Assembly: GCA_965652315.1 (NCBI GenBank) | Contig: CBFGVZ010000001.1 | Location: forward strand, 2,147-66,146 | Length of the DNA: 64,000 nucleotides | Origin: an uncultured Saprospiraceae bacterium | Lineage (GTDB): Bacteria > Bacteroidota > Bacteroidia > Chitinophagales > Saprospiraceae | Reading direction: 5' to 3' | Shown: one piece after another, positions 1-64,000 of the stretch | Numbering within the stretch: the first letter of the stretch is position 1 | How the letters are laid out: each line of letters begins with the position of its first letter | Notes under the pieces: generated by a model | Seen by the model: the letters and a program-made list of their open reading frames with translations, nothing else | Told to the model about the DNA's origin: nothing | The model's database searches: none | Position numbers and translations under genes: made by a program

Positions 1-1683
1 GATTTGTTGAACCATCTCTCTGATCTGCTGGGGCGGTGAAGGTGTAAGATATGTGACTATGAGGGTGACAACCAGATTCAATATCATGCCAAGCGTACCA
101 ATTCCCTTAGGCGATATACCGAAAAGATAATCATCCGGACTGCCCCATCCAAATACGGCAAAATACAATATGTACCCACCCGTAAATAAGATACCGGCTA
201 CCATTCCGGCCAGTGCCCCTTCTTTATTAACCCGTGTGGAGAATATTCCCAATACGATGGCCGGAAAGAAGGAAGATGCTGCCAGACCAAATGCGAATGC
301 CACTACTTCAGCAACGAAACCCGGTGGGTTAATCCCAGCCACGCCCGATATGAATACCGCAACCATAATGGAAATCCGGGCAGCCCATAGTTCCTTTTTT
401 TCTGAAATATTGGGTTTGAGCCATTTCCTGAGCAGGTCGTGAGAGATAGAGGTGGAGATAACCAGCATCAACCCGGCCGCGGTGGATAGTGCTGCAGCCA
501 GCCCCCCCGCTACAACCAGACCGATAACCCATCCCGGGAGATTGGCAATTTCCGGATTGGCCAGGACCATTATATCCTTATCAATCGTCAATTCATTTCC
601 CTGAAGGCCCTCTGCCCGTGCCTGTGCCAGATATTCCGGATTCTGATCATTGTAATAATCGATCAGCCCGTTCTGATTTTTATCATCAAACGACAGCAAT
701 CCTGTGTGCTCCCAGTTCTTAAACCACTGAGGGACTTCCTCATATGGGGTTTCCTGTATTGTCGAAATTAAATTGGTCTTGGCAAATACCGCGATAGCTG
801 GTGCCGTGGTGTACAGGATGGCTATAAAAATCAGTGCAAAGCCTGCTGAAATACGTGCATCCCTGACCCGTGGAACGGTGAAAAACCGGACTATGACATG
901 TGGTAAACCCGCGGTGCCCAACATTAATGCAGCTGTCACAAAGAACATGTCCAACCGGTTTACATCCGCTGATGTGTAGGCCTTGAACCCCAGGTCTGTA
1001 TGGATCTGATCGAGGCGATCGAGCAACCAGGTTCCATCAGCTAATCTGGCCCCCAGACCAAGTTGAGGGATCGGGTTCCCGGTGATGAAAAGGGAAATGA
1101 ATATCGCCGGAACCAAATAGGCAAAGATCATGATGCAATACTGAGCCACCTGTGTATAGGTAATCCCTTTCATACCTCCCAGGACCGTATAGAACATTAC
1201 GATCACTATTCCTATTGCCACTCCCGATTCAAAAGTCACTTCCAAAAAACGGGCAAAGGCGATTCCCACCCCTTTCATCTGGCCCACGGCGTAAGTAAAG
1301 GAAACAAACAATGCACAAATAACCGCAATGACCCTTGCTGTCTGACTGTAATACCGTTCGCCGATAAAATCGGGAACCGTAAATTTTCCAAATTTTCTGA
1401 GGTATGGGGCCAGTAATAACGCGAGTAAAACATATCCGCCGGTCCATCCCATCAGGAATTGAGACCCGATGTATCCCGAAAAAGAAATCATACCCGCCAT
1501 CGACAAAAAACTGGCCGCAGACATCCAATCTGCAGCAGTAGCCATTCCATTGGCAACAGGGGATACTCCACCACCTGCAACATAAAATTCCTTGGTAGAT
1601 CCGGCTTTGGACCAAATCGCTACTCCTATATATATGGCAAACGATACACCCACCCAGGCGTAGGTCCAGATATTTTCCATCAT
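1..1683 (-). CDS. Sodium:solute symporter family protein (ActP-like cation/monocarboxylate symporter), 3' end runs off the window
   Basis: Not in the ORF track because no stop lies in the window. Manual translation from ATG 1683/1680 gives (M)MENIWTYAWVGVSFAIYIGVAIWSKAGSTKEFYVAGGGVSPVANGMATAADWMSAASFLSMAG...GTAGLPHVIVRFFTVP...EMVQQI, which are SSS-family motifs. It lies directly downstream of DUF4212. Confidence 0.92.
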   Translation of the reverse strand, partial: MMENIWTYAWVGVSFAIYIGVAIWSKAGSTKEFYVAGGGVSPVANGMATAADWMSAASFLSMAGMISFSGYIGSQFLMGWTGGYVLLALLLAPYLRKFGKFTVPDFIGERYYSQTARVIAVICALFVSFTYAVGQMKGVGIAFARFLEVTFESGVAIGIVIVMFYTVLGGMKGITYTQVAQYCIMIFAYLVPAIFISLFITGNPIPQLGLGARLADGTWLLDRLDQIHTDLGFKAYTSADVNRLDMFFVTAALMLGTAGLPHVIVRFFTVPRVRDARISAGFALIFIAILYTTAPAIAVFAKTNLISTIQETPYEEVPQWFKNWEHTGLLSFDDKNQNGLIDYYNDQNPEYLAQARAEGLQGNELTIDKDIMVLANPEIANLPGWVIGLVVAGGLAAALSTAAGLMLVISTSISHDLLRKWLKPNISEKKELWAARISIMVAVFISGVAGINPPGFVAEVVAFAFGLAASSFFPAIVLGIFSTRVNKEGALAGMVAGILFTGGYILYFAVFGWGSPDDYLFGISPKGIGTLGMILNLVVTLIVTYLTPSPPQQIREMVQQI

Positions 1684-1701
1684 ATTCGGCGAGTTGAAAG
1701 A

Positions 1702-1959
1702 TTAATTTTCATCCACTTGAAATTTTCGGTCCAATCGGTTCATCAGGATGACATAAGTGAAAATGATAATTATAAAAAAATAAATGGAACCCTGTTGGGC
1801 AAACCAAAACCCCAGTTTATACCCACCAAGTCGGTACTGATTGAGTTCTTCTGCCCAAATTATACCAAACCCAAATGATACTATAAACCACACAAATAAG
1901 AGTATAGTCAGATACCATAGATTCCGTTTCCAATATAATTTTTCGTCAGGCGACTCCAT
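1702..1959 (-). CDS. DUF4212 protein (putative small subunit of the solute:sodium symporter)
   Basis: 85 aa with 2 TM segments and the YWKRN...GFWFAQQGSI motif; sits in the usual position upstream of the SSS gene. Confidence 0.9.
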   Translation of the reverse strand: MESPDEKLYWKRNLWYLTILLFVWFIVSFGFGIIWAEELNQYRLGGYKLGFWFAQQGSIYFFIIIIFTYVILMNRLDRKFQVDEN

Positions 1960-2380
1960 TACTTAAATTTGATTCTGATAAGACAGGGGCGAAATTTATA
2001 AAAATTTATTATTAAATCGTATGGATAGATCAAAATTTTTGAATTTATCAACCAATTTGACCACAATCTTGATCCCCGATATCTATGGTATTTTTATATT
2101 GTTTAAAAGTTTTGAGTATAACCTTGTGCTACCCCGGATTATGCATGGCATTTGCTTTAGTAGATGCCAGGCATGACCGAATGTAGTCGAAGAGCATAAA
2201 TGCTGAAGTTATCTTGAAGAGGGAACTCCGACTGAACGCAATTCTGCCATTGGGTAGGATCGCCCATACGGGCAGTGAAGGAATTTGACGGGGCAGCTTG
2301 TTGGGTGGGTAGCTTCGACAGATTGGACTATTTCAAGGATTCGCAACGGAGCAGAGAGAAAAGCTGATTTTAAGGTCGAT

Positions 2381-2458
2381 TATAATAAAAATATCTTATA
2401 ACTTGTGAATATAGGTTTTTTGGTTTATATTGTAGAGGTATTAGAGAATTTGCCTATA
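2381..2458. promoter_or_regulatory. Array of three palindromic operator-like boxes (TATARG-N8-CYTATA) at 29-bp period upstream of satD
   Basis: 2381-2400 TATAAT-aaaaatat-CTTATA; 2410-2429 TATAGG-ttttttgg-TTTATA; 2439-2458 TATTAG-agaatttg-CCTATA. Each box matches 11/12 consensus positions and the last ends 22 nt before the ATG. Confidence 0.6.
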
Positions 2459-2480
2459 TTACTCCTACAAAATAGCGCAA

Positions 2481-3152
2481 ATGGTATATGCAGTAATCAC
2501 AGGCGACATCGTACAGTCCACTTCCGAAAAGGATGGGAAGCGTAGTAATTTTCATGTAATCGATGAGATTCTGACGGGAGCGTTCGAAGTGATGACAGAA
2601 AAAAAATGGTTAAATGCGGAGGATTATGTATCTTTCCGGGGAGACAGTTTTCAATGTCTTTTGCCACCGGATAAAGGTCTGTTGGGAGCGTTGTTTATAA
2701 AGGCGGCACTAAGGGGAGGTATCGCATCGGATCCTCGCACGCCTTTACCCTGGTCCGGAAGTTGCCGGATGGTGGTGGGCATAGGTGAAGTCACATACCG
2801 GGCAGAACAGGTGAGCAAATCCAACGGTCCAGCCTTTCAAAGGTCAGGAAGAACCCTGGATGCTATGCCTCGGGATCATTATATCGATATCGTGACGCCC
2901 TGGGATGAGGTAAATGAAGAATTCGAACTGACGGCACGGTTTCTGGATATTATAGTGGAACGGCTCTGGACGAAAATATCTGCCCGAACGGCCTGGGTCC
3001 ATTTTCTTGAGGAATGGACTCAGCAGCAGCTGGCTGAACTATTCGGCATTTCCCAGCCGGCCATGCATCAAAGGATTCAGGGCGCTGAAATCGCTGTGCT
3101 GGATCATACGATCGAACGGTTCCAATCAACCATAAAAAAGCATTACATATGA
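2481..3152 (+). CDS. satD: SatD family protein (nucleotide-cyclase-like palm domain plus C-terminal HTH)
   Basis: Motifs ITGDIVQS, FRGDSFQ, RMVVGIG, NGPAFQRSGRTLD and the C-terminal HTH TQQQLAELFGISQPAMHQR. Confidence 0.85.
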   Translation: MVYAVITGDIVQSTSEKDGKRSNFHVIDEILTGAFEVMTEKKWLNAEDYVSFRGDSFQCLLPPDKGLLGALFIKAALRGGIASDPRTPLPWSGSCRMVVGIGEVTYRAEQVSKSNGPAFQRSGRTLDAMPRDHYIDIVTPWDEVNEEFELTARFLDIIVERLWTKISARTAWVHFLEEWTQQQLAELFGISQPAMHQRIQGAEIAVLDHTIERFQSTIKKHYI

Positions 3153-3922
3153 CATTTCCCGATCTTGATTTGATCCTTTGGCTTCTGGTAGCACACTTTA
3201 TGGGCGATTTTACTTTTCAGCCCGGATATTGGGTAGATGAAAAACGTCGACGTACGTGGAGAAGTCCGTTCCTGTATTATCACGTATTGGTTCATTTTCT
3301 ACTCGCTCTACTGGCCATATTATGGATGAGCGGAGGATGGAGTGGTGCAGGGGTATTGGGAGCAATCGTCATTGCGTTGGGCCACCTGATTTTTGATATG
3401 GCAAAAATATACTATGTCCGCTACATTGAGCGGGAATGGCACGAGATCGGACTTCAGCGAGGAGTGGTATTTGTGTGGGATCAGATCAGCCATATGATCA
3501 TTTTGATCCTGGTGGCTGCCTGGTTGCAGAACGTGCTCTGGATAGGAGAAATTTCTATATATCTGAACGATATATTGATAGTAGCACTGGGGTACTATGT
3601 AGTGATGTATCCCACTGCAGCCTTTGTAGAGTTGTCCACTCAGGATTGGCAATATGAAATTGAGACCCATCACAAGGATGAAGGATTGCCTCTGGCTGGC
3701 CGTACCATCGGCCAATTGGAACGCATCCTGGCGTTGACTTTTATTCTGATCGGTCAATATACGGCATTGGGTTTTCTCATCGGGGCCAAATCCATTTTCA
3801 GATTTGGAGACCTTTCCCGAGGATTGCACCACAGGAAAACAGAATATATCCTGATTGGCACCCTGTTGAGCTTTGCAGCAGTTGTGCTGATAGGTCTGAT
3901 CGTATCGTATTTTATCGCATAG
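3149..3922 (+). CDS. DUF3307 multi-pass membrane protein
   Basis: ATGA overlap with the satD stop. Motifs AHFMGDF.FQ, HVLVH, HLIFD, DQISH and a C-terminal AGRTIGQLER...AKSIFRF...EYILIGTLLSF block. Confidence 0.85.
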   Translation: MTFPDLDLILWLLVAHFMGDFTFQPGYWVDEKRRRTWRSPFLYYHVLVHFLLALLAILWMSGGWSGAGVLGAIVIALGHLIFDMAKIYYVRYIEREWHEIGLQRGVVFVWDQISHMIILILVAAWLQNVLWIGEISIYLNDILIVALGYYVVMYPTAAFVELSTQDWQYEIETHHKDEGLPLAGRTIGQLERILALTFILIGQYTALGFLIGAKSIFRFGDLSRGLHHRKTEYILIGTLLSFAAVVLIGLIVSYFIA

Positions 3923-4104
3923 AGCCGGCCATCCATTCCCAGCGGGAAATGCCGGGAAGTCAGATTCAGACTGGCACACCAAAGAAAAAGCCGCAATAGA
4001 CTTCATTCTATCCGGACTACAGGTTATTTTGTAGAAAACTTTAGAAATAAATGTTTCAAAAGCCTTTATTTGTTTTACCATTGCCACGATAGAAAAATGT
4101 AATT

Positions 4105-5520
4105 ATGAGAGTTTTTTCCATTGTATTATTAGGGGTACTTTGTCTCGTTAAGGTCCCGGCACAGGAAGTGTGGACCATAGACCGGGCCATGCAGCATGCC
4201 CGTGAGCACAGTTTACAGATCGTACAGGCTCGATTTCAGACCCGAATGGCTGAAGTTGATCTGCGATCTGTGAAACAGCGGCGGATTCCTTCCCTGAGTT
4301 TTTCAAGTAATCTGAGTAACAGTATCGGACGAACTATTGATCCGACGACCAATGATTTTACCACGGAAAGCAATTACAATCAAAGCGCTAACCTCAATGC
4401 TGGTGTGCAATTGTTCAACGGAGGACTCCTGAACAAACAGATACAAAGCGCTCGTCTGGCCCAACGTGAAGCAGAAAAACAGGTAGAGGCCACGGAGGAA
4501 GATATTCTGCTCATGGTTGTCCAACAGTTTTTTCAGGCCTTGCTGACAAAAGAAAATACTACCATGGCAGCAGCAAACCTTTCCCTGCTGCAAGAACAGG
4601 AAAGCCGGGTGAATGTCGAGGTGGAAGCTGGCTCCAGGCCTGTCAATGATCTGCTTGAAATTCAAGCTGAGGTAGCCCTTTCGGAACAGCAATTGATCGA
4701 TGCCGAGAACCAACGAGACCTGGCCCTACTCCAGTTGAAGCAGTTGTTGCGGTTACCGGTCGAGGAAGAAATTGAGGTGCAATTACCAAAGGCCGATGAC
4801 ATTGGACCGGATTTGACAGAACTACTCTCTATGACCGAATTGCGAAATCGGGCCCTGGCGGTATCTCCCGAAGTGCAGGCCGCGGATATTCGGGTGGAAA
4901 ATGCTGCTCTCGGGATCCGGATCGCTAAAAGTCAATATTATCCCAGCGTGTCGCTTGGGGGATCATTGTCGACCAATTTTTCAACTGCCCGGCAGAATGC
5001 TATAGTCACTGGTTCGACCATCGACAATCAGACCGTTTTTCTGAATGGAAATCCGGTTATGGTAGGATTTGAATCTCCGACGTATCGATTTGAATCCATT
5101 CCCTATGGGAGCCAGTTAAATGATAATTGGGGCCTGGGGTTTGGACTGCAATTATCGGTGCCGATATATTCTCAGGGCAGTGTAAGTGCCAGCGTCCAAC
5201 AGGCCCGGATAAACCACCAGTCCGCCCAAATCCAGAAGGAGCAACAGGTTCAGGTGTTCACGGAAGAGCTGGAGCGGAATATCGCGGATCTCAAATCATC
5301 TTATCGAAGCTATCTGGCCTCAGAAAAAACGCTGGACGCTTCGACCCGGTTTTTCAACAACATCGATCTGAGCTATAATGTCGGAGCGTCGACCAGCTTT
5401 GAATTGATTAATGCTCAAAACCGAAAGGAGGATGCGGAGATCAATTTTCTGATTTCCAAATATGAATATCTGGCACGCAAACGTGCACTGCAGATTTATC
5501 TGAAAACGGAGGATTATTGA
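4105..5520 (+). CDS. TolC family outer membrane efflux protein
   Basis: Signal peptide, 471 aa, duplicated outer-membrane-efflux repeat (A.EHSLQI..A / AKSQYYPSVSL). Confidence 0.88.
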   Translation: MRVFSIVLLGVLCLVKVPAQEVWTIDRAMQHAREHSLQIVQARFQTRMAEVDLRSVKQRRIPSLSFSSNLSNSIGRTIDPTTNDFTTESNYNQSANLNAGVQLFNGGLLNKQIQSARLAQREAEKQVEATEEDILLMVVQQFFQALLTKENTTMAAANLSLLQEQESRVNVEVEAGSRPVNDLLEIQAEVALSEQQLIDAENQRDLALLQLKQLLRLPVEEEIEVQLPKADDIGPDLTELLSMTELRNRALAVSPEVQAADIRVENAALGIRIAKSQYYPSVSLGGSLSTNFSTARQNAIVTGSTIDNQTVFLNGNPVMVGFESPTYRFESIPYGSQLNDNWGLGFGLQLSVPIYSQGSVSASVQQARINHQSAQIQKEQQVQVFTEELERNIADLKSSYRSYLASEKTLDASTRFFNNIDLSYNVGASTSFELINAQNRKEDAEINFLISKYEYLARKRALQIYLKTEDY

Positions 5521-5592
5521 TTTCCAGCCTTCCCATTGCTGCGAAAATCGATTTTCGACATGAGAATAGGAATTTTAATCCTGACCATCATC

Positions 5593-6201
5593 CTACTGAT
5601 CTGCCAATCGTTTTAGTTCTTCGACCAAAGACATTTCAGATTTCTGGTAATGAATACCATGGAAACTTAATGCTTTTGCGCCTTCCACGTTTTCCAGCCG
5701 GTCATCGATAAACACACATTCTTCAGCTTTTAATTTAAATCGATCCAAAAAAGTGCGATAAATAACCGGATCGGGTTTGATCACTCCTTCTTCCCCTGAA
5801 ACGATCACGCCATCGAAATCACCAAAGAAAGGGAACAATTCCAATGCGATAGGGAAGGTCTCCCGGGACCAGTTGGTCAGGGCATAGATCCGATAGGATG
5901 GATGGTCTCTATAAAACTCCAGGACCTTGACATTTTCTGCGATGGTTCCGTCGAACATCTCCGGCCATCGGTCATAATAGGCTCTTATTTCGGATTCAAA
6001 TTCGGGGAATTCATTGATCTTCAATTGGGTAGCCTCGTTGAGCGTTCGCCCTCTGTCCTGTTCGAGATTCCAGCGGTAAGTGCAGACCTGATCCAAAAAC
6101 GTGAGCGCCTGATCTTCGGTTTCAAATATTTTGCGATACAGGTGAATGGGGTCCCAATTGACCAGCACTCCGCCCAGGTCGAAAACGATATTTTTTATCA
6201 T
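5593..6201 (-). CDS. HAD family phosphatase
   Basis: Motif I DLGGV, ALTNW, GVIKPDP and motif IV FIDDR. Confidence 0.9.
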   Translation of the reverse strand: MIKNIVFDLGGVLVNWDPIHLYRKIFETEDQALTFLDQVCTYRWNLEQDRGRTLNEATQLKINEFPEFESEIRAYYDRWPEMFDGTIAENVKVLEFYRDHPSYRIYALTNWSRETFPIALELFPFFGDFDGVIVSGEEGVIKPDPVIYRTFLDRFKLKAEECVFIDDRLENVEGAKALSFHGIHYQKSEMSLVEELKRLADQ

Positions 6202-6203
6202 AA

Positions 6204-6629
6204 TTAGCGGTTAATTACCATAGTGGTCAATCGACTCTCGCAGACCTGCCGGCCTTTTTCATCCTGTATGACAATCCGCCAAACCTGGATGTTCTTTCCA
6301 ACTCGGATGGGGGTGACCCTACCGATGACTTTTCCATCCCGCACAGCGCGAAGGTGATTCGCATTGATTTCTATGCCTACGACCACTTGTTTGTCGGTAT
6401 CTTCCAGGGCCAGTACGCCTGCGATACTACCCAGCGTTTCAGCAAGCGCTGCTGAAGCTCCACCGTGCAACAGGCCCATGGGTTGTGTGGTCCGGTGATC
6501 CACAGGTAGGGTAGCTTCCAGGTAATCGTCCCCAAAAGCGGTAAATTCCAGGCCGATCGCTTCGCCCATGGTTTGCCGGTTCATATCGTTGAGGACGTCA
6601 AGCGAAATCTTTTGCTTCCAAATTGACAT
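6204..6629 (-). CDS. Hotdog-fold thioesterase (PaaI/MenI-like)
   Basis: QPMGLLHGGASAALAETLGS and GIEINANHLRA motifs. Confidence 0.9.
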   Translation of the reverse strand: MSIWKQKISLDVLNDMNRQTMGEAIGLEFTAFGDDYLEATLPVDHRTTQPMGLLHGGASAALAETLGSIAGVLALEDTDKQVVVGIEINANHLRAVRDGKVIGRVTPIRVGKNIQVWRIVIQDEKGRQVCESRLTTMVINR

Positions 6630-6671
6630 AAAATTCCCTATTTTGGCGCCAATATAAATAATTTAAAGGGA

Positions 6672-7010
6672 ATGGAAATTTATCACAATCCCAGATGCAG
6701 TAAATCCCGTCAGACGCTTGAAATCATTCAGGAGTCCGGTGTTGACTTTACCATCAGGAAATATTTGGAGGATCCGCCGACAAAGGAGGAGTTGCGGAAA
6801 ATACTGAGCATACTGGACATAAGTCCTCAGACATTGATTCGAAAAAACGAGCCGCTCTTTAAAAATGAATATAAAAACAGGGATCTCACGGATGAGGAGT
6901 GGTTGGATGTTTTGGTGGAAAATCCCAAACTGATTCAGCGACCTATCGTGATTGATCGGGATCGAGCGGTGATCGGCCGGCCACCAGAGAATGTTCGGGA
7001 ATTACTGTAA
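6672..7010 (+). CDS. arsC: ArsC family arsenate reductase (glutaredoxin type)
   Basis: YHNPRCSKSR and LIQRPIV...IGRPPE motifs. Confidence 0.85.
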   Translation: MEIYHNPRCSKSRQTLEIIQESGVDFTIRKYLEDPPTKEELRKILSILDISPQTLIRKNEPLFKNEYKNRDLTDEEWLDVLVENPKLIQRPIVIDRDRAVIGRPPENVRELL

Positions 7011-7068
7011 ATTCTTCGATGCCAATAGTTGGGAATTTCGAATTTTGTCGCGTGAGGTTGGGGATGGA

Positions 7069-7983
7069 TTAAATGAATTTTTTGAGCCAGTCATGTATTT
7101 GTATGGTGTCTTCAGGATGAATCCAGTTCCACCGATCTTGTTTTCGCATCCAGGTCAACTGCCGTTTTGCGTAGTTGCGGCTGTGTTGCTTTATTTTTTC
7201 GACCGCTTCGGGTAGGCTGATCTCATTGTAAAAATAGGGCAGGAGTTCCCGGTATCCAACCGATTCCATGGCCGGGTCATCCCGGTATGGCAACAATCCG
7301 CGAACCTCCTCTACCAGTCCTTTATAGATCATCTGGTCCACTCTTTCGTTGATGCGGCGGTATAAAACCGCTCTTTCATGTTTTAAAGCATACCAACGTG
7401 ACTGATAGTGCCCCTGCAATGGAGATCTGGGAATGTATTCATATATGGATCGACCAGTCTGGTCGGCGACTTTGGCAGCTCTGAGTAGTCGGTGGGGGTT
7501 GGCAGTATCCCCCCGTTTCATATACAAAGGATCGACCGTTTTTATGGCTTCCTGAAGCGCAGCAATCCCCTGGGATTCAAGCAGTTGATTCCATTTTTGG
7601 TCCGTTTCAGGATTGATAGCCGGTATTTGTGCGAGGCCATCCATCAGTGCGGAGATATAGAAACCCGTCCCTCCCGAAATAATAATGGCTGGCTCGTTTT
7701 GGTATTTGACCTGAATCAGCTGGGCGGCCATTTCAGCAAACTTACCGGCTGAAAAAACTTCATGCGGTGCACATATGTCGATCATTTCATACCGGATGCT
7801 GGTTAACACGGCCCGCGTTGGTTTTGCTGTGCCGATGTCCAGTCCGCGGTATATTTGTCTGGAATCGGCTGATATGATCGGCAGATCATACCGGAAAGCT
7901 AATTCTTCGGCAAGCCGGGATTTGCCCGAGGCAGTGGGCCCTCCGATTATCAATAATGCAGGTAATTGCTCCTTTTTGTTCAA
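7069..7983 (-). CDS. miaA: tRNA dimethylallyltransferase
   Basis: GPTASGKS, DSRQIYRGLDIGTAKP, GGTGFY and YAKRQLTW motifs; TTG start. Confidence 0.96.
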   Translation of the reverse strand: MNKKEQLPALLIIGGPTASGKSRLAEELAFRYDLPIISADSRQIYRGLDIGTAKPTRAVLTSIRYEMIDICAPHEVFSAGKFAEMAAQLIQVKYQNEPAIIISGGTGFYISALMDGLAQIPAINPETDQKWNQLLESQGIAALQEAIKTVDPLYMKRGDTANPHRLLRAAKVADQTGRSIYEYIPRSPLQGHYQSRWYALKHERAVLYRRINERVDQMIYKGLVEEVRGLLPYRDDPAMESVGYRELLPYFYNEISLPEAVEKIKQHSRNYAKRQLTWMRKQDRWNWIHPEDTIQIHDWLKKFI

Positions 7984-8034
7984 AAAAACCTAAGTTTACT
8001 TTCAATAAAAAGGTAAAAGTAATTATTTCGCCGG

Positions 8035-9300
8035 ATGTTATATACCATTCTTCGACCGACCACCCGGATTGTACTTCGGGGGTACTACCGGAAAATATTT
8101 GTGAATGGCCAGCACAATATTCCCCGAGGCCAACCGGTAATACTGGCAGTGAACCATCCATCAGCCTTTACCGAGCCCTGCGTCCTGGCCACCCATCTGG
8201 ACCGGGTGTTGCATTTTCTGATAAGGGGCGATATCATCAATCCCAGGGTAAAATGGTTTTTTGATCAGACAAATCAACTGCCCATTTACCGGTTTAGGGA
8301 TGGTTTTTCAAGTATGCGGCAGAATGAAAAACAATTTAGCTATTGTTTTGATTTGCTGGCGAACAAAGGCTGTATCGCTATTTTCGCCGAAGGCAGTACC
8401 TGTCACATCAAGCAAACGAGACCGATTCAGAAGGGTGCGGCCCGGATTGCTTTTGGTGCCTTACAAAACCGTGATATGGAAGAGGTGTGGATTGTCCCTG
8501 TGGGCGTGAATTTTGAATCCTCTCCGAGGCCCCGGTCAGTTGTAGCGGTGGAAGTAGGTGAACCGATTTCTACTCGTGCCCTGTATAATACGTATATATC
8601 CGATGAAAGAGCGGGACTGAAGGAATTGACAGACCTGATATTTCAGGGCTTACAAAAGCAAATGGTCGATATTCAGAATAATGACCGACTACAAATGGCG
8701 AATGATCTCCTGTTAATGGCCTCCAACGACATTCCATTGCGCACCCTGCCAGTTGCGGAATACGATACATCTGACTTTTTCGATAGACTTAATGCCGTGG
8801 CTGATGCGATAAATAGGATGCCTGCGGAGACATGGAGTCAATTGCAAGATCTGGTAGGGGACTACCACAACGGACTGCGCGCTTCAGGATTATCAGACCC
8901 CCGTTCTGAGCAATCAGCGACTGTTCTGGCCGGATGGCTTCTGATGACACCACTGGCGTTAGCCGGATGGCTGTTTTTAGGCCCTGTTTACCTGATTGCT
9001 TTCAGTTTACAAAAAAAACTGAACCGTAAGGATGAGTACGTTTCGGGATTTCGGATGGCTGGATTTTTGGTGTTTGTGCCCGTGTTTATTCTGTTGTGGA
9101 TGGTGGCGTGTTTCCCCTTCATCAGGTGGTGGGTTGTAGCGTTTCCGGTCCTTTTACCCCTTTTATCGATGGTGGCGGTATGGTGGCTGGACCATATGAA
9201 ATCATGGCAGGTGCAGTGGAAATGGAATCGTACGCGTGAGACTTCCCGGACCAACCTGATGAATCAACGACGGAAGATTATGGGGTATTTGTCTAAGTAA
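8035..9300 (+). CDS. PlsC-family (1-acyl-sn-glycerol-3-phosphate) acyltransferase with C-terminal TM region
   Basis: NHPSAFTEP, FAEG and VPVGVNF motifs; hydrophobic C-terminal helices. Confidence 0.8.
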   Translation: MLYTILRPTTRIVLRGYYRKIFVNGQHNIPRGQPVILAVNHPSAFTEPCVLATHLDRVLHFLIRGDIINPRVKWFFDQTNQLPIYRFRDGFSSMRQNEKQFSYCFDLLANKGCIAIFAEGSTCHIKQTRPIQKGAARIAFGALQNRDMEEVWIVPVGVNFESSPRPRSVVAVEVGEPISTRALYNTYISDERAGLKELTDLIFQGLQKQMVDIQNNDRLQMANDLLLMASNDIPLRTLPVAEYDTSDFFDRLNAVADAINRMPAETWSQLQDLVGDYHNGLRASGLSDPRSEQSATVLAGWLLMTPLALAGWLFLGPVYLIAFSLQKKLNRKDEYVSGFRMAGFLVFVPVFILLWMVACFPFIRWWVVAFPVLLPLLSMVAVWWLDHMKSWQVQWKWNRTRETSRTNLMNQRRKIMGYLSK

Positions 9301-9364
9301 GGAGCAGGGGCACACCGGTTTCAACCATATTATTGCGATAGAACTGCCCTTGTTGTGATGGTGC

Positions 9365-10168
9365 TCAGTTTTCTCCCAGTTCTCGGGCTCTTCGATAGGC
9401 CGCCAGTGCACCGTTGATAATTCCAGATTTTACATTTTCCGATTCATAGCTTTGGATGGCCGCTTCAGTAGTACCGCCTCGACTGGACACCCGCCGAATC
9501 CATTCCTGACAGGAGAAATCATTTTTGTGGAAAAGATCTACCGTTCCCTGGAAAGTCTGCCAGGACAACAATTCCGCTTCGGACTTTGAAAATCCCAGTT
9601 TTTCTGCTGCCTCCATCAGTGATTCCATAAAATAAAATACATATGCCGGGCCGCTTCCAGAAATGGCCGTAGCAGAATCAAGCAGGTCTTCATTTTTGAC
9701 AAACAGGGTTTTTCCGGTCGTATTGAGTAGATTCTGAACGGCGATTAGTTCATCACGATTGACCTCCGTCGTGGAGGTGAAAACCGTCATTCCCCGGCTG
9801 ATCTGTGAGGGGAGGTTGGGCATGGCGCGGATAATCTTTTCCAGGCCTATTGCATTTCGCAACGTATCAATCCGGACCCCGGCCATGATAGACAACAATA
9901 TTTGATCCCGTGTAACCAGAGATTTGATTTGATCGTATACCTGCGGGGCATCCTGTGGCTTGACCGCAAGAATAATCAGTTCTGCCTCAGCAATACAGGT
10001 TTCCGGCGTCCCGTGTATCGTTCCGAGATTTAGCTTGGCCAATTCTCTGGCTTTTTCCTCCGATTTTTCCAGGATCATCATTTGTTCTTCGCTGGCGATA
10101 TGGGACCGCAAAAAACTTTGCATGTAGGTCTGCCCCATGTTACCTCCCCCAATGACCAAAATTTTCAT
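9365..10168 (-). CDS. proC: Pyrroline-5-carboxylate reductase
   Basis: Start moved to ATG 10168 (MKILVIGGGNMG). Motifs RAMPN, SGSGPAY and SRGGTT. Confidence 0.95.
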   Translation of the reverse strand: MKILVIGGGNMGQTYMQSFLRSHIASEEQMMILEKSEEKARELAKLNLGTIHGTPETCIAEAELIILAVKPQDAPQVYDQIKSLVTRDQILLSIMAGVRIDTLRNAIGLEKIIRAMPNLPSQISRGMTVFTSTTEVNRDELIAVQNLLNTTGKTLFVKNEDLLDSATAISGSGPAYVFYFMESLMEAAEKLGFSKSEAELLSWQTFQGTVDLFHKNDFSCQEWIRRVSSRGGTTEAAIQSYESENVKSGIINGALAAYRRARELGEN

Positions 10169-10329
10169 ATTATTAATTGTAGAATGTGTTACTTTTAATA
10201 TTTCCGGACTGACAATCGGTAAAAACCCGTATATTGAGATACACTTGTGATACCACGATGTTTGCAAAGACCAAATATAATATCTTCTCCCGCAATTTGA
10301 CGGGTAAGTTTTTGGCCCCGGACAGAAAT

Positions 10330-11415
10330 ATGAACATTTTATATCGAGGTCGGTTCGCAGTGTGCGCTGGCTTTTGTTTCTTTGCGTTGGCACCGCTCTC
10401 CGGTCAGATACGTGTAAATGATCGCCCCGGCCACACATTTGCCCCCGTCCCGATCGTATCATTCACACCAGAAACCAACTGGGCCTTCGGATTACGGGCC
10501 ACTTATACTTTTCATCGGGATTCCCTGCAATCACGCCCCAGTACCATTGGGTTGAGTGGTGTATATACGTTGCGGAATCAATTCTTATCCCGTTTTTCGT
10601 TTAATTTGTACGAGCCTGAAAAACGGTGGGAACTGGATGGTGAAATTGGTTATTTCAATTATAGATACAAATACTGGGGCATTGGTAACCAGGTGGCTGG
10701 TGATCAGTTGGAGACTTATGGCGTTCGATTTCCAAGATTGCAGCTCAATCCCAGATTTATTTTATCGCGCTGGTGGCGGATCGGATTGAAGGCTGATTTT
10801 CAAAAATATTCCCGTCTTGATATAGAAACCGGAGGTGAGTTGGATCGGCTTCAGCGGACGGGTATAAGCGGAGGTTTTGTAAATGGTCTTGGATTGGAAC
10901 TACAATATGATGGCCGGGAGCATACCATTTTTCCGGTGAATGGCTGGTACGCTTCGTTATCTGCGATATTATATGATCCGGTATGGGGTTCTGATTATTC
11001 GTTTACCGCTTCCCAACTGGATATTCGTACCTATCAGAATGTAGCGGGTGGGATCATTTGGGCCAGCCAATTATTGGCTACAATGCGGAGCGGTCCTGAA
11101 ATCCCCTTTTACCATTTGTCACTCCTGGGGGGGGTGCATATAATGCGTGGGTACTTTGAAGGCCGATACCGAAATCAAAATATGTGGGCATTCCAGTCTG
11201 AATTACGGTTGCCGGTATGGCGTCGTTTTTTCATCGTTCCATTTGCTTCGATGGGAGATGTTTTTGATTTTGAAGAATACCACCGATCGATTCGCCTGGC
11301 CGGGGGAATGGGGCTTCGTTATATCGTTGATCATGAGAATCGGGTTAACATACGGGCCGATGTGGCTTATGGTGAAAATTTCCAATTCTATCTTTCCATA
11401 ATGGAAGCATTTTAG
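10330..11415 (+). CDS. Omp85/BamA-TamA-like beta-barrel outer membrane protein without POTRA domains
   Basis: Likely start ATG 10330 with a signal peptide. Motifs YDGREHTIFP.NG.Y, LGG...MRGYFEGRYR and C-terminal FYLSIMEAF. Confidence 0.75.
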   Translation: MNILYRGRFAVCAGFCFFALAPLSGQIRVNDRPGHTFAPVPIVSFTPETNWAFGLRATYTFHRDSLQSRPSTIGLSGVYTLRNQFLSRFSFNLYEPEKRWELDGEIGYFNYRYKYWGIGNQVAGDQLETYGVRFPRLQLNPRFILSRWWRIGLKADFQKYSRLDIETGGELDRLQRTGISGGFVNGLGLELQYDGREHTIFPVNGWYASLSAILYDPVWGSDYSFTASQLDIRTYQNVAGGIIWASQLLATMRSGPEIPFYHLSLLGGVHIMRGYFEGRYRNQNMWAFQSELRLPVWRRFFIVPFASMGDVFDFEEYHRSIRLAGGMGLRYIVDHENRVNIRADVAYGENFQFYLSIMEAF

Positions 11416-11448
11416 ATACTTTTCCGTTACAATACCGTGAACTAATTC

Positions 11449-12147
11449 ATGCAGGAGAAATACAATACGCTGATCAGCATTATCATACCCGTACTCAATC
11501 ACGAAGACAGCATCGGTTCATGCCTCGAACATTTGGTGGCTTATGGGCGCAATGCCGAAATCATCGTAGTTGATGGTGGGAGTGAAGATTCTACCGTAGC
11601 AATAGCTCAGGATTATCCGGTACGTGTTTACGCCGGTCCTCCTGGTCGGTCAGCCCGGTTGAATTTTGGGGCCACAAAAGCCAATCGGGATATATTTTAT
11701 TTTCTCGACCCGGAGACCTTGCCACCCGAGACCTTTGTAGAGGATATATATAGCAGCTTGTTACAGGGCTCCGCCGGGGGTTGTTTCCGGATTCGGTACG
11801 TGAAGGGTGCCTGGTTAACCACTCTTCATAGCTATATGTCGCGGCTAAAGATCAAATGGCCGGGGGGATGGGATCAGAGTCTTTTCTTGTTTGCCCACCG
11901 GTTTGAACAACTGGGCGGATTTGATGAAACGCTGGAGATTATGGAGGATTTTGACCTGGTGGACCGACTGCGTCGGGAGGGAAAGTTTGATGTGATACCC
12001 AATGAAATACGTGTGAATCCGCGAAAATATCGCAATATTTCATATCTGAAGGTCCAAATGGCCAATATTCTGGTTTATCAAATGTACCGGCTGGGATATA
12101 GTCAGGAAGTGCTAAAAAATGCTTATTCCCGACTGCTTGAACGGTGA
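11449..12147 (+). CDS. Glycosyltransferase family 2 (TIGR04283-like)
   Basis: SIIIPVLN, VVDGGSED, LN.GA, GGFDE...MEDFDL and S/NPRKY motifs. Confidence 0.8.
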   Translation: MQEKYNTLISIIIPVLNHEDSIGSCLEHLVAYGRNAEIIVVDGGSEDSTVAIAQDYPVRVYAGPPGRSARLNFGATKANRDIFYFLDPETLPPETFVEDIYSSLLQGSAGGCFRIRYVKGAWLTTLHSYMSRLKIKWPGGWDQSLFLFAHRFEQLGGFDETLEIMEDFDLVDRLRREGKFDVIPNEIRVNPRKYRNISYLKVQMANILVYQMYRLGYSQEVLKNAYSRLLER

Positions 12148-12305
12148 ATTTTTCGACCTTTTCTATTTCCTTCACCTGTTTTTGGGAAGTTTATTCAAAT
12201 TATTCAAATTTTTTGAACCTTTTAATCGCTGGTAATTGTTGGTAATATACGATCTCAAGGGACTTATTGATGAAAAGTAGAGAATGGCAATCAAAATTTA
12301 ACATT

Positions 12306-12785
12306 ATGAAGCAATTACTTTTCCTATTAACTGCCCTTCAACTCGCCTTACCAGGCTGGAGCCAATCCGATAGCTTTTCGGATGAAGACCTGGCCATTAT
12401 GGCAGTGATTAAGAAAGAAACCCAATCATTTTTTATTGGAGAATATGAGGATTGGAAGAATTGCTGGGTCCACAGCGATGATATTTATTTTGAGTGGGTT
12501 CGCAGCAATGTCCATCACTTCTATACCAAATGGTCAGATCTGGATCGCGTAATGAGGCCGATCATTACGGAAAATGTTGGAAATGGCGATTTGTTCTACT
12601 CCCAGCGTGATGATATCAAGATCATGCAGGAGGGAGATGTAGCCTGGGTGACGTACCGACAGGATCTCAGTGGCGATATATCCAATGAACAACGTATCCT
12701 GGTGAAGGAAGATGGTGAATGGAAAATCACCATGGTTACTGTGGTAGCTTCTGAAACATTCCCAAAGTTTGAAGCTACAAGATAG
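12306..12785 (+). CDS. Secreted NTF2/SnoaL-like protein
   Basis: Signal peptide MKQLLFLLTALQLALPGWSQ and a C-terminal L.KEDGEWKI motif; alternative start at 12267. Confidence 0.65.
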   Translation: MKQLLFLLTALQLALPGWSQSDSFSDEDLAIMAVIKKETQSFFIGEYEDWKNCWVHSDDIYFEWVRSNVHHFYTKWSDLDRVMRPIITENVGNGDLFYSQRDDIKIMQEGDVAWVTYRQDLSGDISNEQRILVKEDGEWKITMVTVVASETFPKFEATR

Positions 12786-12800
12786 GACGGGAATTATGCA

Positions 12801-12825
12801 TATACAGGTATTCATGGCCTGTATA
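12801..12825. terminator. Hairpin just downstream of the NTF2-like gene
   Basis: TATACAGG-N9-CCTGTATA; there is no clear U-tract. Confidence 0.3.
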
Positions 12826-13053
12826 ACATGACAGAAAGAAACTTTAGTCAGTTTAAATTAATTTATCTGACAAGGGTATTTTATTGAAATAATTAAATTT
12901 TAGTACATCTCAATGCCATCAGTATGACCAGGAATGAGTCTTAAGTTAATTACCATATCTGATTTTTAGCATGATGTGAATCCAGGGATGATGTGAAATT
13001 TGGAAACAGACCGATTGCTTAAAGTTGTTTCAGAACCAAAAAAATGATACAAT

Positions 13054-13500
13054 ATGGAAAAGAATATTATACGACCACGCATTTTCCACCGGAAGATTCG
13101 GGTGGTTATTTTAATCCTCATTATCGGATTTTTCCTACTTGGCGTATTTCAGTTGACCCAGTCTCTTGTACAGGGCCACAGTGCACGATTTGACATACGC
13201 GACTGGAGCTTCGCTTTCTGGTTTGTCATAAGTGCGTTCATGATCCTGGTTTACCTGGATCAGGAGGAAAAGGCTAAATATTACATCCGGTGGAATGATA
13301 CCGAATTGTTTTACAAACTGGACAAGGGACCAGAACAGAAACTGGACCTGTCAGAAGTTCGGCGGGTTAACGCCAATTACTCGAAGGTGTTTTTTTATAT
13401 GAAGGATGGATCGGTCCAATTGGTCAATTTTTATTCGCTCGATCCCCGGTTCAAGGATGTTCAGAAAGCTATGTCTATCAATGAGAAACTCATCCTTTGA
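13054..13500 (+). CDS. Hypothetical membrane protein (2 TM plus small beta-rich, PH-like domain)
   Basis: 148 aa ORF with two hydrophobic segments followed by YYIRWNDTELFYK...LDLSEVRRV. Confidence 0.6.
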   Translation: MEKNIIRPRIFHRKIRVVILILIIGFFLLGVFQLTQSLVQGHSARFDIRDWSFAFWFVISAFMILVYLDQEEKAKYYIRWNDTELFYKLDKGPEQKLDLSEVRRVNANYSKVFFYMKDGSVQLVNFYSLDPRFKDVQKAMSINEKLIL

Positions 13501-13671
13501 GTGGCTTGTATGCATACGAAATGGCTCAGATTTTCACTTTTGTATGATAATATCACACTGATTTCTGAAGCATTGAATTTGAATCCATCATTGTGCCGGA
13601 GTATTTGGGCAGAAACCCATTGAACGTCCATTATTTTGTGAAATTTCAAACCCGAAACCAGAAATTATTTA

Positions 13672-13679
13672 TAATTTTG
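13672..13679 (+). promoter_or_regulatory. Bacteroidota -7 promoter box
   Basis: TAATTTTG matches TAnnTTTG, 66 nt upstream of the ATG at 13746. Confidence 0.5.
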
Positions 13680-13745
13680 TCGCCACCGGCTACAACCAAT
13701 GGATAATTGGGACCATCCGGTTAGAACGTTAAATAATCCAAACTG

Positions 13746-14981
13746 ATGAAATTTCACATAGCTACTCCCCGGCTCAATGGGCTGTTGTATATCCTGACAA
13801 CGTTCATTCTGACCTTTTTTGTATCCTGTACAACCGAAGATGAAATACAGCCTGAACAGACTGAATTAACGGTGGGAGCAATTCTTTCACTCAACGGACA
13901 GTGGTCCACGCTGGGACTAAACTCACAAGCTGCCCTCAATGTGGCAGCTTCAGAAATCAATGAATATTTCCAATCAACAGGGTATAACGCCCGGATTGAA
14001 GTTCAGATTTATGACAGTGGATTGGACCCGTTCAAAGCTTTGCAGCATCTGGAAACTGCAAAGTCTGAGGGAATCCGGATTGTCATTGGTCCGCAGTCCA
14101 GTGCTGAACTGTCTGCTCTGAAACGCTATGCGGATGAACATAATATATTGGTAATCAGCAACGGGAGTACTGCTGGCAGCCTGAGTCTTCCGGGTGATAA
14201 TATTTATCGGTTTTGTCCGGATGGAACATTGGAAGGCCAGGCATTAGCCCGGAAAATATATGCGGACGGTGTACGGGGACTGGTAACAGTAGCCCGGAGC
14301 GATGTAGGAAATGTAGGGTTGGAGGAGGATTTGAGGTCGGCTTTTGAATCCCTGGGCGGAACTGTTTATGGAATTGAGCCATACGGGGAAGATGAAACAG
14401 TATTCAGCGCTGTGATTGCTGACATAGAATCATCCCTTACCACTGCAATTGAAGTGCACGGAATGGAGTCTTCCGCTGTATATATTGCAGCATTTGATGA
14501 GGGAGTCACTTTGTTTGATCAGGCAGTAGACCATTCTTTGCTGACTTCAGTGAATTGGTATGGTGGAGATGGCCTGGTGAGTAGTGAGGCATTGGTCAAT
14601 AACCCAGATGCTGCTGAGTTTGCAATAGCTACACAATTTATCGCACCTAACTTTGCGCTCCCGGAAAATGCCCGGCCATCCTGGGAGCCTCTGTCGAATG
14701 CCATCGAAGCAGAAACCGGACTGACGGCTTCTGCATTTGCACTGGCTTGTTATGACGCGCTCTGGGTAGCAGCACTGACCACCGAATCGTTACAGCATTC
14801 ATCCGGAGAATTTGCTGAATTGAAACAAGCCTTTCGGGATCGGGCCAAAATTTATTTTGGTGCTACAGGCCCAACCCAGTTGAACGAGAATGGAGATAGG
14901 TCGATTGCAGCATTTGGCTTCTGGGGTGTCGAAAAAGTGAACGACACCTTTCAGTGGAAATTGGTATCCAGTTCCGAGTAA
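13746..14981 (+). CDS. Type 1 periplasmic-binding-fold lipoprotein (branched-chain amino acid SBP / LppC-like)
   Basis: Lipobox FFVSC; VGAILSLNG, IVIGPQSSA, YRFCPD, AYDALWV and GATGPTQLNENGDR motifs. Confidence 0.8.
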   Translation: MKFHIATPRLNGLLYILTTFILTFFVSCTTEDEIQPEQTELTVGAILSLNGQWSTLGLNSQAALNVAASEINEYFQSTGYNARIEVQIYDSGLDPFKALQHLETAKSEGIRIVIGPQSSAELSALKRYADEHNILVISNGSTAGSLSLPGDNIYRFCPDGTLEGQALARKIYADGVRGLVTVARSDVGNVGLEEDLRSAFESLGGTVYGIEPYGEDETVFSAVIADIESSLTTAIEVHGMESSAVYIAAFDEGVTLFDQAVDHSLLTSVNWYGGDGLVSSEALVNNPDAAEFAIATQFIAPNFALPENARPSWEPLSNAIEAETGLTASAFALACYDALWVAALTTESLQHSSGEFAELKQAFRDRAKIYFGATGPTQLNENGDRSIAAFGFWGVEKVNDTFQWKLVSSSE

Positions 14982-15128
14982 GCCCCGGATGACGGTCCTG
15001 AAATGGTTTGTTAGGGGGTAGGTCTGAACTTGCGCGACTCATTTTGGCCAAAAACTTACAGTCAATAATTACGACCAAAAGTCCTCAGACAACTTGTCCC
15101 TTCACCATTCTTCACACATATTCTTTCT

Positions 15129-16463
15129 TTACACCTTCGGTTCCCAACCTTTTTCATACGAACCTTTCCAGAATTTTTTTCCGGCGGCGGTCTTCAGGCT
15201 TCCATTTTCTGGATTGACTTCCAGTACGTCATCGATCCGGTAGGCAATATTGGCATAGTGGGTCATATTTGTGCTGATAGAGCCTTCTGTAATCGGAGAA
15301 TGCTGTTCTACAGACCTGTCGCGTATAACCGCACCAAAATTCATGATGTGTTTTTCCGTCAGACTACCGCCACCTACCAGGTTCTGACTTTGGGTAGAAG
15401 CCATTTCTTCGTTTTCCTGACCAACTTCGATCTCTTTGCCATCGGCATCGTAAAGTACGTATCCGGCCCGGTCGAGTAGCATAGAACCTTCAGATCCGAA
15501 TACCAGGACGCCACGGCTTCGTCCCAGTCTGTTGATCCCGCTCCGGGAATTACCGTCCCAGGTAATGATTTTGTTTCCCGGATATTTCCAGGTGACGTGT
15601 ATGGTATCGTACATTTCCCAATCAGAACCCTGAAAGCGACCTTTTACTCCATGAGACGTAACCGATTCGGGATGCTGCTGGTCGAGCGCCCACCGGGCTA
15701 CATCGATTTCGTGCGTGGCATTGTTCCCCGTCTCACCGGTGCCGTACTTCCAAAACCAGTGCCAGTTGTAATGCACATAATTGTCAAAGTAAGGTTCCCG
15801 GACTGCTGGGCCTTGCCAGAGTTCCCAATTCAACCATTCCGGTACCGCAGTACGTTTTCCATTTCCGATGGATCCACGGTTGTTTGCGTACCAGGTATCA
15901 GCCATGTAAACTTCCCCGATACGACCATCCCGGATCATCTGGATCCCTTCGATATTTTTTTCAGAAGAACGCTGTTGATTGCCCATTTGCACGACGCGGT
16001 CATATTTTTCAGAGGCCTTGATAAATATTTCCCCTTCCCATGGATTGTGGCTGGCCGGCTTTTCCACATAGACATGCTTTCCTGCTTCGCACGCCAAAAT
16101 ACCGATCGGAGCGTGCAAGTGGTCCGGGGTCGCGATCACGACAGCGTCTATATCAGACTGGTCCAGCAATTCCCGAAAATCTTCGATCGTTTTGGGTTCA
16201 TGGTTCTGAATAGCTGTCACCGATTCTTTGCTTTTTGCAAGAGCCCGCTTATCCACATCGCAGAGGTAATTAACCTGAAAACCAGGTAATTTGGCATAGG
16301 TGTCCGCCAGGTATTTGCCCCGGCTATTGACGCCGATCACGCCAACGTGAATCGTGTCAGCAGGGGATATGGAGCGCGGTGATTTCCACATAATCGGCGT
16401 GATCATATACGCACCCGTACCGGCCATCCCGGTCTTTATAAATTTTCTTCTAGAAGCTTTCAT
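15129..16463 (-). CDS. Gfo/Idh/MocA oxidoreductase with Tat signal
   Basis: Start ATG 16463 MKASRRKFIK; ATPDHLHA...GKHVYVEKP and NNATHEID motifs. Confidence 0.92.
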   Translation of the reverse strand: MKASRRKFIKTGMAGTGAYMITPIMWKSPRSISPADTIHVGVIGVNSRGKYLADTYAKLPGFQVNYLCDVDKRALAKSKESVTAIQNHEPKTIEDFRELLDQSDIDAVVIATPDHLHAPIGILACEAGKHVYVEKPASHNPWEGEIFIKASEKYDRVVQMGNQQRSSEKNIEGIQMIRDGRIGEVYMADTWYANNRGSIGNGKRTAVPEWLNWELWQGPAVREPYFDNYVHYNWHWFWKYGTGETGNNATHEIDVARWALDQQHPESVTSHGVKGRFQGSDWEMYDTIHVTWKYPGNKIITWDGNSRSGINRLGRSRGVLVFGSEGSMLLDRAGYVLYDADGKEIEVGQENEEMASTQSQNLVGGGSLTEKHIMNFGAVIRDRSVEQHSPITEGSISTNMTHYANIAYRIDDVLEVNPENGSLKTAAGKKFWKGSYEKGWEPKV

Positions 16464-16569
16464 TCGATAATATTTAAGGTTTAAAACGTTTAAGTTACAC
16501 AATTTCCGGATTCAACCTGGATTTTGCCGGAATATTTCACTCCGACGGGCTATTTGTTAACACCCTGTT

Positions 16570-19218
16570 TTAGTCTTTTGCTTTTGTCAGATTCTGTAAT
16601 TCTTTCAGTTTCAGCAGGCTTTCGATAGGGGAGAGGCGGTTGATATCCAGTTGGGATAATTCCTCTTTAATTTTCAGGGAATTTTCGTCCTGAACATCAA
16701 AAATCTGAAGCTGCAAGGCATTACCATTGTTGGCAGGACGGGGTATTGATCTGGTCTTTTTGGGTCTGGGGCCGGCTGGTACTGAACCGTCGTCCGGAGA
16801 AAGATGATGCCCCTCCATTTTTTGCAGGATTTCTTCGGCCCGTTCGATGATTTGACGAGGCAATCCGGCCATTTGGGCTACATGTATCCCAAAGCTATGC
16901 TCACTTCCGCCAGCGACCAGCTTGCGCAGGAAAATAATCCGATTGTCGACTTCCTTTGTGGACACGTGATAATTACGGATCCGTTCGTACAACTCTTCCA
17001 GTTGGTTGAGTTCATGATAATGTGTGGCGAACAAGGTCTTTGGGTGAGCGGTAGGGTGTTCATGTAGATATTCGGTCATGGACCAGGCGATCGAAATACC
17101 ATCGTAGGTACTGGTGCCCCGGCCGATTTCGTCCAGCAGGATCAGACTGCGTGCCGAAAAATTATTGATGATATTGGCGGCTTCGATCATCTCTACCATA
17201 AAAGTAGATTCCCCCCTGGACAGGTTATCTGAGGCCCCTACCCGGGTGAAAACCTTGTCCAGCAGTCCGATTTCCGCGCTTTCAGCCGGGACATAACTTC
17301 CCATCTGTGCCATGAGGCAAATCAGAGCGGTCTGCCGCAGAATAGCTGATTTACCTGACATATTGGGGCCAGTGATCATTAGAATCTGCTGGTCATCATT
17401 GTGGAGATAAATATCATTTGCGATGTAAGATTCTCCCGGGGGCAATTGATGTTCGATGACAGGATGACGACCATTTTTGATCCGAATACCCAGGCCATCA
17501 CTGATTTTCGGTCTGTCGTATTCATTTTCCAGGCTCACGGCCGCAAAGGCGATGAGACAGTCGAGCTGGGCGAGCATATGCGCATTGGTCAGTAAAGTTT
17601 TGAGATATTTTTGCAAGTGTTCGATGAGCTCGTGGTAAAGCTTTTCCTCCAGTTCCAGGATTTTGTCTTCTGCCCCCAGGATCTTGTCTTCGATTTCCTT
17701 GAGTTGAGGCGTGATGTATCGCTCTGAATTCGTCAGGGTTTGCTTGCGGATCCAGTTGTCTGGAACGAGGCCTTTATCCTTGTACTTATTGGTGACCTCC
17801 AGATAATATCCGAAAACATTGTTGAATCCGATCTTGAGACTGCTAATACCCGTTTTCCCGATTTCGGTTTCCTGGATCTGAAGCAACAATTCCTGATTGT
17901 TGTCGATCAGATTCCGAAGCTCATCCAAATCCGGATCAAATCCCCGTGCGATCACGCCTCCTTTAGATACCAGGGCAGGGGCATCCGGGTTCAGTTGCTT
18001 TTCAATCCGGGCAATCAGATCCTCGCAGGGATTGATCTGATCACGGATAGCGTTGACCAGCACCGAATCGATCTGCATCAAGTCTGATTTCAAACCGGGT
18101 AGTCCCGACAAGGCCAGGCGAAGTTGGTTGATTTCCCGTGGTGAAATTTTAAAGGCTGCGATACGGGAAGAAATGCGTTCCAGATCCCCTGTGCCTTTAA
18201 GAAATTCACGCGCAGATTCCCGCAGGGCGTTTTCATTCCTGAACATCGTGACTGCATCCAGTCTTTTTTCTATCTCAGCCATATCTGTCAAAGGGAGGGC
18301 AATCCACCTTTTCATCAATCTTGACCCCATGGGCGACCGACAGGTGTCCAGTACATCAAGGAGTGATATCCCGGTCGGATGACTGCTTTGCAGAAGTTCG
18401 AGATTGCGCATGGTAAACCGGTCCAGCCACACGAATTGTTCTTCACGTATTCGCTGAAGTTTGAGTATATGACTAACATCGTGTTGCTGAGCACTGTCCA
18501 GATAGTGCATTGCCGCTCCAGCAGCAATTTGCCCAAGTTCCATTTCTTCTACCCCGAAGCCTTTCAGATTGAGGGTCTTGAAATGGTCGAGGAGTTTTTC
18601 ACGCGCATATTCCCGGGTAAACACCCATTCGTCGATCGCATAAGTATAATATTCATCTCCGATCCAGCTTGCGATATCTCTTTTAAGTTCCCTCGAATGT
18701 ATGATTTCCGACGGATGGAAAGAATCGAGGAGTTTTTCAATGGCCATTTTCTTTCCTTCGGCGATATAAAATTCTCCCGTGGATATGTCCAGGAAGGCTA
18801 TACCGTATTCATCTCCGTTTCGGTAAAGTGATGCCAGGAAATTGTTTGATTTATGTTCCAGCAGGTTTTCATCTACCGCAATACCAGGTGTGATCAGTTC
18901 GGTGACCCCTCGTTTGACTATTTTTTTCTCTTTGGATGGTTTTTCGAGCTGTTCACAGATGGCTACACGGAATCCTGCCCGGATGAGCTTGGGCAGATAG
19001 ACGTCCAGCGAATGATGTGGGAAGCCAGCCAGTTCGATGTCAGATCCGCCATTGTTCCGTTTTGTGAGTACGATGCCAAGAATATTGGCTACCTGAATGG
19101 CATCCTCCCCAAATGTCTCGTAAAAATCACCCACACGGAAAAGCAGGATCGCATCCGGATAACGGGATTTGATCTGCGAGTACTGGGTCATCAGCGGCGT
19201 TTTCTTATTCCTGGCCAC
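16570..19218 (-). CDS. mutS: DNA mismatch repair protein MutS
   Basis: TPLMTQY, LFRVGDFYETF, ITGPNMSGKS, STFMVEM, DEIGRGTST and FATHYHEL motifs; GTG start. Confidence 0.98.
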   Translation of the reverse strand: MARNKKTPLMTQYSQIKSRYPDAILLFRVGDFYETFGEDAIQVANILGIVLTKRNNGGSDIELAGFPHHSLDVYLPKLIRAGFRVAICEQLEKPSKEKKIVKRGVTELITPGIAVDENLLEHKSNNFLASLYRNGDEYGIAFLDISTGEFYIAEGKKMAIEKLLDSFHPSEIIHSRELKRDIASWIGDEYYTYAIDEWVFTREYAREKLLDHFKTLNLKGFGVEEMELGQIAAGAAMHYLDSAQQHDVSHILKLQRIREEQFVWLDRFTMRNLELLQSSHPTGISLLDVLDTCRSPMGSRLMKRWIALPLTDMAEIEKRLDAVTMFRNENALRESAREFLKGTGDLERISSRIAAFKISPREINQLRLALSGLPGLKSDLMQIDSVLVNAIRDQINPCEDLIARIEKQLNPDAPALVSKGGVIARGFDPDLDELRNLIDNNQELLLQIQETEIGKTGISSLKIGFNNVFGYYLEVTNKYKDKGLVPDNWIRKQTLTNSERYITPQLKEIEDKILGAEDKILELEEKLYHELIEHLQKYLKTLLTNAHMLAQLDCLIAFAAVSLENEYDRPKISDGLGIRIKNGRHPVIEHQLPPGESYIANDIYLHNDDQQILMITGPNMSGKSAILRQTALICLMAQMGSYVPAESAEIGLLDKVFTRVGASDNLSRGESTFMVEMIEAANIINNFSARSLILLDEIGRGTSTYDGISIAWSMTEYLHEHPTAHPKTLFATHYHELNQLEELYERIRNYHVSTKEVDNRIIFLRKLVAGGSEHSFGIHVAQMAGLPRQIIERAEEILQKMEGHHLSPDDGSVPAGPRPKKTRSIPRPANNGNALQLQIFDVQDENSLKIKEELSQLDINRLSPIESLLKLKELQNLTKAKD

Positions 19219-19224
19219 GTATGA

Positions 19225-20067
19225 TTATTTTTTTAGGATTAATAGGATTCCATTGCTCCGTTCCATTTGCTCAGGACGGAACCAGGTTTCTGCAAACTGT
19301 AAAGATACAAAGATTGGCGCCAATATTATAAACAACAAACCGGGGATGATTTTGGTCGCCCCCGGCCAGTGCGTAATCAGGATCAAAAGGGATTGCATGA
19401 TTTCGTGACCCAGCGTAGCCATCGGACCATAATGCCTTTCTTCATAAACCACCTGATAGCCGGCCTTTTGAATCCACTCCCGGAGTTGCATAGCTGTCAT
19501 GGGATGATAGAGGGACTGGGCTTCGTCGTAATGACCGTATTTTTTTCGGATAAAGTGGTAAAATTTATAATGATAGCCAGGGTTTACGGGGCTGTACAAC
19601 AGTAGCGTGCCTCCGGGAGGCTGGCCCTCGTAGCTCAATCGGATGATCCTTGCTGGATCTTTGGTGTATTGCAGCACACTGATCAGAAAAATGAAGTCAT
19701 ATGCCAGGGTTGTTGTCAAATGTTTTTCCAGATCTTCATGGACGAATTTACAATTGGGAGACCCGGTCTTTTTTTTCCACGCATTAAGAAAGTGGATATG
19801 GGTCGGTAATGCATCGATACCTGTAAAATTAAAGGTTCGATAATGACGGATCATCGGAAGGAGAAATTGCCCTTCTCCGCAGCCACCATCCAGAATCGAA
19901 GCGGAAGCGTTCTGTGAGGAGTCCAACAACCGGCGAATTTCCCGAGTGCAGATCCTGGAACGCCGGAACAACATTTTCAAAACAAGAAAGTGAATATGAA
20001 TCAGCCGGGGATTGCGAAGCAGCCAAGCCGGATAATGATGTTGTTCAAGGATATTCCGGAGTTGCAT
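19225..20067 (-). CDS. Class I SAM-dependent methyltransferase
   Basis: Motif I ILDGGCGEG; YDFIFLISVLQY. Confidence 0.8.
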   Translation of the reverse strand: MQLRNILEQHHYPAWLLRNPRLIHIHFLVLKMLFRRSRICTREIRRLLDSSQNASASILDGGCGEGQFLLPMIRHYRTFNFTGIDALPTHIHFLNAWKKKTGSPNCKFVHEDLEKHLTTTLAYDFIFLISVLQYTKDPARIIRLSYEGQPPGGTLLLYSPVNPGYHYKFYHFIRKKYGHYDEAQSLYHPMTAMQLREWIQKAGYQVVYEERHYGPMATLGHEIMQSLLILITHWPGATKIIPGLLFIILAPIFVSLQFAETWFRPEQMERSNGILLILKK

Positions 20068-20097
20068 GCGGGGGAATTTCGATTTCAGATCTCCGGC

Positions 20098-21444
20098 TCA
20101 ATATCCCGTGTAATTGAATGGGGTAATAGCCTTCATTTCATCCCGGATATCATCATCCACGTCGAGTTCATCAATAAAGCGGGTAAGCGTTTCCTGCGTA
20201 ATTCTTTCTCCGGTTCTGGTCAGAGATTTCAGCGCCTCATAAGGATTGGGGTAGCGCTCCCGACGCAGGATGTTCTGTAGTGCTTCTGCCACTACCGCCC
20301 AGTTGTCGGCCAGATCTGCATCCAAAGCTTCCCGATTCAACAAGATCTTTCCAAGCCCCTTTTCAAGGGAGGACAGAGCGATCTGGGTATGCGCCACAGG
20401 CACGCCTACATTTCGGGTCACCGTACTATCGGTCAGGTCACGCTGTAACCTGGAAATGGGTAGTTTTTCAGCCAGATATCCGAATATGGCATTAGCAAGG
20501 CCCAGATTGCCTTCTGCGTTTTCAAAATCGATGGGATTGACCTTATGCGGCATAGCTGAGGAACCCACTTCGCCGGCTACGATTTTTTGTTTGAAATAAT
20601 CCTGTGAAATATACTGCCAGATGTCCCTGCACAAATCGATTAGAATAGTGTTGATCCGGGATAAAGTCTGAAACAGCGCTGCCAGGTCGTCGTAGTTCTC
20701 GATCTGAGTCGTCCAACGCTGGCGGCGGATACCCAGATCATTTTCCAGGAAATTTTCGGCAAATTCAACCCAGTCAATTCCGGGAAATGCTGCTTTGTGC
20801 GCGTTGAAATTTCCGGTAGCTCCCCCAAATTTCCCGGAAATCTGGAATTGACTGAGTTGGCTCCATTGATGTCGAAGCCGAAAAGCAAAGACACTAATTT
20901 CTTTACCCAGCCGGGTGGGGCTGGCTGGTTGGCCGTGGGTCCGGGCCAACATAGGCACAGCCTTCCATTCCTCCGATTTTTCTTCCAAAATGCGAATAAT
21001 GTTTTCAATCGCTGGGATGGTAATCTGCTGCATTGCGTCACGCACCATCAGGGGCATTGCTGTGTTGTTGATATCCTGCGAAGTCAATCCGAAATGGATA
21101 AATTCTTTCCACTTTTCCAGGCGGGTGTTATTCAGTTTTTCCTTGATCCAGTATTCGACCGCTTTGACGTCGTGGTTGGTCGTACGTTCGATGGCTTTGA
21201 TATGTTGTGCATCCTCCGGACCGAAAGTTTTTATCCAGGATTGGAGGGTTTCTATGGCCTCATCCGTCAGGTCGGGAAGTCTGGGATCGGATAATCGCGA
21301 CAGGGCAATAAAATATTTTATTTCTACTATTACACGGTATTTGATCAGGGCGTACTCAGAGAAATATTCCTGAAGTGCCTGCGTTTTGCCCGCATACCGT
21401 CCATCGACGGGAGAAATATGGAGGAGGTTATTCGAGTTGCTCAT
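20098..21444 (-). CDS. purB: Adenylosuccinate lyase
   Basis: SPVDGRY, TNHDVKAVEY, RTHGQPA and GSSAMPHKVNPIDFEN motifs. Confidence 0.98.
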   Translation of the reverse strand: MSNSNNLLHISPVDGRYAGKTQALQEYFSEYALIKYRVIVEIKYFIALSRLSDPRLPDLTDEAIETLQSWIKTFGPEDAQHIKAIERTTNHDVKAVEYWIKEKLNNTRLEKWKEFIHFGLTSQDINNTAMPLMVRDAMQQITIPAIENIIRILEEKSEEWKAVPMLARTHGQPASPTRLGKEISVFAFRLRHQWSQLSQFQISGKFGGATGNFNAHKAAFPGIDWVEFAENFLENDLGIRRQRWTTQIENYDDLAALFQTLSRINTILIDLCRDIWQYISQDYFKQKIVAGEVGSSAMPHKVNPIDFENAEGNLGLANAIFGYLAEKLPISRLQRDLTDSTVTRNVGVPVAHTQIALSSLEKGLGKILLNREALDADLADNWAVVAEALQNILRRERYPNPYEALKSLTRTGERITQETLTRFIDELDVDDDIRDEMKAITPFNYTGY

Positions 21445-23527
21445 GTTTTATGACTTGTTGGTGGTATTCTTCTTCCTGCCGTTTGAAATAATAGTAAGTT
21501 TCGAGCTGGCTTTGGATCCGGATATCCTGATCGCTGCGAATGTACGTATTTGATCCGGTTCCGTCAATTTTCCGGGCTTTAACATTGTCGCTCCATTGGA
21601 GTTGAAGGATGTCGTCGATGGTCTGAAAAACATCCGGGTCGTAGATTGGCGTGGCTGTTTCGATCCGGTAATTGAGATTTCTCGTCATCCAGTCGGCTGA
21701 AGAAATGTACATTTTCGGGTTTCCCTGATTGTGGAATTTAAAGACCCGGGCGTGCTCCAGGTAACGGTCCACGATACTGATGGCTGAGATGTTTTCGCTG
21801 AATCCTTCCTGACCGGGAATCAGACAGCAGATACCTCGAACGATGATGCGTACCGGCACACCAGCTTCAGAGGCCCGATACAGCCATTCGATCATTTCGG
21901 GATCCTGTATACTATTGACCTTTAAAAAAATTTCTGAAGGCTGTCCAGTCTGAGCAGCTTCAATTTCATTTTGGACCAGCCGGATCAGGTCGCTTTTTAA
22001 GTTAAACTGACCGACGAGCAAATGGTCAAAATTTTGATTGGGTAGCCGGACTGTTTCGAGAATGGAAAACAATCGGGAGATCTCATTGGAGATATCCACC
22101 TGGCTGGTAAACAAGCCAAAATCGCTATAAATTTTGGCCGTATCTTCATTGAAATTACCCGTGCTTAGATAAGTGTACAATACGGGTTCCCCATTTTCAA
22201 TACGGCGAACCAGCGCAGCTTTGGAGTGGACTTTAAGACCCGGGAAACTATAGTGGACTTTTACGCCTGCCTTCTCCAGGGTTTCACCCCAGTCCAGATT
22301 ACGCTCTTCATCAAACCGGGCTTTGACTTCAATGAAAGCGGTCACATTTTTTCCAGCTTTAGAAGCCTGAACCAGGGCATCCATGATGCGACTGCGTTGG
22401 GCAACACGATACTGAATAATCTTAATGTGCGTGACCTCCGGATCGGTGGCAGCAGCTTCGAAAAACCGAACAACTGAATCATAGGAATGGTAAGGGAACA
22501 TATTGAGGTGATCCCGTTCCCGAATGGTGGAAAATATATCCGTACTGTCCAGAATGGGATGATAATCCAGTGGTTTCAAGGGTTTGAGATGAAGGTGTTC
22601 CTTGCCAAAATGGGGGAAATTGAAAAAATCAAAATTGTTGTGGTATCGGCCTTCGGGGCTGAGATCCAGGTCTTCGATGTGCATGACATCCTGCAGGTAT
22701 TTGAGGAGTTTGTCGGGCATTTCCCGGTCGTACACCAGGCGGGAAGTCGGCCCGATATTTCGCTGATTGAGGCTTTTCTTGATTTTTTTAATCAGGTCTC
22801 CTGAAAATTCGTCGTCGATGTACAATTCTGCATCACGGGTCAGCTTGATGGAATAGGTGTCCTTGATTTCATAACCTGGAAACAACCATGAAATACTGTG
22901 ACGGACTATATCATCGAGAATGATGACGTCGTGATGGCCCCGCTTGGAATTGGAGAGGGGGACGAATCGACCCAGGTGATCAGAAGGTACTTTTACTATG
23001 GCGTATTGGGTTTTGGATTTGGATTTGCTGTCTTTTTCCAGCATATCAACGGCCAGGTATAGTTCGGCGTTGTTGAGAAAAGGCCGGACTTTTTCTTTGA
23101 CGAGGAGTACAGGTTGTACGAATGGCAACATATACTGATGAAAATAATTTTCAATCTCATTCTGCTGAGCCTCGTTGAGGTCGAGTCGTCTACGGATGTG
23201 GATGTTTTCATTTTCCAGATCGGGGAGAATTTCTTCTTCAAAGATCCGACTGACCTCTTTTTGTTGTTCGGTCACCGTTTCCAGCATCTCATCGAGTATG
23301 TCACGGGTTTCGAGATGGAGTTCCTTCTTTTCCTTTTTTCCCAGTCGGAGCAGATTCCGGTGTTGAGATACCCGGACGGAAAAGTATTCTCCCAGGTTGG
23401 AGCTGTAAATGGCGAGGAATTTGATCCGTTCATACAAGGGGTTGAGGTGATCCCTGGCTTCCTGGAGAACGCGTGCATTGAAGGACAACCAGCTAATATC
23501 GCGGTTGACCATAGGATATTTACTCAT
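21428..23527 (-). CDS. ppk1: Polyphosphate kinase 1
   Basis: NRDISWLSFNARVL, ARFDEE.N, KVHSK and RYLEHARV motifs; the stop overlaps the purB start by 17 nt. Confidence 0.97.
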   Translation of the reverse strand: MSKYPMVNRDISWLSFNARVLQEARDHLNPLYERIKFLAIYSSNLGEYFSVRVSQHRNLLRLGKKEKKELHLETRDILDEMLETVTEQQKEVSRIFEEEILPDLENENIHIRRRLDLNEAQQNEIENYFHQYMLPFVQPVLLVKEKVRPFLNNAELYLAVDMLEKDSKSKSKTQYAIVKVPSDHLGRFVPLSNSKRGHHDVIILDDIVRHSISWLFPGYEIKDTYSIKLTRDAELYIDDEFSGDLIKKIKKSLNQRNIGPTSRLVYDREMPDKLLKYLQDVMHIEDLDLSPEGRYHNNFDFFNFPHFGKEHLHLKPLKPLDYHPILDSTDIFSTIRERDHLNMFPYHSYDSVVRFFEAAATDPEVTHIKIIQYRVAQRSRIMDALVQASKAGKNVTAFIEVKARFDEERNLDWGETLEKAGVKVHYSFPGLKVHSKAALVRRIENGEPVLYTYLSTGNFNEDTAKIYSDFGLFTSQVDISNEISRLFSILETVRLPNQNFDHLLVGQFNLKSDLIRLVQNEIEAAQTGQPSEIFLKVNSIQDPEMIEWLYRASEAGVPVRIIVRGICCLIPGQEGFSENISAISIVDRYLEHARVFKFHNQGNPKMYISSADWMTRNLNYRIETATPIYDPDVFQTIDDILQLQWSDNVKARKIDGTGSNTYIRSDQDIRIQSQLETYYYFKRQEEEYHQQVIKHEQLE

Positions 23528-23773
23528 AGTTTATGGCATATTTATTTGGTAAAGTACCATTTCTGTGTGGAATTGGGTTATTTCCTGTCTGATATTTTGA
23601 ATTTTTGATTTCTATGGCCGGATGAAAATAATAAAAATCGGGAATTCATAAAAGTCTCGCAGGGAGTCCCAGACATTTCTCACTCTAATACGATTAGCTG
23701 CGAAGGTTTGTGCGCGAATCCTGTAGATATTAATATAGCATTTAAGTACTGATTAAGTTGTATGCATTCGCGC

Positions 23774-24343
23774 TTACATCCCTATATTCTCCTTGAAAAG
23801 CCGGATCGCGATAGCCAGCAGGATGATGCCAAACACCTTGCGCAGCACTTCGATGCCGTTTTTCCCAATAATACGGCCGATGAAATCTGAAAATTTCAAT
23901 ACGAGAAAGACCAGAATGATGTTGATGATGATTCCTGCCAGGATATTTTCGTTGGAATATTCTGCCTTGAGTGCCAGGATAGTGGTCAGTGCCCCTGCGC
24001 CGGCAATCAGTGGGAAAGCAATCGGGACTATAGAACTGCTCGTGCTTTCGGGCTCGTCCCGGAAAATGCGGATGCCAAGGATCATTTCCAGGCCGAGCAA
24101 AAAGATGACGATGGAGCCGGCCACCGCGAACGAACTGACATCCACCCCAAATAAACCGAGCATTTTCGCTCCGGCAAACAAGAAAAGCACCATGATCAGG
24201 AAGGCTACGATACTGGCATTACGTGACTGGATTTTGATGCCCCGTTCCCGTAAGGATAATATCACTGGGATCGATCCAATGATGTCGATCACCGAAAACA
24301 ATACCAGACTGATGGAAAGAATATCGCGAAAGTTCAGGTCCAT
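23774..24343 (-). CDS. MarC family membrane protein
   Basis: IDIIGSIP and VPIAFPLIAGAG motifs; about 6 TM segments. Confidence 0.9.
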   Translation of the reverse strand: MDLNFRDILSISLVLFSVIDIIGSIPVILSLRERGIKIQSRNASIVAFLIMVLFLFAGAKMLGLFGVDVSSFAVAGSIVIFLLGLEMILGIRIFRDEPESTSSSIVPIAFPLIAGAGALTTILALKAEYSNENILAGIIINIILVFLVLKFSDFIGRIIGKNGIEVLRKVFGIILLAIAIRLFKENIGM

Positions 24344-24366
24344 GATGTGCCGTGTTTTTTGCGCCG

Positions 24367-24374
24367 CAAATGTA
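24367..24374 (-). promoter_or_regulatory. Bacteroidota -7 promoter box for the MarC gene
   Basis: TACATTTG on the minus strand, 23 nt upstream of the ATG. Confidence 0.6.
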
Positions 24375-24680
24375 GGAAGAACTTATAAAATTCCGAATCG
24401 GAGCCCTGGGTTTTGTGTGGTTGAAATATTGGGTTGAATTGTAGTGTTTTGATCTACGCATAGCTCACCATTCGAATGACCAAACATGACCAGTATCGGT
24501 GCGGGTTGATCTGCCTGATTCCCCCGCTCTCTCCGAAATTGTCGATCGGATTTGAGGTGAGGTTTCGTTTACCGGATTTAATGATCAGCCACCAACTGCT
24601 TCCACCGCCGTACGCTGGAAGTTTCCCAACTCAATTTTTCACTGAAACGATTAGCCAAAGGCCAACGACCAATAGCCGCT

Positions 24681-25121
24681 CTAAAACCATCCCGCTCCCA
24701 GCGAGGCCCGGAACGGCCAGGGTATCCCGATCAGGATGAGGACCAGCGCGATCAGGTAGAAGTTGAAAGCCACATTGAACGGTTTAGGCGCACGCTTCGA
24801 ACGGCTGTAGCCCATCGTAATCAGCACTACGGCGACCAGCATTAGCAGTAAATGTTCCACGGTGAAGAACCGATATACCGGGCTGCTCATGGTAGCTCCG
24901 CTGAACTGGACTTTTGGGCTGATAAAATACAGAACCACCCCCACCAAAACCTGAAGGTGGGTAAAGATCAGAGTCAGCAAAACGGCCTTTGTCTCCTTGA
25001 TATCACCAAATTTTCCACGCCTCGAAAACGTCTGAAAAATAGCCAGGATCAGGAACAGCAAAACCAGCCACCGTAGTCCGGAATGAGCTGAATTCAGAAT
25101 ATTATAAAAAGAACCATTCAT
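24681..25121 (-). CDS. Conserved 4-TM membrane protein with three TM histidines (often labelled cytochrome b-like)
   Basis: AHSGLRWLVL, FTHLQVLVG, FFTVEHLLLM and IPWP motifs. Confidence 0.65.
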   Translation of the reverse strand: MNGSFYNILNSAHSGLRWLVLLFLILAIFQTFSRRGKFGDIKETKAVLLTLIFTHLQVLVGVVLYFISPKVQFSGATMSSPVYRFFTVEHLLLMLVAVVLITMGYSRSKRAPKPFNVAFNFYLIALVLILIGIPWPFRASLGAGWF

Positions 25122-25149
25122 TTTTCATTAAATTTGGTGATTAATGCCT

Positions 25150-25157
25150 CAAAGTTA
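25150..25157 (-). promoter_or_regulatory. Bacteroidota -7 promoter box for the 24681-25121 gene
   Basis: TAACTTTG on the minus strand, 28 nt upstream of the ATG. Confidence 0.55.
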
Positions 25158-25200
25158 GACAAATTCTTTCCTATAATGAAAAGGATGCCAATTTATTGAT

Positions 25201-28122
25201 ATGGATAAGTTCGATGAGCTGATTGGACACATTCAGGGTGACGGATACCGGGATTCACTACACCGGCATATCTATGCCACCGACGCTTCTATATACCGGG
25301 AATTGCCCCTGGGCGTGGTGTTTCCGCGTGACAAACAAGATTGCCAGCAAATCGTGCGCTGGGCCAAACGACATAAGGTACCACTCATCCCGCGTGCTGC
25401 CGGTACCTCCCTGGCGGGACAATGCGTGGGAGATGGTCTGGTAGTAGATACATCCAGATATATGACCTCAATCCTGGAACTCAATGCCGAAGAAGGATGG
25501 GTAAGGGTACAACCCGGTGTCATCCGGGATGAACTGAACAATTACCTCGCCCCATACGGATGGTATTTTGGGCCCAATACTTCCACGGCCAACCGGTGCA
25601 TGATGGGCGGTATGGTCGGCAACAATTCATGTGGGTCTACTTCCATAGAATTTGGCAACACCCGGGATCACATCCGATCACTGGAAGTGGTTCTGTCCAA
25701 CGGAGATTTTGCAGTTTTTTCCGATGAAAATCCCATGAAATACCTGGATCAGGAAAAAGCGAGCCATTTTCGTAAAACCATCGGCCGTTCCATGATCCAA
25801 TTGTTGTCCAGAGCGGGGATGGATGATTTGATTGCAGATTCGTACCCGCACCCGGAGATCCACCGACGCAATCAGGGTTATGCACTGGACATCCTGCGAC
25901 AGGCTTCCTACTTCGGAGGTTCAGATACTGTGCCCTTCAATTTTAGCAAATTATTGTGCGGCTCCGAGGGTACGCTGGCATTTACCACGGAAATCGTATT
26001 GGGGCTGGTCCCGCTTCCTTCCGATGATGTGGTGGTGCTCTGTCCCCATTTTCATACCATCCGGGAAGCGATGGAAGCCACCGTCTCCGCGATGTATTCT
26101 ACCCCTTCCAAATGTGAACTCATGGACCGAACCATCCTGCACTGCGCGTGGGAGAATCCGGATCAACTGAAAAATAAATTTTGCATTGACGGGGACCCGG
26201 GGGCTGTCTTGATGATCGAATTTCGCGGGGATGATAACCAGTCAGCGGCAGAAAAAGCCTTAGCCCTTGAGGCGAGATTCAATACGGAGGGCCTGGGGTA
26301 CACTTTCACTACCGTCCATGGAAAAGATACGGAGCGGGTATGGAATTTACGCGCCGCGGGTCTGGGTGTCCTTTCCAATATAAAGGGCGATGCAAAACCG
26401 CTGGCATGTATAGAAGACACTGCGGTCCGGCTGCAGGATCTGCCTGCTTATATCGCCGAATTTGAGGAAATATGTGCACAGCACCACCAGCAGGCGATCT
26501 TTTATGCCCACGCTGGTGCCGGCGAACTTCATCTTCGGCCTATACTCAACCTCAAAACTGCTGAAGGCGTAAAAGGACTCCGGGATATCAGTACGGCCAG
26601 TGCCAGACTGGTGAAAAAATACAAGGGCGTACTCAGTGGGGAACACGGGGATGGTCGTGTGCGGGCAGAATTTTTACCTATGATGGTTGGCGAAGAAATG
26701 TATAGCATCTGGCAGGAAGTGAAGGCCATCTGGGACCCCGAAAACATCTTCAATCCCGGTAAAATCGTCAATGCCCCTCCAATGGACGAAGCGCTTCGGT
26801 ATGAAATCGGAGAACCGGATTGGCAGTATGACACCTATTTTATGTTTGAAGACGGAGGTGGTATGATGGGTGTCATCGAAAAATGCAACGGCACGGGAGA
26901 TTGCCGTAAACTGGCCGAAACGGGTGGGACGATGTGCCCGACTTATATGGCCTCCAGATATGAAAAACATACGACCCGGGCACGAGCCAATGCCATGCGG
27001 GAGTATATGAAAGGGGATAAACAGGTGTTGAACTTTGATTCTCCGGAGGTGATGGAGGTCCTGGATCATTGTATTTCGTGTAAAGGGTGTAAAAATGAGT
27101 GCCCTTCCAACGTCGATATGACCAAACTCAAATCTGAATTCTACGCACAGTATTATAAAAACCATCGCCGCCCTTTGCGCGATCACCTTATCCTGCATTT
27201 CTATAATCTGTACAGTCTGGCAGCCTGGACTCCAGGATCGGCTAACCTGGCAATACAGTGGCTGGGGGGATTGATCAAACGGTTCAGTGGTTTTCACCCC
27301 GACCGGTCATTACCATCCGTTTCAAGAAAGAGCTGGAAACACTGGATGAAAAAGCACGTTTCCAGTCGACCGGTGGTACAGAAAAGGAAGGTGTACATTT
27401 TTATCGATGAATTCATTGATATCAACGAAGCGGAAATCGGGATCAAAACCGTCTGGCTACTGGAACATCTGGGGTATGAAGTGGAATATCGTAAACACAA
27501 AGAAAGTGGCCGGGCCGCTTTTTCCAAAGGTTTCCTGGAACAGGGCAGAACCCTCGCGCGTCAGAATGTGAATGTATTTAAATCCGTATTGGAGGAGCCG
27601 GATTCGGTGATCGTGGGGGTAGAACCCTCTGCTATCCTCAGTTTCCGGGATGAATATCCAGAAATCCTACGGGGAGCAGAACGAGATACGGCGGTCCAAC
27701 TGGCTGGACGGGTTCGGACCATCGAAGAATTCCTAATCGCCGAAATGCGACAGGGTCGAATCAGTTCGAAATCATTTGACGAAAAGAAACGGACGATAGC
27801 ACTTCATTTGCATTGTCATTATAAGGCGATGGCCAGTAAGGAGGAAACGGTGGCGTTGCTTTCCTTACCACAGAACCACCATATCCAATATATCCCGTCA
27901 GGATGTTGTGGTATGGCGGGATCATTTGGCTTTGAAAAGGAACACTTTGAAATGTCAATGAAAATCGGGGAATTGGTCGTATTACCAGCCATGCGTGAAC
28001 TATCTGAGGATACCATTCCGGTAGCTCAGGGCGTGAGTTGTCGCCATCAGGTGTTGGATGGAACTGGGGTGAAAGCGTGGCATCCGGTGGAAGTGTTATA
28101 TGAAGCGGTATTGAAACAATAA
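25201..28122 (+). CDS. FAD-binding/4Fe-4S oxidoreductase (YdiJ/GlcDF-like 2-hydroxyacid dehydrogenase)
   Basis: RAAGTSLAGQ, GSEGTLAF, SGEHGDG, CNGTGDC...CP, CISCKGCKNECP and CCGMAGSFG motifs. Confidence 0.92.
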   Translation: MDKFDELIGHIQGDGYRDSLHRHIYATDASIYRELPLGVVFPRDKQDCQQIVRWAKRHKVPLIPRAAGTSLAGQCVGDGLVVDTSRYMTSILELNAEEGWVRVQPGVIRDELNNYLAPYGWYFGPNTSTANRCMMGGMVGNNSCGSTSIEFGNTRDHIRSLEVVLSNGDFAVFSDENPMKYLDQEKASHFRKTIGRSMIQLLSRAGMDDLIADSYPHPEIHRRNQGYALDILRQASYFGGSDTVPFNFSKLLCGSEGTLAFTTEIVLGLVPLPSDDVVVLCPHFHTIREAMEATVSAMYSTPSKCELMDRTILHCAWENPDQLKNKFCIDGDPGAVLMIEFRGDDNQSAAEKALALEARFNTEGLGYTFTTVHGKDTERVWNLRAAGLGVLSNIKGDAKPLACIEDTAVRLQDLPAYIAEFEEICAQHHQQAIFYAHAGAGELHLRPILNLKTAEGVKGLRDISTASARLVKKYKGVLSGEHGDGRVRAEFLPMMVGEEMYSIWQEVKAIWDPENIFNPGKIVNAPPMDEALRYEIGEPDWQYDTYFMFEDGGGMMGVIEKCNGTGDCRKLAETGGTMCPTYMASRYEKHTTRARANAMREYMKGDKQVLNFDSPEVMEVLDHCISCKGCKNECPSNVDMTKLKSEFYAQYYKNHRRPLRDHLILHFYNLYSLAAWTPGSANLAIQWLGGLIKRFSGFHPDRSLPSVSRKSWKHWMKKHVSSRPVVQKRKVYIFIDEFIDINEAEIGIKTVWLLEHLGYEVEYRKHKESGRAAFSKGFLEQGRTLARQNVNVFKSVLEEPDSVIVGVEPSAILSFRDEYPEILRGAERDTAVQLAGRVRTIEEFLIAEMRQGRISSKSFDEKKRTIALHLHCHYKAMASKEETVALLSLPQNHHIQYIPSGCCGMAGSFGFEKEHFEMSMKIGELVVLPAMRELSEDTIPVAQGVSCRHQVLDGTGVKAWHPVEVLYEAVLKQ

Positions 28123-28259
28123 TTTTGTAGATTTGGGTGAAAAGATAGCGCGGGATAAATGCAAGAATTCGACAGGTATTGCCCCCCTGAATCGGCCGCC
28201 ATATACAGGTGCCGGGTGACAAGAAACAACAAAGGAAATTCCAATTAAAAACAAAACAT

Positions 28260-29831
28260 ATGACACGTTTACATCCAGTTTTATCAATATTATTATGTGC
28301 AGGAATGATATGGGGATGGTCTAGCTGCAATCCATCTTTTCCGCCCACTGATCTTTCTGCCGAGCCGCTGATACCTCTTCCGGTTTCCGTTACATCGGAC
28401 GGGAACGTTTTTCAACTCCGGCATGATATGGACATTTTCGTGGAGGAGGGCCATCCGGAAGTGGCGGAGGCCGGGGAGTACCTCGCCTCGATTTTGGCCC
28501 CGGCAACCGGTTTTGAATTGGAATTGAAACCCACAGGTACGCCGCCTGTTAAAGGCCATTTTTACCTGCATCTGGATGATTCTGATCTGGAATTGGGATC
28601 GGAGGGATATGTATTGGAAATCACGGATTCGGGTATTGATCTCCGGGCTCCATCCCGGGCCGGATTGATCATGGGTATATCGACCTTGAGACAATTGCTT
28701 CCGCCTGAAATTGAATCCCGATCTATCCAGGATATCGACTGGTTGTTGCCTACAGGTACTATCCGGGATTTTCCCGAGTACGAATACCGCGGGGCAATGC
28801 TTGATGTGGCGCGACATTTTTTCCCTGTAGAGGTGGTCAAACGGTATATCGATTACCTTTCGCTTTACAAATTCAACAGGCTTCACCTCCATTTGTCTGA
28901 TGATCAAGGCTGGCGGATTGAAATCAAATCCTGGCCCAAACTCACAGAGATTGGGGGTAGTACCGAAGTAGGAGGCGGTGATGGAGGATTTTATACGCAG
29001 GAGGATTACAAGGAAATTGTAGAGTATGCCCGCATTCGGAACATCATGGTCATTCCAGAAATCGATATGCCTGGCCATACCAATGCTGCGCTGGCTTCCT
29101 ACCCCGAACTCACCTGCGACGGAGTGGCTCCGGAGTTGTATACGGGAATAGAGGTGGGCTTCAGTACGCTGTGTACATCCCGGGAGGTAGTTTACGAATT
29201 TATCGAAGACGTGATCCGGGAACTGGTGGATATCACACCCGGGCAGTATATTCACATTGGTGGTGATGAATCTCATGTCACCCCCATGGAGGATTATATC
29301 CCTTTCGTAGAGAGGGTGCAGTCCATTGTTCAGAAAACAGGGAAAACTATTATCGGTTGGGATGAAATAGCGAACGCGCGATTGATCCCTGGCAGTATTG
29401 TTCAATATTGGGCGGAAGCGGAAAATGCAGTAAAAGGAATCGAACAGGGTGCAAAAGTGCTGATGGCACCAGCCCGAAAAGCTTATTTGGATATGCAATA
29501 CGATTCCACATCCAGGATCGGATTACACTGGGCCGCTTACATCGAAGTGGATGAGGCATACAACTGGGATCCGGCTACCATAGAGGAGGCGATTGACCGC
29601 GAAGATATTATTGGCGTGGAAACCCCGCTTTGGGCCGAAACTATTACCAATCTCGACGACATAGAATACCTGGCTTTTCCAAGACTTCCAGGTTATGGTG
29701 AAATAGGCTGGAGCCAACCCGCAGCCCGCAACTGGGCAGAGTATTCTCATCGCCTGTCTGCACAGAAATCCCGGTTTGAAGCTCTGGATATCGGATACTA
29801 TCCATCGGAGCGTGTACCATGGGGGGACTAG
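28260..29831 (+). CDS. GH20 beta-N-acetylhexosaminidase lipoprotein
   Basis: Likely start ATG 28260 with lipobox WSSC; RGAMLDVARHF, HLSDDQGWR, EIDMPGH and catalytic HIGGDE motifs. Confidence 0.93.
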   Translation: MTRLHPVLSILLCAGMIWGWSSCNPSFPPTDLSAEPLIPLPVSVTSDGNVFQLRHDMDIFVEEGHPEVAEAGEYLASILAPATGFELELKPTGTPPVKGHFYLHLDDSDLELGSEGYVLEITDSGIDLRAPSRAGLIMGISTLRQLLPPEIESRSIQDIDWLLPTGTIRDFPEYEYRGAMLDVARHFFPVEVVKRYIDYLSLYKFNRLHLHLSDDQGWRIEIKSWPKLTEIGGSTEVGGGDGGFYTQEDYKEIVEYARIRNIMVIPEIDMPGHTNAALASYPELTCDGVAPELYTGIEVGFSTLCTSREVVYEFIEDVIRELVDITPGQYIHIGGDESHVTPMEDYIPFVERVQSIVQKTGKTIIGWDEIANARLIPGSIVQYWAEAENAVKGIEQGAKVLMAPARKAYLDMQYDSTSRIGLHWAAYIEVDEAYNWDPATIEEAIDREDIIGVETPLWAETITNLDDIEYLAFPRLPGYGEIGWSQPAARNWAEYSHRLSAQKSRFEALDIGYYPSERVPWGD

Positions 29832-29922
29832 GGCCCAGGGAGCATTTGAGTGTGGTGGTACAGAAGGACATAAAAAATATATGAGGAAGTGGAAAGCACA
29901 AGAAATATAATTTTTTGATTCG

Positions 29923-31482
29923 ATGAGGTATTCCATTCATTTGGTCCACAATCGTGGTTTTCGTTGGTTTCATCGATCTGGAATGTATTTTAAAGGTTAC
30001 ATCCGCACGGAAGGGCAGCATCTCGAGGGCGAAAAAGCACTCGACTATTTCACGGGATTTTCTGGTGTGCAGTCCGTCCAGGACAGTTTACCGCGGGTGG
30101 ATGGTATGTTTACTGTTCTTATCCGAATAAATGATCAGTTGTTGGTGATCGTGGACCGCATGCGTACTTTTCCCCTGTTCTATTCCCACAAGAAAGATGC
30201 GATAATGATCACGGACGATCCGTATCAATTCCACAAAATTCATCCTCTTGACGCGGAGTACGCAAAGGAATTTTTATTAACCGGTTTTACTACAGGAAGG
30301 AATACCTTATTGAAAGATGTGTACCAAACCCGACCCTGTGAGGCCATACTTTTTGGTGACGGGAAAACGATCAGTCGTCCATATGAATCTCACATAGCTT
30401 CACACATATTTTCAGAATCCTTTGATGATTTATTTGCGCACCTGCAAAACCTGCTGCAGGAAATATCCCGGGATTTTATAAAGTCCCTCAATGGCCGGCC
30501 AGCAGTCTTATCGCTGAGCGGAGGTTATGATTCCCGACTGATCGCGTGGATGTTGTGGCAATGTGGGTATCATGACGTCCTGTGTTTTACTTATGGGCGG
30601 GCTGGCAATGAAGAGCTGGAGAATTCACGGAGGACAGCAGAACAACTTGGATTTGATTGGTTATTTGTCGAATATCGTGAGGGGATGGTGGATGATTACC
30701 TCGAATCACCAACTTTTCAGGAATACGTTCGATTCTCCTCCAAACTATCATCCATGCCCTTTCTGATAGATTACTTTGCTGTACAGCATCTTCAGAGACA
30801 TCAGTTGGTGCCGGATAATGCTGTATTTATCACAGGTCACTCCGGGGATTCAGTGGCAGGCAGTCATTTAAAAGGCCAGTTCAATGCAGGTGATTCTGCT
30901 GAGCGAGCAGCACGATTGCTTTATAAGTCTGCATATAATCTTTCACGAATTTCCGGCAGAAAAGACTTTTATACGCGATTGTTGCGCGAAATGGAATCGG
31001 GATCCGGCCCTGCTTATGCGCGTTTTGAAAACTGGATTTTATTGGAACGCCAGGCTAAATTTATCGTCAATTCTGCATGCGTGTATGATTTTTTCGGATA
31101 TGAATATCGAATGCCGCTATGGGATATCAGACTATTGAAATTTTTTCGCCAGGTGCCTCTGGAACATAAAAACTTTAAATATCTGTATGACCAGGTCCTG
31201 CGATCTACCTTTTCCAAAGCCCATCTTGACTTTAAAGATGAATTGCAACCAACCGTCCGGGAAATACAATTGCAGAAAATCAAAGAACGCGTGAAAGATC
31301 TGCTGCCCGCTAAATTGGTAAGGCGATTGCAGAAACAGCAACCGTGGCATGCTTATGACTTGCTCACAATGCCTATGCAAAAGGCTATCCGGGGTACTAT
31401 TTACGAAAACCAATGTGGTCCGGAGTATAATTCGGTGATTTGTAACTGGTATATTGCGGAATATTTGAAAACCTTCGAATAA
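29923..31482 (+). CDS. Asparagine synthetase B-like ATP-dependent amide ligase
   Basis: DRMRTFPLFY, PP-loop SLSGGYDSR, TGHSGD and EYRMPLWD motifs; no N-terminal Cys. Confidence 0.8.
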   Translation: MRYSIHLVHNRGFRWFHRSGMYFKGYIRTEGQHLEGEKALDYFTGFSGVQSVQDSLPRVDGMFTVLIRINDQLLVIVDRMRTFPLFYSHKKDAIMITDDPYQFHKIHPLDAEYAKEFLLTGFTTGRNTLLKDVYQTRPCEAILFGDGKTISRPYESHIASHIFSESFDDLFAHLQNLLQEISRDFIKSLNGRPAVLSLSGGYDSRLIAWMLWQCGYHDVLCFTYGRAGNEELENSRRTAEQLGFDWLFVEYREGMVDDYLESPTFQEYVRFSSKLSSMPFLIDYFAVQHLQRHQLVPDNAVFITGHSGDSVAGSHLKGQFNAGDSAERAARLLYKSAYNLSRISGRKDFYTRLLREMESGSGPAYARFENWILLERQAKFIVNSACVYDFFGYEYRMPLWDIRLLKFFRQVPLEHKNFKYLYDQVLRSTFSKAHLDFKDELQPTVREIQLQKIKERVKDLLPAKLVRRLQKQQPWHAYDLLTMPMQKAIRGTIYENQCGPEYNSVICNWYIAEYLKTFE

Positions 31483-31824
31483 ATCCGATTGAAAAAGCCT
31501 TTCTACGCTTAATGAAAAAATATATTTGTTAATGTTTTTGTGACCTGTCGGGTAGTGTCATCTGTAAAATTATAATTATATTATTTAATTGTAATGTTTA
31601 TTCAACTCGATTTGCTAGGGTAGGGTATGGGTATAATTTGTAATATTATTAAAACATCTATATGAGATTTTAGATTAGACCAGGCCTGGTGTTTTTGGGG
31701 CCTTAAGTCGTATTAGAAGATTTTGTCATGGTATCGTTTTTGTGATTTTCCCGGTGCTGACCTTGAATGGAAATCCCTCCCATTGAAAGATGCACAGCAA
31801 ACATTATTAATTTAAATAACGACC

Positions 31825-32388
31825 ATGAGATTAATTGTTTTACTTCTGCTATTTTATTCCTGTCAGGTAGACAACGGTTTTCAGGATTTGACACCGGACA
31901 ATGATTTTAATTCCACATTTTATTTCAATTCTCCAGCTTTTACAAAAGCGTTGAATAATGTGACCAAGACGGAAAGTGACACCACTTTTGAAATTGACCG
32001 ACCAGAGTATTTATTTCCTGCTCCGCTGCTTACGATGGAAACGGGGTGGAGAACAACGGATACGTTTGCTTTTGAAACCGTGGATTTTCAGAAGGTACTA
32101 AATGTGATTGTTCAGACCGCGGAGGAACAAAGCGTGGAGATTCAGAACTCTGTGGTCTCTTCCAAAATTGGGCAGGTCTCTCTCAACGGTCTGAGCGCGT
32201 GGTCCATCCCCGGGAAATATTATCTTGTTCCTTATAATCTGATCAATGGAAAGCGGATATATATCCAGATCACCCGCACCAAAGCACCGGGAAGCAGTTT
32301 CCTGACGAAGTGGCATTATACGGCGAATGGATTGTGGATGATCGGCAATAAGAAATCGAATGTCCGACCTGGATTGGACGTATCATAA
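31825..32388 (+). CDS. Hypothetical lipoprotein
   Basis: Short signal peptide MRLIVLLLLFYSC; 187 aa ORF with no recognised domain. Confidence 0.6.
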   Translation: MRLIVLLLLFYSCQVDNGFQDLTPDNDFNSTFYFNSPAFTKALNNVTKTESDTTFEIDRPEYLFPAPLLTMETGWRTTDTFAFETVDFQKVLNVIVQTAEEQSVEIQNSVVSSKIGQVSLNGLSAWSIPGKYYLVPYNLINGKRIYIQITRTKAPGSSFLTKWHYTANGLWMIGNKKSNVRPGLDVS

Positions 32389-32492
32389 ACCATCCTTAGC
32401 CTGGCTATTGTCGAATCTCTGATCCCTTTTTACAAGAACCGCAGCGTATATACTGCTACGGAAAGAATATTTGGTTAAATTTGAAAATTGGT

Positions 32493-32534
32493 AGAAGGTC
32501 TGTACTATTCTCTATTGTACAGACCTTCTTTTTT
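32493..32534 (+). terminator. Rho-independent terminator between the convergent lipoprotein gene and purE
   Basis: 13-bp stem AGAAGGTCTGTAC / GTACAGACCTTCT with an 11-nt loop, followed by a T-run. Confidence 0.75.
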
Positions 32535-32545
32535 GGGAGATTACT

Positions 32546-33052
32546 TCAAAAATCTGACGGATATTCATTTTTGACCAGACCAACCTTATATTCTACCCTT
32601 TCTTTCAATTCTGTCTTGTAATTCTCAAGTTTCTGTGCGATCAGTTCGTTGGTCATGCCCAGCATGGAAGCTGCCAGGATACCGGCGTTTTTTGCCCCGT
32701 TGAGAGCTACAGTAGCTACCGGAATACCCCCGGGCATCTGGAGAATAGACAAAATACTATCCCATCCATCGATGCTGTTGGAGGAGAGCACCGGCACACC
32801 GATAACGGGTAAAGTGGTCAGCGAAGCCACCATTCCAGGAAGATGAGCGGCTCCTCCAGCTCCGGCAATTATCACGCGGATGCCTCTCTCCCGGGCTTCC
32901 CGGGCGTACCGGATCATGCGGTCGGGAGTTCTATGGGCTGACACGATAGTGAGTTCGAATGGGATCTCCATATCATTCAGAAAGTCTGCTGCTTGTTTCA
33001 TGACCGGCAGGTCGGAGTCCGAACCCATGATAATACCGATTTCTGGTTTCAT
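32546..33052 (-). CDS. purE: N5-CAIR mutase
   Basis: IIMGSDSDL, SAHRTP and GAGGAAHLPGM motifs. Confidence 0.98.
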   Translation of the reverse strand: MKPEIGIIMGSDSDLPVMKQAADFLNDMEIPFELTIVSAHRTPDRMIRYAREARERGIRVIIAGAGGAAHLPGMVASLTTLPVIGVPVLSSNSIDGWDSILSILQMPGGIPVATVALNGAKNAGILAASMLGMTNELIAQKLENYKTELKERVEYKVGLVKNEYPSDF

Positions 33053-34194
33053 ATGCTGATTACTTTTAATGTAGATTGAATTCGAGTTATTTTTTCTTCA
33101 ATGGTTGGTCGATTTGTACCTAAAACGGTGACGTGTCCCATTTTTCGATACGGCCGCGTTTCAGGTTTGCCATAGATATGTACGTGGACGTCCTCCAGGG
33201 CCAGGACTTCATCCATTCCATGATAAGTGGGCTGGCCCTGATATCCTGGTTCTCCGAGTAAATTGAGCATGGCAGCAGGGCGGATTAATTCAGTACTGCC
33301 GAGTGGAAGATTGAGCAGCCCACGTAGGTGTTGCTCAAACTGACTGGTGACCGCATTTTCCAGGGTGTGATGGCCGCTGTTGTGCGGACGGGGTGCAACC
33401 TCATTGATCAGGATTTCACCAGATTCGGTCCAGAAATATTCAATAGCCAGAAGCCCACTGATACCAAAGGCTTCAATCGTTCGTCGGGAAATAGCATCTA
33501 GGTCCACTGCTACATCGTGGGGAATATCGGCAGGTGCGTACAGATAGGCCAGCATATTCTGGTCATTGAATACCATCTCCACCGGATCAAAACACCGGAT
33601 TTCTCCTTTTTCATTTCGAGCGGCCACCACGGCCAGCTCTTTCCGAATAGCCACTTTGTCCTCCGTGATCGACGGACCTTTCAACAACCGATCCAAATCA
33701 TTTTCCTCATTGACCAAATGCACCCCACGGCCATCGTATCCCTCTCCCCGGGTTTTCTGTACGAATGGAATCCGGATGTGACCTGTTTTTACTGCGTTAA
33801 AAATCTCTTCCCGGTTGCTAAATTTTTCAAACCGGACTGTGGGTAGATTATGTTCTCTGTAAAATCGGTTTTGCCTGTATTTGTCCTTGATAATTTCAAG
33901 CGCTCTGGGGTGTGGATGCACCCGGACACCTTCTTTTTCCAGTTCGTATAAAGCCTGAATATTGACATGTTCGATCTCTACGCCCAATATATCCAGGTTC
34001 GTACCAAAGCGCATTACATCTTCATAATCCTGAAAATCTCCCTGTACGAATTGCCAGGCATTGATTCCTCCAGGGAAGGTAGGATCTTTGTCGAGAAGTG
34101 AAAGTGAAAGGTTCCATTGATTGGCTGTGTAATTGAGCATTTTACCCAATTGACCTCCACCCAAAATTCCGATCCGAGCCTGTTCTATATACAT
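33049..34194 (-). CDS. purK: N5-CAIR synthase (ATP-grasp)
   Basis: GILGGGQLGKM, GYDGRG, NEVAPRPHNSGH and RKMGHVT motifs; 4-nt overlap with purE. Confidence 0.97.
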   Translation of the reverse strand: MYIEQARIGILGGGQLGKMLNYTANQWNLSLSLLDKDPTFPGGINAWQFVQGDFQDYEDVMRFGTNLDILGVEIEHVNIQALYELEKEGVRVHPHPRALEIIKDKYRQNRFYREHNLPTVRFEKFSNREEIFNAVKTGHIRIPFVQKTRGEGYDGRGVHLVNEENDLDRLLKGPSITEDKVAIRKELAVVAARNEKGEIRCFDPVEMVFNDQNMLAYLYAPADIPHDVAVDLDAISRRTIEAFGISGLLAIEYFWTESGEILINEVAPRPHNSGHHTLENAVTSQFEQHLRGLLNLPLGSTELIRPAAMLNLLGEPGYQGQPTYHGMDEVLALEDVHVHIYGKPETRPYRKMGHVTVLGTNRPTIEEKITRIQSTLKVISI

Positions 34195-34310
34195 ATTTTT
34201 TCGGGAATATTTTTTTATTTTTTGCGAAATATCAGGATCTCTACGTGTGGAAATGGTATATTCATTTTCCCATTGGATACCACTGACAAAAATAATTAAA
34301 CCTGACCGAT

Positions 34311-35642
34311 ATGCCTAAAATAGCTTTGCGAAATGCCAAAATAGTCAATGAAGGCCGGATCGTAGAAGCCGATGTTCTAATCAGGGAGGATCGGATCGAA
34401 AAGATCGGTGTATTTGATGCAAAAGTGGATAGCGAGATCGATCTCAATGGAGATTATCTTATGCCTGGTGTGATCGATGATCAAGTCCATTTCAGAGAAC
34501 CGGGAATGACTTACAAAGCCACCATCGCATCGGAATCCAGGGCTGCTGTGGCCGGAGGAGTGACCAGTTTTATGGAAATGCCCAATACCAGACCACCGGC
34601 CCTGACCCAGGAGATTCTGGAAGCCAAATACCAAATCGCAGCTGCAAGCAGTTCCGTAAATTATTCCTTCTTTATGGGGGTCAGCAATGATAATTACGAC
34701 GAAGTGATGCGAACGGATCCCCGGCAGGTATGTGGGATTAAGATTTTTATGGGTTCCAGCACAGGGAATATGCTGGTAGATGACGAAAACCAATTAAGCC
34801 GTATTTTTGGCCATTCCCCGATGTTGATCGCTACCCACTGCGAAGATGAAGTCATTATAAGACACAATACAGCCTTTTTTCAGAAAATTTACGGCGATGA
34901 CATCCCATTTTACTTACATCCGGACATTCGCAGCAGGCAAGCCTGTTATATAAGCAGTGATTTTGCGGTTTCCCTGGCCCGGAAATACGGTAGTAGATTG
35001 CACATCCTGCACATCACTACAGCGGAAGAAACCCGACTTTTTGAGAATCAGCAGGCGCTTCGAGATAAGAGGATAACCAGCGAGGTATGCGTTCATCATC
35101 TGACTTTTGACAGTCGCGATTACCGGGATAAAGGTGGACTGATCAAATGCAATCCCGCCATTAAGCGTCCTCATGATCGCAAGGCGTTATGGGATGCTCT
35201 CCTTGATGATCGGCTTGATGTGATCGCCACCGATCATGCTCCGCATACTGCTGATGAAAAGGACCATGAATATATCCATTGTCCATCGGGTCTTCCACTG
35301 ATCCAGCATGCTCTGGTTCAGATGATGGAACACCATCACGATGGCCTGATTTCATTACCCCGCCTGGTAGATAAGATGGCACATGCACCTGCGGTTTGTT
35401 TCAGGATCTCAGATCGAGGTTTTATTCGGGAAGGTTACAAAGCTGATCTGGTACAGGTATCAGACAACGAACCCTGGACGGTCAATCGTCAAAACATACT
35501 TTATAAATGTGGATGGTCCCCCTTAGATGGAAGAGTATTCCGATCCCGGGTAGTTCGTACTTTTATTAATGGTCAGGCGGCTTTCGACCAGGGCAAATTT
35601 CATTCCAATCTTTTTGGGGAACGCTTGTTGTTTGATAATTAG
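34311..35642 (+). CDS. pyrC: Dihydroorotase
   Basis: IDDQVHFREPG, KIFMGSSTG, KCNPAIK, ATDHAPH and YKCGWSP motifs. Confidence 0.92.
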   Translation: MPKIALRNAKIVNEGRIVEADVLIREDRIEKIGVFDAKVDSEIDLNGDYLMPGVIDDQVHFREPGMTYKATIASESRAAVAGGVTSFMEMPNTRPPALTQEILEAKYQIAAASSSVNYSFFMGVSNDNYDEVMRTDPRQVCGIKIFMGSSTGNMLVDDENQLSRIFGHSPMLIATHCEDEVIIRHNTAFFQKIYGDDIPFYLHPDIRSRQACYISSDFAVSLARKYGSRLHILHITTAEETRLFENQQALRDKRITSEVCVHHLTFDSRDYRDKGGLIKCNPAIKRPHDRKALWDALLDDRLDVIATDHAPHTADEKDHEYIHCPSGLPLIQHALVQMMEHHHDGLISLPRLVDKMAHAPAVCFRISDRGFIREGYKADLVQVSDNEPWTVNRQNILYKCGWSPLDGRVFRSRVVRTFINGQAAFDQGKFHSNLFGERLLFDN

Positions 35643-35793
35643 ACACTTTCGAAAACTATTCCGGAAATCCCTGTTGGTCTCCTTTTTACTTTGTGGAAAA
35701 TATTGGGTTTTGTTGGCGAGATAGTGAGTATTTGTGTAATTTGGCGCTGTAAAATGATTTAATAACAAATACAACATTCTCAATAAATACGTT

Positions 35794-36300
35794 ATGCAAA
35801 ACCTGATAAAATTTTGTGCTTTGATCCTGATTGTCGGCTTAGTTGGATGTGGTGGTTCGGGAGAAGACGGGCAGACGGATACCAGTAACACGACTTCCGA
35901 AACGGAGCAAGAAACGGAGCAACCGTCAACTTCATCCTCCAATGTTCCGGCCAGTGAACGAGTGGATCTTGAAAACAAAGGTATCGGGCCCATCACCAAT
36001 ATCGATTTACCTCCCGATATCGACCGGAAACTGGCGGTCAAAGGCAAGGAAATTTATGATTCCAAATGTGTGGCCTGTCATCATGTCGACACCAAGTTGA
36101 TCGGTCCGCCACAAAAAGGCATTCTGGAACGCCGTACCCCTGAGTGGATCATGAATATGATCATGAATCCCACCGAGATGCTGGAGAAGGATCCGCTGGC
36201 TATGGACCTGTTGGAAGAGTTTAATAATACACCCATGCTCGATCAAAACATCCAGGAGGATGAAGCCAGAGCATTGCTGGAATATTTCAGAACGTTGTAG
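35794..36300 (+). CDS. Lipoprotein c-type cytochrome
   Basis: Lipobox LVGC, an acidic linker, heme motif CVACH and a distal PM. Confidence 0.9.
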   Translation: MQNLIKFCALILIVGLVGCGGSGEDGQTDTSNTTSETEQETEQPSTSSSNVPASERVDLENKGIGPITNIDLPPDIDRKLAVKGKEIYDSKCVACHHVDTKLIGPPQKGILERRTPEWIMNMIMNPTEMLEKDPLAMDLLEEFNNTPMLDQNIQEDEARALLEYFRTL

Positions 36301-36327
36301 TCAATTAGCGTACTCCGAAATTAATTT

Positions 36328-37188
36328 TTACTGTGGCAGTAAATCAGTCAGTTTCCCCGATTCAAGGAGGGCAAACCTGCCACGGTCATCGACCTGAATG
36401 GTAGCGGCCTCCATTTCCGGGTCATGTTCGAAAAAGAGAATATCCTGAGTTTCCACCAGGTCTGTTAGAAAACGCTCTTTTTCTTCCATGGTTTTCAGAG
36501 GTTGCATATCATACGCCATGATATACGGGCGACGGATGTGCCAGCGGCCGGGAATGAGATCTGCACCGTACCATAAATGGCGATTGTTGCCGGGTAAAGG
36601 CACCCTTAGCAACATCATGGCCGTGGTGTGCCCGTACAAAAAACGGACGGATAGGTCGTCGATCCATGCTACATCTTCCGTTTGGATGTCGATCATTTGC
36701 AGTCGTCCCTGCTCCCTTAGCGGTACGAAGTTTTCTTTTAAAAACGATGCTGCTTCTCTTGGATTAGAGTGAAAAGCCCAGTCATAATGGACTTCATTGG
36801 ACCAGTATGTGGCATTGGGGAAGGTTGGCCGGATGTCACCACGTTCATTTCTGTACAATGCTCCACCCACATGGTCAAAATGCAAATGGGTCAGAAATAC
36901 ATCGGTGATCTCTTCCGGTTCAATCGAAATGGCCGCAAGCGACTCGGTTGATGACCTTCCGGATGAAGCGAATATGGACCGGAATTTCTCATCTTGCTTC
37001 GTACCAATTCCGGTATCCACCAGGATTTTTCGGTTTCCGTTTTCGATGAGAATGCTTCGCATGGCCCATTGGCACAGATTGCGATCATCCGGAGGATTGA
37101 GCTTACTCCACAGGACTTTGGGCACTACACCAAACATCGGGCCGCCATCGAGTTTGAAATATCCGGAAAGTACGGTTGTGATTTTCAT
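36328..37188 (-). CDS. MBL-fold metallo-hydrolase
   Basis: LDGG.MFGVVPK, THLHFDHVGG, GHT and FEHD motifs. Confidence 0.9.
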   Translation of the reverse strand: MKITTVLSGYFKLDGGPMFGVVPKVLWSKLNPPDDRNLCQWAMRSILIENGNRKILVDTGIGTKQDEKFRSIFASSGRSSTESLAAISIEPEEITDVFLTHLHFDHVGGALYRNERGDIRPTFPNATYWSNEVHYDWAFHSNPREAASFLKENFVPLREQGRLQMIDIQTEDVAWIDDLSVRFLYGHTTAMMLLRVPLPGNNRHLWYGADLIPGRWHIRRPYIMAYDMQPLKTMEEKERFLTDLVETQDILFFEHDPEMEAATIQVDDRGRFALLESGKLTDLLPQ

Positions 37189-37210
37189 CGTTTCAATTTA
37201 TGTACCTGAA

Positions 37211-37738
37211 TCAGACACTTTTGAATGGCTTGAAACCAATTTGTTTTTTGGTCTGCTTTTTGAGTTTTTGTTCCAGCGCAATCATTTCCAGTGCAGCGTG
37301 TGCAGCTTCTTTACCTTTGTTTTCCCTGGAACCATCCGCCCGTGCAAAGGCCTGTGCTTCATTGTTGACGGTAAGAACGCCAAAAACGAAAGGCTTCCCA
37401 TATCGAAGGTTTAGCCCCATTATGGCGCTCGTAATTCCCTGATTGATAAATACATCATGGTCGGTTTCTCCTTTGATCACACATCCCAGACAAATAACAG
37501 CATCAGGTTGGACGGTGCTTTCAAGATACTGTGCGCCCAGTGGCAATTCAAAGCTGCCGGGAACCATTTCGTGAAAAATGTTTTCCACGGGAATTCCGGA
37601 GTCTTGCAGGGCTTTTAGACATTCATCGGCCATCTTGTCGGTAATGGCCATGTTCCACCGGGCCTGGACGATGCCGATTTTGAGTCGTTCCGGATCTTCA
37701 ATTTCAATTTTCGAGTCGATTTTTCCTTTTATGCTCAT
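37211..37738 (-). CDS. ribH: 6,7-dimethyl-8-ribityllumazine synthase
   Basis: VPGSFELP, LGCVIKGETDH, FGVLT and NKG.EAA motifs. Confidence 0.95.
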   Translation of the reverse strand: MSIKGKIDSKIEIEDPERLKIGIVQARWNMAITDKMADECLKALQDSGIPVENIFHEMVPGSFELPLGAQYLESTVQPDAVICLGCVIKGETDHDVFINQGITSAIMGLNLRYGKPFVFGVLTVNNEAQAFARADGSRENKGKEAAHAALEMIALEQKLKKQTKKQIGFKPFKSV

Positions 37739-37785
37739 TAGGCTGTAAATTTTTGAGGGTCATTAAACATTTGAATTTTTGCCAC

Positions 37786-37815
37786 AAAAAAAGGCGGGTT
37801 TGAATGCCCGCCTTT
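37786..37815 (-). terminator. Rho-independent terminator downstream of the TPR gene
   Basis: Minus strand reads AAAGGCGGG-cattcaaa-CCCGCCTTT-TTTT. Confidence 0.75.
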
Positions 37816-37856
37816 AAGATATTAAAAGTTTGAAGTAGTGCAACTTATAAGGTCAA

Positions 37857-38513
37857 TTAATTCAGACTCTGACTGTACTGAATGTTGTCGATGTATTTTT
37901 TGATATTGTATCCGTCCGGGCTTTGCGGGTATTTTTCCTGAATTTTCTGATAGGCACTTAATGCCTGATCATATTCACCCTGGTGCTCGTACAACATGCC
38001 CAGTTTTTTCAGGTAATATGGGGTCAGATAGTTATTGTCTCCGGCACTGACCGCTTTTTTGTAATAATTGATAGCCTGGTCATATTCTTCCAATTCGGAA
38101 TATGCATCACCGAGTGCACCGTTTTTGGTAATAGGGGTCAGGCTTCCGTCCGCTTTGAAATCTTTCAGGTATGAAATTGCTGCTTCGTATTTTCCTAGCT
38201 TGAGATAGGATATCCCAGCGTAATATTCCGCCAGATTTGCAGTTTTGGTCCCGCTGTACTCATCAATAATATCCAATAGTCCCATGTTCCCGGCGCCAGG
38301 ACTCAACAGGGCATTTTCAAAGGAATCACGCTCAAACTGTAATTCAGCCATATATATCGCATTCACTGCTTCCTGTTCGCGGGGTTTTTGATACAGATGC
38401 GTATAAGCCAGATAGCCGACTACCAGAATGACTATGGCCGCCACCGCTCCTACGATGAGTTTCTGGTTCTGCTCAAAGAAGTTTTCGGTTTTAATTTCTC
38501 GTTTTATGGACAT
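37857..38513 (-). CDS. Membrane-anchored tetratricopeptide repeat protein (YfgM-like)
   Basis: One N-terminal TM segment followed by TPRs (YYAGISYLKLGKYEAA, LGDAYSEL). Confidence 0.85.
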   Translation of the reverse strand: MSIKREIKTENFFEQNQKLIVGAVAAIVILVVGYLAYTHLYQKPREQEAVNAIYMAELQFERDSFENALLSPGAGNMGLLDIIDEYSGTKTANLAEYYAGISYLKLGKYEAAISYLKDFKADGSLTPITKNGALGDAYSELEEYDQAINYYKKAVSAGDNNYLTPYYLKKLGMLYEHQGEYDQALSAYQKIQEKYPQSPDGYNIKKYIDNIQYSQSLN

Positions 38514-38553
38514 ATAAATTTTTATTCAACTCCCTCAAATATGAAAATTCAGG

Positions 38554-38561
38554 CAAAAGTA
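38554..38561 (-). promoter_or_regulatory. Bacteroidota -7 promoter box for the TPR gene
   Basis: TACTTTTG on the minus strand, 40 nt upstream of the ATG. Confidence 0.55.
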
Positions 38562-38697
38562 TAAAAATTCTATAATATTGATCTGATTGTAGCGCTGAAT
38601 GTTGTAAAAAGTATGCCGATTTCTGCTCTGTCGGATCGGTAATCGTTTTTTTGCCGATGAATCGACATTCGAGCCCTGTTTTTAATGTCCGTACGAT

Positions 38698-39723
38698 TTA
38701 TTTCAGGAAAGGGTAATCGTCCTCTACATAGTTGTCGTCATACAACTCGGCAGGATCGGGATAATCGGATTCTTCAGCGAATTTAACGGATTGCTCTATG
38801 ATCTTTTTTATATCATCCTTGATCTGTTTGATTTCCTTTTCAGTGGCGATTTCTTCTTCGATCAATTTCTTTTCAAGCATTTTGACGGGATCTTTTTCCT
38901 GGTATGATTTGAGTTCTTCCTTGGTCCGGTATTTCGCCGGATCAGAAACCGAATGTCCTTTATACCGGTAAGTTTCCACTTCCAGAAAATATGGACCATT
39001 GCCCGACCGGATATAATCTGCTGCTTCCCGGAAAGCATGATGTACAGCCTCGGGATTCATCCCATCTACCGCTTTACTCGGGATTTCAAATACGTTCCCC
39101 ACTTTATAAATGTCCGTCAAACTAGAAGTACGTTCGACGGATGTACCCATGGCATAATTGTTGTTTTCACAGACGTACAGGACTGGAATATTCCACGTTT
39201 TGGCCATATTAAAAGACTCGTATAGGGCACCCTGGCGAGCGGCGCCATCACCGAACATACAGACCGCAATCCGGTCGGTTTCATTATACTTTTCTGCGAA
39301 ACCGATCCCGGTACCTATCGGAATTTGTGCTGCGACGATACCGTTCCCACCGAAATACCTGTTTTCTTTTGAAAAAAAGTGCATCGATCCGCCCTTGCCT
39401 TTGACGACACCGGTTTTCTTGCCCCACAGTTCGGCCATGCAGGCATCTGCACTGACACCTTTCATCAGAGCAATGCCGTGTTGCCGATATCCGGTCACTA
39501 CTGCATCGTCCGGTCGCAGTGCGGTTTTCATTCCAGCAGCGATGGCTTCCTGTCCGATATAAACATGGAGGAATCCACGGATGTTCTGTTTACCGTATTC
39601 CATCAAAGAACGTTCCTCAAAGCGACGGATCAGTAGCATGGTTTCATACCAGGTGAGGTAAGTTTCCTTACTGAATTCTTCCTTATCTTTGGTCTTTGTA
39701 TTTTTATTGGTCTGGGTGGCCAT
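38698..39723 (-). CDS. pdhA: Pyruvate dehydrogenase E1 alpha subunit
   Basis: GFLHVYIGQEA, GKGGSMH, GDGAARQG...NN.YAMGT and YRYKGHSVSDP motifs. Confidence 0.97.
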   Translation of the reverse strand: MATQTNKNTKTKDKEEFSKETYLTWYETMLLIRRFEERSLMEYGKQNIRGFLHVYIGQEAIAAGMKTALRPDDAVVTGYRQHGIALMKGVSADACMAELWGKKTGVVKGKGGSMHFFSKENRYFGGNGIVAAQIPIGTGIGFAEKYNETDRIAVCMFGDGAARQGALYESFNMAKTWNIPVLYVCENNNYAMGTSVERTSSLTDIYKVGNVFEIPSKAVDGMNPEAVHHAFREAADYIRSGNGPYFLEVETYRYKGHSVSDPAKYRTKEELKSYQEKDPVKMLEKKLIEEEIATEKEIKQIKDDIKKIIEQSVKFAEESDYPDPAELYDDNYVEDDYPFLK

Positions 39724-39776
39724 AGTATTTTTAATTGGTTAAACGGCATCCTTTTTCCTGCCTCAAAATTGGAACT

Positions 39777-39784
39777 CAAAGATA
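39777..39784 (-). promoter_or_regulatory. Bacteroidota -7 promoter box for pdhA
   Basis: TATCTTTG on the minus strand. Confidence 0.55.
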
Positions 39785-39833
39785 TGAAATCTGGTATATT
39801 AAAAACAAATGCTGATCACAAAATATACTTCCG

Positions 39834-40931
39834 TTGCAAATAGACAGACTCAAATTGGTGAATTTCAAGAATTACCAGGCCTTCAATGTTGATTTCCATC
39901 CCCGACTCAATTTGATTTTGGGCAATAATGGCGTCGGTAAGACCAACATTCTGGATGCATTATATTATCTGGCATTTGGTAAGAGTTATTATGCGATCGC
40001 GGATCGGAAACTGATCCGTTTTGAGGCCATGAAAGGAAAGGACAGCTTTTTTCGGGTGGAGGCTTCCAGTGCGAGCACAGATCGTTTTGTGATGACTTAC
40101 GCACCAGATCGGGGTAAAACCATCTCCCGAAATGACGTGGAATACGATCGGATCTCGGATCACATCGGGGAAATACCGCTGGTGTCTATTTTTCCGGAGG
40201 ATATTTATCTGATCCGGCATGGTTCAGCGTTGCGTCGAAAATTTGTGGATGGCACGATCGGCCAGTTGGATCGGACTTATCTGAATGCCTTACTGCGATA
40301 CAATCAGGTCCTTCGCCAGAAGAACGAATTGTTGAAAAACCGAAGGATCAGTTTTTCAGATAAAACCATTCTCCTCGACAAATACGATCTGGATCTCATT
40401 CCATTGATCGCCACCATCGAACAGGGACGGACGGAATTTACGAAGGACTTTGACCCGTTATTCACCTCCTATTACCGCAAAATTGTTCAGCAGGATTCGG
40501 AAACAGCACAGGTGGAATATGACCGTTCCTTCCAATCCAATGATATCGGAAAGGAACTGAAAGCACGCCGGCATATTGATATGGAGAAGTTCCGTTCCAC
40601 CGTAGGACCCCACAAAGACGATTTTAAATTATTACTCTATGGCCAACCGGCCCGGCATTTTGCCAGCCAGGGTCAGCAGAAAAGTATTTTGTTTGCTTTG
40701 AAACTGGCTCAGAATGCCTATATTAAAGGTGTTTTAAAGCGAAGCCCGGTCCTGTTGCTGGATGATTTTTTTGAGAAACTCGACCAACGCCGGATCCACC
40801 ATGTGATGACCATTCTTGCATCCGAACATTCTGGCCAGATCTTCGTTACGGATACTGACCGGGAGCGGATGATCCGTATGGCTGAAAATGCAGGGCTTGA
40901 ATATGCGACCATCCCCATCAGTGAAGAATAA
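39834..40931 (+). CDS. recF: DNA replication/repair protein RecF
   Basis: Walker A GNNGVGKT, GPHKDD, ASQGQQK and LLLDD motifs; TTG start. Confidence 0.95.
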   Translation: MQIDRLKLVNFKNYQAFNVDFHPRLNLILGNNGVGKTNILDALYYLAFGKSYYAIADRKLIRFEAMKGKDSFFRVEASSASTDRFVMTYAPDRGKTISRNDVEYDRISDHIGEIPLVSIFPEDIYLIRHGSALRRKFVDGTIGQLDRTYLNALLRYNQVLRQKNELLKNRRISFSDKTILLDKYDLDLIPLIATIEQGRTEFTKDFDPLFTSYYRKIVQQDSETAQVEYDRSFQSNDIGKELKARRHIDMEKFRSTVGPHKDDFKLLLYGQPARHFASQGQQKSILFALKLAQNAYIKGVLKRSPVLLLDDFFEKLDQRRIHHVMTILASEHSGQIFVTDTDRERMIRMAENAGLEYATIPISEE

Positions 40932-40946
40932 AAAACATTATGATTC

Positions 40947-41240
40947 ATGACATCCAAAGACGAAACCAGAAACATCAGAAATATCCTTTCCGCAATCGCC
41001 AGTGACCCCCGATATGCCGGTAAGTTGGATGAAAAAAAAATTGAAAAGGTATGGCACGAAACCAATAACGCTTATGTGGTGCAACGTACCCGCAAGATCA
41101 CCTTTCGGGACGGAAAGCTAATCCTGTACATCGATTCCGCACCGCTTCGGCAGGAACTTTTCAATTCCCGTGAACAAATCCGTGAAAAAGTTAATAAAGC
41201 GTTGGATGGCGAGATCGTGGAAGAAATTGTAATCCGTTGA
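40947..41240 (+). CDS. DUF721 / DciA family protein
   Basis: Follows recF; W......T..I.FRDGKL.L..DSAPLRQEL pattern. Confidence 0.8.
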   Translation: MTSKDETRNIRNILSAIASDPRYAGKLDEKKIEKVWHETNNAYVVQRTRKITFRDGKLILYIDSAPLRQELFNSREQIREKVNKALDGEIVEEIVIR

Positions 41241-41327
41241 GAAGTGGTAGCAGGAATGGATCGTGTTGAAACGGGGCAACAGAGAATGAAGAGGTTCATT
41301 ACTCACTTACACGCCCCGGGTTGATCA

Positions 41328-42962
41328 CTATTTCGCCATTTGCTGCGCCATCTGATATGCCTTATATGCGTTGATTCTTTTTCCGGATACACTGAGGGAG
41401 TCGAAATCCACCTTTTCTCCGGTGCCGGGTTGGATAACAGGGATATCGATGGAATCACCGGATTTCATGATAATCTCTTTCACCTCTTCAGCACTGAGAG
41501 AAGGAAAATTAGCCCGGATTATAGCTGCAACACCCGCTACAACAGGTGAGGCGAAACTCGTACCGGAAGCGAATTTATATTGATTACCTGGTTCGGCGGA
41601 ATAGACCAGATGGCCGGGAGCAAAAATATCCACATTCTTTTGGCCGTAGTTGGAGAAGGAAGCCACACTGTTTTCATCAGTCAGACGACTCAGAGCACCC
41701 ACCTCGATCCAACCTTTGGCATACTTTTTACCACCGAACAATCCGCGCTTTTTATATAGATCTGTCGGGTAATTTTCTTCTACATCTATATCCATATTTG
41801 AGTTTCCGGCTGCATGTACCAGCAGAACATCGTTTTTCACTGCGTATTTGACCGCTTTATCTACTATTTTTTTATCCGGAGAGTATCCTTTTCCGAAACT
41901 CATATTGATCACTTTGGCGCCATTATCCACGGCATAGATGATGCCATTGGCCACATCCTTATCCCGTTCATCGCCATCCGGTACTACACGAACGCCCATG
42001 ATTTCCACCTGATCCGAAATACCGAGCATACCAAGGTCATTGTTTCGGTCTGCACCAATGATGCCGGCTACGAAAGTTCCATGGAATGCATCTGGACCAG
42101 CGATGTCATTGTTACCGTAATATTTCTGGGTTTTATTGGAATAATCATCCTGTACGATGTCCCGGGGATCGAATTCCGGGTTGTACCCGTATTTGAATTT
42201 GGATTCAAAGTAATTTGCGCCTTCCTCAAAATCCTCCAGAATGAAGGATTCGAAAGCTTCATAATTGCTGAATGACTGGCCGGTGTTCTGAAGTATATTT
42301 TCCAATACAGCTAAAACCTGGCTATTGGCCTGGTTGTTATCTTTTTTCATTTCATTCACACTAGACGTGCTGATCTCCTGATTGTTGCCAACTACATTTT
42401 TGGTCATTTCCAGGAAATTGTTGATGAAAATCTTCTGGTTTGAAATTTCATCGTATTGATTTCGGGCTTTTTCCGATTCTTCTTCAATTTTCTCCTGGAA
42501 TTCCAGGTATTGGTTGTATTCGGCCCGTTCTTTTTTGTTTAGGGTCTTGGGATCGACTGATTCGAATTTTTTGTGCATTTTTGCATAGAGCCGGGTGATT
42601 TCATAAGTATCGTGATTCACATTGCGACCATCGGGACCACCGATAAAGTTCCAGCCATACACATCATCTACATAACCATTCTGGTCATCGTCCACCTTGT
42701 TTCCTGTTTTTTCTCCCGGATTCACCCACATGACGTCTTTGAGATCCTCGTGTTCGGGGTCGACACCCCCATCAATGACTGCGACGATTATTTTATTTTC
42801 CGGATTGTGAATCAGATTATTTTCATAGATGGGACTGACATTGGCTCCATTGGTGGAATCCGTTCCAAGGAGGTGCCAGTTTTCTTCCTGTGCATCTGAA
42901 ATAATTAAGAATGACAAGAAAAATAAAAAGGTGGAAAATATGGTTTTGAAGGAGTAAGTCAT
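41328..42962 (-). CDS. Secreted S8 (subtilisin-like) serine peptidase
   Basis: Signal peptide; catalytic triad VAVIDGG, HGTFVAG and GTSFASP; NMSFG and HAAGN motifs. Confidence 0.95.
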   Translation of the reverse strand: MTYSFKTIFSTFLFFLSFLIISDAQEENWHLLGTDSTNGANVSPIYENNLIHNPENKIIVAVIDGGVDPEHEDLKDVMWVNPGEKTGNKVDDDQNGYVDDVYGWNFIGGPDGRNVNHDTYEITRLYAKMHKKFESVDPKTLNKKERAEYNQYLEFQEKIEEESEKARNQYDEISNQKIFINNFLEMTKNVVGNNQEISTSSVNEMKKDNNQANSQVLAVLENILQNTGQSFSNYEAFESFILEDFEEGANYFESKFKYGYNPEFDPRDIVQDDYSNKTQKYYGNNDIAGPDAFHGTFVAGIIGADRNNDLGMLGISDQVEIMGVRVVPDGDERDKDVANGIIYAVDNGAKVINMSFGKGYSPDKKIVDKAVKYAVKNDVLLVHAAGNSNMDIDVEENYPTDLYKKRGLFGGKKYAKGWIEVGALSRLTDENSVASFSNYGQKNVDIFAPGHLVYSAEPGNQYKFASGTSFASPVVAGVAAIIRANFPSLSAEEVKEIIMKSGDSIDIPVIQPGTGEKVDFDSLSVSGKRINAYKAYQMAQQMAK

Positions 42963-43078
42963 ATGATGAGAATTGATAATTACTGATTTTGCGGACGAAA
43001 CTACATTTTTTTACATTAATCAGCCGGGACGTTATACATTCAGTAACATTTTTATCGACAAATGAACGGGGTTATTGT

Positions 43079-43990
43079 ATGAAGCAATTTATTCAAGCCA
43101 TAATAACGACGGGTGTATTCATTTTATTTTTGGTGCGTCCAGTTCAGGCCCAGACACTTGAGCTAGGCATAGGTCTTGGTTTGTCGGCATACAATGGAGA
43201 CGTGCTTCCTGAGACCTTTGCGTTTCCCAAGACTTCGGGTTTTGCGGGGCAATTACAGCTTTCAATGCACGTCAACGAACGGATTCGGGCACAGTTATTT
43301 TACAATCGTGGTCGATTAACGGGTTCAGATGCTGATTTTGAGGTGTACGATCGGAACCTGACTTTTTCGACGAACATCGATGAGGTCGGACTGCGGGGAT
43401 TTTTCAATGTCCTTCCTTTTGATCCTTATGGTGAGTCGGGGAGCCCGTTCACGTTTTACGCCGGGGGAGGGGTCAGCGTCTATCATTTCAATCCCTTCAC
43501 CACCAATCTACAGGGCCAGAAGATATATTTGCAAGAAATCGGTACAGCCGGTCAATATCTGCCCGATGAGGCGGAACATCCCAGGCCTTACAATTTGACA
43601 CAGCTTGGAATTCCCCTGACAGCGGGTATTTCCTGGGCAGTGACACCGCGAATCATTTTGAGTGTGGAAGCGGATTATCGCGTGTTGTTCACGGATTATC
43701 TCGATGATATTGCCAACGATCCGCACCCCGATTTCGATAATTTACTACTTCAGAATGATCAGGCTGCCCTACTAACCAATCGGGCCTGGGAGCTTATTTA
43801 TGATCCCGATGCCGGTCTCAACCCTATCGATGTCGCCCGGAATTATTACCAGTCCAACAATCTGAGTAGTAGATTGCGTTCGGTGGGAACGAGCAATGAT
43901 GTATTTGGGTTTTTGCTATTTCGGGTTTCTTTTTTACTGGAGGATTTTTCTCTGGGCGGGAAAACGGGTTTTGGATGTTATAAATTTTAA
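43079..43990 (+). CDS. DUF6089-like outer membrane beta-barrel protein
   Basis: Likely start ATG 43079 with a signal peptide; Y.GD, G.L.G.D, F.P and FTDYLDD motifs. Confidence 0.65.
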   Translation: MKQFIQAIITTGVFILFLVRPVQAQTLELGIGLGLSAYNGDVLPETFAFPKTSGFAGQLQLSMHVNERIRAQLFYNRGRLTGSDADFEVYDRNLTFSTNIDEVGLRGFFNVLPFDPYGESGSPFTFYAGGGVSVYHFNPFTTNLQGQKIYLQEIGTAGQYLPDEAEHPRPYNLTQLGIPLTAGISWAVTPRIILSVEADYRVLFTDYLDDIANDPHPDFDNLLLQNDQAALLTNRAWELIYDPDAGLNPIDVARNYYQSNNLSSRLRSVGTSNDVFGFLLFRVSFLLEDFSLGGKTGFGCYKF

Positions 43991-44310
43991 AATACTACTT
44001 ATAAAAGTTTACCGAAGAGCTACAGGATTTGCGACTTCTTCAAAATAAAATGAAACCACCTCGACCTGAACTGGTACTGGACTGGTATAAAAACCAAAAT
44101 ACGAAAAAAATTCTCCGGAGGAAGGAATACGTAGCTTCAGGATTTTTCTACACTTTCTTCAGAACCTGAAACCTATTCCGGGGGAAAGCCACATCCCACC
44201 AACAAATATGGCTTCAGATTTCTGCCTCCAAATTCCCATCCCTTCCAGATGGAATCGTTTACTTTTTGTTACTTTACAATCTATTTGTGACCTATTCGTA
44301 AACGGGTGAT

Positions 44311-46200
44311 TTGACTGATTTTCTGCACATACTCAGACAATACTGGGGGTATGATTCCTTCCGGAAATCCCAGGAAGAGGCAATCCTATCCATCTGCTCC
44401 GGCAGAGATACTATGGCTATCCTGCCAACTGGAGGCGGGAAATCCCTGTTGTACCAACTCCCGGCACTACATTTGGGTGGCGTCACACTTGTCGTATCGC
44501 CGCTTATTGCCCTAATGGATGATCAGGTGTGGCAATTGCAAAGACGGGGAATTTCAGCTTATGCCTGGCACAGTGGTAAATCAGCACATGAGCAGCAGGT
44601 TATCCTGGAGAACGTATTGCGTAGTAAGGAGGCCGTTTTGTTATATGTTTCTCCTGAACGACTGGAGACCGAGGCTTTTACTCATTTTAGCAAGCAGATT
44701 GATCTACGCCTTCTGGCTGTGGACGAAGCGCATTGCATTTCTCAGTGGGGGCACGATTTCCGCCCGGCTTACAGAAATATCAGGCAGTTTCGGACAGCAC
44801 ATCCCACTTTGCGGGTCATCGCCCTGACCGCTACGGCTACACCCCGCGTGGAAGCGGATATTATCGACCAACTGGAGATGGACAATCCCCGGGTTTTTCG
44901 ACAGTCCGTGTATAAACCCAACCTCAACCTCTATGTTCTGGAGGAAACTGATAAGTACAAATTCATTGTTCGGCATGTCCAAAGCTTGCCGGGAAGTGGC
45001 ATTATTTACATTCGGCACCGGAAGGGTACGGAAGAAATCGCACGTATGCTGTCGAATTACGGTATGAACGGAATGTATTATCACGCAGGAATATCACCGG
45101 AAGAACGACGGATCATTCAGGCCAAATGGCTGAGTGGTGAGTACAGGTTTGTGGTGGCGACCAATGCATTTGGTATGGGGATTGATAAGCCTGATGTCCG
45201 CTGGATCATTCATATGGCACCGGTGGCCACTGTGGAGGAATATTATCAGGAGACGGGTCGTGCCGGACGGGACGGACAGCCTGCCAAAGTGTACTTGTTA
45301 TGGAATGAGGAGGATTTCGAGAATATGACTAAAATTCTGAACATAGCTTATCCGGAAAAATCTGTACTCGAAGATGTGCTCAAACGATTTATTTATTATT
45401 ATAAAATACCCAGTGGAACGAGCCTGGTCGAACAACGGTTTGATATGGTCGCATTATCGGATCATCTTGAGATTTCTGCTTTCCAGATTCACAGCGTATT
45501 TTCACTGCTGATGAAAATGCAGATCCTGGAATATCAGGAACCGGTGATGCTTGAAGGCAAAGCTACTATTCTGGTTCAGCCACCACAGATCGCAGAAGTC
45601 AGGGCACAGCATCCCCGATTGTGTGAGGTACTGGAATATTGGATTCGCAGCCGTGACAATGCTTTTTGGGCGGAAATTCCGATAGATTTTGACGAGGTCA
45701 TGGAGGCATTATCCGCTTCCAGAAAGGATGTAATGCAACGTTTGGATGCCCTGCACCGTTATGGAATGATCGATTACCGCGCAGAAGCGGAGTTTGGTAT
45801 TATCCGGTTCCCGAATGGGAGGCCAGTGTTGGAACACTTGCAATACGATATGAAGATGGTGAAGGATCTGTATCAGCGACAATTGATCGGCATGGAACAG
45901 ATGATGCATTTTATCCGGGAAGGGCGGTGCAGATTCCGGTTTTTGCAGCGATATTTCGGCGAGGAAACGGATCGGATCTGTCGCCATTGTGATATCTTTT
46001 TTCGAAAGGTCGCCGGGCGACGAAAAGCGATTCACGAATTGTCTTCAAAATGGTGGGATGAAATTCCCCCGGAAGGCGTCGAATTGTCGGATCTTGTCGT
46101 TCGGGAACAAAATGAATTTCAGGCGCAGGAGGTCATACGATACCTTTACAGGGATCAGAGAATCAAGTATACAGGTGGTAAAATTTACAAAAACGGATGA
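44311..46200 (+). CDS. recQ: RecQ family ATP-dependent DNA helicase
   Basis: LPTGGGKS, VDEAHCISQWGHDFRPAY, ALTATAT, AFGMGIDK and YYQETGRAGRDG motifs; TTG start. Confidence 0.93.
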   Translation: MTDFLHILRQYWGYDSFRKSQEEAILSICSGRDTMAILPTGGGKSLLYQLPALHLGGVTLVVSPLIALMDDQVWQLQRRGISAYAWHSGKSAHEQQVILENVLRSKEAVLLYVSPERLETEAFTHFSKQIDLRLLAVDEAHCISQWGHDFRPAYRNIRQFRTAHPTLRVIALTATATPRVEADIIDQLEMDNPRVFRQSVYKPNLNLYVLEETDKYKFIVRHVQSLPGSGIIYIRHRKGTEEIARMLSNYGMNGMYYHAGISPEERRIIQAKWLSGEYRFVVATNAFGMGIDKPDVRWIIHMAPVATVEEYYQETGRAGRDGQPAKVYLLWNEEDFENMTKILNIAYPEKSVLEDVLKRFIYYYKIPSGTSLVEQRFDMVALSDHLEISAFQIHSVFSLLMKMQILEYQEPVMLEGKATILVQPPQIAEVRAQHPRLCEVLEYWIRSRDNAFWAEIPIDFDEVMEALSASRKDVMQRLDALHRYGMIDYRAEAEFGIIRFPNGRPVLEHLQYDMKMVKDLYQRQLIGMEQMMHFIREGRCRFRFLQRYFGEETDRICRHCDIFFRKVAGRRKAIHELSSKWWDEIPPEGVELSDLVVREQNEFQAQEVIRYLYRDQRIKYTGGKIYKNG

Positions 46201-47276
46201 AACCCATAGTGACCATCTGGACCACCTCCCAGTTCCCATTTGATCAGCGACTCCGGCGAATAGCCTCTGCGTTGAAATCAGCGGGCTGGAATGTAACGGT
46301 GTGGGACCGTAAAACGGCTGACAATGCCCGGGGCAAAATCGATGTGGCTCCGTCAACCGGTCCCTCATTTTATCTGGCTTATAACAGAGCGATTGCCCGG
46401 AATGTGAGTAAGACGACATCGGAGTTGATATATGCCGCGGATATCGATGTGATGCCGGGGCTGATGTGGGGGCTGGGCAAATACAAAAGACACAAACTCA
46501 TTCTCGATCTTCACGAATGGTTTCCTGAAGTCGTAGAACTGGATCGAAAACCGATCAAAAAAGCGATATGGCGAATAATAGAAAGTCAAAGTGTTGCATT
46601 TGCAGATAAGGTGATTACAGTCAATCGATCGCTTCAACAAATCCTTGAAGCGAAATATAATAAGAAAATTTCGGTCGTTCAAAATGTTCCCGTTCTTACA
46701 GAATTACCGGAGGTGAATATTGATAAAAGGCTCAATAATAAAGTGTTGTATTATCAGGGAGCAATCAATGAAGGAAGAGGACTAGAGGACGCCATTCGGA
46801 GCCTGCATCATTTACCAGGATGGACGTTTTGGTTGGTAGGCGATGGGGATATTACGGAGCGCCTCATGAATTTGGCAGTTGAAGAGGGGCTATCAGAAAG
46901 GGTGGATTTCAAAGGCAGACAACCTCCTGAAGTGTTACAGGTCTTAGCGGCTCAGGCTACAGTGGGTCTGAATTTGCTCGAAGGGCGTTCCCGGAGCTAT
47001 TATTACAGTCTAGCCAATAAATATTTTGATTATATTCATGCATTGTTGCCAGGATTACACATGAACTTCCCCGAGTATCGTGCGTTGATGGGCATTTACC
47101 CAACCGGAAGAATGTTGGAGGAATTGTCGCCGATGGGCATCGGAAAGCATGTACAGGAGATGGTCAAAAATCCGGAGCAGTATGTGGCTATGATGGACCA
47201 ATGCAGTGCTGCGCGGAGCAAATATCACTGGCAGGAGGAATCGAAAAAGCTATTGGCAATCCTGAAAGATGGGTAA
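46197..47276 (+). CDS. Glycosyltransferase family 4
   Basis: DQRLRRIA, DLHEWF, YQGAIN.GRGLE and ANK.FDYI motifs; ATGA overlap with recQ. Confidence 0.85.
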   Translation: MKPIVTIWTTSQFPFDQRLRRIASALKSAGWNVTVWDRKTADNARGKIDVAPSTGPSFYLAYNRAIARNVSKTTSELIYAADIDVMPGLMWGLGKYKRHKLILDLHEWFPEVVELDRKPIKKAIWRIIESQSVAFADKVITVNRSLQQILEAKYNKKISVVQNVPVLTELPEVNIDKRLNNKVLYYQGAINEGRGLEDAIRSLHHLPGWTFWLVGDGDITERLMNLAVEEGLSERVDFKGRQPPEVLQVLAAQATVGLNLLEGRSRSYYYSLANKYFDYIHALLPGLHMNFPEYRALMGIYPTGRMLEELSPMGIGKHVQEMVKNPEQYVAMMDQCSAARSKYHWQEESKKLLAILKDG

Positions 47277-47302
47277 TAACTTCTTTGATATTTATCAGAT
47301 TA

Positions 47303-47332
47303 TCATGGTAAAAATCCCCCCTTTTACCATGA
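47303..47332. terminator. Hairpin downstream of the recQ-GT4 unit
   Basis: 11-bp stem TCATGGTAAAA / TTTTACCATGA with an 8-nt loop. Confidence 0.5.
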
Positions 47333-47712
47333 GTATTTCACCAGTGGTTGCATATCCGGGTTGATAAACCTGCCCATCACTTTAGGCTACGAAAGAACTT
47401 ATCCCGAATGATTCCCCACATACAGTCAGGAAAAGATGCATTATTTAGAATAACAATCTCACATTGTCAGAAAATTGGTGGTTTGCTAATGTTCTGATGA
47501 TGTCGGAATTTGTGCTCTGGTATCCCGGATTGTAAAAGCTCCACTGATGCGAACCGAGACTGTTCCTAACGTCCCCACGATAATGGGCCTTCGACAACAT
47601 TCAGCCATACCTCGCGTCTAAATAGAGCAAATCCCATGTGTAATCCGGGTTACCTGTATATTCCTAAAACCAAAATCCAAACGGATATAGCAGCACTTTT
47701 AAAAGTCTTATA

Positions 47713-47720
47713 TACTTTTG
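47713..47720 (+). promoter_or_regulatory. Bacteroidota -7 promoter box for the MATE gene
   Basis: TACTTTTG lies inside the long ORF call, which implies a later start. Confidence 0.5.
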
Positions 47721-47743
47721 TGGACAGATCAACTGATGATTAT

Positions 47744-49069
47744 TTGAGTCAGGACATTTCATATAAACGGATCCTTTTTTTGGCTCTTCCCATCATGGTG
47801 GGGAGTGTGGTTCAGAACGCTATCGCTATGATGGACAGTCTGTTTCTCTTTTATTTGGGGGAGGACGATTTTGCAGCCATCGGATTTGTGAGCGCGTTTT
47901 ATCTTATCGTGGTTTCGATCGGATATGGGTTCTCGAGAGGTGGACAGATCATTATGGCTCGGCAGGATGGCGGGCAACAACTTCGTCGGATTGGCATTAC
48001 CTTCAATACTAATCTGATCATGCTGCTCATCCTGGCTATTTTGTTTTTTGTAGTGGTCCGGTATCTTTCCCCGTGGTTCCTGAAATTCCTGATGAGTAAT
48101 GAAAACATTTATGATAAAAGCGTATCCTACCTGCACCATCGTTCCTGGGGTGTTTTCACAGGCTACCTGGGACTGGGTATGATCGCACTTTATACTGGCG
48201 TATCGAACACCAATTTTCTGGTTTTTGCAACCGTTATCCTGCTGGGTACCAACGCTATTTTCAATTATGGGTTGATCTTTGGCAATCTGGGTATGCCACA
48301 GATGGGTATTGCCGGTGCAGCTGTCGCTAGCAACATATCCGAACTGGCTGGACTGCTGGCCTTTGTGATCAATATTCTCTGGAGTGGTGACTTCAAAAAA
48401 TACTCTATTCCGTCCAGAGCCCTGGCCAGCTTGAGTGTTGGGAAGGATATTCTCAAAATTTCCATGCCACTCGTACTGCAGGCCAGTGCAGGCGTGGCGA
48501 GTTGGTTTGTCTTATTTGCACTGGTGGAGAATATGGGCGAACGGGAGCTCGCCATTTCCAATCTAGCCCGAATTTTTTACCTCGTACTGAGCATTCCCCT
48601 CTGGGGGTTCTCTGTGTCGGTCAATACCATGGTCAGCAATGCGATGGGTTCGAGGAAATATGGAAATGTACTGGCTATAGTACGGCGGACTTCGATCCTC
48701 ACCTTTGCTATTACCATGGTTATTGCCATCCCGGTACTCCTTTTCCCGGAATACTTTGTCCGGCCATTTCTCAATGATGTTCAAATGATAGTCCTGTACC
48801 AGTCTCAAAGTGTGCTGCGGGTCGTCCTGGGAATACTTGTATTTTACATTCTGGGTACGGTGATCTTTCAGGGAATGATCGGAACGGGGAGAGTTGTGCT
48901 GTCGCTTACAATCCAGTTGATTTGCGTCGCATTTTATATCGTACTTTTGATCGTAGGCGTAAAAGGACTGGGACTCGGACTGGAGGCTGCGTGGGGTATT
49001 GAAATTTTGTATTGGATTGCTATTTATGTCATTAACCTAATATACTTTAAGTATTACTTTAATAAATAG
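47744..49069 (+). CDS. MATE family efflux transporter
   Basis: About 12 TM segments; LALP, NAIFNYGLIFG.LG.PQMGIAGAA motifs. Start placed at the in-frame TTG 47744 downstream of the -7 box; the ORF track starts at 47636. Confidence 0.88.
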   Translation: MSQDISYKRILFLALPIMVGSVVQNAIAMMDSLFLFYLGEDDFAAIGFVSAFYLIVVSIGYGFSRGGQIIMARQDGGQQLRRIGITFNTNLIMLLILAILFFVVVRYLSPWFLKFLMSNENIYDKSVSYLHHRSWGVFTGYLGLGMIALYTGVSNTNFLVFATVILLGTNAIFNYGLIFGNLGMPQMGIAGAAVASNISELAGLLAFVINILWSGDFKKYSIPSRALASLSVGKDILKISMPLVLQASAGVASWFVLFALVENMGERELAISNLARIFYLVLSIPLWGFSVSVNTMVSNAMGSRKYGNVLAIVRRTSILTFAITMVIAIPVLLFPEYFVRPFLNDVQMIVLYQSQSVLRVVLGILVFYILGTVIFQGMIGTGRVVLSLTIQLICVAFYIVLLIVGVKGLGLGLEAAWGIEILYWIAIYVINLIYFKYYFNK

Positions 49070-49137
49070 CTCAGGTTTTCCACACAATGTTAATATGAGG
49101 TTTTTCCAAATATATAAAATGACCGTATTTTGCAGCC

Positions 49138-52100
49138 ATGCGACTATCTAGAATAGAGATCAGGGGATTCAAGAGCTTCGCTGAAGAAACCCATATTTTG
49201 TTCAATGATGACATCATTGGGATCGTCGGACCCAATGGTTCCGGCAAAAGCAATATTGTCGATGCCATCCGGTGGGTCCTGGGTGAACAAAGCAGCCGGG
49301 AACTACGCCTTGAAAATATGGGAGACGTCATTTTCAATGGTTCCAAAACCAAAAAAGCTGGTAATGCTGCCCGGGTTTCGATCACATTTGAGAATACGAA
49401 AAATCTCCTCCCCACAGAATATTCCGAGGTTACCCTGACCCGAAAACTCTACCGTTCCGGTGAAAGCGAATATCGCATCAACGATGTTAAATGCCGGTTG
49501 AAGGACATCAGGGCACTTTTCATGGACTCTGGTATCGGATCTAACACCTACGCCATTATTGCTCTGGGTATGGTCGATGATATATTGGCGGATAAGGAGA
49601 ACGCACGTCGTGCGATGTTTGAACAAGCAGCGGGTATTTCCAAATACAAGGAACGGAAAAAGGAAACGATCAACAAATTACGGCATACGGAAGCTGATCT
49701 GGAACGGATTCAAGACCTGGTATTTGAAATCGAAAAGAACCTGAAATCTCTGGAACGCCAGGCCCGACGAACGAAGCGATTTTATGAAATCAAAGAATCA
49801 TATAAGCAACTCAGCACGATCCTGGCTGCGATCCAATTGCAAGAACACCGAAAGGCCAAAAAGGATACGGAGGATAAAATCGAACGGGAAATGGATCAGA
49901 TCCGTTCACTCGAAACCGCCATTTCCCAAAAAGAAGCTGATATCGAATCCGTCCGTAAGTCCAACATAGACCAGGAGCAGGCGCTCTCACAGTCTCAAAA
50001 ACAGCTCAATGCTCTGGTATCCCAGATCCGTACTACCGAGGAAAACATCCGGATTGAAAAGCAACAACTCGAATTCCGGAAAAAGGAAAAGACGGAACAC
50101 GAAACCCGTATCCAGACACTGGAAGCAGAGGCAAACGTCCTGTCTGAAAAACTAGCTCAATGTGACCGGCGTTTGAATCATGAACTGGGCGGTGAACAAA
50201 AAATCCGGGCGGAATGGGATCAGTCATCCGAGCAGCTCCGGTCATTGAAAGAACAGTATGAGGCGAGTAAAACCTCATTCGACAGTCTGTATGAAGAGAT
50301 TCGAATGTTGGAAAAGGAATCCAACCAAATCGAAAAAGCCATAGCAATTAGCGAATCCAGACAGGAGAAATTTATCGCAGATCAGCAACGTCTGGAAAAA
50401 ACCATTGTCGAACTTCGGGCGTCAATGGAATCAAGAGTCCAGGAGGAGGAAAAACTTGTGAAGGAGGAAGAAAAGTGTACCACCCGTATAGAAGCCCGGG
50501 AGGAATTCATCTTTAAGACCAATGCTGAAAAAGAGGAGCTGGAAAACAAGGAAGAATCCATAGTCAAAGTATTGCAACGCCTCAACAGACAACTGGATGC
50601 CAAAACAAACGAGCAAAAATTGCTCACCGAGTTTCTACGGAAAATGGAAGGTTTTCCCGAGAGTATCCGCTATTTGTCCCGGCATAAGGACTGGAAAGGG
50701 AAGGGGGTGATTTTATCCGATCTGCTCGCTGCTGATCCGCCTTACAGGGGGTTGCTGGAAACCTGGCTGGATCAGTACCTCAATTATTTTGTAGTAGAAT
50801 CGATCGATGATGCGGTAGAAGCGGTCCGTCTGTTGGGTGATGCGGACAAGGGACGTGGTTACTTTTTTATACTGGATGAATTACCGCAACCAGAACCTGC
50901 GATGTGGCAGGCTGGAACTGGGGAAGTGGAAGCCCTTAAGGTGGTGCAATATGAGGAAAAGTACGATGCGTTGTTCCGGCATTTACTAAAAAATGTATTT
51001 TTTACGGATCGGGAATCAGGAGAAGTTCGGAATGCAGACGAGGATAAGATACTGTTGTTTACAGATGGAAGAATACAGCGGAGCAAAGGATGGATGACGG
51101 GTGGTGTGGTGAGCTTATTCGAAGGGAGCAAACTCGGCCGTCAACAACAAATTGACCAGCTCAGTACCGAAATCGGAGCAATCCGGGAGAAAATTGAAAA
51201 TTGCGAGTCCGAACTCGATGCACTGAATGATCGGATCTCAGAACTCGATACCTCCGAAGCGGAAGAGGAACTCGAAGTGTGGAGAGAATCACTTCAGAAA
51301 GTACGGGCGGGGCAAATGCGACTCGTCACTTCAAGGGAGATGGAGCAAAGGTCACTGGAACGGGAGAAAAAGGTGCTGGAGGAACTTCGTCAGGCCTTCG
51401 AGATGGATGCTGGAGAGGGAGCTGAGAAAAAAGCAAAATGGGAAAAAATTCTCCTGGAACTGGAGGAAAAACAAAAGTTATTAGCGGACCGGGACGGCCA
51501 ATATCGGGCATTGTCCGATCAGTACAGCGGCCATCGGCAAGCTTACAATGAACTGCATATCAAACTGGTACAACAGGAAAATTTACTCGAAACCCTACGC
51601 AGGGAACAAGAAAACCTGACAGATAAACAAGTCAGCCTGCAAAAAGACAAGTCGCACTCGATTCAGAAAATCGAAGTATCAGATGAGGCCACCCAAAAAC
51701 TGCAATTATCCATTACGGGCTATGAACAATCCTTGCTGAAGGACATCGAACAGAGGAAATCTATGGAAGAACACCTCAATGATGCCGAACGTGCGTATTA
51801 CAAGGCCCGGTCAGCCATTGGTCAGCTTGAGGCCGATGTGAAGTCGCTGAATCAGCAATACCGAAACTCACAATCTCTGATCAATGGCTGGAAGGATACC
51901 CTCAGTTCGACCCGATTGACCATCTCCCGGGTTATCGAAAGACTGGAAATTGAGTTTGGCATGAAAGAAAGCGACATTCCGGATGAAGTCGATCCGGAAA
52001 TGTCGGGAGATCGCGAAGGTCTGGAAGCAGAATGTGAAAAAATCAAAAACCGGATTCACCAGTACGGAGAGATCAATCCTCTGGCTGTAGAAGCTTATGA

Positions 52101-52695
52101 TGAGATTAGTGAGCGATACGAGAATATCGTCCAGCAGCGCGACGATGTGATCAAAGCCCGGGATCAGTTGCAGGAGACCATGACCGAAATTGAAAATACC
52201 GCCACGGAAAAGTTCATGGAATCCTTTCTTCAGGTGCGGGATAATTTTATCACAGTGTTCCGCAAATTGTTTACAGAGGATGATACCTGCGATCTCATCC
52301 TCCTGGAACCGGAAAATCCTTTGGATTCAAAAATCGAGATCGTCGCCAAGCCCAAGGGTAAAAAACCCAAATCCATCAGTCAATTGTCTGGAGGGGAAAA
52401 GACTTTAACAGCTACAGCGCTATTGTTTGCGCTCTATCTGCTCAAACCGGCGCCTTTTTGTATTTTCGATGAGGTGGATGCTCCCCTTGATGATGCCAAT
52501 ATTTACAAGTTCAACCGCATCATTAAGGAATTTTCCAGCGAATCTCAATTCGTCATCGTCACGCACAATAAGCTGACTATGGAAGCCGTCGATGTCATTT
52601 ATGGTGTATTCATGGAAAACACCGGTATCTCCAAGGTTGCTGCGGTTGATTTCAGACATTTGGATGAAGTATCTGAACTGGCCGTACTGGGCTGA
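49138..52695 (+). CDS. smc: Chromosome segregation protein SMC
   Basis: GPNGSGKSN, long coiled coils with a hinge, LSGGEK and DEVDAPLD motifs. Confidence 0.97.
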   Translation: MRLSRIEIRGFKSFAEETHILFNDDIIGIVGPNGSGKSNIVDAIRWVLGEQSSRELRLENMGDVIFNGSKTKKAGNAARVSITFENTKNLLPTEYSEVTLTRKLYRSGESEYRINDVKCRLKDIRALFMDSGIGSNTYAIIALGMVDDILADKENARRAMFEQAAGISKYKERKKETINKLRHTEADLERIQDLVFEIEKNLKSLERQARRTKRFYEIKESYKQLSTILAAIQLQEHRKAKKDTEDKIEREMDQIRSLETAISQKEADIESVRKSNIDQEQALSQSQKQLNALVSQIRTTEENIRIEKQQLEFRKKEKTEHETRIQTLEAEANVLSEKLAQCDRRLNHELGGEQKIRAEWDQSSEQLRSLKEQYEASKTSFDSLYEEIRMLEKESNQIEKAIAISESRQEKFIADQQRLEKTIVELRASMESRVQEEEKLVKEEEKCTTRIEAREEFIFKTNAEKEELENKEESIVKVLQRLNRQLDAKTNEQKLLTEFLRKMEGFPESIRYLSRHKDWKGKGVILSDLLAADPPYRGLLETWLDQYLNYFVVESIDDAVEAVRLLGDADKGRGYFFILDELPQPEPAMWQAGTGEVEALKVVQYEEKYDALFRHLLKNVFFTDRESGEVRNADEDKILLFTDGRIQRSKGWMTGGVVSLFEGSKLGRQQQIDQLSTEIGAIREKIENCESELDALNDRISELDTSEAEEELEVWRESLQKVRAGQMRLVTSREMEQRSLEREKKVLEELRQAFEMDAGEGAEKKAKWEKILLELEEKQKLLADRDGQYRALSDQYSGHRQAYNELHIKLVQQENLLETLRREQENLTDKQVSLQKDKSHSIQKIEVSDEATQKLQLSITGYEQSLLKDIEQRKSMEEHLNDAERAYYKARSAIGQLEADVKSLNQQYRNSQSLINGWKDTLSSTRLTISRVIERLEIEFGMKESDIPDEVDPEMSGDREGLEAECEKIKNRIHQYGEINPLAVEAYDEISERYENIVQQRDDVIKARDQLQETMTEIENTATEKFMESFLQVRDNFITVFRKLFTEDDTCDLILLEPENPLDSKIEIVAKPKGKKPKSISQLSGGEKTLTATALLFALYLLKPAPFCIFDEVDAPLDDANIYKFNRIIKEFSSESQFVIVTHNKLTMEAVDVIYGVFMENTGISKVAAVDFRHLDEVSELAVLG

Positions 52696-52811
52696 TCTCC
52701 CGCATCGCGATATTTGATTACGATGCGCGTCAGAGAACTGGTTGGCTGGCGATACTACCCTTATGTCGTTTGATAAACCGTACACCGGGAAACATCAGAT
52801 GGGTAATTATT

Positions 52812-53306
52812 TCACAAACATAAAATAATGATCGGATTGGTGGAAATAGTGTTACTTATATTTCCCGCCCGGTCACGGATGTAGATGTCGTACCGAAGCG
52901 TATCTGTGGGGTATTGAAGCGAGGCTTCGCACGGTGGCGTGCCATCGGGGAAAATACAACAGGTTGTATAGATGGTCAGTGTGATTTCACCCCGTACCCC
53001 GCGCTGGGCACCCTCCGGGGGTAGTTCCGGTAGTCGGTATTTACTTGTGATAAACTGATCGCGGTTGTCACGGATAAATATATTGAGGCTGTCCTCGTCT
53101 CCGAGATCACCGTCCCCGTCCGTAAACGAAAAGGTTACCTGGATGGAATCCGTATTGAAACTGTTCTGGACCATCTGATTATCGTTCATCGAGACAAACT
53201 CGATCACAGGTTCAACTGGAAAGTTGGGCCGGGTAATACAACCGATGGCCATGATTCCCATGAACAGAGCCGCCACACCAATCCATATGTACTCATTCTT
53301 CCGCAT
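52812..53306 (-). CDS. Conserved hypothetical lipoprotein
   Basis: Start ATG 53306 MRKNEYIW with lipobox AIGC; FTDGDGDLG and DRAGN.SN motifs. Confidence 0.75.
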   Translation of the reverse strand: MRKNEYIWIGVAALFMGIMAIGCITRPNFPVEPVIEFVSMNDNQMVQNSFNTDSIQVTFSFTDGDGDLGDEDSLNIFIRDNRDQFITSKYRLPELPPEGAQRGVRGEITLTIYTTCCIFPDGTPPCEASLQYPTDTLRYDIYIRDRAGNISNTISTNPIIILCL

Positions 53307-53386
53307 ATCGAAACAAAATACGCATTTTTTCTGTAACATTGTACAAACCACTTTCAAATCGAGAAATATACACTCAAGTATCAAAT

Positions 53387-54463
53387 ATGAATAAAAAATC
53401 GGACCATCCGGAATCCGTTCTGGACCAGGCAGATCAAATCCGTCTGAAGGATTTGGCCCGTCAACTGGATCAGGCCGCTGTTTTTCCGGATGAAGCATTA
53501 GATGTGATTGTCCAGAACCGTCATTTTCATCTTTTCATACCGAAAGAAAGAGGAGGGCTGGATTTGCCCCTGGTGGAAGGTATGCGAATCATAGAAGCCT
53601 ACGCTGCCATCGAAGGCAATCTGGGGTGGATAGTGCAGATCGGTGCCGGTGGTGGTATTTTTGCAGCGTACCTGGAGGAAGAAGTAGCGCGTAGATTTTT
53701 TGGTCGTAGGGATCAGGTGATCGCCGGATCGGATTTTGTGGGCGGGAGGGCTCGTCGGGAAGCTGATGGGTACCGTGTCAGCGGGGAATGGAAGTACGCG
53801 AGTGGGGCTTGCCATGCAACGGCTTTTACCGGGAATTGTCGGATCGAATCGGCACCGCTGAAAGGACAGGTGCGGGCTGTGATTGTTCCGGCTGAGGAGG
53901 TGAAGATTATATACAACTGGAACGCTATGGGAATGCGGGCTACTGACAGTCATTCTTTTCAGATGGAAGATGTGTTTGTACCTGAATCGCATCTTTTTGT
54001 GGTGGATCCCGACCATTTAAAGGTTCACAATCGAACCACTTATTTGCATTTTGAAGAATTTGCCCGTGCATTGTTTCTGCCCGTTCTGACCGGAGAGACG
54101 TACAGATATCTTGAAATGTACAAGCATTATATGACCAGTCGGTCCTATGGGAAAGATTCCGCTGCAGCTGTTGCATTTCACAATCTGAAAAGCGTCTGGG
54201 ATGATTCCCGTCGGGTCCTATTCGGTGTAGCGGAGGAAATTTGGTCCGATAGGGCAAATGATCCGGTTCCTGCCCGTGAGGATAGTAGGTTCGCCGCCCT
54301 CAGTGCCCAAATTACGGATGAAATCCTGTATAATGTGGATCAATGTCATCGTCATACTGGAATGTCCGGGATTCGGATGGATGAAGAGATCAATATCTCC
54401 TACCGGAATATCAAAACAGTGGCCGCACATCATCTGTTGAAAAGCTCTTCCCATTTGTCATAA
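53387..54463 (+). CDS. Acyl-CoA dehydrogenase-fold flavin-dependent monooxygenase (HsaA/HpaH-like)
   Basis: Likely start ATG 53387; YRVSGEWKYASGACHAT and W.AMGMRATDSH motifs. Confidence 0.75.
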   Translation: MNKKSDHPESVLDQADQIRLKDLARQLDQAAVFPDEALDVIVQNRHFHLFIPKERGGLDLPLVEGMRIIEAYAAIEGNLGWIVQIGAGGGIFAAYLEEEVARRFFGRRDQVIAGSDFVGGRARREADGYRVSGEWKYASGACHATAFTGNCRIESAPLKGQVRAVIVPAEEVKIIYNWNAMGMRATDSHSFQMEDVFVPESHLFVVDPDHLKVHNRTTYLHFEEFARALFLPVLTGETYRYLEMYKHYMTSRSYGKDSAAAVAFHNLKSVWDDSRRVLFGVAEEIWSDRANDPVPAREDSRFAALSAQITDEILYNVDQCHRHTGMSGIRMDEEINISYRNIKTVAAHHLLKSSSHLS

Positions 54464-54540
54464 CAATGTTGCAAGACAGAATTGGCGAATCCATTTTATT
54501 TCATACCTTTGAAGTCAATTAGTAAATTTTATAAATTACT

Positions 54541-55095
54541 ATGATCAGGCACAAAATTTCGATTTTGTTTGTATTATTTATTCTGGTATTGATGGACCAG
54601 ACAACATACGCACAGGACAGCCCCAGACATGAAATAGGCATCCGATTGACAGGACTGGAAGATTTTGATTTTGTATATAAGAAAGAGAAACAGTTGAATC
54701 GATTTTTCAGACATCGTCTGGGTTTGGTAAATCTCCAGGCCTCGGGGAATTCCAACGCCACCCTCTGGAGTTTTGGCCTGGGATATGCATTTGGAATAGA
54801 AAACCGGAAATCAATCAATGAGAAATTATTATTCATCCATGGCTTTGAACCGAGAATGGCTGTAGATTACAGCTCCTTCGAAGGTCAGGCACAAAATTGG
54901 GCTTTTCAGATCGGGATTGGCTATGTCCTGGGCTTCCATTATGAATTTGCCGAAGCTTTTTACGTCAGTATTGAAGCTATACCGGCTGTGACATTTACCA
55001 GGAGTAAAAGCAGCCAGAATGGCTTTGCAGAAAACAACTTCCAGGCGGGCTTTAGCTCCAATGCGGTAGCACTAACGCTCGCATACAGGTTTTGA
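54541..55095 (+). CDS. Hypothetical small outer membrane beta-barrel protein
   Basis: Signal peptide, amphipathic strands and C-terminal LAYRF. Confidence 0.7.
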   Translation: MIRHKISILFVLFILVLMDQTTYAQDSPRHEIGIRLTGLEDFDFVYKKEKQLNRFFRHRLGLVNLQASGNSNATLWSFGLGYAFGIENRKSINEKLLFIHGFEPRMAVDYSSFEGQAQNWAFQIGIGYVLGFHYEFAEAFYVSIEAIPAVTFTRSKSSQNGFAENNFQAGFSSNAVALTLAYRF

Positions 55096-55204
55096 TGGAT
55101 CCACAGAGGATACAGTAGAAAGAGCGGGGGCCTTATGACCAGGTGAATGTTACATGGAATGGCCAGGTTTTATGGTTTTTTGGATTTCCCAGGCCATCTT
55201 TCTT

Positions 55205-55672
55205 CTAGGTATCCAGATAGATAGGTCGATCGATTCGTTCCTCCAGGGCTATGAGCGTTTCCGTCCGCTGTATTCCGGGAATCGTCTGGATTTTTTCACC
55301 GAGTACGACACGGAGATCGTTGGTATCTTTACAGACCACCTTGGTAAAAATGCTGTAATTACCCGTTGTATAATAGGCATTGGTGACTTCCGGTATTTTC
55401 AGCAGGCCGCTGATCACCTCTTCGTATTGGCTGCTTTTTTCCAGAAATATGCCAATGAATGAGATGATGTCATAACCCAGCCTGGACTCATTCACCTTAA
55501 GTCGGGCACCTTCTACGATTCCGGTATCCTCCAGTTTTTTCATACGTACGTGTACCGTGCCCCCGGAAACGTTGAGCTGCTTTGCGATGTCTGTATATGG
55601 GATTTTAGCATCGACCATCAAAATGGAAAGTATTTGCCGGTCCAAATCGTCCAATTCGTGTATCTTTGTCAT
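55205..55672 (-). CDS. Lrp/AsnC family transcriptional regulator
   Basis: LDDLDRQILSIL..DAKIPYTDIAKQL.VS.GTVHVRM; TG.YSIF and IQRTETLI motifs. Confidence 0.93.
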   Translation of the reverse strand: MTKIHELDDLDRQILSILMVDAKIPYTDIAKQLNVSGGTVHVRMKKLEDTGIVEGARLKVNESRLGYDIISFIGIFLEKSSQYEEVISGLLKIPEVTNAYYTTGNYSIFTKVVCKDTNDLRVVLGEKIQTIPGIQRTETLIALEERIDRPIYLDT

Positions 55673-55799
55673 AGTGTGGTAGTTTTTCGATGCATAATTT
55701 AAAATAATTTAATGAAAAGGCCATAACAATGCGAATTTTTTAATCGAAAATGATCGGTGCCCGCTTTTTTATAATGCATTTGAACCTTTAGATTCTATT

Positions 55800-56747
55800 G
55801 TGAAAATAAGCTCATACGTATATTGCTGGACTGTCCTGGCCTTGTTCGCGGGCATTGCTTCACTGGCTTTCACGGGAATTCAAAAGTCGGATCAGACGAC
55901 GCTGGTACAATTACGAAAATCCCAACTCCGGTCTGCTGTCATGCCATCGGGACCTGCTCCCCGTGTTATGGCCAGGAGTGGGGGATTGGTATGGGAAGAC
56001 TACTTTGAAGCATCGACCGCCGGATATCGATACCTGGGCGGTATTCAGCATGGGCCATGGCTGGTGGATTCGGTTTACCCTGCATCCGATATAATACTAT
56101 CCAAGGCATATAAACCACTGCCTTTCTATCACCAAACTTACGGTCTAAAGAACTTATACATCAATCTGGATCGGATCGATCAGCAGACACCTGGTGATTT
56201 CTTAGAAGCCATGGAAGCGGGTGGATTGCTGGAAACGGATACGCTTGTAATCGATTTCAGATTTTTGCGATCGGTCGAATTTGGAGCGGCTCTTAGATTG
56301 TTCAACCAGATCGCCCCAACCCGGAAAATGGCACTGGGCACGATCATTGATCCGTACCAGGATGAGTTGATCATGAGCAGCGGTCGACCTTTCTTTACCG
56401 TTTCCCACACCGTTTTTATCCTCAACGAAAAGGTGCCCGATGCTGTCCGCCTTTTAATTTTCAACTTAGAGGGGCAAGATTCCTACCATGTAGCCGGTTG
56501 GCCGGGCCATGTGGCGGACACGGTTTGTTTGATGTCGGATTACGTGATTGGGGATAAAACCTATCGGGTCTGTACCCAATACTGGACTACTGAAACTGGT
56601 GGCACAGTTGTCAGACCATTGAAGGTGGTCTCTGAACCGGTTCGGAAAGCCATGCTTCGCTCCATGGACGAACTGTGGTATAAGCAGCAGGACTCATCAG
56701 GGGTGACGGAGCTGCTGCCGTCCATGCTGAAGCAATTATTGCCTTAA
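55800..56747 (+). CDS. S41A (CtpA-like) protease homolog lacking catalytic residues
   Basis: GTG start with an N-terminal hydrophobic segment; collinear S41A-like blocks LYINL, LVIDFR, FILNEKVPDAV and YRVCTQYWTTETG. Confidence 0.6.
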   Translation: MKISSYVYCWTVLALFAGIASLAFTGIQKSDQTTLVQLRKSQLRSAVMPSGPAPRVMARSGGLVWEDYFEASTAGYRYLGGIQHGPWLVDSVYPASDIILSKAYKPLPFYHQTYGLKNLYINLDRIDQQTPGDFLEAMEAGGLLETDTLVIDFRFLRSVEFGAALRLFNQIAPTRKMALGTIIDPYQDELIMSSGRPFFTVSHTVFILNEKVPDAVRLLIFNLEGQDSYHVAGWPGHVADTVCLMSDYVIGDKTYRVCTQYWTTETGGTVVRPLKVVSEPVRKAMLRSMDELWYKQQDSSGVTELLPSMLKQLLP

Positions 56748-57308
56748 AAATACCAATTCCTTCTGCCGTGCGGAATAAAAGGCCACCAGGGAAGGGAGTG
56801 CTTCGTCCGGGCTCACATCCGGTTTCCAGGATACGATATGGTCCACATTCTCACGGATAGCACAATGGATATCCTCATAAGACCTGGGATAATCCTGGTT
56901 GCTTATGTTCGCCGAAGTGCTGACCAGAGGGTGATCCAGTTCTTCGATGACTTTTCGGCAGAATTCATTCCTGACTACCCGAATGGCGATCGAGCCATTC
57001 TCAGCGGTGATACCTTCTGCCCAGCGGACGGTGGAGCGCGGAAAAATTATGGTCAGCGGTCGCTCGTTGTAATACAGGATATTTTCGAGATGGGGGTGGA
57101 TTTTGGGAACCAGTGTGCGCAACCGCTCGATAGAATCGACCAGCAGGATTAAAGGTTTCGATTTATCCCGTTTTTTGATCTGGAAAATGCGGTCAACAGC
57201 TTCTTGATTATTGGGATCGCAGCCAAGTCCCCAGATCGTATCAGTAGGGTATAGGATTACATGCCCTTGTTTCAAATGTTCTACAGCGGTTCGTACTTCT
57301 TCGTTCAT
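56736..57308 (-). CDS. tsaC: L-threonylcarbamoyladenylate synthase (Sua5/YrdC/TsaC)
   Basis: YPTDTIWGLGCD, IK.R...KPL and LVSTSANIS motifs; likely start ATG 57308; 12-nt tail-to-tail overlap with the 55800 gene. Confidence 0.92.
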   Translation of the reverse strand: MNEEVRTAVEHLKQGHVILYPTDTIWGLGCDPNNQEAVDRIFQIKKRDKSKPLILLVDSIERLRTLVPKIHPHLENILYYNERPLTIIFPRSTVRWAEGITAENGSIAIRVVRNEFCRKVIEELDHPLVSTSANISNQDYPRSYEDIHCAIRENVDHIVSWKPDVSPDEALPSLVAFYSARQKELVFLRQ

Positions 57309-57401
57309 ACCAAACATCAGATAGTGAAATAACAATGTCAGAAACGAAAATTCCAGTGGATAATTACAACCATTTACAAATTTTCTGTTATTTTACTTTC
57401 G

Positions 57402-59654
57402 ATGAAAGGGCAGTGGATCATTTTGTGTATTTTGTTTCTGGGAATATCAGTGCAGGAACTCCAGGCCAAACATATCATAGGCGGCGATGTGACCTATGAA
57501 TGTCTGGGCAATGGCCGATATAAGGTCACGATGTTTATTTACCGGGATTGCCGGCCGCAGGCGCAGGCTGCCCAATTGGATGGGGATGCGTCTATCGCCA
57601 TATATCTGGGCGGGAGCAGTTATCGGCTGGTCAGCGCATTTCAGGTTAACCTCGCAAACAGGGATTTTATCGATCCTCCGGAATACCCCTGTCTGATCCT
57701 ACCTCCGGGGTTGTGTGTGGAACGGGGACTGTACGAATTTGAGATTGATTTCAATTCGTGGCCGGCGGCAGAAAGTTACTACATCGTTTATCAGCGATGT
57801 TGCCGTAATAATACTATTTCCAATATCGTGGATCCAGGAGACATCGGTGCTACTTATTTTGTGGAACTGACGCCGGAATCGATGGAAACCTGCAACAATA
57901 GCCCGACATTCAGAAATTTTCCGCCCACAGTGGTGTGTGTGGATCAGGAATTTGAATTCGATCATTCGGTAGAGGATGCTGAAGGGGATTCTATAGTATA
58001 CAGGTTCGGTACACCACTCGAAGGGGGGGGATTGGCCGGAAGTTCGTTTACCAGTCCGGGCGATCCAACTTCCTGTAGCGGGGTAAAACCCACGCCCCCC
58101 TGTCCCCCGCCATTTAAAAAGGTAGAATTTCGTTCTCCATTATATTCACAGGAGAATCCTATGGGAGGCGATCCGCAGATTTCGATTGATCCGCAGACCG
58201 GGTTGATCACGGGGCGGCCGATGATCCAGGGACAATTTGTAATTACTGTGGTGGCTGAAGAATACCGCAACGGAGAAAAAATAGGGGAGATCAACCGTGA
58301 TTTTCAATTTAACGTAGCTCAGTGTGACCCCACGGTCTTTGCCCGGATAGAATCTGCCTTGTTGATCGATGAATCCAATGCGGTCCTGCGGTCCTGCGGG
58401 GAGTTTACGGTACCTTTCAGGGATTCCAGTTATGAAGAGCGATTCATTGAAACCTATAAATGGACATTTGATATTGATGGGAAGGAGGAAGTGTTTCGGG
58501 AAAAAAATGTGGAAGTGACTTTTCCCCGCCTGGGCAATTATACCGGGCAGCTCATAGTCAATGAGGGGACGGCCTGTAGTGACAGTACCGATATCACCAT
58601 TTCGGTCCTACCTGATATCGGTGCAGAATTTGATTTTGAGTATGATACCTGTATAGCCGGGGATGTGGAATTTTCAAATGCTTCCTTTTCCGATGCCAGA
58701 GGGGGCATCACAGAGTATATATGGGATTTTGGGGATGGGAATGGTTCTTCGTCCCCTACTCCCTCGCATGCGTATCAATCCTCCGGAATTTGGGATGTCA
58801 GTCTGACCGTGGTCGATGGCAATGAGTGCCGGGAAACTGTGCAACGGCAGATTTCTTATTTCCCCGTACCTCCGGAAGAAGTGATCCGTTCACAGATTGA
58901 AATTGGTTGTCTGCCTGCTTCCGTACTTTTTGAAAATTTACCCCCACCGATTGATCCCAATTACGACATTACCTGGGATTTTGGAGATGGAAATACCGGA
59001 ACGGGTTATCTGCCGGTACATACCTATACAGAGGAAGGGGAGTATGATGTAGGGGTTCACGTGATCTCTCCGATTGGGTGTGAAGTTTCTGCTTTTTTTC
59101 CACGGATGATTACCACCCAGCCCTCGCCCGTGGCAGATTTTGACTATAACCCGGTACGTCCAACCAATCTGGATAAAATGGTCACCTTTAACAATAAATC
59201 AGAAGCAGCGGTGGCTTATTCCTGGGAAATCGAACGATTGGGAATATATTCCACAAAAGATCTGGTGATCAATTTTCCGGATTCAGGGATATACAATGTG
59301 GCTCTGATAGCTATTCACGAGAACGGGTGTATGGATACCCTGGTGCAGCCTGTAGATATCGAACCGATAGTGTTGTATACTTTGCCCAATGCCTTTTCTC
59401 CGAATGGAGACCATACCAATGATGTATTCGAAGGCATCGGTGTTTTTATCGGAATGAAGGATTTTCGAATGGAGGTTTTCGATCGATGGGGTAATATGGT
59501 GTTTACGAGTTCTGATCCGCACCTTGGCTGGGATGGGCGGATTATCACCTCCGATATTATGGCGCCACCTGGGGTCTATGTGTATCAGGTGAATTATCTG
59601 GATGCCCGCAACCGCCCCAAGCAGGTGTATGGCGAAGTTTTATTAATAAAATAG
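57402..59654 (+). CDS. PKD-repeat T9SS substrate with type B (gliding-motility-associated) C-terminal domain
   Basis: Signal peptide; several WDFGDG PKD repeats; C-terminal PNAFSPNGD.TND...FDRWG...WDG...GVYVY. Confidence 0.92.
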   Translation: MKGQWIILCILFLGISVQELQAKHIIGGDVTYECLGNGRYKVTMFIYRDCRPQAQAAQLDGDASIAIYLGGSSYRLVSAFQVNLANRDFIDPPEYPCLILPPGLCVERGLYEFEIDFNSWPAAESYYIVYQRCCRNNTISNIVDPGDIGATYFVELTPESMETCNNSPTFRNFPPTVVCVDQEFEFDHSVEDAEGDSIVYRFGTPLEGGGLAGSSFTSPGDPTSCSGVKPTPPCPPPFKKVEFRSPLYSQENPMGGDPQISIDPQTGLITGRPMIQGQFVITVVAEEYRNGEKIGEINRDFQFNVAQCDPTVFARIESALLIDESNAVLRSCGEFTVPFRDSSYEERFIETYKWTFDIDGKEEVFREKNVEVTFPRLGNYTGQLIVNEGTACSDSTDITISVLPDIGAEFDFEYDTCIAGDVEFSNASFSDARGGITEYIWDFGDGNGSSSPTPSHAYQSSGIWDVSLTVVDGNECRETVQRQISYFPVPPEEVIRSQIEIGCLPASVLFENLPPPIDPNYDITWDFGDGNTGTGYLPVHTYTEEGEYDVGVHVISPIGCEVSAFFPRMITTQPSPVADFDYNPVRPTNLDKMVTFNNKSEAAVAYSWEIERLGIYSTKDLVINFPDSGIYNVALIAIHENGCMDTLVQPVDIEPIVLYTLPNAFSPNGDHTNDVFEGIGVFIGMKDFRMEVFDRWGNMVFTSSDPHLGWDGRIITSDIMAPPGVYVYQVNYLDARNRPKQVYGEVLLIK

Positions 59655-59685
59655 AATTGGTGTTGGGAGATTCAAAAATAAAATT

Positions 59686-59693
59686 TATCTTTG
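59686..59693 (+). promoter_or_regulatory. Bacteroidota -7 promoter box for rplS
   Basis: TATCTTTG followed by CA, with a TTG-like -33 element about 20 nt upstream. Confidence 0.7.
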
Positions 59694-59750
59694 CACCCGC
59701 AATGCCGGAATTGGTTCCGGTACTATTGATCAAATACTAATCTTACTGCA

Positions 59751-60104
59751 ATGGACGCGATCAAATTTGTTCAGGAACAGAATTATGAAAACCGGGAATT
59801 TCCGGTATTTAAGGCGGGAGACACGATTGAGGTAGTGTACAATATAGTGGAAGGTGGTAAAAAAAGGCCGCAGGCTTTCCGTGGAGATGTCATCAAAGTA
59901 GTAGGAAGTGGTCAATACAAAACCTTTACCATCCGCAAGATTTCCAATGGGGTGGGCGTGGAAAGAATTTTTCCGTTCAACACCCCCAATATCATCGAAA
60001 TCAAATTGCTGAAAAAAGGCCGAGTTCGCCGTTCACGTATCTATTACCTGCGTAACCTGGTAGGTAAAAAAGCCAAAATCAAAGAAAGAAGAACTTACAA
60101 GTAA
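59751..60104 (+). CDS. rplS: 50S ribosomal protein L19
   Basis: FKAGDTI.V, TFTIRKIS.GVGVERIFP and GRVRRSRIYYLR motifs. Confidence 0.98.
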   Translation: MDAIKFVQEQNYENREFPVFKAGDTIEVVYNIVEGGKKRPQAFRGDVIKVVGSGQYKTFTIRKISNGVGVERIFPFNTPNIIEIKLLKKGRVRRSRIYYLRNLVGKKAKIKERRTYK

Positions 60105-60586
60105 CATCCTGATCTGGTCTGTATCATTGAAGTCAGGCTACTCCAGGTATTGGTCCCCTCTTTTGGTTTTGTTTCTACACGATATCTTCCTGAATATATC
60201 GGCCGGACGCCATCGCCGTTTCACCAGACTATTGGTTGCATACGCTTCGTGATGGACCATACAAGTGAACAGATGATCCCGTTGTATAGTCAACCTTTTT
60301 AATACCCCTAAAGGTGGTTTTCTGATATTTTCTATACGGTCTGGCGATCTTGCCTTTTAACCCCGAAAATTCATAAAATTTTCCGGGTTATAAGTAACCG
60401 TATACGGGAAAGCTACTCGATCGGTCCCGAAAGTTTTCGGTGTTGAGGGAACGGGTAGGTAACGAACCGCTCTACTCGGAATTTGTTATTCCCTCTATAC
60501 CATTTCCTACGATTTTTTAATAATAATAGAAGAAATTAAATAGTGGCGTTGAGGCAGAGACAGACCTATTCCTATAGAATGAATTC

Positions 60587-63500
60587 CTAATCCCTCACCA
60601 AAACCATTTTCTTCGTGGCTGTAAACCGCTCCGTATCCAACTGATAATACAACACACCGCTTGCATTCAGATCCGATGCCTTTAACTGTACTTCGTTGTA
60701 ACCTTGATTAAAATCCCCTTCGATGCGCTGTATCAGTCGGCCGGTTAGGTCATAAATCGTCAACCGGGCAGTTGTCTGCTCCGGAAGATTGAAGCCAATG
60801 ATCGTGTATCTCTCGTAGGGGTTCGGATAATTTTGGTACAAAATGAAACCCCGATGGTCCACTTTCCTGTTCACCACAACCTTCGTACCATTCACTCCAC
60901 TGCCAACGGTCTGCGTGATCGCACCACAGGACGGATCGATCACAGCGATCACTTGCTGTGTAACTGTGAATTCCCGGTTGGTCGAGGTCAGATCGGCACA
61001 CCAGTCGATTGCAGTCCATTCGATCTCATATTTCACCATGCCTTCTACGCCAACTTCGTTCAGTTCTTTGATGGTAGAACCTATGGCAATTGAATTGCAC
61101 AATTGCCCGACCAGATGATCTTTGACCGTCAGCACACCTACCGAAGCAGGCAGATCGGAATTGGACAATCCCCCCGATAGCAATCGAGGCAGGCAGATCG
61201 GGGCCTCCTTTGTACCCACATTGGCTGGTATATCAAACATACTTTCGTGCATTCCGCAGGCAGATTCTATGGTAATGACCTGCTCCGCTTCATATGAAGA
61301 AGCAGGCGCTCCGCATCCGCTGGAAATAAAGAACCGTCGGATAATCTTACCTTGCCCGCAATCGTTCAGATCTACCCACACATCCTGCGTGATGTTGCTG
61401 CCACAATTGCTGCCGATGATCCCGTTGTTTGCTGTAATTACAGCGGTATCCAGGTAGGTGGTTTTGGTCACTTCTGTAACCCAATCGATCGTAGTGCTAT
61501 CGTGGTTGTAAACCCCGACTTTCTTTTCTTCGGATCTTTGGACACAAGATACATTCCAGTAATTAAAGCTTAGGTCGCTTTCAGGCAACAGATTGCCATC
61601 GGTATCGATCGGTCGGTCCCGACTATCCAGCCAGGTAGCGATGTAAGAACCAAAAGCACCGTCCAGAGCTGAAAATACTCCCAGGGAATCTGCTCCGCTT
61701 GCACCTGCTCCAAAAGCAGCTGCTGCATCAACAAAATCTTTGTAGAAATTATTGTAAGCTTCGCAGGAAATGACGAGGTCAGGTAATCGTTTTACCAGGC
61801 GGGTATTATATTTGTCTTCCACGTGGATGTTGGTCCATTGGGTACTCCAATTGCAGCAGTTATCCAGCACCAGCAATTCACCGGTAACTACTTCACAAAT
61901 ATCCTCACATTTTACCGGGACTTTTTTGGCCCAGCCGCCGCCCAGCAGCGCGAGTTCGTTGCCAAAACCCGGCTGGTCGAATCGTTCGTCGATCAGTGGT
62001 TCCAGATCCTTCAGCCGAGGTACGTTGCCATGTTCATCCGCCGTGGAACAGTTTTTACCGATATACGCGGCCAACGCAAAAAGCCAGGCGCGAACTACTT
62101 TCTCACCGCAATTGGAGCCATCTTCGTACAACCAGACGATCTGATCGTAGAAATAATCTTCCACTTCGTCATCGCTCAATAGCGATCTCAGGAAAGTGAA
62201 ATCTGGTCCGGTATCCCCAGGCTGTAAGCCCAGGTCTGCCAGGATAGCATCCCAGGTAGTGTAGGATTCCGTGATATTTTCGCAGATCGAGACGCAGTTG
62301 ATCCAATCGGTACGACGCCCCAGCATCAGATCAATGCCACAGTTATCCCAGCTCCCTTCATCTATATTTGCAGCTTTTACCCAGGCGTAATTATGCTCCA
62401 GGCTCACATTGATATTCCGGTCGGTGATCACGATAGGCGGTGTGTAATCCACTATTTTGATGTATTTATACCATGTGCTCTGGTTCCAACAATTATCTGC
62501 TGCTTCATAACGCACTTTCATAAACTCTCCATCACAGCCACTGAAGGGAATCCGAATTGGGTTCGTCAAATGAGAATAGGTATAGACAAAGCAAGTATCG
62601 CCATTTTCCATAATCCGGTGCTCTACCCCGTTCTGCACAAGTTCCACCGAACGGATTCCGCCCTGCATTTCCACCATCGCCTTCACGGAATGCACGCCAC
62701 TACAATTATCGATCACCTGCACATCTGGAATGAATACATCCGCTACGCAGTCGTGGGAACCGACCTGGTAGGTCGTATGATTAAAAAGTTCCCAAAAATC
62801 CGGTATAAAATGGAATGCACCTTCCCGGACGGATGCACTGATCGATGCGTTTATTAAATCAGTGGTAAAATCTGTGCCATCATCAAATAAATCAAATAGC
62901 GTTTCCTCTACCAGGGAAATTTCATTAAAATCTGCCATTTCTTCCAGTATACGCCGGAATTCTATATAGGACGAAGAATACGGAAAACAGAAATCAAAGA
63001 TCGGCCCGATCTCGTCTATTACTGTCTGCCACTGGCTTAGATGGATGGAAATCTCTTTGTCCGAACAGTCGTAACCCACGATCAGGTCACCTGCTTCCGG
63101 ATTAAAAAATGCGAGCTGTTGTTCACAGTTCAGGTAGCCCTCTTCCTGAAGGCATGTATTTGGCGACCGGGACCAACAGGTCTGCGTGATCCGACTATCC
63201 ACGCCCCTGGTCCGGGGACAGGAGCCTTGCCATCCGGAATCATCCACCCTCTCCACTGTGATGCCACAATGCATACCCTCGGGCAGGCTGATGATTTCGC
63301 AAATATCCGAAAATCCACCCGCTTCTACACTCAGTAGAGGTACTCTGACTTTAATAACCTCCAGTTCATCTATATCCGCTCCATCACAGAACGAAAAGCA
63401 ATCTTCACCGCCGTAGATCGATGGCCAGCCCCCCGCAAACCAGTACGGACTGTTCCCGTTTCCATTGTAAAACCAGTCCGCGGTTACTTTTTCAAAATTT

Positions 63501-64000
63501 CCATCTTCGGACAAGATCCAGTCCCCTTCCTGTAAGAGCAGGTAGGGGTAAAATTCGTATTCAACTTCCGCGACGAAAACCAGTGGGTTTTCATTGTGCC
63601 CGATTAGTGTCTGTAGGAAGACCGACCCAAGCTGAGAAGGGTTAGCATTCGCCACTAGTTCATTCGCGTAGTCACCGCTGATGATATCCCTGATCGTCAC
63701 CACGTCACCATTGGCTTTGCGCAGGATTTCGCATTCCAGGTATTCCAGATACACCGTCGGACCTTGTTTGAATGCATTGGCCAGGCTGACCAATATGATG
63801 GTGGCCGGGATCTCATAGGTCACGCCCTGAAGACCCGTATGGGGCCGCTCATATTCGTGCAGCCCTACCGGCTGTTTCCAGGAATCGAAGCGTTTGAACG
63901 GTTCAACGGTTCTGGTCTCCACGATGAGATCACATTCATATACTTCTTCTGCTTCGCCTACAAAAGCACCCGGCGTCAATTTTGGCAAACGAAACACCAC
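60587..64000 (-). CDS. Large Cys-rich secreted protein with T9SS type A C-terminal domain; 5' end lies outside the window
   Basis: Open frame to the window edge; repeated DNC/HYR-like modules; C-terminal LYQNYPNPY...IYDLTGR...GVLYYQL...TKKMVL. Confidence 0.9.
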   Translation of the reverse strand: MVFRLPKLTPGAFVGEAEEVYECDLIVETRTVEPFKRFDSWKQPVGLHEYERPHTGLQGVTYEIPATIILVSLANAFKQGPTVYLEYLECEILRKANGDVVTIRDIISGDYANELVANANPSQLGSVFLQTLIGHNENPLVFVAEVEYEFYPYLLLQEGDWILSEDGNFEKVTADWFYNGNGNSPYWFAGGWPSIYGGEDCFSFCDGADIDELEVIKVRVPLLSVEAGGFSDICEIISLPEGMHCGITVERVDDSGWQGSCPRTRGVDSRITQTCWSRSPNTCLQEEGYLNCEQQLAFFNPEAGDLIVGYDCSDKEISIHLSQWQTVIDEIGPIFDFCFPYSSSYIEFRRILEEMADFNEISLVEETLFDLFDDGTDFTTDLINASISASVREGAFHFIPDFWELFNHTTYQVGSHDCVADVFIPDVQVIDNCSGVHSVKAMVEMQGGIRSVELVQNGVEHRIMENGDTCFVYTYSHLTNPIRIPFSGCDGEFMKVRYEAADNCWNQSTWYKYIKIVDYTPPIVITDRNINVSLEHNYAWVKAANIDEGSWDNCGIDLMLGRRTDWINCVSICENITESYTTWDAILADLGLQPGDTGPDFTFLRSLLSDDEVEDYFYDQIVWLYEDGSNCGEKVVRAWLFALAAYIGKNCSTADEHGNVPRLKDLEPLIDERFDQPGFGNELALLGGGWAKKVPVKCEDICEVVTGELLVLDNCCNWSTQWTNIHVEDKYNTRLVKRLPDLVISCEAYNNFYKDFVDAAAAFGAGASGADSLGVFSALDGAFGSYIATWLDSRDRPIDTDGNLLPESDLSFNYWNVSCVQRSEEKKVGVYNHDSTTIDWVTEVTKTTYLDTAVITANNGIIGSNCGSNITQDVWVDLNDCGQGKIIRRFFISSGCGAPASSYEAEQVITIESACGMHESMFDIPANVGTKEAPICLPRLLSGGLSNSDLPASVGVLTVKDHLVGQLCNSIAIGSTIKELNEVGVEGMVKYEIEWTAIDWCADLTSTNREFTVTQQVIAVIDPSCGAITQTVGSGVNGTKVVVNRKVDHRGFILYQNYPNPYERYTIIGFNLPEQTTARLTIYDLTGRLIQRIEGDFNQGYNEVQLKASDLNASGVLYYQLDTERFTATKKMVLVRD

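Follow-up and report, generated by a model that had tools for sequence, protein, structure and literature searches.

What does a cyclase-like protein do when it is fused to a predicted DNA-binding domain and encoded directly ahead of a membrane protein? Such a pair, the SatD-like ORF1 and the membrane protein ORF2, lies in the window, the whole 64-kb stretch of DNA that was analysed (Table 1). The original prediction was of an autoregulated module in which SatD makes or senses a nucleotide and DUF3307 acts as its membrane effector, in a stress or defence role. Here, we use structure modelling, profile comparisons and surveys of related loci to argue that the pair may be a self-regulated two-gene operon with the palm domain of SatD as a ligand-sensing switch, a reading in which our confidence and our doubt are about equal.

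The pair in the window is an ordinary, if divergent, representative of a gene pair that is catalogued but has no published function. The family is large, with 3224 representative clusters in a profile search and presence in about a fifth of the Bacteroidota genomes sampled, and it unites a cyclase-fold domain whose metal ligands are intact, a predicted DNA-binding domain and an obligate membrane partner. Once the ligand or product of SatD is known, it would reveal a new use of the cyclase fold, as the sensor of a transcription factor or as a messenger synthase, and would also give DUF3307 a function.

Table 1. Features of the SatD locus, in window coordinates
Feature	Coordinates	Strand	Basis or remark
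Operator-like palindrome 1, TATAATAAAAATATCTTATA	2381..2400	+	TATAR-N10-YTATA
Operator-like palindrome 2, TATAGGTTTTTTGGTTTATA	2410..2429	+	TATAR-N10-YTATA; 29 bp after site 1
Degenerate third site (tentative), TATTAGAGAATTTGCCTATA	2439..2458	+	read from sequence; 29 bp after site 2
ORF1 (SatD-like)	2481..3152	+	223 aa
Predicted minimal cyclase-homology (palm) domain, SatD residues 1-140	2481..2900	+	model, Foldseek, hhalign, HMMER, conservation
Predicted sigma-70 region 4-like HTH, SatD residues 165-204, recognition helix ISQPAMHQRI	2973..3092	+	
ATGA stop/start overlap coupling ORF1 and ORF2	3149..3152	+	
ORF2 (membrane protein)	3149..3922	+	257 aa
Pfam DUF3307, ORF2 residues 9-126, four helices	3173..3526	+	Pfam E 1.9e-25
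Unannotated three-helix module, ORF2 residues 175-257	3671..3919	+	invariance in partners

Family membership and pairing of the two genes

Against the Pfam SatD family (PF16264), ORF1 scores 13.1 bits, below the cut-off of 29, and only its helix-turn-helix (HTH) part is aligned. ORF1 is nonetheless homologous to seven carriers of PF16264 (P0018-P0024; E 6e-32 to 2e-10, 97-99% query coverage), with which it has D9, R53-G54-D55, Q58, G100, G116 and S122-G123 in common, and a SatD family profile recovers it at E 2e-65. A DUF3307-type gene follows immediately 3' of it, as in other pairs of the family. Judged by these comparisons, ORF1 is a divergent SatD-family protein.

The SatD/SatE-type pair (PF16264 plus PF11750) is named for the Streptococcus mutans sat operon, whose SatE we take to be a DUF3307 protein. 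The window pair shares its two-gene layout with the membrane partner immediately downstream, the motifs TGD, RGDSFQ, IGIG and SxG..F..SG, and the C-terminal HTH. It differs in that its SatD belongs to a divergent clade under the Pfam cut-off, has small insertions and carries Ser at position 94, where the family usually has Asp. In the literature searched, we found no functional study of SatD, SatE or DUF3307.

The two genes are coupled by an ATGA overlap, as first described, and their pairing is near-obligate. SatD stands with a DUF3307-type membrane gene in 79/79 testable loci, and among 301 genomes of the phylum the contingency is 65/8/5/223 (odds ratio 362), with both genes present in 65. 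In every one of these 65 genomes, the membrane gene lies directly downstream, at a match distance of 0 to 642 nt, mostly below 30. The expected co-occurrence across genomes is thus confirmed. No third conserved gene was found beside the pair in the loci examined. Most members of the family are bacterial, and the sample includes at least one archaeal locus. Carriers of the pair include Flavobacterium palustre, Chitinophaga ginsengisoli and Fulvivirga kasyanovii. The ORF1/ORF2 stretch was matched in DNA metagenomes only.

The cyclase-like palm domain and the HTH of SatD

The AlphaFold2 model of ORF1 is confident (pLDDT 91.7), and its Foldseek matches reach a probability of 1.00, with E from 3e-4. 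Nearly all of the top 50 are class III cyclases, PycC, GGDEF or Cas10 palms, two DosP entries being unclassified. The match to 4wp9_B (TM 0.60, rmsd 3.1) is one example, and the βαββαβ palm fold of the cyclase-homology domain is present in SatD according to Foldseek. Profile comparisons point the same way: hhalign aligns SatD with 29 local cyclase domains at 91% and E 1e-6, and an HMMER family profile finds PDB cyclases (3mr7, E 4.9e-5; Ma1120, E 1.7e-4). A single-sequence search of the PDB with ORF1 gave nothing useful, and the cyclases were reached by the family profile only. On the confident model and these profiles, residues 1-140 belong to the class III cyclase/GGDEF/Cas10 palm fold, the match that the original prediction had anticipated. 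The domain is marked by D9, R53-G54-D55, R96, G100, G102, G116 and S122-G123.

The motifs named beforehand, TGDIVQST (D9), SFRGDSFQ (D55, 46 residues later) and RMVVGIGEV, were all found in the sequence. Of the four proposed pairings between SatD and class III cyclase motifs, hhalign on the 29 domains recovers three, in agreement with HMMER on PDB cyclases. The fourth, NGPAFQRSGRTLD with WGDTVNLASRME, is not recovered; hhalign sets that SatD helix against the following cyclase helix. D9 and D55 align with the invariant D13 and D57 of the local cyclases, which are 44 residues apart in those domains and 46 in SatD. Across 170 diverse relatives D9 is kept in 169 and D55 in 170, as required of a conserved Asp pair, and R96 in 164. 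Both hhalign and HMMER place R96 on the β4 Arg of the cyclase motif RxGIHxG, which binds phosphate in cyclases (Arg484 of mammalian C1). Near-invariant metal Asp residues are seen more typically in active enzymes than in pure sensors, and as such they count against a sensor reading.

The remainder of the cyclase active site is different. The column of the base-specifying Lys (KxxGD) falls on SatD position 51, occupied by Ser in ORF1 and by Ile in most relatives, so that SatD fails to show the base-specifying Lys with its Asp/Glu-Cys partner. The segment that carries the transition-state Asn/Arg (helix α4, GDxVNxAxR) has no SatD counterpart in hhalign. Under the alignment first proposed, the Asn/Arg positions would be Q120, which is R/Q/H in the family, and R124, which is Arg in only 82/170. 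Since neither the base-specifying Lys nor the transition-state Asn/Arg is conserved, SatD is best described as cyclase-like rather than as a demonstrated cyclase, and the claim that it makes a nucleotide is left unsupported.

Compared with class III cyclases (Ma1120, 4wp9; 3mr7; CyaC, 2bw7) and with PycC of Pycsar (7r65), SatD is alike in fold, in the two metal Asp 44-46 residues apart and in the Arg of RxGIxxG. Unlike them, it has one helix and one strand only after β4, is fused to an HTH and has no match to PF00211 at E up to 1, besides the differences in Lys and Asn/Arg. GGDEF domains and Cas10/Cmr2 palms belong to the same superfamily (fold matches 6eib, 4zmm, 3i5c and Cmr2), and RGDSF of SatD is in register with GGDEF, with R for the first G and S for E. 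However, the motif is not GG[DE]EF and ORF1 has no match to PF00990; the second acidic residue is Ser in the main SatD family, whereas a sister family has LGDEF. In contrast to Cas10/Cmr2, SatD lacks a second palm and a CRISPR context. GGDEF domains number only 2 in 61 genomes of the order and 0 in this genome.

A C-terminal HTH after the palm, also part of the original prediction, is supported by sub-threshold Pfam and NCBIfam matches to sigma-70 region 4 (TIGR02937, E 8e-4, residues 143-202), by a DeoR HTH match of the SatD family profile (E 5.8e-4) and by the helices of the model. An ECF sigma/anti-sigma pair was considered and rejected: only the HTH is region 4-like, the N-terminal domain is a palm and the candidate DNA sites are palindromes.

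Candidate operators and the membrane partner

Upstream of ORF1 lie three candidate sites, each of 20 bp and spaced by 29 bp. The sites are AT-rich and imperfect, with 6/7 positions matched in site 1. The pattern TATAR-N10-YTATA occurs only twice in the 64-kb window, at 2381 and 2410, against 0.12 occurrences expected for the whole window. The 3' end of the third site is 22 nt ahead of the ORF1 start codon, at the same position as the third site of L122 (TATCAGGAAAATGGCTTATA), a relative at 80% identity that keeps both palindromes. The third site is tentative since its half-sites agree at only 4/6 positions. In 80 related loci, the DNA upstream of SatD genes is enriched about 119-fold in this pattern, with at least one site in 38 loci and at least two in 26, and the start-to-start spacing peaks at 28/29 bp; in a relative at 63% (L124), four sites follow one another at intervals of exactly 29 bp. 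Half-site and recognition helix covary, HKR going with TATAACC and xQR with TATAAG, a covariation that is confounded by phylogeny. The enrichment upstream of relatives and the covariation with the recognition helix argue for autoregulation of the operon by SatD through these candidate operators, in line with the autoregulated module originally proposed. Counts in a promoter and terminator scan did not rise above those in shuffled sequence, and therefore no promoter is assigned.

The working logic resembles that of repressor-first operons (TetR-TetA, and the ArsR/SmtB-type czrA-czrB and cadC-cadA), with palindromic operators and the regulator ahead of a membrane protein. The likeness ends there: the SatD fold is unrelated to those regulators, it is unusual for 2-4 operators to be arrayed at a constant spacing of 29 bp, and the fold of ORF2 is not that of any known transporter.

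ORF2 is an eight-helix membrane protein with DUF3307 as its sole Pfam domain. Within this domain, H16/D20, H45/H49, H79/D83 and D111/H115 form i/i+4 pairs, accompanied by Q24 and Q112; all are kept in 78-79 of 80 partners except H49 (43/80). DUF3307 also stands alone, in other genomes and in phages. Across solved and viral structures, ORF2 has no significant full-length sequence or fold match, and its phage matches are short stand-alone DUF3307 proteins that cover the N-terminal half only. The C-terminal module, by comparison, has G188, E191, R192, K214, R218 and E232 invariant in 80/80 partners. A variant in one genome (G018) has lost the His/Asp cluster and retains this module, and the partners of the sister family (106-126 aa) match only the C-terminal half of ORF2. 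Sequence conservation thus indicates that what SatD-like proteins keep as their partner is the three-helix module and not the Pfam DUF3307 domain. The proposal of DUF3307 as the effector has to be revised accordingly.

How might these parts work together? SatD would bind, probably as dimers, to the three-site array just 5' of its own start codon, and so set the dose of SatD and of the translationally coupled membrane protein, with repression as the likely direction. In Streptococcus pyogenes, satD counts among the accessory genes but tolerates no transposon insertions (PMC11323703), as expected of the repressor of a harmful gene. The palm domain keeps the two-Asp/Arg half-site with which true cyclases bind a nucleotide triphosphate together with a divalent metal; we read it not as a proven synthase but as the switch through which the regulator may sense a ligand, most probably a nucleotide bound to Mg/Mn. 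ORF2 is an inner-membrane protein of two modules, the four-helix DUF3307, whose His/Asp cluster would sit in the membrane's cytoplasmic half, and the three-helix module, the true companion of SatD-like regulators. What the data show are the gene structure, the fold, the conservation of residues, the strict pairing and the enrichment and spacing of the candidate operators; DNA binding by SatD, repression, the nature of the ligand, any contact between the two proteins and the physiological role are inferred. The array at 2381-2458 provides a defined DNA probe for SatD.

Alternative readings of the pair

Does the palm make a signal after all? SatD could be an active nucleotidyl cyclase or oligonucleotide synthase whose product gates or activates ORF2, after the manner of Pycsar or CBASS, for stress-induced or antiphage suicide, the HTH serving for autoregulation only. 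Both metal Asp and the β4 Arg are near-invariant in the 170 relatives sampled from a family with 3224 matches, PycC is among the top fold matches, and the partner is a membrane protein. The distribution is patchy as well, with the pair in 22% of the phylum genomes sampled and missing from five other genera of the same bacterial family, and type I restriction genes adjoin about 3 of 75 related loci. Against this stand the Ser/Ile at the base-specifying Lys position, the Asn/Arg positions that are variable or without counterpart, and the lack of any Pfam cyclase or GGDEF match. ORF2 has no recognised nucleotide-sensing domain (DUF3307 only in Pfam, no PDB relative), and single-sequence searches with SatD matched none of 50,697 phage records and gave just 3 plasmid matches.

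The surroundings of the pair also speak against a synthase in defence. Neither ORF1 nor ORF2 has a significant match among the PADLOC defence models, and no defence genes neighbour the pair in the window. Its neighbours there are an acetate-permease operon, an outer-membrane efflux protein, a HAD hydrolase, a thioesterase, ArsC and MiaA. Housekeeping genes likewise surround more than 90% of related loci; contact with type I restriction genes is confined to the 3 or so of 75 mentioned above. A census of 140 neighbours of related loci yielded 182 families, each of them present in at most 8 proteins. Synteny is kept in relatives down to 60% identity and the G+C is native. The proposed defence role and co-location with defence islands find no support here, and a defence and second-messenger reading of the pair is speculative. 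We consider the suicide synthase unlikely. Similarly improbable is a catalytically active palm that makes an undescribed nucleotide signal or nucleotidylated product read by the three-helix membrane module (GxxER...K..R...EY); if true, it would define a new signalling family of at least 3224 protein clusters.

The pair might instead be an addiction or toxin-antitoxin-like cassette, in which SatD restrains a harmful membrane protein by repression or direct binding, its loss is lethal and the module therefore persists. For this speaks the satD of S. pyogenes, accessory and yet apparently essential (PMC11323703). The tight translational coupling with the regulator first, the multi-site operator arrays suggestive of strong repression, and a pair on a Segatella copri plasmid, adjoining an IS element, would fit too. 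However, long-form DUF3307 genes are intact without SatD in two genomes (G218 and G119), beside thiH/thiF-like genes, and a third genome of the same genus also has no SatD match; tight repression is therefore not always needed, which counts against the self-regulated operon as well. In addition, inheritance at the window locus is stable, with conserved synteny and native G+C, and the conserved metal/nucleotide site is left unexplained. We regard such a cassette as quite unlikely.

Very unlikely is a metal-homeostasis module after the manner of czrA-czrB or cadC-cadA, in which the Asp pair of SatD detects a divalent cation directly and the His/Asp-lined DUF3307 is a metal transporter or channel under its control: the repressor-first layout with palindromic operators and the His/Asp pairs, one on each of four helices at similar depth, recall it, HxxxD pairs being the transport site of cation-diffusion-facilitator proteins, but the sister family and the G018 variant keep SatD and the C-terminal module without the His/Asp domain, and ORF2 matches no known transporter in fold or sequence.

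We also considered whether SatD-like genes that lack a partner had lost the Asp pair, and discarded this idea: only one (G056) lost both residues, and the others form the sister family, which has both Asp and a mini-partner.

A conserved gene pair

ORF1, the SatD-family gene, and ORF2, the downstream gene for a DUF3307 membrane protein, are coupled by an ATGA stop/start overlap, as originally described (Table). Pfam recognises DUF3307 in residues 9-126 of ORF2 (E 1.9e-25), and ORF1 stays below the Pfam SatD cut-off (13 bits vs 29), with the helix-turn-helix end alone aligning. Despite this score, ORF1 is a divergent SatD-family member, because proteins carrying PF16264 are its full-length homologues in homology searches (E 6e-32 to 2e-10) and all family motifs are found in it. 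The nearest named relatives of ORF2 are from Membranicola (68% identity) and Membranihabitans (48%), which places the host among Saprospiraceae-like Bacteroidota, and the metagenomes containing the stretch are from soil, rhizosphere, bovine or manure samples. The copy in the window is chromosomal and an ordinary representative of a catalogued family.

Features of the SatD locus
Feature	Position	Strand	Remark
Predicted operator palindrome, TATAR-N10-YTATA	2381-2400		upstream of ORF1
Predicted operator palindrome, TATAR-N10-YTATA	2410-2429		upstream of ORF1
Predicted degenerate third site	2439-2458		counterpart of third site in L122 (80% relative)
ORF1 (SatD-family)	2481-3152	+	223 aa
ORF2 (DUF3307 membrane protein)	3149-3922	+	257 aa

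Among 80 SatD-seeded loci, the membrane gene follows SatD directly, in the same orientation, in all 79 with enough sequence; it is found about 1.1 kb downstream in one archaeal locus, and no third conserved gene surrounds the pair. Across 301 genomes of the phylum, 65 have both genes, adjacent every time, 8 have a SatD-like gene alone, 5 the membrane gene alone and 223 neither (odds ratio 362, p 1.5e-50), in line with the co-occurrence originally proposed. The distribution is therefore patchy: the pair is present in 22% of these genomes and in 36-41 of 144 genera, and five other genera in the host's own family lack it. The pair is nevertheless old at the window locus: relatives at 80%, 63% and 60% SatD identity share the same neighbours to the left (acetyl-CoA synthetase, SSF permease, DUF4212) and right (outer-membrane efflux protein, HAD hydrolase, thioesterase, ArsC, MiaA), and its coding G+C matches that of the flanks.

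The minus strand of positions 1-1959 encodes a permease of the SSF family, which runs off the window edge, and a small DUF4212 membrane protein. As acetyl-CoA synthetase adjoins these genes in relatives, they look like an ordinary operon for acetate uptake; its transcription runs away from the SatD pair. Elsewhere, a degenerate SatD-like gene (L119:3926-4552) carries K and N in place of the two Asp and has no membrane partner; a soluble protein of 179 aa and a ferritin-like gene come next.

Half of a cyclase site in SatD

The AlphaFold2 model of SatD, built from 23 homologues, is confident (pLDDT 91.7, pTM 0.90), with a β1-α1-β2-β3-α2-β4 topology, one more helix and strand, and then a helical C-terminal half. 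Nearly all of its top 50 Foldseek matches in the PDB are class III adenylyl/guanylyl cyclases, the Pycsar cUMP synthase PycC, GGDEF or Cas10/Cmr2 palms, two DosP entries being left unclassified; E-values start at 3e-4, and the alignment with 4wp9_B spans 140 columns at TM 0.60 and rmsd 3.1 Å. In hhalign, a profile built from 121 diverse SatD proteins matches a profile of 29 cyclase domains from same-order genomes (91% probability, E 1e-6), and by HMMER alone the SatD profile matches the PDB cyclases 3mr7 (E 4.9e-5) and Ma1120 (E 1.7e-4). By three independent routes, namely the AlphaFold2 model, the Foldseek matches and the profiles, the N-terminal part of SatD is cyclase-like; the original observation was real and its fold claim correct.

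All SatD-cyclase alignments concur that D9 is the first metal Asp of cyclases, D55 the GD Asp and R96 the Arg of RIGIHxG, which reproduces three of the four motif pairings first proposed. The D9-D55 spacing is 46 residues, vs 44 in local cyclases. The proposed metal pair is near-invariant (D9 169/170, D55 170/170) in a sample of 170 sequences, most of them single representatives of 50%-identity clusters, from a family totalling 3224 matches. G54, Q58 and G100 are each present in 170, G116 and G123 in 169, R53 and S122 in 167, and R96 in 164.

The fourth pairing, NGPAFQRSGRTLD with WGDTVNLASRME, did not hold up: hhalign in local, low-MAC and global modes does not give that register, aligning SatD helix 117-128 to the cyclase's next helix instead and leaving the cyclase hairpin and Asn/Arg helix without a SatD counterpart. 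Even in the proposed register, R, Q or H occupies position 120, and Arg is found at position 124 in only 82/170. The base-specifying Lys column of cyclases falls on position 51, which is Ser in ORF1 and Ile in most relatives, and no Pfam cyclase or GGDEF model matches ORF1. Because these elements are missing, SatD retains the metal/triphosphate half of a cyclase site without the other half, and we would call it cyclase-like rather than a shown cyclase. A genuine messenger synthase that acts with a membrane effector is a possible rival reading.

Two modules in the membrane partner

ORF2 is modelled with confidence (pLDDT 91.4) as an all-helical protein of eight membrane-length helices, and has no significant PDB relative by sequence or fold. 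Its DUF3307 part comprises four helices with one i/i+4 polar pair each (H16/D20, H45/H49, H79/D83, D111/H115), together with Q24 and Q112; H49 excepted, these residues are kept in 78-79 of 80 partners. The positive-inside rule (KRRR 32-35, RK 228-229) would place them in the membrane's cytoplasmic half. The pair may possibly be a metal sensor with a transporter. In the C-terminal third (about 175-257), G188, E191, R192, K214, R218 and E232 are invariant in 80/80 partners.

Four lines of evidence suggest that the true conserved companion of SatD is this C-terminal module, not the DUF3307 domain, so that the original pairing stands for the gene and shifts to another part of its product. First, the lineage of genome G018 has lost the entire His/Asp cluster and kept SatD with an intact C-terminal module. 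Second, genomes seemingly with SatD alone have a sister family (I[FL]MGDVVxSS ... TITLGDEFQG), in which both Asp are retained and R53, R96 and S122-G123 are lost. A 106-126-aa membrane protein directly follows in 5/6 loci checked with enough flank; these mini-partners match the C-terminal half of long DUF3307 proteins only (E 3e-10 to 1.6e-3), none matching the N-terminal half. Third, stand-alone DUF3307 domains exist, both in other genomes (proteins of 115-139 aa) and in phages (proteins of 94-120 aa), the latter superposing on the ORF2 N-terminal half (TM 0.64-0.71 on target). Fourth, intact long forms occur without SatD behind thiH/thiF-like genes in two genomes read, and a third genome of that genus has no SatD match either.

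Individual loci of these kinds include L118:4039-5398, a SatD-partner pair whose partner has no DUF3307-cluster His/Asp, keeps the C-terminal module and adjoins a small helix-turn-helix gene and an NPPF-motif DNA methyltransferase-like gene. Sister-family loci are L143:3187-4145, L144:3248-4184, L120, L121 and L134, all in other genomes of the phylum. Phage DUF3307 proteins in BFVD include A0A7R7IAL7, A0A8E5NR09 and A0A1S6UAT4 (Serratia phage BF). The SatD-less 228-aa long forms (L129:1514-2200, L130:237-923) directly follow thiH- and thiF/moeB-like genes, and congeners of these species have the SatD pair.

Putative operator arrays and a regulatory reading

The predicted C-terminal helix-turn-helix is supported at SatD residues of about 165-204, by sub-threshold sigma-70 region 4 matches and a DeoR match of the family profile (E 5.8e-4). 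Upstream of SatD genes in the 80 loci lie 20-bp palindromes, often in two to four copies. TATAR-N10-YTATA occurs exactly twice in the 64-kb window vs 0.12 expected, a count that is not a blind test, since the pattern was chosen after the palindromes were seen. The cross-locus enrichment is stronger evidence: density is 4.18/kb in the 200 nt before SatD vs 0.035/kb elsewhere, with at least one site in 38 of the 80 loci and at least two in 26. The distance from one site start to the next has a sharp peak at 28/29 bp, echoed at 56-58; L124, a 63%-identity relative, has four sites each exactly 29 bp apart, and L122 keeps both window sites and adds a third 29 bp further on. Recognition helix QPAxHKR accompanies half-site TATAACC and xQR helices accompany TATAAG[CGT], the class of the window helix ISQPAMHQRI, a covariation confounded by shared ancestry. 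The simplest reading of these combined site data is that SatD binds its own upstream region, which would agree with the autoregulation first proposed. The 520-bp AT-rich intergenic region also contains two further repeats, a direct one of 23 nt (2025-2047 and 2098-2120) and an inverted one of 16 nt (2141-2156/2159-2174), both closer to the divergent DUF4212 gene.

How might the pair operate? We propose a self-regulated operon in which SatD, through a dimer-type helix-turn-helix, would occupy the phased operator array and set the level of itself and its membrane partner. The palm domain would be the switch, most likely with a metal-bound nucleotide, and the membrane protein the regulated output, possibly also a direct SatD partner via its C-terminal module. 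In S. pyogenes transposon data satD is accessory yet essential (PMC11323703), which fits a repressor of a harmful product; orphan membrane genes indicate that such harm is not universal. An addiction cassette is a possible alternative to this self-regulated operon.

The nucleotide-signalling defence role originally suggested is possible but unsupported: neither SatD nor ORF2 matches a PADLOC model, and nothing defence-like lies near the pair in the window. The 140 immediate neighbours counted at about 75 loci belong to 182 Pfam families, and no family occurs in more than 8 proteins; the S and R subunits of type I restriction systems, at 3 each, are above chance but a small minority. In single-sequence tblastn no phage record contains the pair, which is present on a plasmid of Segatella copri and on two large replicons catalogued as plasmids. 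At L131:499-2302 a SatD pair adjoins an AAA-ATPase gene and a 230-aa gene, an arrangement like that of ATPase-plus-small-partner defence candidates.
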